Below are positions 1 through 64,000 of a stretch of DNA of 64,000 nt, in pieces; within the stretch, counting starts at the first letter, position 1, and every line of letters begins with the position of its first letter. The DNA lies in contig JBEWZL010000012.1 of assembly GCA_045837725.1 (NCBI GenBank), forward strand, positions 62,001-126,000, in the 5' to 3' direction. The translations under genes were made by a program, and so were the position numbers. The DNA is from Vermamoeba vermiformis. Lineage: Eukaryota. A model generated the notes under the pieces. That model made no database searches, had not been told where the DNA came from, and was given only the letters and a program-made list of their open reading frames with translations.

Positions 1-5118
<5,118 letters not shown>

Positions 5119-5315
5119 TGTGAGAAAACTAGACAGTAAATATTAAATAATTAATATTGGCGTTGTTGTACACTGCTAGTTGTGGTTTGTAAAAGAACAA
5201 AACTGGTCCGTGATGAAATTATTTTCAATTTCCTTTTTCCCATTTTGCGTGACATTTCACTGCTTCAAGGGAACCAAGTTGATCGACGTTAATGAAACAT
5301 GAACAGTAAATAGAC

Positions 5316-7466
5316 ATGCTGCGCAACACATTAACATCGCTTTGTACAAAGTATAGATCCCGCACTTGGCACTGGATCCAGGTAATTAATAAATAAATAT
5401 TTTACAGATGAATGGCGATGCCTCTACTTACACTAGTTGGTAGATACAATTAAATAAATATTACGCCCATATTTAATAATTAATTTCATATTATTATTAT
5501 CATTTGCAGCAACGACGCCAATGCAGCAGTGCCCCAGCCAAGACTAGCATTACTGTCACTTTGCCAGGCTACATGCGCGCCAAAGATCTCGCCAAGAAGT
5601 TGCACACCGATGTCGAGGCTGTCACGCGCTACTGCAAGCAACACGGCCACACCTTTCGCAAGTCCAGCGAGCTGATCGTCGACTATGCCACCGCGCAGGC
5701 CCTGGCACGTGATCGCGGAATAACTGCGCACTACCACGAGCTAGACATCAGTCGGCGGGACTACTGGGCACGCGAGCACAATCAAGCGTCACGTGCTCGT
5801 CCGCTCGTAGTGCTGGTGATTGGTCGCGTGAACAGTGGCAAAACGACACTGCTGGATCTGCTGCGTCGGCGCGGAGGACTGCAGACCCAAATAGCCCCAC
5901 ACGAACCAGGGCTGATCACGCAGGAATATCACGCCTTCACCATCGAGCACCGCACTGACACACCTGTCACGTGGATTGACACGCCAGGACACCACGTGTT
6001 TCATTTGATGCGACAGCACGGTGTCTCGGTGGCAGACTGCGCACTGGTCCTGGTCGATGCACTGCGCGGAGTGGACGATGACACGTGTCACTGTCTGGAA
6101 CTGGCGCGCAGTCACTCGGTGCCAGTGCTGCTCGCCATCAACAAGTGCGACATTGCCACCGCACAGCAGATTGAACGCGTCTATCAACAGCTGCATCTGC
6201 GCGGATTCCTCAGCAAACACGTGACACGTGCCGCCAATCCCTTCAATCGCAGTTCAGTGCTGCAATCTCAAAGCAATCTCGAGGCCACGGAATATCTCCC
6301 CGCTCAGAACGATGACGTCGATCAGGGCCCTGTGATCGTGGGCGTGGTGGAAATTTCAGCAAAGACTGAAGAGAACGTCGATCGACTGTTGCACGCATTC
6401 AGTGAAGAGAGTCACGTGCTGCACGAGTGCATGAAGCCGAGTAAGTGATGCAGCAGTTCTGTGTGCCCCTACAGCCCTACTAACCGCTACACCAGTGCAC
6501 GAGCGGAGTGACGAGAGCGAAGGCACGCTGTTGGAGTCCATGAACTCCGCGCAACACGGACAGAACTTGCACGTGCTCGCGCATTGGGGTCAGTTCAATC
6601 TGCACCAACACGTGCTCGCTGGCTTCTACCTCGGCAAGGTCAAGCAGATCTACGTGTGCGACAATCACGTGCGTCACAGCAGTGCCAGCATGCCACCACT
6701 CGACTCCTCCGCGCACGTGAATCACTTCCAGGCCCTGCAGTTCCGTGCCGTGGAGCGAGTAGAGCCTGGCCGTGCAGCGTGGCTCGTGACCACACGCCTC
6801 AACTCGCTCGTGTCCGCAGACGAGTACTTGTTGCCGCCGCCAGGTGTGGGCGTGTTTCAGCGACCCAAAGCAGTGCTCGAACAGGTGCTCGAACAGCGAC
6901 TGCTCGAACTCACCTATCATCAGCGCGTGCAAGCTGGACTCGCGCCTGCACCGCAACACCGCCCTGCTGGCACGAGTCAGTCTGTGACAGGTGTCACGGG
7001 GGTGTCAGCAGCCACCGTCAAAGCGAGTGCCGCGAGGTCAGCTGCGAAGAAGAGCACCAAAAAGAGCAAGAAGAGCGCTACTACTACTAGTGTCCCAGCA
7101 CCTCGTCGCGTGTCGGTGATCCTCAAGTGCGACACATTCAATCGCTTGGAGGCGCTCAGTCACGCGTGCAGAGAGCTCCAAGCACTGCACAACATTCAAG
7201 TGCGAGTCTTGCGTGCCTCGATCGGTGACGTCACCCCAACGGACATGTTTCATGCGCAAGTCGCAATTGAAGCGAGTCAAGAAGAGGGCAAAGAGCTCAA
7301 CTCCTTCCCGCTGTACTGTTTCAATGTCGATGTGAATCCATCCGTCAAGGGTTGGTTAGCAAAAAACCCAAAAATGAAACAAAAAATCGTTATCAAACGA
7401 TTCGATGTATTTAGTGACATAGTCGAAGATATTAAACAATCGACAGAGCTAATGCAGTCGGATTAA
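5316..7466 (+). CDS. Divergent IF2-like translational GTPase, probably mitochondrial (multi-exon)
   Basis: Basic N-terminus MLRNTLTSLCTKYRSR; IF2_N-like MRAKDLAKKL...VDYATAQALA; G motifs GRVNSGKTT, GLITQ, DTPGH, NKCD and ISAK; domain III-like VILKCDTFNRLEAL. ORFs 5504-6448 and 6495-7466 are joined by a GT-AG intron. Confidence 0.75.
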
Positions 7467-7737
7467 CCAAACAGGCAGATCCGACAAACGTGCGTGTTCA
7501 ACCTCTAAATTCTTATTATTGCCATAACCGATTCATCGAGAAGGGTTCCCCACGGAGTTTATGAAGAGACACGTGGATTGATCACGTGATCGAACATACA
7601 AATAAGAAAAAATTTCGTCGTTCAATTTCAATCCCAATTCAAAACATTACAACCACACGACCCCTCTTGTATTTTATTGTGTATACTCCTTCTTTTTGTA
7701 TATTTTTTTATTCCTCCTTGTATAGAACCAATCAACA

Positions 7738-8374
7738 ATGAACTCCGACAAACAAACAGCCCCCACTCAGTGCGCTAATGGATGTGGATTCTTCGGGTAT
7801 GTTCGCTAGGGTTGAATTTGCGTATTTACTCATCGACTAACTTGAAAACAATAGTAATCCAGTCACCGAAAACTACTGCTCCAAGTGCTACAAGGAAAAA
7901 CAACAAAAAGAGGCCAAGAAAAATCCGACCATAGCCGATATGGGTGGTAAGTCTTGCGAGACCTTCACCGATTATAAAATAGCTGCCATTTAATGACCAT
8001 GAATATTGCAAACATTCAAATTTTCCATCAAATGTATTTATCGCGCCCAGTTTCGGTTTAATTAACGTTTCAATTTTGAAGATGTGAAGAAAAGCGAGCC
8101 TCAACCCATTGCCCAACCCAAGCCAGTAATTAGTACACCTACAGAAGGTTCTCCTGCATCTCCTTCTCGCGTCCTTGGTGAGGCGAAGAAGTGTGCCAAA
8201 TGCAGCAAGCGCGTAGGTCTGTTGGGCTTCGACTGTCACTGCGGCGACATCTTCTGCGCCAAGCACCGCAATCCCACGGAACACGCGTGCGGCTATGATT
8301 ATCAGTCGGAGAGTCGCAAGCAGCTTGAAAAAGCCAATCCTCAAGTCATTTCCTCCAAAATGGAGAGGATATAA
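7738..8374 (+). CDS. A20/AN1 zinc-finger (stress-associated, ZFAND5/6-like) protein
   Basis: Exons give CANGCGFFG/NPVTENYCSKCYKE (A20) and KCAKCSKRVGLLGFDCHCGDIFCAKHRNPTEHACGYDY (AN1). Confidence 0.93.
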
Positions 8375-8754
8375 ATCCAATACACCACTCAATACAAACC
8401 TACCCTGAATACCCTGCCCCACCTGCACCTGCATGCGCGAGTGCACATCGAAGTTACCCACGCTTCGTTTCACATTCACTTGTCGGAACGAAAACACGCC
8501 ATTTTCTGTATGCTAACCCATTGTAAATATTGTGAATTACCCAGCCTTTTAATCATACATAATAAATACCAGTTATTATAATATTCCGGCTTCATGCAAT
8601 CTCGAAATTATTTAATTTCACTTCGCTTGTCGAATTTTCCCTTCAAAATTTTAAATCACAAACAGACGTATAAGTCTGGTAGAAACACGCAAATACTAAT
8701 GTAGCATATTTATATACTGAGAGTACACACGTGAAGATATTTTACGAAGCGAGT

Positions 8755-9845
8755 ATGGATCAACAAACTAAAACGCTGTGGATGGTAATTTACTACATCA
8801 TCGCGGAAGATATTTATTTTGTAACTAATTAATTTTGTATTCAGGGTAAGTGTAGACCAAAGCAAATGATTGGTGGTTAAATTTAATGCGCAGGCAACAT
8901 CGAATCTTTCATGGATGAGTCCTTTGTTGTTGTAAGGTTTGATTATTATTAATCTCGTGTTCACAATTATGACCTCATTAAGTGGGTACTAATCGCTGAC
9001 ACTAGGGGCTGTACTCCAGTCGCGGCATCCAGGTCAACAGCGTGAAGATAGTGCGCAATGCCGCCAATCCTACGGGCATGTCTTACGCCTTTGTGGACTT
9101 TTTGGATCGCGCGACGGCAGAGAGGACGCTGAACACACTGAACAACACGCCGCACGGGGCTGGCAGCAGCGGCACCTTTCGTCTCAACTGGGCCACGCAC
9201 TCTGCAGGCCCGCGCGTGCCTGGCATGCCACCGAGTGCCGAGTACAGCATGTACGTGGGGGACCTGGGCCCGAGTGTGACTGACGCCGTGCTGGCGGGGG
9301 CATTCAATCGCTACCGTTCAGTGAAAAGTGCGCGCGTGGTGATGGATCACAGCACGGGTGTGAGCAAGGGCTTTGGCTTTGTGAAGTTCACGAGCGAAGA
9401 GGAGCTGAATCGAGCCCTGGTTGAGATGCAGGGACAGCTGATTGGCGAGCGGACGGTGCGTGTCTCACCTGCACTGCCGCGCGATGTCAATGCTGCACCT
9501 GCCATGACACCTGTCAATCCCGCACCCATGCCGCACTGGTCGCCGTACCCCGCGAGCTACAATTACGGCAATTACTACCACACTGCCAATTATGGCTATT
9601 ATCCCGAGCAGTACGGCTATACGCCCAATTATGGTTATGCGCCCTATTACAACAGTCACGTGCCTGTCCCTTCGACTGCTAATTATAGCAATGGCAGCGA
9701 GGCAGCGAGCAGTGCAGTGCCCGATTTGGCAAGTGACGTGTCACACGCGCCATTCAACGTGCAGCAGGACAATGCGCGCTATGTCACGCAACAGCTGCAC
9801 GTGATCACGCGGTACTACTCGCGACCACGTGTCACTTCGCAGTAG
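8755..9845 (+). CDS. Two-RRM RNA-binding protein, Nam8/RBP45-47/TRNAU1AP family
   Basis: MDQQTKTLWM/GNIESFMDESFV, YAFVDF, FRLNWA, YSMYVGDLGPSVTD, SKGFGFVKF, ALVEMQG; Tyr-rich tail. Confidence 0.88.
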
Positions 9846-9974
9846 GCTGTTTGACACGTGTCACCTGTACATAGCAATAAATGTTCCGGTAAATAATCGC
9901 AATGATTGGGTTTATAAACAGGGTGCATAGCGAACTAATATTTCACCGAGCTGATTCTGCGGCTAAAAATAGTC

Positions 9975-11069
9975 TCAAGCCTTCATAATGTCCTTCTGCT
10001 TGGTCTGACCGAGGGTGTCCAATTTCTTAATATAGTCATCGTGTATCTTTTGCACTTCTTTCTCCACGCGCTTGGCATCGTCCTCGGGCAGTTTCAGACC
10101 TTTCAGCTCGCTCAGCGTGTCTTTGCGCACTGTGCGCACTTGCAGCTTGCCCTGGTAGAGAGCGGTCAGTGCACAGAGCTATTACTATATTAGGCAATCA
10201 CGTACATTCTCCACGGCCTTGGTTGCCATTTTAATCAATCCTTCGCGGAATTCTTTTGTGGGCCTGTCAAACAGCGGTCAGCAGCGATGACACGTGTCAC
10301 GGAGAGGACAGCACTTACTTGGGCACGGGCACGACGATCGAGCGGCCCTCGAGCTGCGCATTGAGTGCGAAGGGTCCTTGACTGCTCTGAATGGCTGCCA
10401 CCAGCTCAGCTGTCGCACTCGGATCGTACGCTGTCACCACCAGCGCTGTCGCATCGCGCACGTGCAGCTGTGCCAATGAGCGCAGAGGCTCGCCGTTGAC
10501 GTACACGTGATCTACCAGGGCAGGATCAGCGCGTCCAATGCGCAGTCCCGCGAGTTCTTTGCTGACGGCTTTGACCACCTCCTCCATCTGTGCGCGCGTG
10601 GCATCGAGATCGAGTTCATCGCCTGCCTCTTCAGCTGCAGGGGCCTTATTCTTGCCCTTGCTAGTGTCGTTGCTCTTGCCCTTGTTGTTCTTGCCTGCGC
10701 GGGGCCAGATCGAGCTGCGTGCTTCGGTGAGCAATGCGCGCGATTGGTGGCTTTGAATGCGCAACAAAGCACGGGATTTAGTGCGTATAACATGGGCATT
10801 AATTGGTCGCAGTGCCGACTGCGTGGGAGCAACGAGCTGGTGGAAATGAGTGAGATCCAGATAAAAATTAATTCAAATTTGAGTGCCTAATTTATAAAGT
10901 ATTTTCTCAATAATTATTATGATATTAATATTCGCATAATTTTTAAAAACAAGAGGGACGATTATTGACAACATTTATATGATGATAAAAGTGACATTGC
11001 TTTTTGATAGAAGAAAGTTACCGAAGCAGGGCGGCACTTCGTGACAAACGCTGCAAGACGTGTTAACAT
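9975..11069 (-). CDS. MRRF: Ribosome recycling factor, mitochondrial
   Basis: Presequence-like exon MLTRLAAFVTKCRPAS; LRIGRADPALVDHV, LRSLAQL, IVVPVPK; C-terminal EDDAKRVEKEVQKIHDDYIKKLD...KQKDIMKA*. Confidence 0.9.
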
Positions 11070-11099
11070 ATTGACTGTTCAATAGTTGTTCATAAGGTA

Positions 11100-13080
11100 A
11101 AAATAAAATTGTTGTTTGTACAAATAGAAAATCAGGGGCACGAAATTTCAAGAATTCTCAACTTCTTTTGTACCGCCCTTGCGTTCAACAATTTGGAGCA
11201 CTGGAAGCTGTTACCGTCCATCATAGAAACGCCTACCATTTGTTAGAGAGGCGATTCCATATATGGTTGATATATCAGAGTGTCCTGTTGTATGAGGATT
11301 GTTTACGTCTTGGACTGTTACAGAAGCTGATGCACTTAACAAAAGTCCTTTTGCTAACCGTTATTTAAACACAACTGATTCTTAGCTCAAAGTATATCTT
11401 AGTATTAAAAAGAATGACAACTTCAAGCCGGTTTAGTGTAACAAAGAGTGAAGCTAGGTTTTTTTCTGCATCTGTGGAGTTTCTGGGGTGCTTTCTTACT
11501 GTAACGTTTAATTCTAGGTAGTCATTAGGCCAAAAAGCCAGGCCCCAACATGCTACGTTTGATGATTACCAATCCCACACTAACCCATGGCAGAAAGGAA
11601 AAGTTCTTTGAAGAAAGAAATTGCACCAGTGGTGCTTAGCAAGGTACGTCCCTCCTCATTAAGATCACGAATGGGGACCCAATGGGTTTGAGTAGGAGGA
11701 TGGCTAATCCAGTGGGATGACATAGCCACCAAGGAGAGGTCCAGCCTGGCTAAGTTAACTGTAAACGCTCAAATAAAATTGAAGTTGTTCCTCTGGCAGA
11801 CATCCTGTCCGCCAAAAATTTTTCATCCATTGGTGGACATTGCGTCCATCCAGGGTTGCTACGTAGACGCGTCCACTGATGTTAGTAATTGACCAACTTA
11901 TACCAAACGTTGCCATTAGCACTAACGGACCCAAGAAGTACTACTATTGTCATCAGGAGGCTTTGGGCTAGCCGCTGGAAGCTGAAAATGTCATTGTTCT
12001 GCAAGAACTTAAGTACTAGAACATTGTTCTATATGCTGCAAAACCATTTAAACTTTGGAAATACCTAGAACTATCACTATATAACAAGAAGATATAGTAA
12101 TCGCAAAGATATTGTAGTGACAGCAATTGCCAACTTCCAAAAATTGTTGCATCATCCGTACAACATATGTTGGTCCAGCACGGTGGAAAACCTTTTTATA
12201 TGAAGGAATATGCTTAACCACATACATGGCATTTAGAAATCCTATTAAAAACATCTACTGTATGTCGGATGTGAGTCCATGGGGACACCAAAGTTCTGGT
12301 GAAGTTCTTCTCAGAACATCGTGATTTTCACCCTCCAAAGAACCAATGCACAATGGCCACAGAGGAAGATGGCCAGTCCGCTAGGCTCAGCTATCCGGAA
12401 CGTTTCGGCTATCCGGAGGCAGGTGGTGGAAACTTGGGTTGGCAACCACACAGAAGTCCCAGGTTCAAATCCCAGCAGGCATACCTGATTTTTATTTATT
12501 TGTATGGCTCAGTACCTGCTCAAGGTGGACTGAAACTGTCAACCACACTGACGTCATGGGTTCAAATCCAGTGGGTAGCATTTATTTTTATCCACCTAGT
12601 TGCATGATCTTTGTTGCTTTTTCAGCTAGTAGGTCATAATTGAAGGAACAATGGTTACTTAGTGCACTATCCATGAGTTGTGATTCTTGTGCATTGCCTG
12701 GCAAGGCACCCAAAGCAAAAGGATGTTCATGATGCAAACTAAACTTAATATCTGGTAGTGTTTACTGGCCTGCCAGGGGTGGTCCAGCCTGGTAAGTTTG
12801 CATACTCCCCTTCATCAACAACTGACTACCAACCATCTGAGTTGTGCACTTTCGGAGTGAGAGGACTTTTCAAATTTTTTTTTGAATCCCCAGTTGTAAA
12901 CCTCTTGCAGGCAACATCATTTTGAGGACAGTTGTTCATTTTTTCCAAGCAATGATTTGATGGTTGCCAGAATATTGGTTTAACACTCGTGATGACTAGA
13001 TTACAATTTATTATTAACAGTGCTACAATGTGAGTATTATTATTGTTCGGTTTTGTCTGCTTTGGGCTCTTCAAGTTGTG
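11100..13080. mobile_element. Putative decayed repeat or transposon-derived island (CpG-depleted, no intact gene)
   Basis: About 2 kb with no credible ORF in an otherwise compact genome. CpG is scarce (none from 12601 to 12852). Direct repeat GGTCCAGCCTGG(C)TAAGTT at 11738 and 12781; GCTATCCGGA twice near 12390-12417. No transposase recognised. Confidence 0.4.
12380..12592 (+). pseudogene. Two tandem degenerate tRNA-like (SINE-head-like) units
   Basis: Each unit has an A-box-like GGCTCAG, a shared CAACCACAC.GA.GTC, a B-box GGTTCAAATCC and a T-rich tail; no complete cloverleaf. Confidence 0.4.
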
Positions 13081-13155
13081 CCAGGGCCTCGCTTAAATTG
13101 ATGACCGTGTCCTGGTACAGTACATTAGCACGGATTGGGCTATATTAACGCGAAT

Positions 13156-14548
13156 CTAACTTACGCGCTTGTTCCGCAGCAGCAGAGCTTTGCACAGCTC
13201 ATCGAAGCTGGCTTTCAAGTGCTCCACAACAGTGGCCAGATCTGCTTCCTTGGCGAGGTTTGAGCCTGGCATTTGTTGCAAAAATTCTGGCAAAGGTACT
13301 TGATGGTGCTGATGCAGACTTACTATATTAGGCAATATATTCTTGCCCGTGGGCTGCTGCATCATAATCTTGAGCTGATCGACGAGTTCGTATTCACTGA
13401 AACACTTCACCAGAGCACGTGCGCGCTCCACGTGATCGTTCTCTTGCGACACCACGCGCAGTTGTTCGCGCTCGCGCTTGTTCTCTTCGAAGATGTAGCG
13501 CTCCTCCTTGCACCAGGTGGTGAGCTCGGTCAAGTAGGCGTGTATGTCCTCGAACTGACTGTAGGCCAGGCCGTACATCTGTTTGTGTTGCTCGAGCAGC
13601 ACCACGAGCAGATCCAGCACGTCAAAGTTGAGTCGTTCGCGAATCTCTTCGCAGCCGAGTTGCAGTTGATGCGCGCACTCGTCGTAGGCACGCTTGAGCT
13701 TGACGCGCTCCTTCTCAGCCGCGAACAGCTTGACGAGGTCCTGCTTCTTCTGCAGTGCTTCGAGCTTGCTGAGTATCGCGCTGTACTCCACCGCGGCCTT
13801 GTCGTAGCGCTTCTTGAGCTGTTTGACCTCGTGAATGTCGTGCTTGATCAGCACTGACAGTGGCTGCAGCACCTTCTCGTCGAGCTTGCCGTTGTGTTCC
13901 TGACGAATCTCCGTGCAGTCGCGATAAATTTCTGCAAACTTTCCCACGGCGAGCAAGTAGCCGCTCTCGCTCGTGTGCTTCTCCCACAACTGCCCGCTGC
14001 TCTCGGGGGCACTGCTCGCGGCATTGGAGTGGGTGCTGAGACGAGGACTGCTGTTGGGACCCTCGGCACCGCTGTTGCTCTCGCTCTCTGGATCCGCATT
14101 CGCTTCGGACAGCGAGGAGAGGGCGCGCGCAAAGTTGGTCTCTTCTTTAATATAGGCCTCGCCCCGCTCTAGACTCGCTTGTCCTTGTTTCAATGTCGCG
14201 GCCAATGCATCCCTGACATCTTCAATGTACTGTCGCAGCGAGGGTCAGAATTAATACCGGTGTGTCAGATCGGATTTACTTGGCCGTTTAAAATAATTAT
14301 TTATCGAAGCTGATGTCAAGAAGAATAATGATACATAATTTCGATATTAATCAGGAACATCGCAAATAAGAATCTAAATTGAATTGGAATTTAGATGGAC
14401 CTGAAAATCAATCGATTGAAAATCTTCTGGCAGTATTATAATGCAGTACCTTATATAAATCACGAAGCTCTGGAATCTCTTGCGTGTTTTTTTGTTGTCC
14501 AGTCGACGATTTGATTTTATCTAAAAACTGCTTCACTTTGCTGCCCAT
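13156..14548 (-). CDS. BAR-domain-like coiled-coil protein
   Basis: Exon 1 MGSKVKQFLDKIKSSTG...LYK, then ORF 13156-14205 with VLQPLSVLIKHDIHEVKQLKKRYDKAAVEY, typical of BAR helices. Confidence 0.72.
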
Positions 14549-14876
14549 CTTGATGCGGTTGGTGTGTTACAATAACTAGTTTGTTAAATAGTCATAAATA
14601 CAAAATAAATAACGTTCTTTTGCAGTACTGTTGCAGTGAACCAATTGATTAATTGTTTTATTGGCAGCGATGGTTTTTGTTGGCCAAAGATTCGATTTCT
14701 ATTTTTGGCAAAACGGTCCGTGCGCTGATTGGCCGAGTAACTTCTGTGCAGAGTGCTGGTGACATCATCGGCTCTCTTACGGTCCTCGCTTTGACAGGTG
14801 TCACGATACTATCAGACAGTCACTTGCCTTTTAAGGCAATGCAGCCGCGAGCAAGAATACAGTGCAGTGACACGTG

Positions 14877-16700
14877 TCAAATGGTAGTCGCTGAGGTGAG
14901 CAGTGTCCAGTAGAGCAGTGGCAGCACGAGATTGTCAATCTGCGTGGTGATTGCTTCAGTGAACACCACCAGCACTGCAGACACGAGCACGTGATCGACT
15001 GTGCCACCGACCAGGGCACACATCACGTGATCGACACTCACCAGGGCCAGCAGTGCTGCAAATGAGCCCTCGAGTGACTTGCGCTGTGGACTGAGTGGTG
15101 CGCACAGAGCCCTGGTAGAGAGCACGTGACTCCAGCGCACACGACCATATTTGGAACCGAACCAACTGGCAGCAGTGTCCGCGACATCGAGCACGAGCAG
15201 TCCTGCTGTCAACACGCGTGCTGTCGCCGCTGCAGACACGAGTGACAGCTGCAAAGATCCAGTGAGCACGTGACTGAGTGTCACAGGCCCCAACAGCCCA
15301 CCAATCAGCGCCAAGTGCGAGTACACGATTGGTCCTGCGCGGTCAGTGTCGGTCAACAGCGGGTCAAAGTGCGCGGAGATTGAATCTCCGAACAGGAGAT
15401 GATGCACACGGAGATACTCGACCAGGGCACCGAGACCGAGGACGAGGGGATAAGCGACCAATAAGAGCGCGTGGATGACGAGCACGTGACTGGCACTGAG
15501 CACGTGACTGGTGGTGAGCAGCAGTGGGGGCCAGAACATGAGCAGTGAGAGCACGTGATACCACTTGCGCACTCGTGTGACACGTGATCGATCGGTGGAG
15601 GGGCTGGCACGTGACACCAACCAGATGCTGATCAGCAACAGCACTGCCCAATATAGAAAGAGTGCCACCAGTGCCGTCAGCGGTGACGTAGATTGCGGAG
15701 GTGACTGTTTGACACCTGTCACTTCGATGACTGACAGAGGCGCCAAAAAGACTGCGCGGCCAATGAGAAGCAAGTGTCCCAAAAAGGAAATGATCGACAC
15801 GGCAATGAATGCGCGCGAGTGTGACACGTGTCGAGCGAGCAACCACGTGACAGACAGCGAGAGGAGCACGTGACTCAGTCCGTAGCGCAGTATGACACTC
15901 ACCAGGGCACTGAGCATGTGGTCGAAAAGTGTCTCGTTCAGTGAAAGCGGATACTGCGCAGTGAGCAGATTGCCAAATATAGTACTCATCGTGGTGGTCA
16001 CGATGCGTTCAGTGAATGGCTGATCAGTGACGACAGTGCAGGGTCCGAGTGAGTGCGGTGTGTCGTGCCAGCACCACAGCCACGTGATCAGTGTGCCACC
16101 GAGCTGTGCCAGCGTGATGACCTCGCCCCACGTGACACTGCGCGGCACTGACACGTACAGCCAGTACGCGATGAGCAGCGCGAGACACAGCGTGGTCAGA
16201 GGTGTGGTCAGATGTGTGGTCAGAGGTATTGGCAACCAGTACGCAGCGAGTGCGCACTCTACCAGGGCCAGCAGCAGACCACTCAGCCCGCGCACAGCAC
16301 CGATCAGCACCGCACTGCTCCCCACACTCGCGAGCCACGCACTGAACACGAGTGTATTGGCTGGGTTGTGTATGTGTAGTGTAGCGAATACGAGGGGCAT
16401 TATACTGCTGCACAGGAGCACACCTCCGCGATGTTCGATCTGCAGGGGATTTTCTCTGCAGTAATTTTAATAATGTAAATACCATGCAAACTATTATGGA
16501 TATTACCTCAAGCGCTTAAATCGATCAATTGCTGAATTTTTCGTGTCAAACAGCGGTGACAGAACAATATTGTGGATCACAGCCTGAACGAGCACAAGAA
16601 GATGTGCACGCGTTGCATATCCATGGTAACTCGTACTGTATAGAGCATACGAACAAATGAGCAACGCTAACAACCCCTCGTAGGTGAATGGTGGCTGCAT
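14877..16700 (-). CDS. DOLK: Dolichol kinase (CTP-dependent), polytopic membrane protein
   Basis: RKWYH, DRAGPIVYSHLAL, DVADTAASWFGSKYGRVRW, KSLEGS and EAITTQIDNLVLPL; many TM segments; exon 1 at about 16507-16700. Confidence 0.88.
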
Positions 16701-16791
16701 GATGAGGATTACAAATTACAATGTGCCGCTCGCGATGCATTACCGAGGAGCACTGATTAGAACGCTGAGCTCACAGACAATTCTGTACAGC

Positions 16792-19700
16792 ATGCTGGTG
16801 GCTATTGTGCGAACTGACTTGTACCAACACCGTACTGCGCAAGATTTCAAGGAAATTTCCGAATTCGTACTCTGGCTGCCTGCTAATTGCAGTGTTATAT
16901 TAATATTAACTCAATTATTGCAATGATAGCACTATGGGCCATTATTATGAGCGGATTGTTCATTGCCGCTGAGAGTGGTGCGAACAGTCTCGGAGTGCAG
17001 TACGATCAGCTGCTACAAACTCTCGGTAAGTCAATTGCATAGCTGCTGATACAACAGATTGCGATATGATAGTACATATAATATATATACATGCATTTAC
17101 TATTTCCCGCGAGTACATCAGATCGATCTAACGCAGTCCCAGTGGAGTTGACAGCCAAGTACGCGCCCCTCGACTTCCCCGCGCAGCTCGGTGCCCTGCT
17201 GAGTGTGTCACGTGATCAGTCATTGCAGTACTGTCAGCAGCACGTGACAGGCGACACCACGCTGTACGTCATGTACATGAGCACTCTCTATCCGGACTGT
17301 TACGCAGCACCGCGGAACAACTCCGCCTGTCCAGCCCTCACACTGCGCGAGTACTGTTTTGGTAAGTATGTCCAAATTAGGCAAGTGGCACTGACATGCA
17401 TGCAGAGAGTGGCAGTGATCCGTGCGTCAATCTCACGCGCCATTCAGTGAATTGCTTTGAAGATGAACGACTGCGCGTCACGGTGAGTGTTTGACACGCG
17501 ATGAATTACAATCTTTGCAGGAGGAATTGAACGAGACTTATTTGGTGATAAATTCCGCATACCGTTACTAATTTGGACTTGATTGGCTCAGAACAACGAA
17601 CACGTGACACGCGTGATGTGGATCGAAGAACTGCGCCTGTTGACCAATCAGCTGGCCGCTGATCACGTGGAGGTGCTGCAGGTCCGCGAATAAATTGTTG
17701 CAAAGCTTGGACTGACCAATCAACAGATTGCTGAGCGAGCACGTGATGCTCAAGTTAGCGCCAGTCGAGTGCGTGATGATCTGAACGAGCGAGTGACAGG
17801 TGTCAAAGAGAGTGTTCGACAAATCATCCAGCGATTGACGGATGTGGGAATGGATTTCTCCTCCACACTCACTGCTGATCGCTGCGAGCTATATTTAGAA
17901 CAGCTGTCGATCGATCTGAGTGCGATTGACGTGACACGTGTGGAGGATGATCCAGTGACAGCGGCATTCGAGCACGTGATTGACACGCTTTGGCAGGTGA
18001 CACTGTGCCACTCTTGGCAGCTCAACGAGCTCGAGGCATTGATCACGTGCTCGGAGTCGTTCAGTGAATCGTGCTGGAATGCATTCATTGCAACTGTTCA
18101 TCTGTCCCGAGCAATGAATGACACGCGAGATGCAGCGGAGATATTTGACACGTGGTTTCAAGTGTCGTCAAGTCACGTCTACTTTAGCTGTTGGCGCGCA
18201 CAATGGAGTTCTGCGTTTGACATGTTGACAGCTGTCACTAGTCGCAATCAATCGATGACTCCAAATATAGACATCAGCATTGGCACTGCAATCTCCGGCT
18301 CGCGAGATCACTGCGCATACTATGCCAGCACGCGTCAACTGCTGCGACACGAGTTCGACTTTGACACTTTTGAGCTGCGTGTCACTCAAGTGACTGCAAA
18401 TCTGTCCGTGCCACTGTACAACGTGCTGTCCGTGGATAGTTCTGCATTCATTGCCCTAATTAGGTAATGTCGTACTTGCACTCCTTTCTTGCTGACCAAA
18501 TATAGTAATGACACCAAGCTATTGTACGAGCAGCCATCGGATGACTTCTTGCCTAATTTGGTGATATCTTTCAATCTGCAACATCAGATCCCCTCATTGA
18601 CACCTGTCACTCCGGTCACTTCAATGACACCTGTCACCAAGCGCGCTGTCCATGCCGCACAGTGTCCCGCGGGGCAGTATCTCGCGCTAGATCTCGGAAC
18701 ACTCCGCTGTGTCACGTGTCCAGTGGGCTCGTTCTGTCCCGGCGATGACATCAGATATCTTTGCAGCAATGCACCACGGAATATCAGCGAGTATACCTCC
18801 ACGGGGGTGACTAGTGACACGTGTCCGTTCATTTGCAGTGCGGGATATTATCAGCAAGGTGACACGTGTCAAACAGTGCCCCCTGGCTACACTGTCAATC
18901 CGACCAACACGTCACAGTTGCTGCTGTGCGACACCATTCTGCCGCAAGTATTCGCGACTGACACGTGTCAAACACTAACCTCTGTGCAGACACACGTACT
19001 ACGAATTCTTGTCTTCGGGCTGCAAAGATCAGCAAGCTAAATATAGCGCAGTGCTGTTACCGTACCAGGGCTATTCGTGGGAGCAGTGGGTGGCACTGTT
19101 GACCATAATTAGACACAACTTCAAACTGAGCACGTGGCTGTCAGTCAACACGAGTCAAACACAAGCACGTGACTTGAACATCACTCTGCTGCACGTTGAC
19201 CAAATTTGGGAAGTGAATCTCTATCTCAATTTAGAAGCGCAGTGCTGGGCGCGGTAAGTGCTAAATATAGTCAGCCAGTGTTGACCAAATTTAGTATTGA
19301 ACTCCGCGGGGCACAAACCAGCGTGCAGAGCGATGAAATTTCGTGTCCGACCGACACGTGGCACCACATTGCAGTGGAGGGAGATCTACAAAAGAATTCA
19401 ATTTCCTTTTATGTCAATGGCGTGTTGTCGGTAAGTGTTCGCGTGTCAGTGACTGGTGGCACTAACACGTGCAGGGCACGGAATACTACGCGCCGTGGAG
19501 TTATCCCGCCAGTGTCAACGGGGAACTTGATGCTAAAAATAGCATTTATCGGCCAGTGTTTCTGATGCGTGTCAAAGAGGCAACTCCGCGCACAGAGGAC
19601 CACGTGCACGTGACCGTTGCGATTGACAATCTAATTATAGCAGTGGCAGCCAATGACTCCGCACCATATTTGGTCACGAGCAGTTACACGCAGCTGATCG

Positions 19701-21355
19701 ATCGATGGCACCGCAATCCCCTCGAGAACACGGTGGCACAGTGCCAGCAACAGTACGAACAGATCGTGCTCGATTCACTGAATCAGCCGCACTGTCTGCC
19801 GCACTGTCCACGAGACACCAAACGAAATCTCCACGTGATCGATCAGGTCGCAGGTGTTGCTGTGGTGGACGACGTGACACCCGTCAACATTGCGTGTCAA
19901 ACAGCGAGCAGCACGAATAACACTGAGAATGGACCGCGCAGCCTGTCACACTTGTCAAAAGTGTCAAAGTGCGACTCGTACAGTGTGGCCATGTGGTCTG
20001 CGAGGTATTTAGCGGTGACACCTGTCAACGACTCGATCTCGCTGGCGGAGATAATAGTAAGTTAACCTAATAAGGCAATGGATGGCTAACAGCTCTGCAG
20101 ATTATTGACACACGGGATGAGCGCGTGTCCATACAAGGCTATCAACTGCTTGTCTTGCCTAATATGGAAGTCATCAATGTCAGTTCAGTGAATTCAGTGG
20201 CACGCGACCAACAGCTCGTGATTGATCTGGGAGCGGAGATACTGATTGATCGCGTGTATCTATTTTTAGACACATCCACACCTCTCACCCTCACTGGTCT
20301 GCTGGCACGTGACGCAGCTGTCAAGTGGCACGTGTCAATCAGTGATCCGTACGCACTGCAATCGGAACTCAATCCACGTGCCACCATCATTGACGAGCGC
20401 CATCGACTTCCTAATCAGGACATTGATTGCGTGCCGATCGATGCTCAATTTGGACTGGCGCTCGCACCACGCACTTCGTTCAGCGACTGTCAGTGTCTAA
20501 ATTTAGCTCCCAATGTGTCCTTCGACATTCAGACTGGCTGTCAACTGACAGAAATAGATGCAATGCCTGTTCCGAGATTTTCCATATCAGGAGAAGTTGT
20601 TCCGTCGCAGAAGTTCAGTTTGGATTTCTATTTTGGGCAACCAGCCGTGTGGTCTTTGCAGTTTTTCGATCACGTGATTGGGGTGCGAGATTTCATTCAA
20701 GTGACGGTACTCGATGACAGTAACAGGTTGACACGTGTCAAATACCGACTCGTGTCACCGCCGATCACTACAGACACCCTGGCATTGCCTAATATAGTGC
20801 GCACCAATCTGACAGTGACTGCTGCGTGGCATCGACCCGGGCACGTGACGAGCGCCAGTGTCACGCAACGGCAAGTAAATTGTTGCAATGACTTGTTAAC
20901 TGACTTCCATATTTAGTTACCAGTTAATTCCGCAAGTGCCGGTTGTAGAATCGGAGCCAAAAATAGACGCAAACACCACTCTGACAGCTCCGTTGACAGT
21001 ATTGTTCCGCGTGAGTGACACCAGTCTGTGGCCCGACACTGAACGTGATCACGTGATCGTGCTGACACTCTCGTTCATGAACGGCACTTCCATCACAAGT
21101 CAGTGTGCTGTCACGTGTCAACTCGTGGTGACGTCATCCATTCAGGTGCGCGCCGTGGCCGTGAAATCAGCTTGGCTGGACAGCGAAGCACGTGACTGGC
21201 ACTTCACGATTGAGATCGATCCACCAGGGCTGTGCGATGGCTATATATGGTTATGTGGACTGGGATTCAGCATTCTCGGAGGTGGGTTGGTGACAGCTGT
21301 CATTCTGCTGCTTGGCTGGCGGTTGAAGTGGTTCAAATTCAAGGCACGTGACTGA
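16792..21355 (+). CDS. Large type I membrane/cell-surface protein (Cys-rich repeats, LamG-like and Fn3-associated-like segments, C-terminal TM); start uncertain
   Basis: Chain of + ORFs linked by short GT-AG introns: CPAGQY..CVTCPVGSFCPG..CPFICSAGYY; WHHIAV..FYVNG; IQVRAVAVKSAWLDS; hydrophobic IWLCGLGFSILGGGLVTAVILLLGW followed by a basic tail. Confidence 0.6.
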
Positions 21356-21407
21356 AATGACCAAATATGTACAAATAAACATTTATGGCAATTACACAGT
21401 GTTTCGT

Positions 21408-22782
21408 TCAATCACGTGCAGCAGTCACGTGACTGGGATGTGCTCGGATCCACTCGTCCAAGTGCTCGACCGCAGCACGCGCATCGTCCTTGTAGTGCAG
21501 CAGATGTCCTTGCAGTTGTGCCGTGCTGTACTGGCCATGTGCCAGCTTGTCGCTGAACGCATCGACCAGGGCTGCGTGTTGTGCAATCACGGCAGGCTCA
21601 GCGCTGCTCGGTGTGGGATAGAAGCGCAAATACAGCTGTCGAATCTGATCACGTGTCGCGAGACCAATCTCCTGAATGAGATCGATGCGCCCTGGTCGAA
21701 TGAGTGCTGGTGGCAATTTGTGCAAGTGATTGGTGGTCATGAAGCAGATGCGGCCCTCGCCAGACGCGACACCATCGAGCGCATTCAACAGACCACTGTA
21801 CGTCACGCCCGTGTGGCCTGCCCACTTGATCTTGTGCATCGGATCTGCGGCCAGTTCTGCGACCTGATCGAGACTCTGAAAGGCCGCGTCAATGTCCTCG
21901 AGCAGCACGATGCAGCTGTCCGGCGCGGTGGTGAGCAAGTGCATCAGCCGGTCGTCAGTGAGGGCGCGGTCATTCAGCGACAGCAGACAGATGGACAGTC
22001 CAAAGTGCGAGGCCAGGGCGTGCACCAGCGAGGACTTGCCCGTGCCTGGGGGGCCGTGCAGCAAGTAGCCACGACGCCACGGTATGCCACGTGATCGGTA
22101 CCACTCGGCACGTGTCATGAACTCGCTCACATCGCGCACCAGTCGCTCGCACACACCGCTCTGCAGCACCACCGAGCTCAACTCGCGCTTGGGGCGTGCA
22201 GGACCGAAGGGGCGCCACTCGTGTCCCAGCGCCGTCATGATCACCACGCGCGCTGCTTCGTCGTGCTGGGCGAGTGCTTTGGCCTCGTCGAGCAGTGCGA
22301 ACAACTTGTGCTTGTTGTGGCCCAGCATGGTCACGATCAGCAGCTCTTGGATGGTGCCGCTGCTCGCGCTGTTGTCGAGTCGTTCGCGCTTGCGTTCTAC
22401 GCGGAGAAATGCGCCCTGGTAGCTGCAAACATGTCAGTCGCGCACGTGACAGGTGTCAAACAGCGTACCGCAGCAAGTGATTGCCCGTGCCCGGCAAGAA
22501 CTCGTAGTCAGTTTGCATCACCCCGCGTGCATCGCGCTGTTGCGAGGTGCGGATCGTCAAGTGCTGTTGGCGCGGTGCTTTGTCGCGCATCCAGCGCATG
22601 AGCCACCAATAGGACTTGTCGGTGCTGGGCAGTTCAATCGAGACGTAGAGCTGTCGCTTGCCGTACTGCATCAGCGACTGACTGCCGCGACGCAACAGCG
22701 CGAGACCTGCACCCACGCCGACGAGACCAAATCCAGCTGAGAAATATGGATTGGATTTGAGCAGTGTTACTAGTGCCTCCAT
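21408..22782 (-). CDS. BCS1: Mitochondrial AAA chaperone BCS1
   Basis: NPYFSAGFGLVGVG, DKSYWWL, EWRPFG, RGIPWRRGYLLHGPPGTGKSS, LLEDIDAAF, VTYSGLLNALDGV, ALIRPGRID. Confidence 0.97.
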
Positions 22783-23156
22783 AGTATCGCTGTGTATATA
22801 TAGTGTGTGCTGTGCGAGGAATGGAGCTGAGTGTTGTAAGTGAGTTCAGACAATGGAACCTAACAATCTCAATTAAATGAGTATACAACTAGTGCGATAA
22901 TTAGCGGTAATTAAATAATTAATTAATATAATTTTAAATTAACACAATCAGCAACAGTTCTGATCTACCTTTCACTGCAGCTCTTAAGCACCTATGCTGT
23001 TATGAAGAATGATATATTTACAGCGCTGTATACTGCTCGTTGAATATACAATACACGTTAATCGCGTGTTGTTCAACAGCTCGCTCAAAGTGGATCTAAT
23101 CTTTATTTTTTTAGTTCTGACACACGAGCACCACTCAGCAATATAATTGTATTATA

Positions 23157-24391
23157 ATGGATGTAGATATCAGTATTACACGTGCTCAACCCCCCAAAGC
23201 GCACAATCCAGTCAGCGCGCAGCTCGTTGTGCCCGGCGAGATAATTACAACTGAATCTGGTTACATGAGGTACGATAATATTCGCTAGATATAATTTCGA
23301 TTATCAGACATAATACCATGAATAATCAAACCATTCGTTAATTAAGAGAATATTTGCAATTAATTTTCTGGATCTGATCCGCGATCCACCACTCAGCCTC
23401 AGTCCACTAACTAGTCGCGCAGAGGTCACGGTACCTATGTTGAAGATGAAGAGCTCAAGGCCTCGGTGAGTGGTGCCGTCGAGCGCGTGAACAAGCTCGT
23501 GAGCGTCAAATCCCTCAAAGCGCGCTACGTGGGGGATGTGGGTGACGTGGTCGTGGGTCGCATCACCGAAGTGGGTCAGAATCGCTGGCGCGTCGATGTC
23601 AACAGTCGCCAAGACGCCGTGCTGCTGCTCTCCTCGATCAATCTGCCCGGTGGGGTCCGACGCCGCCGCACGGTAGAAGACACGCTGCACATGCGGCAAT
23701 TCTTCGTGGAGAACGAACTGATCGTGGCGGAGGTGCAGCAGTTCTTTCAGGTACCGCTGCTGTGACTGTATATAGCGTGCAGTATTACTCACCCCTCGTG
23801 CAGGACGGTGGCATCTCGCTGCACACGCGCAACAAGTACGGCAAGGTAAGTGGCACTACTGTCATGCAGCACTAACACGTGACAGCTCGAGCACGGTCTG
23901 TTCATTGCAGTGCCACCTGGGCTCGTCAAGGTATGTCTTAATTAGGCAAGTACGCGTTCACTGAACACCTCTTTCACTGAACAGCGCACTCGTTCGCACT
24001 TCACCAAGCTGCCGTGCGGAGTGGACATGGTGATCGGTCTCAATGGCTATATTTGGCTATCGGATCACGTGCCTGACGAAGAGGACCGCGAGCGCGAGGC
24101 CCAAGAAGAGCAAGTGACACGTGTCATCGAGGTGAGTGACACTTTGACACTTCAATCAGTCCTACTGACCCCCTCTTTCCTAATTAGTCTATACCCGCGG
24201 AACTGCGCGAGAAGTTGAGTCGCGTGCGCAACAGCGTGGTGGCACTGTGCCGCCGCTTCCTGGCCATTCACCCCGCGACCATCATGGACGTGTACAACGC
24301 GTCACTGAACTACCCCGTGCGCGACATGTTGAAGCCAGATCTGCTCGTTGAACTCACCGCCACTGCTGCTGAACGCGCTGCGGAACAATAG
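23157..24391 (+). CDS. EXOSC2: Exosome component RRP4
   Basis: LVVPGEIITTESGYMRGHGTY, GAVERVNKLVSVKSLKARY.GDVGDVVVGRITEV, LLSSINLPGG.RRRT, IGLNGYIW. Confidence 0.95.
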
Positions 24392-24714
24392 ATATTCCCT
24401 CTTGTAGCTATAAATAGAAACACATTTGTACAGAACTCTGCATGCTTGACTTCCATTTATAATTAATCAATACTCATTCTAGATGCATCGCGTCACTGTC
24501 TTTGCAGTTGTTCATCGGAGGACAGTACGGCTTTGTGAAATTTCGCGATCACGTGCCAAAATGAATGTCGGCAACGAGACCGCATTTAAAGCCAGGCTGT
24601 TTAATAATTAGAACACCGCTCAGTGCGCGCAGTATTTGTTGCATACACCTCGCTATATAATACTATTGCGCTATAATCACCGCACTGACAGCTGTTCTAA
24701 CACCACATCTAAAA

Positions 24715-27586
24715 ATGTCACAACGAAAACAATGGCCTACTGTGCAGGTAACTGATTAGTTTTATAAATCTACATTGATATATATAATATCTTTATTATG
24801 GAAGATAAAATGCAGCTGGGAAATTTAAAAAATAAAAGATATGCAGATGCTGAAACTAAACTGGAAATTTACATTTTGATTTTGTACAGCCTGCTGAGGT
24901 GCCCGAACACGTCTCACGCCAGACTATTAAGAAGGACAATATCGCCAAGTTCGCCACTGAGGTAAGTCAACCAGATCTGTTGCTTTTCATTCGCTAGATC
25001 TAGCCGTGCCATGAGCGGCAAACACGATCATATTATACGCCAGCCATCACTAAGGTACTGTCCTCTCGCAGGCAGGTCACGGCATGTCATTGCTGGCCAA
25101 GATCTCAGCGGGTGGAATGATGCCCAAGCGACCCCAAGCGCAAGTGACGCACGAGGGCCAAGGTCAGCGCGCAGTGGTCAGCACGCAGCGCACTGAGGAC
25201 GTGGAGCGTGAGCGCGAGGAGTTGAAGCGCGAGACTGGTGGCAAACAGAAGACACTGCTGACGATGATTGCCCCGCCGAGTGGGCAGGACTACCGCGCTG
25301 TACTCAAGTCACGTGGTGCTGTCACTGTCGGGGCCTCAGCGCACAACACCGCGGCGAGCACGGAGCCGAGTGAGAGTGCGAGTGTCCAGCCCATCAAGAT
25401 CTTGCCGCCCCCGAGCAACACTGCCGTCACTCCCAAGCGCGCTGCACCCAAGTCTGGCTCAGCACCCAGCACCCCCAGTGCTCCGATTGACTACCGCGCA
25501 GTGCTCAAGAAGAGCACGCCTGACAAGACGAGTGCGAATAAGGCACGCGAAGAGCAGGAGAGAGCTGAGAAGGAACGAGCTGAGCGCGAGAACAGAGAGC
25601 GCGAGGAGAAAGAGCGAGCTGAGCGTGAGACTAAAGAGCGTGAAGAGAAGGAGCGTGTGGAGCGCGAGGAGAAAGAAAACAAAGAGCGTGAAGAGAAAGA
25701 AAACAAAGAGCGTGAAGAGAAGGAGGTGTGGAGCGCGAGAACAAAGAGCGCGAGGAGAAAGAGCAACAAGAGCGTGAAGAGCAAGAGAGGTTGCAGAGAG
25801 AGCGCGAAGAGCAAGAGAAAGAACATCAAGCACAGTTGGCGCGTGAGACTAAAGAGCGTGAAGAACAAGAGCAACGAGAGCGCGAAGAGCAGGAGAGGTT
25901 GCAGCGAGAGCGTGAAGAGCAAGAGAAGCACGAACAAGAAGAGCGTGCACGTGTAGAGCAAGAGCGTGCCCATCAAGCCCGCGAGGCTGAAGAGCGTGAG
26001 CGACAAGAACGTGAAGCCGAAGAACAGCGCGCCAAAGAAGCAGCTGAAAAGACACAGCGCGAGGCTGAAGAGCGTGCCAGACACGAGGCACAGCTCGCAG
26101 AAGAGGAGCGCAGTCGTCAAGAGGCCACGCAACTCGCACAACAACGCGAAGCTGAGAGCGAACGACTGCAGCGTGAAGAGCAAGAGAGACACGAGCGCGA
26201 GGAGAAAGAGCGACACGAGCGCGAAGAGCAAGAGCGAGTTGAGCGCGAGGAGAAGGAGAGACATGCACAACAGCAATTGGAGCGTGAAGAGCAAGAGCGA
26301 CGAGAACGCGAAGCTGAGAGTGAACGATTGCAGCGTGAGGAGAAAGAGCGTGTTGAGCGTGAAGAGCAAGAGAAACAAGCACGTGAACAAGAAGAGAAAG
26401 AGCAACAAGCACGTGCAGAGACAGAACGATTGGAACGTGAGGCCAGAGAGCGCGAAGAGCAACAGGCGCGTGAACAACAAGAGAAAGAGCAACAAGCGCA
26501 ATTGGAGCGCGAAGAGCAAGAGCGTGTGGCGCGTGAGACACGAGAGCGCGAAGAACAAGAGCAGCACGCACGAGCGGAGAAACAGCGCGTGGAGCACGAA
26601 CAAGAACTCGCACGCGAGCGTGAGGCACTCGAACACCGTGCGCGCGAGGAGAAAGAGCAACAACGCGCACACAGTGAGCAGCAGCAGTCACACACCGCAC
26701 CGTCGCAGAGTGCTGTCACCACTGACGAGGCACGTGCGCGCCGTGAAGCAGAACTGGCCGAGACACAGCGCATCGAAGCACAGATCAAACTGCGCGCGGA
26801 ACAATTGAAGAGTCAGAGTCCCAGACGCGACAATGTACCCACACTCAATCTCGGAACATCTCCGACCTCGCCGCGCACTGCTGGCACCAAGCACTCACCG
26901 CGCGAGTTCAAGCCAGTCACGCCGCGCAGTGCCAACATCTTGTCACGTGTCAACATCTTCGAGTCACTCGTCAAAAAGGCCACTGAAGGCAAGGACCTCT
27001 ATTTGACACCTGTCACCACTAACATGCTCTATTTTTAGAACAACAAATCGCTGCCTTGTCTCCGAGAGTAAGTTAACTGTTGCCATTGTTTATGTAGCCT
27101 AGCTAATGACACGTGTCAAACAGAAGACTTCACCACGTCCCACCACGACAGCTACACCACGTGCGCCCCTCACCAAGACTGGCAGCACCTTCACGAATGT
27201 AAGTCACGTGATTATCACTGCGCAGAGCTGTCCCACTGACACGTGTCAAACAGCGACCTCCGACGCAATCGTTCCGCTCCATTGTGACCACCCCCCTCGT
27301 GACCCCCGTGGTGACGAACAACAGCAAAGACTACATGGTGCGCGAGAGTCAGACTGGCACCTACACCTACGAAGAACTCATTCTGCGTCCTGCCAATCTT
27401 GAGCGCTCTCGCTTGGAGGTACGTAGCCGCTGACTATGATGCGCGGTGATATTAATAGAGTCCCTATACTAGGCCTATCTCTCCGACGAGGACTTCGAGC
27501 GTGTGTTCAAAGTGCGGCGCGAAGTGTTCAACGCGTGGCCCAAGTGGAAGCAAACCAAGGCCAAACAAGACCTCGCGCTGTTCTGA
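24715..27586 (+). CDS. Villin-headpiece protein with a long E/R/K single-alpha-helix-like region (apparent 1-nt frameshift at about 25726)
   Basis: C-terminal YTYEELILRPANLERSRLEAYLSDEDFERVFKVRREVFNAWPKWKQTKAKQDLALF* is a headpiece domain; about 370 aa of EREEKE/EREEQE repeats; N-terminal exons from 24715. Confidence 0.82.
25545..26670. repeat. Low-complexity purine-rich coding repeat (GAGCGYGARGAG...) encoding E/R/K/Q-rich helix
   Basis: Visible directly; produces long shadow ORFs in other frames and on the other strand. Confidence 0.9.
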
Positions 27587-27945
27587 GGGCTCGTGTGCTG
27601 ATCTGTGAGCCATGTACTGGCATTGTATTAAATTACTCCTTTATTTATTGTTCAAGTCGCGGCTAGATGTGTCTTGGAAGTCTTTTCGTCCACTCTAATA
27701 ATCACCTTATTACCTAAGGTATGTTCCTTCATCATTCGACCTCCAACCTCCGCTGCAATTCAACCGCACGTGTGTACTCGTGCACAAAACAGCCACGAAA
27801 AAATTTTCAGTTCTTTTACAACCCATCCGTCATCAACAACCAAAGGTCCCAGCAACCCTTTGATATTAAAGGAGCCTTACTTAGCCTACTCCGTGGCTCT
27901 TAATAGCACTCACCACCCTAACGCGGATTTAATTCCATTTTAATA

Positions 27946-30034
27946 ATGACCGATAGCGCCCCTTACATTGGTGCCCGTATTCGCTTGATTAGCAAAAATG
28001 ATATTCGATACGAGGGTACATTACACAGCATTGATAGTGGTCGATCTACTGTAATTTTGTCTGAAGGTAAGTCTTAGTCGATGTGGGGATTAATTTTTTT
28101 AAAACTTGTAACTCACTTAATAATCCCCGCCATCATCCATTAATTAACCAGCACCTTATTAATATTTTTTGGGAAGTTCGTTCTTTTGGAAGCGAAGGAA
28201 GAAAGCCTGATGGACAACAGATTCAACCAAGCAACGAGATTTTCGATTTTATTGAGTTCCCCAGTCACGATATTAAGCAACTCACTGTGTGTCAATTACC
28301 ACCTTCTGTTCCTCAGCAAAATCCTACTCCCTCTGGTCAGGTAAGCGGTTAGTCAGTTGGATTAAATTTCAAAAATTTTATTATTTGTGGACCAATATTT
28401 ATAGGCTTCATTATTGTCCCCAATCATTATAGTCATCATTTATAATTAATCTAAAATTAATTCTGCAATTTCACTTGCATGTTATTTCTTTCTCTTTTTT
28501 TCGCCATCCTCCTTAGAAAGTACCGCGATGCAGATATTACTCTACATCATCGTCGTTGCTATTCAAGTATATTCGCGCATGCACCGATGCTCACACTCCT
28601 CTTTTGCAGCAACAAGGTCAAGCAGGACCAAATCCTCAACAAGGCCCCTTCGGACCAATGCCCGGTCAGTTCGGCATGGGCATGCCCTACGGACCTCAAG
28701 GCTGGAACCCGTACTTCAACATGTACGGCCCTGCCAATCCCTGGAGCAATCAGCAAGGCTTCGGCATGAATCCTCTCACAGGCTATCCCCCACTCGGCAT
28801 GAACCCCTTCCAACAGGGCCCTGGCTTTGGATTCCCACCTGGTCCCATGCCCGGTGCACCGCTCAACACCCCCACACCCAGCACCGCGCCTCAAGCCACT
28901 GCTGCCACCCCGAACCCCGTCACTCCTGCTGCCGCGCAACCGACACCCACCCCTGCAGCTGGTGCCACCAAGCCCGAGACCAGTGCCGCGAAGACTGAGA
29001 CCAAGAGCACTGCCAACACTGCTGCTGCCAACACCGCCGCGAGTGACAAGAAGAGCACTGCACCCGTCACTGCTGCCCCTGCCAAGACTGCTGCACCCTC
29101 GCAGCCTCGTCCCACACAAACCACTGCTGCGCCACAGCCCAGCACTGCCAAGGGACAACCCACCGTGCAACGGTAAGTCACGTGACTGTGCTTGCGATGG
29201 TGTGTTATTGACAGGTGTCATTTTACAGCCCGCGCAATCCGTGGGAGAACAAACATCACCCGACAGTTGTGGCCCCACCCTCCACTAACACTGCAGCCAC
29301 TCAAGGCCCCGCACAGGGCCAACAAGGTCAATCACGTGAGCGTCAACAAGGCCAATCACGTGGTCAAAACGGCAACTACAACCAAGGCCGTCAACAAGGA
29401 GGACGAGGTGGTCACCGCGGAGGTCGTGGTGGTCGTCAACAATACGCCGTCAAGGCCCCGACCTTCACTGGCGATTATGACTTTGAGAAGTCGAATGAGA
29501 AGTTTGAACACATGTTAGAAGAGCTCGAAATTAAGGAAGAGGCCGCAGCCCCCGAGCCAGCCTACGACAAGACACGCTCGTTCTTCGACACCATTTCGTG
29601 CGAGGCGAGCGAGAAGAAAGAAGACGAGAGTTTGGATCGTCGTGCCAAGAACAAGTTGTTGCAAGATCAAAAGCGATTGGACACGGAGACATTTGGCGCC
29701 ATGCAAGTCGATCAAGTCTACCGCGAGCACATGCAACAGAGTCAACACTATCACCGCGGTCATCAAGGTCACCGTGGTCACCGCGGCAATTATCGTGGTG
29801 GTCAAGGAGGTGACAGACAGCAGCGCAATTACAACCAGCCTCAGCAACGCGTATGTAGCGCACTTTGCTGATCTCGTAGCGCGTTCGTGTGATCTAACTG
29901 TGTTTGTAATGCAGGGCTACAACAGCCGTGGTGGTCGAGGTGGTCAATCCGGTCAATACAAGTCAAGGGGTGGTCAAAGCAACACCGGATCTAACTTCAA
30001 GCCCGTTCAACCCAGCAATGCCGCCAAACAGTAA
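27946..30034 (+). CDS. LSM14: LSM14/Scd6/DCP5/Trailer hitch family P-body protein
   Basis: PYIGARIRLISKNDIRYEGTL, VRSFGSEGR; FDF box DYDFEKSNEKF; FFD box YDKTRSFFDTISCE; TFG box DTETFG; RGG repeats. Confidence 0.95.
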
Positions 30035-30392
30035 ATAGACCTCACCATGCCCTGCCCTGACCCAACCCTTCCATATTCATACCACTGCCCTCCCATTGCC
30101 CTACCCAGCCCTATCTGTTCATAGCGTCCCAAACAATGCACTAAAGATCTCAAGCGAGATCTAACAATACAAAAAAACCAAAAAAATAATAAATTAGAAA
30201 AAGGACCTAAAAAACAGAAAAAACAAACTCCGCGTCATTGTTATTGAGCCCTTGGTAGATATTAAGTGATTAGCTAAAGTAACAGCCGATACATACTTTA
30301 AACAGTTTTATGACAATTCTACAACTTGGTACTTGACAAATCACTCGTCAGTGATGATAAGGCATTAATAATATATACTCCTATGAACAGTC

Positions 30393-31550
<1,158 letters not shown>

Positions 31551-32835
31551 ATGGGCAAGTCAGATTCAGTCCCCTCATTAGTTACAGTGCATCCACTGGT
31601 CTTATTGTCGACTGTCGATCATTATTACAGAGTCGCTAAAGACACCAAAAAACGTGTTGTAGGAATTCTATTGGGCACAGTTAGCAAAGGACAGATTGAT
31701 GTTACAAACAGTTATGCTGGTAAGGCCAATATTGTGTTTGCAAAATAATTGAAAAATTTTTCAGATTTATTTTTTGAAATTATCAATTTTCCTTCTATCG
31801 AATTGTACTTCCAAGCTACAAAACATAGAAAATACATTATGTAATATGATTTATAATTAATTAATTTTTGTCCAGTCCCCTTTGAAGAAGACGAAAAAAA
31901 TCCTCATATTTGGTTCCTCGATCACAACTACCACGAAAATATGTGGGCTATGTTTAAGAAGGTCAATGGTACGTAATGCAGTCATATCACACTGCAATTG
32001 TGACATTTGTTGCGATTGTCAATTCAATTTCGCTGGTCCACAAGCCAGTGCAGCACTGAATGCACCAATCACAACCATTACTGGTAACAATGCACTCACT
32101 ATGCACGTACTGACTCGTTGTGCAGCACGTGAGCGCGTGATTGGCTGGTACAGCACGGGTCCGAAGATTCGACCGAACGACATGGAAGTTCATCAGCTGC
32201 TCAAGCGCTACACGCCCAACCCCGCCTTTGTGATCATTGACGTGCAGCCCACGGAGGCAGGCATTCCCACCAAGGCCTATGTGACCGTGGAGGAGGTCGA
32301 AGAAGAGAACTTGTCGCTGGCTCAAGCACAGAACGAGCGATTCGTGCACATTCCGAGTGTGATTGGCGCACTGGAGGCTGAAGAGGTCGGTGTGGAGCAC
32401 TTGTTGCGCGATGTGAAGGACACGAATGTGAGCACCATGGCCACGCAGATCAACGACAAAGTGCTCAGCTTGCAGTCACTCACGCACCGTCTGTTGGAGA
32501 TGCACACCTACCTCGACAATGTGCTCAAAGAACACTTGCCAGTGAATCACGTGATTTTGAATCAGATGCAGGAGATATTCAATCTGCTGCCCAATCTCAA
32601 CGAAGAACAGCTCGTCAAGTCATTCATGGTCAAGACCAACGACATGTTGCTCGTCACTTATCTCGCCTCCTTGTCGCGCTCCATTGTTGCGCTGCACAAT
32701 CTGATCAACAACAAGCTCGACTACCGCAGTGCTGAGAACGCACTTGAAGAGGGCGAGAAGAAGAAAGACGACAAGAAAGACGACAAAGAGTCTGCAGACA
32801 AGAAGAAAGAAGAGCCTGTCGCTGCCAAGAAATAA
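31551..32835 (+). CDS. PSMD7: 26S proteasome lid subunit Rpn8 (MPN domain)
   Basis: [62 protein letters not shown]. Confidence 0.97.
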
Positions 32836-33010
32836 GTGTCCTAGTGCCGCTAATAACACTCAGTAGTATCACGGCTCGATGCGACACACGTGTGAATGTG
32901 TTGTTCGGGTCAGATGTGCCCTCAATTGTAAAAATTTCACCTGCAACGAGCTCTAGTCTGATTATTATTAATCGCTTTATTTACAAGTTTTACTAATTAC
33001 AGGTAGCGTG

Positions 33011-36000
33011 CTATTGATTATAATACATCGAGTTTGAAGGCAAGGGCTGGATCCGCGACGTGTACTGCGTGCTTGTATTGCCGTGCAAGTTCTGATTATA
33101 GTACATCATCAGTGCCATCTGATCGAGTGTAGCCGGCACTTGGGACACGTCAGTGTTAGCTAGCAGTGCCGAGTACTGTTGTTCAGGACTCGTGTACTCC
33201 TCTTCAGAGACCACATCAGGCTGCGCGCACGAGTCATCATTGCTGGGCGGGGTGTTGATGGCTCCACGTGACTCGTACTGGTGCCACTGCGCGATGAAAG
33301 TCGTGTTTGGCGTGTAGGAATCGACGCGCTGTCTCTTAGCACGAGGTTCTTGCTCTGCCTCTTGTGGCTGCGGCGCATAATAGTGTTTGACACGTGTCAT
33401 TGGCGGTGTATTAGTGTTGTTCGAGTAACTGACATTGTGCGCGTAATTCGCGTTGTTCGCACTGACCGCAGTGTAGTTGTTGTTCGGCGTGTTGACACTC
33501 TGCGCGCTGTAATTGTTGCTCGGCGTGTTGGCGCTGTAGTTGGGACTGCTGATCGGCGAGGCCTTGTCGCTCTCGTGTAGCAGTGAAGTGCCACCAGTCA
33601 CGTCGTGATAGGTCTGTGGCGGACTCGGCACTTGCAGCAGATTGTCGCTGAAAATGAAGCCTTGATCCGCGACTGTCTGCGCTGGCGCGAATTGCATGGC
33701 GTGTGGGTTGTAGTTGTTGAAGCCAACATTGGCCACGTGATTTTGACCCGTCAATGTCACCGCTGACAGATCCAGCAACAACTGATCGCGAATCGAGTTG
33801 AAGTTAGTCTGGCTAATGTTGATGTAGCGGAACTGCTCTATTTTGGGAAAGAAGAAGTTGTAGCTGAAGATAGACGGGTCCTCCACTGGCGTGGTTGGAT
33901 CTCGCAGCAGATTGATGGCCAGTTCAGCTCCGTTGTACTGCTCCATCAACTTGATCGTCTGTTCGAGGAGCTCTTTGCGATTCAAATAAGAAAAGATTTG
34001 ACCAGCGACGAAGAGCGACATGGTGATGAAAAAGAAGTTGTAGCCTTTGTGTCGGTCTGCATTCCTGACGCGCTCGAGGACTGATCGACCGCTCTAAATA
34101 TGGAAATCATTGTTCAGTACTTGCAGTGACTAGGGCAAGTGTAACAACGCACCTGTTCAGCGAGGTCATCGAGGCCGATAAACAGAAACAGCGCGGCTTG
34201 AGTGGCGTCGTATCGTGTCAACATGTACGAGCTGAACATGCACGGTGAGCGATGTGATTCAGTGAAAGCACGTGACTTACATTGGAAAGTGCGAGTGCAG
34301 CCCTAGTTGTCGTGCCAGTCCTAATTTGTACAAGACTCGGTTCACCATCGGAACATTGCCGAGCTCAGGAGACAGCGTGTGAATTGCGCGCAAGACACGA
34401 CCGAATGCCTGAATGTGATTGGTCAGTACGATAGATCGATCGAAACAATTCGAAAAAATATCTTTGGTCCAAATTTTTCACGTCAGCTGTTGCGCTCACT
34501 TGGTCGATGTATATTCCAATCAAATAGTATTTCCTTATTTGGACATACCTTTTGCATCAAAATTGCTGCAAACCAAGCGTACTTGGTCTTGGGCAGCTTG
34601 TTGATCATGTCGTGCAGCTCTTCTACACTCGCAAAGTCCCTAATAGGCTATTAATATGCACGACTACTATATATCACTCGTCTATACTCACTTTTGACAA
34701 ATCGAGTTGCCATAAGACGAGTCGTAAATGAATCCAATGTCGACACCCTTGATGCGCTTAGTTTTGTGCTTTTTGAGCAACATTTCACTCATTTTGAGTG
34801 CGCTAGTGCTGTACGTGAGCTCAGCATCGAAGTCACCTGTCACATTGCACACACTGCGAATATTAAGCATTAGTTCTGCACCTCAACTGAGCTCAAGTAG
34901 ATCTGACCTGCGCAAGAGGTGGTAAGTCGCTGCGACATTAGCATCGAGCTGATCAAAATGTTCCGAAAGTGCCGCACTATTAAGGAATGTGTCAGACAAT
35001 TCCGTTCAGTGAACGAGGTTAAAAACACCATAAAAGGCAATTTTCCTTTTTGATCGAAACAGAGAACTGAGAGAGAACTCGGCGAAATTTTTAAAATCGC
35101 GATACTTTTGCATTTACCGTTGGGAACTTACCGCGCTTGAGATAAGTAATGCTGCGGGTACTTGTGGTCCCCTAACATTAAGGCGCCGAGGCCTAGTAAC
35201 GCGTTGGTTCGCGCGACAACAATTTGATCTGCATCTGGTCTACGAAGGTATGAAAAGTCTGTAGGCGCGTCAATCTGCATGAATATATGTGCGCTGTGTT
35301 GATACTCCTCGGCGAAGCGTGTCATTAAAGTATCTTGTGCTAATCGCTGTCCGTATTTGAGATCTGCGTGCTGTAAATTTTCGAGAATAAGTGGCAGTTC
35401 TTAGGCGACATCGGTATAACATATTGTACTATTGATCGTGAGCGTCATAATACGTACCTCTTTCTCACGAACTACCTTCTCGTACTGCAGCTGCATACGT
35501 TTCGTGCTCTCCATCTGTCTGTTGATCGACTCCGTCATATGCTTGATTTGCTGTCGCAGAGCCTCTACTTGACCTACATGACGTTAGTATAAGATTAATA
35601 TGCCGCACGTTATATGCAAGGCGGATAAATAAGTCTTCGATCGGTTTTCGAAACTTACTTGAGACTGAACTGCGCTTAGGGGCCTTCATCTTGTACATGC
35701 ACTTGGTCTTACGTCCAACGCACGCCTTGCACGGGTAAGTACCGTCGCCTGCACGAAATAACGGTCAGATCTTTGTTTGAAAATTGAAATTGGAGTCAGA
35801 ATTGTTCATAAAGTCGACGATCATTATGGAGAAATTATATAGTAGGCAATAATAGGCGTTAGAATGGTTTATAAATTGCCATATTTTGGCATTTTCAATT
35901 ATCGATGAATTATTGTGAAAGCATAATACACAGATCAACAAGAAAACACATAAATAATCGCGGTATTGTATACTACAGTATTATTATATGCTTATATAAT

Positions 36001-36182
36001 ACCTAAGCATTTAAAATTTCATTAAATTCAATATTTGACGCGTCTAAAACCAACTGCTTACATTTAATGTGTCGTAATTGACACTCTAGACACGCGCCAT
36101 AACGACGAATAGAGGACTCAGAGGGGACGCCAAATGTCAGTGGCTCGTCGATGCTGAGGTCCGCATCAGATTCGAACTCCAT
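33011..36182 (-). CDS. Zn(II)2Cys6 (GAL4-type) transcription factor, multi-exon
   Basis: Exon 1 (from 36182) ends ...RRYGACLECQLRHIK and splices to C-DGTYPCKACVGRKTKCMY (about 35750), giving a full C-x2-C-x6-C-x5-C-x2-C-x6-C cluster. The last exon is N/S/P/Q-rich. Linkage through the middle exons is approximate. Confidence 0.8.
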
Positions 36183-36697
36183 CCCTCCAATTAATTATTG
36201 ATTACTGAATTCTTGGTTATTTTTCTTCAATGACGTATCAACATCTGCTGGTGTAAAACAGATAAAATAAAATTGCTCCTGTTCAAGGCTCTTCAGCCAG
36301 GGTTCACGTGAGCAAGATTAATCGTTGCAGAAATTTGACCAGAGACAAATATTTTATCCAAATTGGGAATTTGCCTCGGGAACGGTAGTCAAGTTACTTA
36401 GCAATATATCACCATCGTCTAGCCTCCCGATATGTACGATCGATGTTTAAGCCGCGGAGTAGATCTGGCAAAATTGTTAATTAATTCTGAATATTGTCGG
36501 GTATGAATTACTTAACGAATATTGCACGAACTAAGCTATTGTCAGAGAGTTAACGTATGAGGACGTATTGTGGGCTTTTAGAATTTTCATGAACTCGATC
36601 CGTGGTGTCGTTGTGAACTGAAGATTAGTAAGGTAGATCCAGGATATTGAGATAGAATGTAAGACGGCAAGTATAATAACAACTGTTCGATAGTGCT

Positions 36698-38806
<2,109 letters not shown>

Positions 38807-39051
38807 TGTTTCAATCAATCTGTAAATAATATACTACTTCAATTTAATTCGAACGAGTGTTGTACTCCGACTCCACCACAGCAACAAATCAAAAACAAAA
38901 TGTTCAATATGAAAAAGTCAAAACTATTCATCCACAAAACTCATGCAGAAAACAACAGCTCACACGCAGTCTCTTTATTGATGCTGCAATAAAGCACATT
39001 ACATATTATTTACAACGAGCAGAGGAGACCCTCATAATACTTACTTTGATT

Positions 39052-40421
39052 ATGGAATCTCACGGAGTTAAAAGAAAGAGAAGTGCAGAAGCGGAGGATC
39101 ACCAAGAGGTGACAGAGGTCAAGTACTCTCGTACTATAAGGTATCTTTAATTTGTGCTCGAGATCCTGATAACCTAACACAGATCAGCAACGAACCACAG
39201 CCACGCTTTGATACTAGTGCCATGCCTGTGCATGCTACCAAAACTATTCAAGATTATCAAAGGATTGAGAAGTTAGGCGAAGGTAAAGCACTCCTAGGTT
39301 GAGGCATGATCCTTGAGTTGACGCGTGTCAAACAGGGACTTTTGGTCTGTGGTACAAAGCACGTGACAAAGCGACGGACCAAATCGTGGCCATGAAGAGG
39401 TTGGAGCAGTACAAACGCAAGTGGGAGGAAGATCAATTGCGACTGGCCAACATCAGTGTCGCCCTCGAGCACAAACATCTGCGACTAGTGTTTGATGTTG
39501 TTGCCAAACACCCGAGTGAAATACAGCCAGCCTCAGACAGACACAAGGTGTTTCTCATTGCCGAGTACTGTGACAGCACGCTCTGGGTGAGTGCTGTGAT
39601 ACATATTTATATAGAAAGACACTGTCTCATTGAGCTGACTACGTCCACAGCACTTGTTAGAAGACGCGAGACTTAATCACCGCATATTAAGTGAGCGACG
39701 CGTCAAGTCCGTTGTCCATCAACTCTTATTAGTAAGGGCACAATACGACAACCAATCAATTATTGACCCATGGAGCAGGCCGTGGAATACTTGCACAAAA
39801 ACAGCATCATGCACCGCGATATTAAGCCTGCGAGGATGTATCTCAAAGACGGGGAGATCAAACTCGACATAGGCAATCTGATGCGCGAGTACACGAGTGA
39901 TGGTGCGCTCTCTCCTGAAGTGGTAACGCTGTGGTACCGCGCTCCAGAACTGCTGTTGAGCACCAAACACTACGACTTTGCGATTGACATGTGGTCTGTG
40001 GGCTGTATTATGGGGGGTGAGTGTCGTGCTCTCAAGCACAATTCACCGATTGACACGTGTCACAGAGCTGCTCAAGGGCGGACCGCTCTTCCCTGGAAAT
40101 AATGAACTCGACATGTTGTCGCGCATCAGTGACATCTTGGGCCCGGTCAGAGCGCACACTTGGCCTGAACTCGCTGACTTGAGTCCTGCCGCCGCGACAC
40201 TCCTGCAAGCACCTGAGCCACGTGCCTCGCTGCCACAAATTATTCCGCGGTTATCCCGCACAGCCCACGAACTCCTGCGCGGTCTGTTGTGCTACAATCC
40301 ACGTGATCGACTCACCGCCCGTCAAGCACTGCAACACGAGTGGTTCAGTGATCTGTCGCCACAACTGCTGCAGTACAAAGTGGGTTGGTATTCATACGTA
40401 GAGCTGTTAGAGTGGCATTAA
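39052..40421 (+). CDS. CDK-like (CMGC) kinase-fold protein, probable pseudokinase
   Basis: YQRIEKLGEGTFG, VAMKRL, HRDIKPAR, KLDIG, VVTLWYRAPELLL, IDMWSVGCI, PLFPG, RLTARQALQHEWF. Confidence 0.85.
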
Positions 40422-40501
40422 TAAGGGCTACCTAGCTGATTAGTAATGCGGACTGTTGTAAATTAATAATTATTTAGTATTGATGGTACACTGCGTATAA
40501 T

Positions 40502-41301
40502 TTATACATTCGACTTGACGTAAATGAGCCAAGCAGGCATGACTTGACTCAAGTCTTTGAAGTTATAGGCGTCCTTCGTGGAATCAAACGTGAAGTCGCC
40601 AAAGTCACCAGCTGCGTTACAAATGAAGGTCAGATCTGCTCGATTAATTAATTAATTACGATACGTACCTCGACCCAAAGCAACACGACATAAGAGAATT
40701 TGGTGGTCAGGCGCGTGGTGAATAGCATCGACTGGATCCATGTACAAAGTGCCCGCACCAGCGGCCTTGAAACCGTTCTGCAAGACATTCTTGATGCCTT
40801 GTTCAGTCGAGGCGTAGAACAAGTGAATAGTGTTCAATTTTTGACCACCTGGCATCTTTCGTTCAAGTTCTGTGCGTCGCTCTTCGAATACTTGCAAGTG
40901 CGCTGGATCCCGTTGATCAGAAAAATTGGTATTAATATTGATCGAACGTTACCTTTGGCTGGCTTGACTTGCTGCAATACAGAAATGTGCCACGTATTGG
41001 TCTTCTTGTTCTGCTTGTCCCAGTAGTGTTGTTTGAGGAAGCTGACTAGGGCCGATATTATTAGCATCATTTTTAAAATAAATTATAAACATTATTTCTA
41101 ATTCTAATTGTTGAATTGACACTGCGGAGTGCCATTAAAATTCGTTAATAAAACCAAACTAATTTCCAAATTTATTCGACAATAATCTAACAGAATCTTT
41201 TTCGATAATACACCGATATGCTTCGAGTGTAAGCACTGTCATATGTTACTATAAATCTCACACTTACTCTCCTTATCACCGACTGTCTTCAATTCTGCCA
41301 T
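40502..41301 (-). CDS. Small (about 150 aa) stand-alone PARP-catalytic-like protein, degenerate
   Basis: Four spliced exons give FEERRTEL...IHLFYASTEQGIKNVLQNGF..GAGTLY...ILLCRVALGR...QVMPAWLIYV. This is collinear with the PARP pattern LFHGT..I..NGF..G.G.YF..LLCRV.LG..Q..P.YLI.Y. Confidence 0.68.
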
Positions 41302-41632
41302 TGTTGTAGTTTATTCGAACGTGATACTTTAATGTTGACTTTAATTTTTTGAAACAACAGCCGAAGAACTTAAGTACTCGGCATGCGCAACTGCTTAGCT
41401 AGCTAAGAATAGTAATAATAAGAGCATGACTTGTTACGCTAAGAGCTCTTCATTGGGAGCTTGATCCAGCTGTCATGTCGTTGCAAGACTGCTTGCTGGT
41501 TGCTTTGTTCAAAGCTCTTATTGACGCTAGTGTTTGCATCACTAGTTCCATATATCCATATTCATATTCGCTAAAAATGCACGGGATTTATTATTCTAAA
41601 ACTATAATACTAGATCTGATCAACTTGAGAGC

Positions 41633-42272
41633 TTAGACCAAGTTCAATCGGAACAAATCGTTCAAAACATAAAAGCCGTTAGAACCGGCAATAGGTTGCA
41701 AGTGGAAGACTTGAGAAAAGTTCATGGGCTTGGGAGGGTCGTCAATCTGGATACAAGGCAGAATTAATACGCGTGTTTCAATGACTCGTCGCTGCACTAA
41801 GCTGGAGCTGTTTGCAACAATGTAAATTAAAAGACTTACGGTCAAAACACCGCAGACGAAGACCAAAATACCGGCACCAGTGGGTTGCGCATCGATGCTG
41901 GTGCAGGCGTGCTTGATAGTACCAGTGAAGGGCAAGGTCTATTGTATTAATACGCCATTAATAAGTGTTTTGGGATAGTGCAGGGCAGTGACGGTGGACT
42001 ATGACGTCACGCATCAAAAATATTTGAATAATTTTGGATTTATTATTACCTTCAACTTGTTAATAATGTTGGCTTGACCTTGAACCTTGCTGTCTTGGAA
42101 GGTAAGCATGGAATCATTTTGCTAATTAAATAAATTATTAGACCGTTGCTGGAGCTCGATGAGATCAGAATGGTGCGCTTACATAGAGACCAGCGAGTTG
42201 TTCGCGGTTAGAGTCGAACAAAGAGTAGTAGTGGTTAACAAAAGCTTTGGCAATGTCGTCGATGTTGGCCAT
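41633..42272 (-). CDS. NTF2: Nuclear transport factor 2
   Basis: IAKAFVNHYYSLFDSNREQLAGLY, SMLTFQ, IDAQP, FSQVFHL, FYVLNDLFRLN. Confidence 0.96.
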
Positions 42273-42674
42273 TGTGTATGTGTATTGTGTATGGAATAAT
42301 AAATACCGGATCTGTTTTTCGCGCCATAAATGAGAGCGAAGAAAAGGTGAGAACAAAGCGACCGATAAGTTGCCTGCTATTCGTTAACTTCTTTCGTTGC
42401 GCTGTCGCTCTTGAATGAAAGAGCCGGTTCTCGATAAGAAAGCTTTTGTGGTTACCAAACTGCTGCCGTCTGTAACTATCTCCTTCATGCATTTATTCGT
42501 CCTGCTCAATAATAATAATATTAGGTAAAATGGTAGATGCTAGGTAAAAACAAGTACATTGAAATCTTTCATTGTTCTGACTACGTCAGCTCGGTTATTC
42601 AAATAAATGCACCAGAATTTAATTTAAACGCGTTGTTAAGGCCTTTAATTGATTTACAAGCGGCATTGAACACT

Positions 42675-43383
42675 ATGGGGCACTTGCTCTCAACGGAAAC
42701 GACGGCTCGAATCAACCTGGTACGCTTGCCTGACAGATCAACTTTTTATCTAACACAGCATTCATAGTTTGGCTGGAATGGTGCAGGCAAGACGACGCTC
42801 TTGTACAAGATGGTTTTTGGCGACACTATTGAAACCATTCCCACCATTGGCTTTAATGTGGAATCATTCAAAGCACACAACACGAAGTTCGTTGCTTGGG
42901 ACGTGGGAGGGCGCGGTCGAGTAAGCACTAGTGCTGGTACTGAGGGTTTTGATATTAACTATTTGGCTGCAGATTCGTGCGCTTCATCGCCACTACTACC
43001 AGGGATCTGACGCAGTCGTGTACATAGTTGACGCAGCGGAGCCAGAAGTGATGCAAGATGCCATCGATGAGTTCTCTAAAATGGTGGATGAGCCGGAGCT
43101 GCAGAATTGCATCTTCATGCTATTGGCGAACAAACAAGATCTACCGCAAGCCTTGTCAGCGGAGGAGATCGCGGACAGATTCAATGTCAAAAATGTCAAA
43201 CAGACCATATTGGTGCAGGGCATCAGCGGAGCTTCCGGTGATGGACTCAATGAAGCATTTAGCTGGCTCGCAAAGGCACTCAAAGGACGAAAACAGACCA
43301 AGTGGGGCAAATTCAGAGAAAGTTTCGGCAAATACACGTCATTCTTGCGCTGTACTTCGCCACAGGAGCAGATTATAGGATAG
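42675..43383 (+). CDS. Arf/Arl family small GTPase, divergent (alternative start at 42537 via an intron)
   Basis: [46 protein letters not shown]. Confidence 0.9.
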
Positions 43384-43492
43384 CTGCGTAGTCGCACATA
43401 ATGCATTGGTACATGGATGAGGTGCTAACGCGTAGTGGTTGATAATGTGGTCAACGATGGTTGTATTTAAAAACAAATAAATTGCAGTGGAT

Positions 43493-46400
43493 TTAGCTAG
43501 CCAAATACAATGACGCAGCAAAGACAATGTCACGCTTGATCTTGGTGATTCCTTCAGCGAATTTGTTCTCGAGTTCGGAGTTACCAATGCTCTTGGCTGC
43601 GGAGACGAGTTGTCGCATCAATTCTTCGAGACGACGAATGGCACGAATGATGCTGCCTTCGAAGATGTCTGTCAGCTTGCAAATGTCCGAGAACTTCGAG
43701 CCCTATTTGAAGTGATCGTTAGTTGATACTGTCGCCATACTGTGTCAAATAACTTACGTTAGCCCAGGCCCAAGCGACTTCCATCATGTCAGGTTGGAAC
43801 TTCTTCACGTAGTCCTCAATCTCAATGGTGACTTTGCACTCTTGCATCACTGTTGCGACACGTCGTGCGACATCTTGAACTTGACGCAACAAAGTCTGCA
43901 ACTCGTCTCTCATCTTGTGACCTTTGCCGTCAGGCGAGGACTTCTCTTGGAAGACAAACAGCGTCAAGACAGCGACGGTGGAGGTGACGTCGAGTGTGTT
44001 GAAGAAGCCCATGAAGATGAGTTCTGTCAGCACCAACTCATCACCAGTGTTGATTTCACACGCAACACGGCCCTTGACTTCGATAATGTTGTCTTTGTTC
44101 GTGTAGCCCAAGCGACGCAACACTCGCTTCATGGCCTTAAGTTCGTCTTTCAAAATGACATTGTCGGTCTTCTTGATTTGTTTCTTGATGTCTTTCAACT
44201 CGTTTTCAATCTTCATCTTGTTCACGTATTTCAAGTACTTCTCGTGGATCAGTTCTTCTTTGAATTGAGGATTGGTCTTCATCTTGTCCTCCAAAGTTTC
44301 CAATTTCTATGTGCCAATATTAGCTGATGTCCGGTTATAATAGTCAGATGTACTTACGCGCACAATCTTCTTAAAGTTCGGGTCTTTAATGCCCATAGTT
44401 TCAACAGGGTCCAACACTGGAATGTCTCCAGGCATGCGTCTACACGGTGGTTAAAAAATATTGGCTATTAGAAGGACTGACACTTACTTCTTAGTCTCTT
44501 TCAATGACTTGAGCACACTCTTTCGTGCGTCCATAGGTCTCAAGTCTTTAGGCAAGTGCAATTTGATCGAGGACACGTTCTCAATCATGGCGAGAGTGAT
44601 GGGCACAACTTGCATCTCTGGTTCAGTGCCAGTAGGGCAAGGCTTGGGTGGCAAGTGTTTGGGCTCGTTGGGAGCACAGGCCAACAACACATCAACAATG
44701 TACTTGACTTGCGAGGTGGCGGGTGCTTGGGCCTTCTTGTCGTTGGCATTGGCACTCTGGCCGGTGGTCACAGTGCGCTGGTGGAAGTTGACGACAACAC
44801 CCCAGCCCCAGTCTTGATCGTTATCAAAATCACGCACGCGAATCAAACGACCGGCGCTCAAGAATGGCAAGATGGCAGCGGGTTGTTGAATCATTTGACG
44901 GATCATCACGCGCATCTTTTCGATTTGTAAGCGCAAGGCATAGTATTCAGCCACAGTGTCTTCGTCGTCAATCAGCAACGAGTCTCTATCGGTCTCGAGC
45001 TCTTTGACCTTGCGTGCCAAAGTAGGAATAGCACCGTCATTTTGGAACTGATGGAAACTTTGCTTCAGCATGGCCTCGGGAGTGAAGAAGTCTGTGCGCA
45101 GAAGATTGAGCAACATGTTGTAGCCAATGTGGAACGAGGAGTTCAATGTGTCAGCGTGACCTTTGACCATGCCTTGAGCCACTGTGGGTTCCATCTTCTC
45201 GTCCACCATCATGATTACAATACCACGGTCGTCTTTGCCACGACGACCAGCACGACCAGACATTTGAATGTATTCACCGCCAGAGACCCAACGGAAATCT
45301 GAGCCGTCGAACTTTCGTACACTGGTGAACACGACAGTCTTGGCAGGCATGTTAAGACCGATGGAGAATGTCTCGGTGGCAAAGAGACACTTGATGAGAC
45401 CTTCTTGGAACAACAATTCGATGATTTCTTTGAGCAAGGGCAACAGACCACTGTGATGGATGCCAATGCCGCGCTTCAACAAGGGCAAGAGCTGCTCGAC
45501 TTGTGGCAGCTTTCTGTCGTCATCGTTCAGCGTGTCCAAAGCGTTCTGATAGACAACACTGACGAGCTTCTTCTCTTCGTCGTTGTTAAAGTCCAACTTT
45601 GCCATTTGCAAGGCCAAGTTCTCGCACGATCGTTTGCTGAAGCTGAAAACAATGACAGGCTCGTAGTTACGTTCCATAATCATCTTCACAATCTTGTACG
45701 GATCAGTGTTACCGCCCTTGGAGTGACGCTTCTTTTTGTCCGTGTCAGGTGTCAAAATTGAGAGTGCTTTTTGGAAGTTTTCTTCCTGCACACAAATACT
45801 ATTAGTCAATTGTAAATAATACACGCGTGATAACGTACTCTAAAAGTGCCTTTCTCGTCGACTACCAAGAACAGACCATCACCGCCAGACGGGAAAATGT
45901 AGTGTTGCAAAGGGACGGGACGGAAATCAGTGTACACGACGTGACAGGGCTACTAGCATGTTAGCATCGTTATTGACGACAACGTCATGTACGTACTTGT
46001 TTGTGGATCTTGGCAATCCAAGAGGCAAACTCAGAAGCGTTGGGGATAGTGGCAGACAAGAAGACGTATTTGATTGGATCAGGCAACAAAATAATTGTTT
46101 CTTCCCACACCACACCACGCTCTTTGTCACGCATGTAATGGATTTCATCGAAAATGACCCAACCGACTTCACGCAGAATTTCTGAACCTCTGTACAACAT
46201 ACTTCGCAAAATCTATGATTGTGTTAATAAGAGCCTATGATACTAAAATAAGGACGTACTTCAGTGGTCATGACGAGGCACGAGGCTGAGGGATTGATTG
46301 TGATATCACCAGTCATCAAACCAACGTCGTTGAACTCTTCGAACAAATCTCTGTACTTCTGATTGCTCAACGCTTTGATCGGTGAAGTGTAGATGACTCG

Positions 46401-47281
46401 TTGTTTGTCGCGCAGGGCCATAGCGATCGCGTACAAAGCGACGACTGTTTTACCGGCAGACGTGTGCGCACTGACTAACACACTGTGTCCTTTCTCCAAG
46501 CACGACACACTGACCTAGAATAGGGTAGGCTTAAATATGGTGTCTTAAATATAGCAATGGGACTGTTGCTCGAACATACCTTTTGAAACGGATCCAGCTC
46601 GAAAGGATAGCTCTTAGCAGGAGCTTTCTTGGGCTTGTTCGGATCGAAGTCATCGACCCAGCCATCAGGCACGCAGAGTTCGTGTTGACAAGCTTTCTTT
46701 TCTTCCAACAACTCCGTGTCTTGCACTGCTTGTTTGTCGCCAAAGTGGATCACAGACTGTTCTTTAGGCGCGACTCGGCTCACGACCTCTGTAATGGTCT
46801 CTTGTTGTGCAACATGCGCGCCAATTGATTCTGGAATTTTTGTGTGGCTGTGCTGGGATTTGGCATCTGTTTTGGGATTTGAAGTGGAAGGATTATTCAT
46901 GTTTCCGTTGGTTATAGTTTCTATATTGTTATTATTTGCTGAGTTTCCATCTTCGTTACTAATAATTAAACACAACATCAGTGACAGCTCGAAAGAAAGC
47001 GATCTGATCGCTAACCAATTTTTTATTATAATTATTTGCATTGCTTATAAAAATAGACTACAGTAATTAATTGTACACGCATAAATAATTTCTGAAATAA
47101 TCAACATTTACTATTATTTAAATTTTCTGATCGCATCTTGGATCGCGTCTTTTTACCTGATTTTAGCCTTTTTGCGAGGTCCATCATCTATATCGGCATT
47201 ATCTGGCTTGGATCTCTTATTTTTTGACGAAGATCCGTCAAACGCCGAAAACAAATCTGCTTCCTTGTCAAAGAAACTCAT
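43493..47281 (-). CDS. MTR4: Nuclear exosome helicase MTR4
   Basis: [45 protein letters not shown], arch/KOW region, KGRVACEI, C-terminal [13 protein letters not shown]. Confidence 0.96.
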
Positions 47282-47453
47282 ATTTGCGGCAATATGAATG
47301 AATATAAAGGAAGACGACCGACGAGTAGTTGTCAGCCGTTGAGTTAAATATGAAAATGTCCCAACAAGAAAAAGCAACTTTTTTTCTGTCTCTGCGAATC
47401 CACGTCTGACTTTTGCATACTCAGGCAATGCAATCATGTATAACAGAGAACAG

Positions 47454-48810
47454 CTACTGTGCTTTATTAAGAAATAAGTCTGTCCAAAGTTCTGCAATGA
47501 GCTTTCTTTGATCTTGGATCCGGCACAATTCACGTTGCCGTGCTACGTCAAACAAGCGAAACAAGTGCCTATCCGTAATCTCAATGTCCTCCATGAGCTT
47601 ATAAGTCACTAGTTGATAAATAGAAAGCAAGATCTCTTCGGGAATGAGTTGAAACAGGCCACGTTCAGCAGGCAGTAGAATCGTTCGTAGTTGCCGGAGA
47701 ATGAGCGTCAGTTTGGTCAATCTATCCTCTTTGATATCTCTGTAGCTATTAACGGCCACTCGCAAATCAACAAATTCTATCGCGCTTGGGGCCAGATCCA
47801 CATCCAAGGTGTAATTGTCTGTTGTTGCTTTTAGAAGTCGTACAATCTTATCTAAGAATAAGCCGTGTCCGCATATCCAAATCTTCCTCAGAGACGTCTT
47901 CGTGCTGAGAAGTTTCAAGAATTTTTCAGTGACAAAACGGCGAACGTTACCAGTCAACACTCGTATGGAGGACGAGGGCTCAAACAATTGCGATATCTCC
48001 ACTAACGAGATATCTCCGCTGGGAATAAATTTCAACGACACGAGTGACCTGCTAAATGATGAGCTACGATCAAACGGGAATGCGAGGAGCATACGTAAGC
48101 GACTTGATTTTCTGCAGTATAGCGACACGTGTCACTTCGTGATTGAGATAGCGCTCGGGAATGGTAAGAGAGGTGAGATTGCCGTCTTCTGGCAAGGCAA
48201 GGACTAACTGGCTGAGACTGTCACTGCTGAGAACGTCTTCCTCTTCAATGACAAGTGATGACAAGGCATGTAATTGCTGCAAAGCCTTCGGTGCTTCAAT
48301 GTCACAGAGCGTACAAAGTCCCAACTTGAGGTGGAGATGTTTTAGGCCTTTGTTGCCCTTGAATAGCGCTGACAAGTTGGTAATTGTAACGCCCCAAAAG
48401 GTGAGTTTGACTTGTTCTAATGTGCCGATCTGTGATAGAGCTTCGAGGGTGTCTGAATACTGCTGATGCTCTGATATCGATAGTGCTGTAATGCTACGAT
48501 TGTTTTTGAAATACCGAGCGAGCTTAGCGCAAGGAGCGTCAATGGCTACGCTGCGAATTGATGAGTTGTTTTTGAGTACCTTGAGGTAGTCTAAATCGTC
48601 GTTGGCAAAATTGTGGCATTGTAGCTCGTTGACCGACTTGTTTTTTATTAATGCCTTTCGCAAGAGCTTAGTAATTTGTTTTGGCAGATCTACTGACGAA
48701 ATTTTTATAACTTTGATTTTGCATTGAGGACCGATTAATGATTCGTATATTTTCTCTATATCAATTTCCTTATTTTCTAATTTTCTGTCACTAATTTCTA
48801 TTTTTTCCAT
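47454..48810 (-). CDS. RNI-like leucine-rich-repeat protein with an F-box-like C-terminal motif (2 exons)
   Basis: LKNNSSIRSVAI, FKNNRSITALSI, LFKGNKGLKHLHL; C-terminal LFQLIPEEILLSIYQLV; a roughly 46-nt GT-AG intron joins the two ORFs. Confidence 0.65.
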
Positions 48811-49003
48811 GTTTGCGAATAAGATTTCATAATAAACCTTGTCACATTACTCAATCTAACGGAGTGGCACTGTGCTAGCAAGTGTATGTTGCATTTAGCA
48901 CAACAAAAATAACACCAATGTGTGGTTGTTGATTCAATAAACGGTAAATTGAAATTGAACTCGTGTCTATTTACAAGTTAACAACTATGTAACAAGAATG
49001 CAT

Positions 49004-50279
49004 TTACATGGCTTGAGAGAGCTCTTGGAGCTTGTTCTCATCGAGCTCTGAAGTCTGCGACTCGTTCTGCGTCAATGTAATCTCAACGCTCTCCTTGACA
49101 GCCACGCTCTGACTGTCCTTATCCTCTGCGTTGACACTAATCTCTACACTCTCTTTGATGCCAATGACTTCACCAGGGGCCACGAGTTCATCGTCGTCAT
49201 CGGCACTGATCAAGTCCTCTAGTGCTTGTTGGATCTCGCTCTCTTCCTCGTCATTCTCTTTGCTGGCAGCAGCATTCTCATCGTTCTCATCTTCATCTTC
49301 ATCGTCGCTATCACTTCCGAGCCACTTGTCAGCAATGTCATTGTCAATGTCGTGATCATCTTCACTCAACTCATCCACGCCCAAGTACTGCTTGATGATA
49401 GTTTCTGTTGGACCCAATTTTGTTAACAACAATCATTTTTAATGACGCATGAATGCACTCACCAGCCTCAGCGCGCTCTTGGTCGTTTCGCAGTGTTTGA
49501 GCCCAGAATCGCACGCAACTTTCTGTTTAAAGATAGTAAGAACCATTGCAATTCATTAGGACGCTGCACGAACCTTTGCAATTGAATAACATTTGAGACT
49601 CGAAAATTTCTTTGAGCACAAACTTGATGAAGGGCAGTTTGTAGTGTTCATAGCCCAATTCTCCAAGCGACTTTAATATGCGTGTAATACGAAGGTAGTT
49701 GTGGAATGAAGAGTTTAAATGATTGAAACGGCTCTTGTAGTTCTCAGCACGCTCCAATTCGCCTTTAAAACGTTTAGAAAAAAAAATCAGATCCGATCCA
49801 AGTACCTGTCTCGGTGTTTACGAGCTTAATGCCATAAAAGCTTAACATCATTTCGTAAGAACGTCGTACACGTGCCAAGCACTTCTTATCGGCGCGAATT
49901 GCTTTTGCTTCATGGAGTTGCAGAACTTGCGCCATAGCGTTGACACCTTCTTCTCGGATGGGAAAAATCCACTGGATGTAGGCATGGTGGCGCTCTAATA
50001 GACTATAGTTTCCGAACCATTTTTCGTGGATAGTATCGATAAAGTCACCTGTATTTTGAAGAAATTAAGATAATTAATTTTGGCGGTTAAATAATCCAAA
50101 TAATTTTCAGTTATTATTCTACTAGTATGACTAGTAAAGACTAAGTACTTACCGTCAGGCACTGATTTAATTTCGTTTTTATAAAATCTAATGTTGGAGG
50201 TCAAGTTCGGGTCGTCTTTCAAATCTGGGTAACCAAGGCGGTACCGCTCGGTATCGTCGCGAGAATTTGTAATACCCAT
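49004..50279 (-). CDS. OGFr_N domain protein with acidic tail
   Basis: NIRFYKNEI, LERHHAYIQWIFPIRE, MLSFYGIKL, RFNHLN..FHNYLRITRILKSLGELG. Confidence 0.9.
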
Positions 50280-50448
50280 AGTAGTGATATGAAACTTGTG
50301 GTAGTTAGTTAAACAGAAGGAATTAAATTGCCGGTCATGCTGTCTCAGTCTTTTTTCGTTCTTGAAATTTCCGCTATTTTTTTCTAACAGGCACGAACCA
50401 ATACCACTTATTCCGCAAATAAAATACTAAGTTTATTAAAGGGCATTA

Positions 50449-52892
50449 TTACATCTTAGACAACAAGAACTCGATGGCCTGTTCAAGTGAGCCGTAGTTC
50501 GTGGCCCAAAGAGCTTCATTGGCCTGTTGTTCTGAATAGCCCATCAACAACAACTGTTCGCGCATCTCTTGCTCGCGAGGGTTCTTAGGTCCTGCAGCTG
50601 CGTTGTTGTTGTTCGGGGCAGTATTCGCGGCAGCGTTCGTGTTCGCAGTGCTCGTGCTGCCACTGCTGCCGAGCTGCTTGTTGATCCACTGCTCGATGGC
50701 TGGTCGCACGTCGCGGTCAAACAACTTGCCACGCTCTTTGATGCCGTAAATGACCTTCTCATACACGTCTTGAGGCAAGTTGAAGAGAATGTAGAGCAAC
50801 AAGTGGAAGTCGGTGAGTGAATCGAAGAATGCAGTGCCGTGCTGGCCTTCGAGTTGTTTCTGCAAGTCACGTGCTGATTGCGGACGGTGCGCTCTGTTCT
50901 CGATGGGGAAACTGAACTTCTGGAAGCGAGGACGAGGATCTTTGGGGAAACTGTGGCGCACGCTAATGACGAAGAAATCAGTCGGGAAGTTGGGCTCGGC
51001 TTTGGTCTGCACGTTGAATCCATATTCATTCTTGCGGCGGTAGTAAATGTCGGGGAATAACGTTTGCTCGGTGGATTTTCTGACGCGGAAGAATTCAGGG
51101 TCCTTTGAGGCCTTGATGACTCCATCGCGCACGAGACCAGCGCATTGATTGCTGACTTGATAGGCTGCAACGTCAATGTGACCTTCTTTGTTGCCGTGAA
51201 CTAACACTGACACAAACTTCGAGCCAAAATAGCCAGTTGTGGATTTCTTGAAGGGCGATGGGTAGCGGTTCTGCAATTGAGCCATGCGCATCATTTCAAT
51301 CGACTTGAGCACGTAGACGTTCTCGTCGCGATCAGGAACAATTTGTTTCTTCTCGTCAACTTTCAATGAACTCCAAATGAAACCAATCTGATCAACGTTA
51401 GTATATACTAGTATTCTATAAGATTGGTTTGGTACGTACTCTTTGCATGCCAAGGCTCTTAGCGAATTCATTGACCTTCTCTTCATTGGGGTCTTTCAAC
51501 AAAGCAACAGATTCACGATTGCTCTTTTGAGGTGGCTCGTAAATAGCTGCAACGAGTGCTCTGATGCCGAGAGGAATGGTCGGATCTGGCACATACGAAC
51601 CGTACAAATATCCACAGCGTTGATTGCCAGTCTCTCGCCAGTACTGAGAAGGCAGTCAGTAACAAAAATAAACTCCCAATTAACGATGTGGTGGTACATA
51701 CTTGAATGAACTGTTCGACCATGGAGCTGTGTTCAAACTCAATGTGATCCACGTGACGATAAGGCTGACTGTCCAATGACACTGTGCGGCTTTCTTTTGA
51801 AGTGTAAGCGATGCCTGAGCTGACGTCTATGCTGTACTTGGGCACATCGAGCGTGTATTGAGGATTGCTAAAGGCGACAAGTTAACGCTACTGTGCCTTT
51901 CGAGTATTTTATTAGCACTTACTTGTAATGTTTGTGCTTGAAGAAGGAGTGGAATGGCAAGAACTTGATGCCTTGCGACTTCCACGGCTCTTTGTTCAAA
52001 ATGTCCCACGGCTGCACGGTTAGTTAGTACATATCGTTAGTCTATAAAGGCTACACATACAGCAATAGGCATACAGTTGATACACGAGCCCTTGTCACCG
52101 TGATTGCAGCTAATGATAGGATTAGAATTGAATCAAACAAACATGTGAACTACGTACTGAGGGCCTTTCTTCTGCGGGGTCCAGCCATCAGTCTTGGCCA
52201 GCTCTTGGTCAATCTGATCCTCAACGACAGCTTTAGGCGCTACTTCGGGTATTTTAGGCTTGGGCGCCTCTTTGACGGGCACGACTTTGTTGCCGTTGAC
52301 TGATTGCGCGTGCGTCACTTTCTCTTTTTCTTCTTCCATTGGTGCTGGTGCGCTAGGTGCGTCTTGAATAGCAGCTGATACTACGTGCACCATATCACCG
52401 TTCATTACATTGAGACTCTTCAAAGTGCTTGCATCATTGGAAAGATCTGTGACTTTTGGTCCTAAGCGGATCGAGAGCTTCATATCATTTGTGGGTACGG
52501 ACAAGAGTTGACTGATCTGAATTATAATGGTACAAATTAATTAGAGGCTTGTAGTAATTTACTAAACATTATTGGAAATTATCAAAATTGTTGTCACCAC
52601 CTGAAAAATTTTTCAAATAATTATGGTTGTAGTTTAATTATCATATATGTGATATATAGTGATTATATCAATTATTTTGAAGCATACCTTCGATTTTAAT
52701 TGAGCAATAGTCGAATTTTCATCGATCTCTAGTCTTTGTACTCCTTGTCTTGAACTAACTCTAATTATCTGCGCCACATAATAAATAAAATTAATACGTA
52801 AATTATTTATTCGCTATTATTCAATAAAGTTAAATTTCTGCAAGCTGAAGAGAAATCTGAACTTCGCTTTGAGTATTAACGCTGCTTACCAT
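50449..52892 (-). CDS. NPL4: NPL4 (Cdc48/p97 cofactor) with C-terminal UBA domain
   Basis: MIIRVSSRQG UBL; EDQIDQELAKTDGW; CNHGDKGSCINC; YRHVDHIEF; VAAIYEPPQ; GSKFVSV; FPIENR; DFHLLLY; terminal LLLMGYSEQQANEALWATNYGSLEQAIEFL. Confidence 0.93.
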
Positions 52893-53368
52893 TATGATCG
52901 ATTAAATATATACAAATGAGCGAGTCAAGTGGTCTCCTTATAAAAAGTAAATTTTAAAATTCCATTCTTCGAGTGTCGGTCATTGGAGCAAAAAAACCAA
53001 ACACGTGACCACTTCTTAGTGACGTATGCAAAGTGATTGGACCCCATTGAGCATTGACATTCTATAAAGCAGTGGGAAACAAGTTTCCTCATAACAAAAC
53101 AGCGTAAGGCTTCCCACTTTGTGGATCGAATCTAGAATCTTCGATCTCGCCCGTCGAACGCTTCACCCCAGATTCAACATTATGCACTTACATTGACCTG
53201 ACCTTAAGCATTCGGGAACATTTCGGCGGATCCCAACGCCCGCTCGCTGGCCGGGCCAAAAATAGATAAAAAATCTGCGGCGTGCTACCATTTTTATTTT
53301 TGTTTAAGCTGGCGACCACACTACCCAAGTTCTTATTATACATTTGCCTAGTATATATCCTTATCGTC

Positions 53369-56088
53369 ATGACCGCCAGACAGTTGCAAGAAGAGAATCG
53401 CACCTTGTTGCGTGAAAACAACGAGCTGCGTGCTGAACTTCGTGATATCAAGGGCTATGTCGACTTGTTGGAGGTATAATTAATTACTACGGTCTATATA
53501 CTTCCTTTTCGCCTTTTCTCCGGCTCGCGTGCTTTGCAACGGAGCGGATTAAAGCTTCTAAGACGGGTTCCACCACCGCGCCGTCTTTCAAATTTCAGAC
53601 CCTCGTTTGATAGTGAAAATAGTTACCAATTAATTATATTTACTGATTTTAATGACAAATTAGAGCACCTTGAACGAAGAAGGTCACGAATCTAGAGTGA
53701 AAATCATGGACGAAAAGAAGGACTCTGAAACTGCTCCAGTTGACCCCGAGAAGGCTTTAACTATCGTAGTTTTTGGTGCTTCTGGTAAGTATCAAGTCTA
53801 ATACCATATCAGGCGAATTTATTACTAAAAGTTTTGCTACTATTTCAAATCTGTAATTACAATTGCAAATTAATATTTATTGGGTTCTTACGACACTTAA
53901 TAACACGGATTAGCTCCATCTATATTTATAAATGCTATTTTCGGTAGCAGTATTGAATTCGAGCTCGATTATTCTCGAATTTACTTTGCTTCTAGAACAT
54001 GCCGCTATTTGCGTAATATCTTCTAATCAATTGTGTTAGGTGATTTGGCTAAGAAGAAAACTTTCCCTGCTCTCTTTGCATTGTTCAAGCGCGACCTTTT
54101 GCCCAAAGACGTTTTGATCTGGGGATACGCTCGATCGAAGTTGTCGAACGAAGATTTCATTTCTAAATGCGTCAATGCCACGTAAGTGTTTAATCATATA
54201 TTGCAACGATCAAGCTCCGGATAAATATTTGTTTCAATTGCTCAATCTCGCGTCTGCAGGATCAAGAACGGCGGTGACAAGCTCGCTGAATTCAATAAGC
54301 GCTGCCACTACTTCTCTGGTCAATACGACTCAGCTGATGCATTCAAAGATTTCAACAAACACTTGCTCGAAGCTGAGAAGTTCAAATCTAAGGGTGCCAA
54401 CAGAGTTTTCTATATGGCTTTGCCTCCTAGCGTCTTTGTCGAGACCGCTGCTGAAATTAAAGCTCAATGCAAGACTACGAGTGGTTGGAACCGCGTCATT
54501 GTCGAGAAACCTTTCGGCAAGGACACTGAAAGCAGCGCTCAATTGAACAAAGCTCTTGGTGCCCTGTTCAACGAAGGTACGTAGTAATTTAATTATATCC
54601 ATAATTATCCTTAATATTTTCATAATATGCGCGTACTTACTTATGGCCAATATTCATTAAATTGACAGAAAAGCAAAAATTTTCAAAAATAATTCTGCTC
54701 GCTATTATATTAACTTGGAACGCATCGTACTGATTATAATATTATTAATATAGATGAGATCTTCCGTATCGATCACTACTTGGGCAAAGAAATGGTGCAG
54801 AACTTGATGGTGCTCCGCTTTGCCAACACGGTCTTCGAGCCCCTTTGGAACCACCAACACATCGCCAATGTGCGCATTACTTTCAAAGAGCCCTTCGGCA
54901 CTGAGGGTCGTGGCGGCTACTTCGACGAGTTCGGTATTATTCGCGATGTGATGCAGAACCACTTGATCCAAATCATGTCCCTCGTGGCCATGGAGCCGCC
55001 AGTCTCGCTGTTGGCTGAAGACATTCGCGACGAGAAGGTCAAAGTGTTGCGCGCAGTGCCGCCCTTGGACTTGAAGAACATCGTCGTCGGTCAATACACG
55101 CGTGAGGGCAACAACCCTGGCTACCTCGAGGACGAAGGTGTGCCGCCCAACAGCACGTGCCCGACCTTCGCGACTGCTGTGCTGACGGTCAACAACCAGC
55201 GCTGGTGTGGCGTGCCGTTCATTCTCAAGTGCGGCAAGGCTCTCAATGAACGCAAGGCTGAGATCCGCATTCAATTCAAGAACAACAGCAACTTCTTGTT
55301 CCCTGGTACGTAGTAGTCTATTATATATATCACACCATCGCGCGTATTATGCGCATCAAATTGGTCTCCAACAGAAATTGAATTCATTGTTTTTTCAAAT
55401 CCATTTTTATTGCCATGCTCACACTGCGCATTGACGTGTGAGGGTTGCGATACGAATGGTCTATATATGTATGTATGTGTATCCCCTAGTATATATGTAT
55501 ATGTGTATCTGTTCTGTCTAGCCCCATATTGTCCATGTAGCCTGTGCCTCGAGCTGGTGATCGTTGTTCGCTGATACTTTGTTGTTCATCTTCAAGCCTC
55601 CTCAGGTGCTGCACCCAACGAGCTCGTCATGCGTCTGCAGCCCAACGAAGCGATTTACATGAAGATGATGATGAAGACGCCTGGTCTCTCCTCCGAACTC
55701 GTGCAGAGCGAGTTGGATCTGTCCTACTTCACTCGCTTCCAAAAGGAAGTTGAAGGTGGTCTGCCCGATGCCTACGAGCGCTTGATTCTCGATGTTGTGC
55801 GAGGTACGTGCTGTCCTCTGTTTGACACGTGTCACATTCATCCCCGCCATGTCACGTGATTCTAATCCCCCTTGCACAGGTGACCACAACTTGTTCGTGC
55901 GTGTCGATGAGTTGCAAGCTGCTTGGCGCATCTTCACACCCGTCTTGCATCAGTTGGAAGGCGAAAAGATTAAACCCAAAGAATACCCGTTTGGCTCCCG
56001 CGGACCCCCCGAGGCCGACGACTTGGCAGTCAGAAACGGCTTTGTGCGCAGCGAAGGATACAGCTGGCCTGGTAACAAGAAACAATAA
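53369..56088 (+). CDS. G6PD: Glucose-6-phosphate dehydrogenase
   Basis: [69 protein letters not shown]. Confidence 0.98.
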
Positions 56089-56606
56089 TTTATCTATTGT
56101 TCATTGTCACTGACACTCTCGCGCCCACTCACTTATTCTTATATTATATAATATACCTCTACCAATTGTTAATCGATCTGTCGTTATTATTTTTTCGTTT
56201 TATTAATAAATGACAAATTGATCAATGTGGATCCAGCTACAAAACAGAGAAACAAGCGGAGAATAGACTTTATTTGAATCGATAAATACTAGTCATTCTT
56301 GACCTTGTAGTCTCAATTAATACGAGAGTGAACATCTATGTATTCCCTATTAATAATACTGAAGAATAGACGCTGATTGCTATTCATTTCAAACAGCCAT
56401 CAAAAGTCGCCTGTAGTCGCCTCTTTGTCGGTAATAAACACTTGCGCGTTATTTTGTGTAAATTATTGTCTTTTTCGAAAGAATTAAGGTTGTCTTCCAA
56501 TTCTATTCTTTTCGTGTCTTTTCAATTCTTTCGCAACAAAACGCAAAAAAAAAAATCGTTATTGATTAATTCAAACAAGAACAACACAAACCAAACATAA
56601 AGCGTC

Positions 56607-57041
56607 ATGTCAGCAGCTAAAATCGTTAAAGAAATTGAAGCCCGGGCTGGAGCAAAATCAACTAGTAAGCAATTGCAAAAGTGCAACGCACTGTTGAATT
56701 CTTTGAAAGAATTACATTTGAAACTGACGAATTAATGTGCAGGTAAATGCGCCCAAGTAGTTCGCGAGGCTATTGAGGCAGCTACTGGCGTGGCACTTGT
56801 CCGCCAAGAGAGTGCCAAAGACTACGGCCGCAGTTTGATTAAAGCAGGTTTCAAAGTGGTCACAGATGCTCCCAAGGCCGGTGATGTCGCTATATACGGC
56901 GCGATTGATAAACATCCGGACGGTCACATGCAAGTCTACACAGGCTCCAAGTGGTTGTCTGACTTTGTTCAAACGGACCAATATCCCGGACCTAACTACA
57001 GAAATGCCAAGGCTAAATACACTTTGTATCGACTCGGATAA
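56607..57041 (+). CDS. NlpC/P60-CHAP-fold peptidoglycan amidase of Tae3 (type VI amidase effector) type; 118 aa, one intron
   Basis: Exon 56607-56664 plus exon 56743-57041 give MSAAKIVKEIEARAGAKSTSKCAQVVREAIEAATGVALVRQESAKDYGRSLIKAGF...KAGDVAIY...HPDGHMQVYTGSKWLSDFVQ..YPGPNYR..YTLYR; Cys22/His81 dyad. Confidence 0.8.
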
Positions 57042-57332
57042 ACGTCATTACACTAATGTATGCTATCAATATGTTTGCTTTGCTGTTTCAACAACCGCGT
57101 GAAATTGTTTGGTCAACCAATTTGTGCGAACTGAAACCATGCAATCTCATGTCGTTCTTCCATTCCAGGCGAGTTTTAATGATTACAGGGTACAGGGAAC
57201 GAGTTACCGCAAAACAGTTGATACAGTCTAGACTGCCAATCATGTCATTCGATTAGCGCAGTATTGACAGCTGCAAATATCGCATCTTGCAGACTCGTTG
57301 CGGCCTCCATATAAGCGTATTATAACTATGAT

Positions 57333-58807
57333 TTACTTGGCATCAGAAGCAGGTTTGGCCTGCTGCAAACTCCAACTGTACAAAACTACGCCACTGACAG
57401 CGATGGCACTCGAGACTAAATTGCCCATAGTGACGGGGTTCTGGAAGTACAATATACTCGAGTAAATGATGAACAGGCGCTTGAAGCTGTTGGACACGCC
57501 GTGACTGATGGGACTCATCTCGTTGAGTGCCAAGAACGAGAACACGTTGTAGAGGTAGTGCGATATTGAGGCCTCAAGTGGACCAGGTTAGCAATGTGAT
57601 TGTGACATTAGAACGACATACCTTAAACAATAGTGAGGCCGCGTCAGAAGTAGGTGTGAACGAGGCAATGAATGGCTCGTAGCCGTACTGATAGAGCTCA
57701 ATGGAGAGCAGTGGTATTGTGGCCACAGCGGAGAAGAATGAAATGTACCAGAACACGTTCTGATTGTCTAATTTGCTCTCTAACAACAGCTACGATAATA
57801 ATAACTATTAGTATCAATCATAAGAAAACTATTATAGTAGAAATTATAGAAGAAAGTGCTCGCTTTGCACGGAAAATTTTTCCGTCAAAATTTGTTGGAA
57901 TATTAAAAGGCTGTATATACCTTCTTTGAGAAAATAGTACGCGAAGAGAACACGAGGTTAGAGGCCATGGCAGTGGTGAAGGCGTAGAGACTGAAGTTGA
58001 ATTCAGTGCTGCACGAGAGACCAATGCCAAACACGATGATGAGCAGCGACACAATGGTGATGGTTTTCAATCGCTCTTTTAAGATAATCACTGCTAGGAC
58101 GGCTGAGGTCAATGGTTCAGCTGCCTATTCAATATGATCATATTAGGGCTCAATTCAAGTGGCGAAAGTAAGTCCCACGAACGGATCCAAATTGAGAAAA
58201 AATAATTTGAATTCAAACAGAGATACTAGTATTATCATAAATAAATTAATATGTACCTTGACAGTATGCATGAATGATGCAGATGCAGCTGAAGTGCTCA
58301 TGTTCGTCAATAAAGTGCCGATCTCGTGTACGGATGTGAGCACGGCGAGAAATTTGAATTCCTTAAGCGTAGATATAAACTGCCACTGCTTGAGCATATT
58401 GAGCGCTAAAAATCCAGCCACTGCACCCGTCAGACTTTGTGCAAACTGTATTGAAAAAATAAAATCATGTCAGAGCTGTTTTAGAAGCAGATCCACGATG
58501 GAAAAATTGCATCCAAGTAGTATAGTAAATTATTGTAAGATTACAGCAAGATTTTATCGTTGAAGAATTGGAGTAGATCCATCAAAATTAATTCGCAATT
58601 TCAAAAAGGTACCAATGAGTTTCATAAGCAATACACTAATTCAAAAATATTCGTATTAATATTTAGCGTACGTACAGTTAAAAATATTGGCATGGAGTAG
58701 ATGTCCAAGTAAGCTTTGTTATAAATGCCAGCAGTGACGCTGAATATCCACCAAGCAAATAATATGCCCGCTACTTTGACGGTCTTTTGTAATTTTCTAT
58801 TCGCCAT
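57333..58807 (-). CDS. Triose-phosphate/nucleotide-sugar transporter family protein (SLC35E-like)
   Basis: WWIFSVTAGIYNK, SFMHTVKAAEP, MASNLVFSSRTIFSKK, LNEMSPISHGVSNSFKR. Confidence 0.9.
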
Positions 58808-59455
58808 TGCGTTGCGATTGCAAAATCAAAATGTAGATCTGGCTCCTGACGTCAGATCGGGCACTTGAGGTTCGAGGTTATAAATAAGTATCTACGATGC
58901 GACGTAGTCGCTAGTTCATTTGTAATTGCAAATAAACTCGACAATTTTCCAATACCAAATTTGAAGCAACCAGATTTCACTGAATTAACCTATGCGAGTT
59001 CAGCGAGGTTCTCGTCTAGTAAAGATGAAGACAATGGTGTAATTTCCATTATACGGTGAGCTTGTAACGAGCCAGTTTGTAAAGTCTAGGCGAGCAAGTG
59101 GATTCGGAAAAAACCCGTTAGAGTAACAATGGTTCACTTCAAACAATAGGGTATGGCAGTCATCTCTGTTGGTAGATCTTACTAATTTTCATATACTTAT
59201 GGTGCTCCGATCGCGCGAGGGTGAGCAAGCAACGATTTGAAACGGCAAGGCATTCTTTTTATCTTACCCTTCAACACCCCACAACCGGTCAAAAGTACCC
59301 TCGTATGCAACCCACGTTTTAGTAGTATTTATAAGAAGGCGTTTCCAGTGCATATTTCTCCCCCCCCCTATCACCCATCTCAACCAACTCCACCTCTGCT
59401 TTTATTTGTTTATTCATAACACCAAACCCATCACTAATCACTCGTATTATCAACA

Positions 59456-61248
59456 ATGAGGTATGGAATAATATTAATTTTGCTTTTAATTTTTCATTTT
59501 TTCTCAAATCCAGATGTCGTCAGCTTATTTTATTCAACCGCTGATTCTTAATGATATTTTTAATATAGTATGAATACAATGGATAAAACCATCAAGCCCT
59601 CACGCACCCTATTTATTTCCGAGCTTCCTGCTGGTATGCAAGAAGCGGATCTGTTCGCTTTATTCCAAAAATGCGAAGGATTTACTACTGCTAGAGTTCG
59701 CACCGATCGAAACAATAGGTATGTAATTAAATATGCATATTTCGTAACTTTTCACGGCAACGCTGTTTTAATCTGATCGGGGCGGGTTTCAAAAAATACC
59801 AACAAGAAATTTCTTTGCACAAGCATTTACAATACATTTTTCTTAATTGGACGCATGCAATTAATGCTATGAGTTTGCTTTTTAATATGACTGGTCAAAA
59901 ACTAAGTCTTTATGCAATAGATTGGTTGGATTTGTCGACTTTGAGTCTGCTGAAGTAGCTGTAGAGGCCAAAGAGAAATACAACGGCTATCATGTCTCGC
60001 CCGATGATGAACGAAGCATATTAAGTATCCTTATTCAACTTTTCTCTGATATTTTTTTTCGATCCGCTCACACAATCAATCGCACAGCCCATTAAATTAT
60101 TCCTTAATTCCATATTTAGCCATCCAATTCGCCCACAATAGTACCCGTCCTAAGAAGGCTACGGACTCCCCTATCGAGCACAGATCCGGTACGTTATTCT
60201 TACGGTGTAATTGAAAACTCATTTTGCAAAGCTGAAAAAATATAGAATTGCAAAGAGATTATGCCTCTCAGATAGAGACTAATAAATATGACTATAGACG
60301 AGCATCAATCAGTGTTAGCTGCTCCCCGCAATCCCATCAACAACGCCGTCACGCCAGCCATGCTGAACAACTCTAACGCGACCCCTGCTGTTAACGGCAA
60401 TGTTGCTAAACCCCCTAGAAATACTTCTTATAAGTACGTATTATATGACATTTAGAGCTCCATGTTTGACGCATAAATTGTTGGATCTGATTGATCCGAT
60501 CGATTTTTGAAGATTTTAAGACCCTTCAAGTGCGTGCTATTAACATGTGATTCATTGCAGAGACAACGTGCCCAAGAACTTCGACGCGCACCCACTCGCC
60601 ACGTGGAACCAGTACAATCAGAACTTGCCTTCTGAGGCCTCGTCCACGCTCTACGTCGAAGGCTTGCCCATTGACGCTACTGAACGCGAGATGTCGCACA
60701 TTTTCAGACCATTTCCTGGCTTCCAATCACTGCGCATCATTTCCAAGACAATGCGCGGCAAAGTGTTCAATCTCTGTTTCGTCGAGTTTGACAACAAGGC
60801 GCAGGCCACTTCTGCGATGAACATTTTGCAGGGCTATCGCATGGACATCAACGACGTGCGCGGTCTCAAAATGAGCTACGCCAAGACTGAACGCCGCGAC
60901 CGACGCGTCACTTCACCACGCGCTCAAGGTGTCAACATGTCACCTATCCCCATGATGTCCCCCGATGGCAGTCACGTGACTGCTGTTGGTGTGCCTGTCG
61001 CTGCACAGGGCCCACCCACGGGCCTCGCTGCTCCGAACGGTATGAGTGTGCCGGGTCACGCACTGCCCGCGATGAATGTCGCCCCGCAGCCGCAACACCA
61101 CCCGCACCATCATCCCGTCACCGTGGCTGCTCAGCCCGGCAATCCTCCTCCTTACGTCCCTCACCCTGCTGCTGCTGGCTTGCCGCCCAACCACATGGCG
61201 TTGCATCACCAACGAAATTTCAAACTCCCGCCACAGCCGAGAAAATAA
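59456..61248 (+). CDS. Two-RRM RNA-binding protein (NSR/RBPMS-like)
   Basis: SRTLFISELP, VGFVDF, SSTLYVEGLPIDATEREMSHIFRPFPGF, LCFVEF, LQGYRMD; P/H-rich tail. Confidence 0.88.
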
Positions 61249-62050
61249 GTCGCTGTCAAAGCTGACAAGACACGCAGATCTTGTGTGCATTTAACGACTT
61301 GATTTCACCGTGCAGCAATATCAACAATACCAACTCACTTATACATCATATTATCACTACAACAAACCCAACTCTACCACATCTAACACCACAAAAAATT
61401 TCAGCGCTGAGAATCAATATCTCGGTCTGAAATTCTCCTAATGCCCGAAGAATTAATATTCCACGGCAATTTTTTAACGCCATTTTTTCTTGTGCATAAT
61501 ATTAATCGCTCTTATTAGATAGCTTTTATTATTGTTGAATAAATTTACCCTCAAAATCAAGTCCTCGTTGCACTTTTATACTTGTTGTTCGATTCGATTT
61601 AGTGAGCTGACACTGGGATCTAGCGAGCCTTAGTGAGATCTGGTTGTGGTTGGGTTGCGGGTGATCCGTCTGAAGACTTTGCGACTCGCTAAATGCCATT
61701 TCGCGACCGGCAAATATATTGAATCAATTGTGTGCTTCTCGGCTCTAAGCAAACTCTGGAGAAGTATAAGATATTTGATGTGAAATTGGCGGCTGCAGGG
61801 AAATTTACAATGGATCTCAACCTTTTGCTGCCGCTTGAGTAAAAACGTGGCCTTTGCAAGTCTCAATGTGGTACACTCATAGTATTCTCGCACCTTATTT
61901 GGCCAATCAATGGAAATCACGTTGCAGTCGTCCGTGTAAAAAATGAAAAAATTGCCCAGCTTTCATTTTAACACTTTTTTAACACCAAACCAAGCCGCAC
62001 GAGCCGAGTACTCTATTTTATATTGAAAGGAACCCAAAATACTCAACTCA

Positions 62051-64000
62051 ATGGACATTCCTAAGCGTAACGTGCGGTACTCACGAGATCAACTTGATGC
62101 CAACCGTAATGGTTACTCCAAATACACTAGGTAAGTCGTAGTAGCTAGCCAACAAGTAATTCGACAGTATTTGGACAGTAATTCATCGTTTGTTGCTGAC
62201 TACGGTTTTACTTCATTTTTAAAAAACGGGATCTCGTTATAATAAAGTTGTATTCATAGGGAAGAAGAAGAAGACGCTAACAAGGGTATAAAAATGCCAC
62301 GGAATAAGGGTTTGATGTATATACTAAATTTAACTCTCATTTACAGCTGAAAACTACGATTTCACCCCAGATGACGAGAAAGTTGCCTTGTTGTGGGCCG
62401 TCATGGCCTCCTATTTGCCTTCTGGTACGTTTACTACTAAATCAATATTATACCGCATATTTACAATTCGCTGACCGCTTCCCGCGTTAATTAGATGAGA
62501 AGTCAATCCAAAAGCTTTTCGTCCAACATGTTGAATATTCAATGGCCCAAACCCGATCTGACCTCGAAAATAATAAGCGCAGCTCATTTCAAGGTCTTGC
62601 CTATTCGTAAGTGAACTTTCAGACCTAGTACTGAAATCTGCTTCGCGCAATATCAAATTCAAACTATCTTCGGCATGCTTCGGAACATTAATTGCCCAAT
62701 CATTTAAATTATTATTATTCGTGTTATTGCCCGGCGTCTGCGGAAAAAAAATATTTGAAAAAATTTTCAAAATGGTGGATGCATGGTTACGCGATGTTGT
62801 GCAATCAATGTTGATCGTCAAATAAGTCGACAATATCATTTAATAATTAATTTATTCATTTCGCGCGATGTAAAAAAGATTATGACCCTTTATCAAACAC
62901 GCGACCGCAGTATATTAACCCTCACTCCTGCAGCGCTCGTGATAGATTGATCGAGAGATGGAAGGACACTGAAATTTATTTCAATCAACAAGACGTGAAA
63001 AGAGTTAATTATCTTTCATTGGAATTTTTGTTGGGCAGATCCCTTCAAAACGCGTTGTCCAACTTGAACTTGGAAGAGAACTTTAGCCGCGCATTGAAGA
63101 ACCTTGGTATCAAGATGGAGGAGCTCGTCGATCAAGTACGTAATTACTGATATTTACTGCAATTCAAAATAACCGCACGAATTTTCTTTCGGATGCGCAA
63201 CTGCATTTTCTTGCCATAATAAGATTAACCTTGCAATTTCAGGAAAGTGACGCTGCTTTGGGTAACGGAGGTTTGGGCCGTTTGGCAGCCTGCTTCTTGG
63301 ACTCTTTGGCCACAATGAACTATCCTGCTTGGGGTTACGGCATCCGCTATACTTACGGCATGTTCCACCAAGAAATCAAGGACGGCTATCAAGTCGAGTT
63401 CCCTGACTACTGGCTCACCTACGGTAACCCTTGGGAAATTGAGCGCTTGGACGTTCAATACCCCGTGCGCTTCTACGGTCACGTTGTTGAAAAGACAGAC
63501 GCCCGTGGCAACGTGCGCTACGGTTGGGAAGGCGGTGAAACTATCATGGCCGTCGCCTACGACATGCCCATTCCTGGCTACAACACTTACAACACCATCA
63601 ACTTGCGTTTGTGGAGCTCCAAGCCCTCGAAGGAATTCGACTTGTTCCACTTCAACCAAGGAGACTACTTCCGCGCCATTGAAGAGAAACAACGCTCTGA
63701 GACTATCACTAGTGTCTTGTATCCCAACGACAACACTTCAGTCGGCAAAGAGTTGCGCTTGAAACAACAATTCTTCTTCGTCTCAGCCTCATTGCGCGAC
63801 ATTTTGAAGAGATTCAAGGCCCTCGGCCACCCCCTGACCAACTTGCCCGACAAGATCAGCATTCAACTCAACGACACTCACCCTACTCTCAGCATTGTCG
63901 AAATGATGCGCTTGTTGCTCGACGAAGAAGGTCTCGACTGGGAGACTGCTTGGTCCATCACCAACAGAGTGCACTCGTACACCAACCACACTGTCTTGCC
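62051..64000 (+). CDS. Glycogen phosphorylase (3' end beyond window)
   Basis: [88 protein letters not shown]. Confidence 0.97.

Follow-up and report, generated by a model that had tools for sequence, protein, structure and literature searches.

The window, the whole 64-kb stretch of DNA analysed here, contains a short two-exon gene on its + strand, between a G6PD gene and a gene of the triose-phosphate-transporter (TPT) family. Exon 1 (56607..56664, +) starts with an ATG at 56607-56609, has an in-frame TAA two codons upstream (56598-56600), and contains 19 codons plus the first base of the Ser20 codon; its product is the N-terminal helix segment lying ahead of the catalytic cysteine in proteins of this family. 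A phase 1 intron of spliceosomal type follows (56665..56742, +; 78 nt, GC 0.35), beginning GTAAGC, carrying ACTGAC at 56723-56728 and ending CAG. Exon 2 (56743..57041, +) encodes the remainder of the Tae3-like amidase domain and ends with a TAA at 57039-57041; the homologues end where this TAA falls, and it is therefore the true stop. The codon of the putative catalytic Cys (56748..56750, +) lies 5 bases 3′ of the splice acceptor, and that of the putative catalytic His is at 56925..56927 (+). Splicing in silico gives a protein of 118 aa in which Cys22 is the sole cysteine and histidines occur at positions 77 and 81. Its motifs are KSTSKCAQVVREAIEA, which spans the junction, SAKDYGRSLIKAGF, GDVA, HPDGH, WLSDFVQ and YPGPNY. 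The 118-aa product, the GT-AG intron with its ACTGAC element, Cys22, His81 and the series of motifs had all been proposed in a first-pass annotation of this DNA, and every one of them is present.

In the exon-2 reading frame the first Met falls 3′ of the Cys, so that only the spliced reading yields a protein that both starts at an ATG and includes the Cys. The earlier remark that the catalytic Cys region becomes accessible only after intron removal is therefore correct. The intron has splice signals of the types, and a size in the range, seen in the six introns of the G6PD gene in the same window (76-300 nt, GTA[ACT]GT...[TC]AG, with CTGAT/CTAAT-like elements), which were defined by spliced alignment of a 100%-identical protein, P0161, to the window. 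When exon 1 was added to exon 2, the phmmer score rose in 139 of 157 homologues, by a median of 5.5 bits; for P0006 the gain was 21 bits and a single gap-free alignment over residues 4-116 was obtained. As a control, 2025 stop-free 58-nt segments of 52000-56600 were joined to exon 2 and scored by summed BLOSUM62 against 10 targets. None of these decoy joins matched the gain from the real exon 1 (199, against a decoy mean of 24.5, sd 26.8 and maximum of 153).

Two close homologues are represented by ORF-style protein calls: P0003 begins within the 3′ end of the intron, and P0004 begins four residues past the Cys. These start points would fit an interruption at the intron site in both copies. 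At the position of the in-frame TAA of the intron (56730-56744 region) P0003 reads Lys, and its ORF call starts MNKCAGKCA; its intron differs from that of the window at at least 2 bases over 6 nt, and exon 2 has only 1 change in 98 aa.

The gene might instead be a decaying or silent relic, that is, an inserted bacterial gene whose intron is kept or whose transcript is untranslated, yielding no active enzyme. The intron's length is divisible by 3 and a single TAA falls in frame within it (56733-56735), so that one could also take the region for an ORF interrupted by a single nonsense codon. Against such a reading, the open reading frames of both exons are intact, and the Cys-His dyad and every invariant residue of the family are retained. 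The intron has the splice signals of the host and a GC content below that of the exons, its sequence is without similarity to the family, and the homology of exon 1 to the family N-terminus runs precisely as far as the donor. A search of 5.8 billion proteins returned no transcript-derived 118-aa protein and only the ORF-style partial calls P0003 and P0004; the absence of the spliced form would suit a relic, but the existence elsewhere of a 99%-identical and a 69%-identical copy speaks against one. The first-pass view of the intron as spliceosomal is thus favoured by splice signals, by the homology join and by the decoy control; the splicing itself we infer from this homology and these signals rather than from junction reads.

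Sequencing reads and contigs were mapped over 55500-57300. Run X1 consists of Logan contigs with 100% identity to the window, from a library whose type is unrecorded. One X1 contig joins 55801 to 55878 (GT..AG), with the last G6PD intron spliced out; this intron is 55802-55877 by reads and 55804-55879 by spliced alignment, the cut being ambiguous by 2 bases. The intron and the intergenic bins have zero depth in X1. The removal of the G6PD intron, together with these empty bins, indicates that the X1 material is RNA-derived. X1 contigs with 0-1 mismatches cover 56799-57051, corresponding to exon 2 and 10 nt past the stop, at a word depth of 14-32 compared with 9 for G6PD. Nothing in X1 covers 56598-56798, and hence neither exon 1 nor the junction 56664/56743.

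Raw RNA-seq from three further runs (X21-X23) came from a related strain with the same species label, 95-99% identical to the window. These runs have zero reads on the amidase gene; as the 3′ end of G6PD is covered only about 5x in them, this is weak evidence. Low or conditional expression of the amidase gene could account for their silence, as could its absence from that strain. In runs X21 and X23 a poly(A) tail begins at about 56222, 3′ of G6PD. Over the 3′ region of G6PD (55950-56222), X21-X23 differ from the window by 13 fixed differences and a 1-nt deletion at 56203. A relic would be in keeping with the lack of RNA across the junction and over exon 1 in X1, and with the zero reads in the three runs of the related strain, but RNA-type contigs do contain exon 2, at a depth no lower than that of G6PD. 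Taking the RNA and the sequence evidence together, we regard a relic as very improbable.

The upstream neighbour is the G6PD gene (53369..56088, +), which has 7 exons and 6 introns in the spliced alignment of P0161; a gene with introns in this position identifies the contig as eukaryotic. Downstream lies a convergent, multi-exon TPT-family gene (57333..58469, -), recognised in two ORF pieces by Pfam PF03151 (E 9e-18 and 4.6e-18); its extent is given as that of the ORF pieces tested. The amidase gene is 519 nt past G6PD and 291 nt ahead of the TPT gene on the same contig, embedded between G6PD and a transporter as the first-pass annotation had described, and it is present in a single copy within the window. 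An extra 5′ exon of G6PD at 53369-53473 (region 53369-53786) encodes a charged, heptad-like N-terminal extension. The extension is present in P0161 and P0163 (547 aa) and absent from the transcriptome-derived P0162 (498 aa), which suggests alternative starts or isoforms.

No gene resembling the immunity gene tai3 was detected within the 64-kb window, the best match to two DUF3828 probes (from loci L014 and L031) having E 0.1. With G6PD and TPT as its neighbours, the amidase gene has no Tai3, type VI, PAAR or Rhs gene nearby, and the lack of such an effector context is what would be expected to set a dae gene apart from a tae gene. No Rfam family scored at or above its gathering threshold at any point of the 64 kb. 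The coding sequence of the amidase gene has a GC content of 0.485 and a GC3 of 0.44; the corresponding values are 0.474 (GC) for the window and 0.51 and 0.64 for G6PD, and the median GC of 60 bacterial homologue regions is 0.60. The composition of the gene is host-like and unlike that of its bacterial homologues.

These data bear on bacterial contamination or a chimeric assembly, either of which would account for a gene whose family is overwhelmingly bacterial. A single contig, however, links the gene to the 7-exon G6PD gene on one side and to the TPT gene on the other, and a spliceosomal-type intron interrupts the coding sequence ahead of the Cys codon. In addition, its GC content fits the window and not the bacterial homologues, no immunity gene adjoins it, the best bacterial locus is just 55% identical, and run X1 contains contigs for spliced G6PD as well as for exon 2, all 100% identical to the window. 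Contamination or chimerism is in effect refuted. The proposal of a horizontal transfer is supported by the intron-bearing eukaryotic neighbours, the host-like composition and the lack of an immunity partner.

The G6PD gene was also used to place the host. Matches with 98-100% identity to its product are transcriptome and metagenome proteins. The best named matches (70-74% identity) are from Balamuthia, Acanthamoeba, Physarum and dictyostelids, followed by glomeromycete and chytrid fungi. In a FastTree of the 82 of 120 listed matches that were 420-620 aa long, the window sequence fell on the side of all five named amoebozoans, with seven fungi across a fully supported branch. On the sequence of this one protein, the host would be placed, weakly, on the amoebozoan side.

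When exon 2 alone (98 aa, P0001) was compared with the PDB using phmmer, a single match was obtained at E<=10. This was 4hz9_A, Tae3 of Ralstonia pickettii (E 2.1e-24; query 1-96 on chain 22-117, approximately 50% identity). An AlphaFold2 model covering exon 2, computed from a 70-sequence alignment, had a pLDDT of 96.7 and a pTM of 0.88. Foldseek comparison of this model with the PDB, as suggested in the first-pass annotation, gave only three chains at E<=1e-3, all of them Tae3 (TM 0.92-0.95, E 6e-10 to 2e-8); the model superimposed on 4hzb_A and 4hz9_A with TM 0.94-0.95 and an rmsd of 0.9-1.0 Å. The remaining matches were CHAP endolysins, NlpC/P60 proteins of the MepS/Spr type and Gsp amidase, all with E>=1.3e-2, and no chain titled Tae1, Tae2 or Tae4 was among the best 50 Foldseek matches listed. 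Curated libraries (Pfam, NCBIfam) have no model for the Tae3-like family: Pfam gave only a sub-threshold CHAP match (E 0.0017; 19.2 bits against a cut-off of 26), and the NCBIfam search of the protein gave no match. Tae3 itself is said, in work of Russell et al. in 2012, to cleave the mDAP-D-Ala cross-link.

The chains 4HZ9 and 4HZB belong to the Tae3-Tai3 effector-immunity complex of Ralstonia pickettii, according to PMC6099711 and PMC4832377, and the catalytic dyad of Tae3 is given in PMC11796386 as C23/H81. In the phmmer alignment, Cys2 and His61 of the exon-2 query, which are Cys22 and His81 of the spliced protein, align with C23 and H81 of 4hz9. The query keeps 5 of 5 invariant and 14 of 14 near-invariant columns of the 70-sequence family alignment, His81 being among the invariant residues. 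The assignment to the Tae3 type, which the first-pass annotation had made from motifs, is supported in that the sole sequence match in the PDB and the sole strong fold matches are Tae3, with the Cys and His on the catalytic dyad. Sequence and predicted model alike identify the protein as a Cys-His amidase domain of the Tae3 fold, complete in the residues invariant in its family.

The protein has no evident signal peptide, as noted earlier. The maximum 9-residue hydropathy within its first 30 residues is 0.83, compared with 2.9-3.8 in eight relatives with leaders (P0008, P0010, P0012, P0041, P0055, P0072, P0083 and P0095); P0283 and P0317 also have visibly hydrophobic N-termini. No Met-bearing ORF of at least 30 aa that could provide an upstream leader exon was found on the + strand in 56370-56600. 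Two other short homologues labelled as eukaryotic, Rotaria P0285 and Chlamydomonas P0011, are likewise leaderless. One of the relatives with a signal peptide, P0055 (on an 88.9-kb JGI contig), has two copies of a Cys-rich module of approximately 45 aa before its Tae3-like domain, separated by Ala-Pro linkers. The modules have the pattern CNW..RAGTC.DYRSC....CPG...RCC and no Pfam match; they may be wall-binding modules added in a eukaryote.

The missing leader raises a further alternative, that the gene encodes a re-purposed, cytosolic amidase which has a host substrate, or processes imported muropeptides, and does not serve to kill bacteria. The other short leaderless homologues of Rotaria and Chlamydomonas would be in line with this, as would the fact that CHAP and NlpC/P60 folds include amidases with non-wall substrates, such as glutathionylspermidine amidase, which is a weak fold match of the model. 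On the other hand, about 50% identity and a TM of 0.95 to Tae3 across the domain leave little room for an altered substrate groove, and bacterial Tae3 is also leaderless, so that the missing leader may be the ancestral state. We consider such a change of function improbable.

An exhaustive protein search yielded 1238 representatives at E<=1e-3 and 252 at E<=1e-10. Among these relatives are effector-type fusions to PAAR (P0049) and RHS (P0102 and P0088). PAAR and RHS repeats are the usual carriers of polymorphic toxins. Sixty-five named bacterial loci, including those of Paraburkholderia, Pseudomonas, Massilia, Planctomycetota and Acidobacteriota, have at best 55% identity to the query. In two of them, L014 and L031, a DUF3828 gene (Pfam) lies immediately downstream of the homologue; DUF3828 we take to be the family of Tai3. 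With the DUF3828 proteins of these two loci as sole probes, a match was found in 32 of the 65 loci, and in 28 it was on the same strand and at most 600 nt downstream. Judged by their PAAR and RHS fusions and the downstream DUF3828 gene, the bacterial relatives are true effectors. A metagenome scan with single proteins gave no match to the contigs behind P0003, P0004 and P0006. An alignment-based metagenome scan found 8 loci with 41-55% identity, none of which is the contig of P0003, P0004 or P0006, and matches in the ESM Atlas were confined to bacterial clusters.

The closest relatives of the window protein are P0003 (104 aa; 99% identity, 1 change in 98 aa), P0004 (94 aa, 69%), P0284 (98 aa, 63%) and P0006 (136 aa, 62%). 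They are followed by P0283 of Willaertia magna (230 aa, 61%) and by P0007, P0009, P0282, P0008 and P0156 of Naegleria fowleri, N. gruberi and N. lovaniensis (172-296 aa, 54-57%). A second group of Naegleria paralogues consists of P0072 and P0281 from N. gruberi and P0041 from N. lovaniensis. Further homologues labelled as eukaryotic are P0011 of Chlamydomonas incerta, P0285 of the rotifer Rotaria sordida and P0317 of the ciliate Pseudocohnilembus persalinus. No named amoebozoan homologue was found in word-indexed, non-exhaustive searches; the exhaustive search is one without names.

In a quick tree of 215 rows (17 partial rows of 232 being left out), the window protein, P0003, P0004 and P0012/P0158 formed one set with an SH-aLRT support of 98, and all named bacterial loci fell in a separate group of 174 rows with a support of 93. 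The Chlamydomonas protein P0011 was inside this bacterial group, beside planctomycete-like rows, and this could reflect a transfer of its own or else the presence of bacterial DNA in that assembly. P0011 is 120 aa long and leaderless; together with P0054, L009-L013, L029 and L061, it stands apart from the window group and from the Naegleria groups. In a more careful tree of 89 chosen rows and 100 columns, the window protein paired with P0003 (100/74); P0012 and P0004 came next, weakly (58/94), and then P0006 and P0025. Bootstrap values along the backbone were 32-57%, and in an AU test a clade of the window group with four Naegleria proteins was not rejected (p 0.173). With 100-104 usable columns in these analyses and such backbone values, the tree can neither count transfers nor decide for or against an origin shared with Heterolobosea. 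The phylogeny proposed in the first-pass annotation thus sets the window group apart from the named bacterial loci, and its backbone is too weak for the number of transfers to be read from it.

Taken as a whole, the evidence makes it highly probable that this is a real, spliced, nuclear gene of a eukaryote, encoding a Tae3-type amidase of bacterial origin, and thus a gene of the dae3 type. This reading follows from the homology, the fold and the dyad, together with the eukaryotic context and the absence of an immunity gene. Removal of the intron would produce a 118-aa papain-like Cys-His amidase, collinear with Tae3 from end to end. By analogy with Tae3, the spliced enzyme would be expected to hydrolyse peptide bonds of bacterial peptidoglycan, and the protist might direct it at bacteria or at fragments of cell wall that it encounters. 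As a eukaryote has no peptidoglycan, it would need no immunity protein. Dae enzymes are unable to pass the Gram-negative outer membrane by themselves, so that a phagotroph with a leaderless enzyme would have three possible ways of bringing it to its substrate. It may act in the cytosol, on bacteria that have escaped or on imported wall fragments; it may be delivered to phagosomes by a non-classical pathway; or it could gain a leader from a candidate upstream exon, none being found in 56370-56600. We hold any particular site of action with less confidence than the reading of the gene itself.

A more specific history would be that tae3 arrived separately, in a transfer so far unreported, in an amoebozoan-like lineage, or was handed over from protist to protist in an event shared with Heterolobosea, and now encodes a leaderless, cytosolic protein. 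This we think unlikely, though deserving of some weight. Were it true, the enzyme could be a cell-autonomous weapon against bacteria escaping from phagosomes, or a processor of imported muropeptides, and as a cytosolic leaderless protein it would be unlike the Dae proteins described to date, which are secreted.

Eukaryotic dae genes, including dae3, are an established category, of which the gene in the window is a further member; it opens no new category. The movement of bacterial antibacterial weapons into eukaryotes is well known, but the list is still short, and an amoebozoan-looking host is added to it here. Possibly new are the host lineage, the leaderless and unchanged bacterial architecture, and an intron placed five bases ahead of the catalytic Cys codon. 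Domestication appears here in a very raw form: the protein still runs collinear with its bacterial counterpart, and the only gains are an intron and a host-like composition, not a leader. In our literature search no link was found between dae3 or amidase effectors and Naegleria, protists or Amoebozoa. Several lineages of protists and animals carry Tae3-like genes whose names give no hint of the family. Among the carriers are Naegleria (with two groups of paralogues, in three species), Willaertia, a ciliate, a rotifer and a green alga, and a survey of dae3 would therefore be worthwhile.

The closest known system is Tae3 of R. pickettii. The two proteins are of the same length class (118 aa in the window, 119 aa in R. 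pickettii) and are collinear from the N-terminal helix to the C-terminus; the dyad is C22/H81 in the window protein and C23/H81 in Tae3, and both are without a signal peptide. Bacterial Tae3 is a toxin exported by a type VI system and encoded beside its immunity gene Tai3, as described in PMC6099711. The window gene, in contrast, has an intron and eukaryotic neighbours, with neither Tai3 nor secretion-system genes nearby.

That genes for Tae-family amidases reside in eukaryotic genomes is an established concept in PMC4832377, which cites Chou et al. (2015, Nature 518:98), and in a preprint on Dae2 (bioRxiv 10.1101/2020.04.10.036376), in agreement with the first-pass statement that tae genes have been transferred to eukaryotes as dae genes. 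Like the dae genes, exemplified by Dae2 of Ixodes scapularis, the window gene is a Tae-family amidase gene resident in a eukaryotic genome, with a candidate intron and putative expression. Dae2, according to the preprint, carries a signal sequence at its N-terminus and is a member of a different Tae family; the window protein is without such a sequence. The preprint also states that Dae enzymes retain the ability to degrade peptidoglycan but cannot pass the Gram-negative outer membrane unaided. A different case is that of Trichomonas vaginalis, likewise a protist, whose papain-like NlpC/P60 peptidoglycan hydrolases were laterally acquired from bacteria (PMC6299479). They belong to a different NlpC/P60 subfamily, and NlpC/P60 structures match the model of the window protein only at Foldseek E>=1e-2.

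Among eukaryotes, the nearest named counterparts are in Heterolobosea (N. gruberi XP_002676554 and XP_002670238, N. fowleri, N. lovaniensis and Willaertia magna), with 54-61% identity and with the domain and its invariant residues in common. Chou et al., in 2015, are said to have described dae3, with Naegleria included, and dae genes reportedly gained secretion signals. The heterolobosean proteins are longer than the window protein (172-321 aa), some having leaders (P0008, P0072, P0041 and P0283) and others long low-complexity N-termini (P0009 and P0156), and the only names they bear were assigned automatically, for example 'predicted protein' or 'Peptidase C51 domain'. The host of the window gene, in contrast to these organisms, has intron-rich genes and a G6PD that groups, if weakly, with Amoebozoa.
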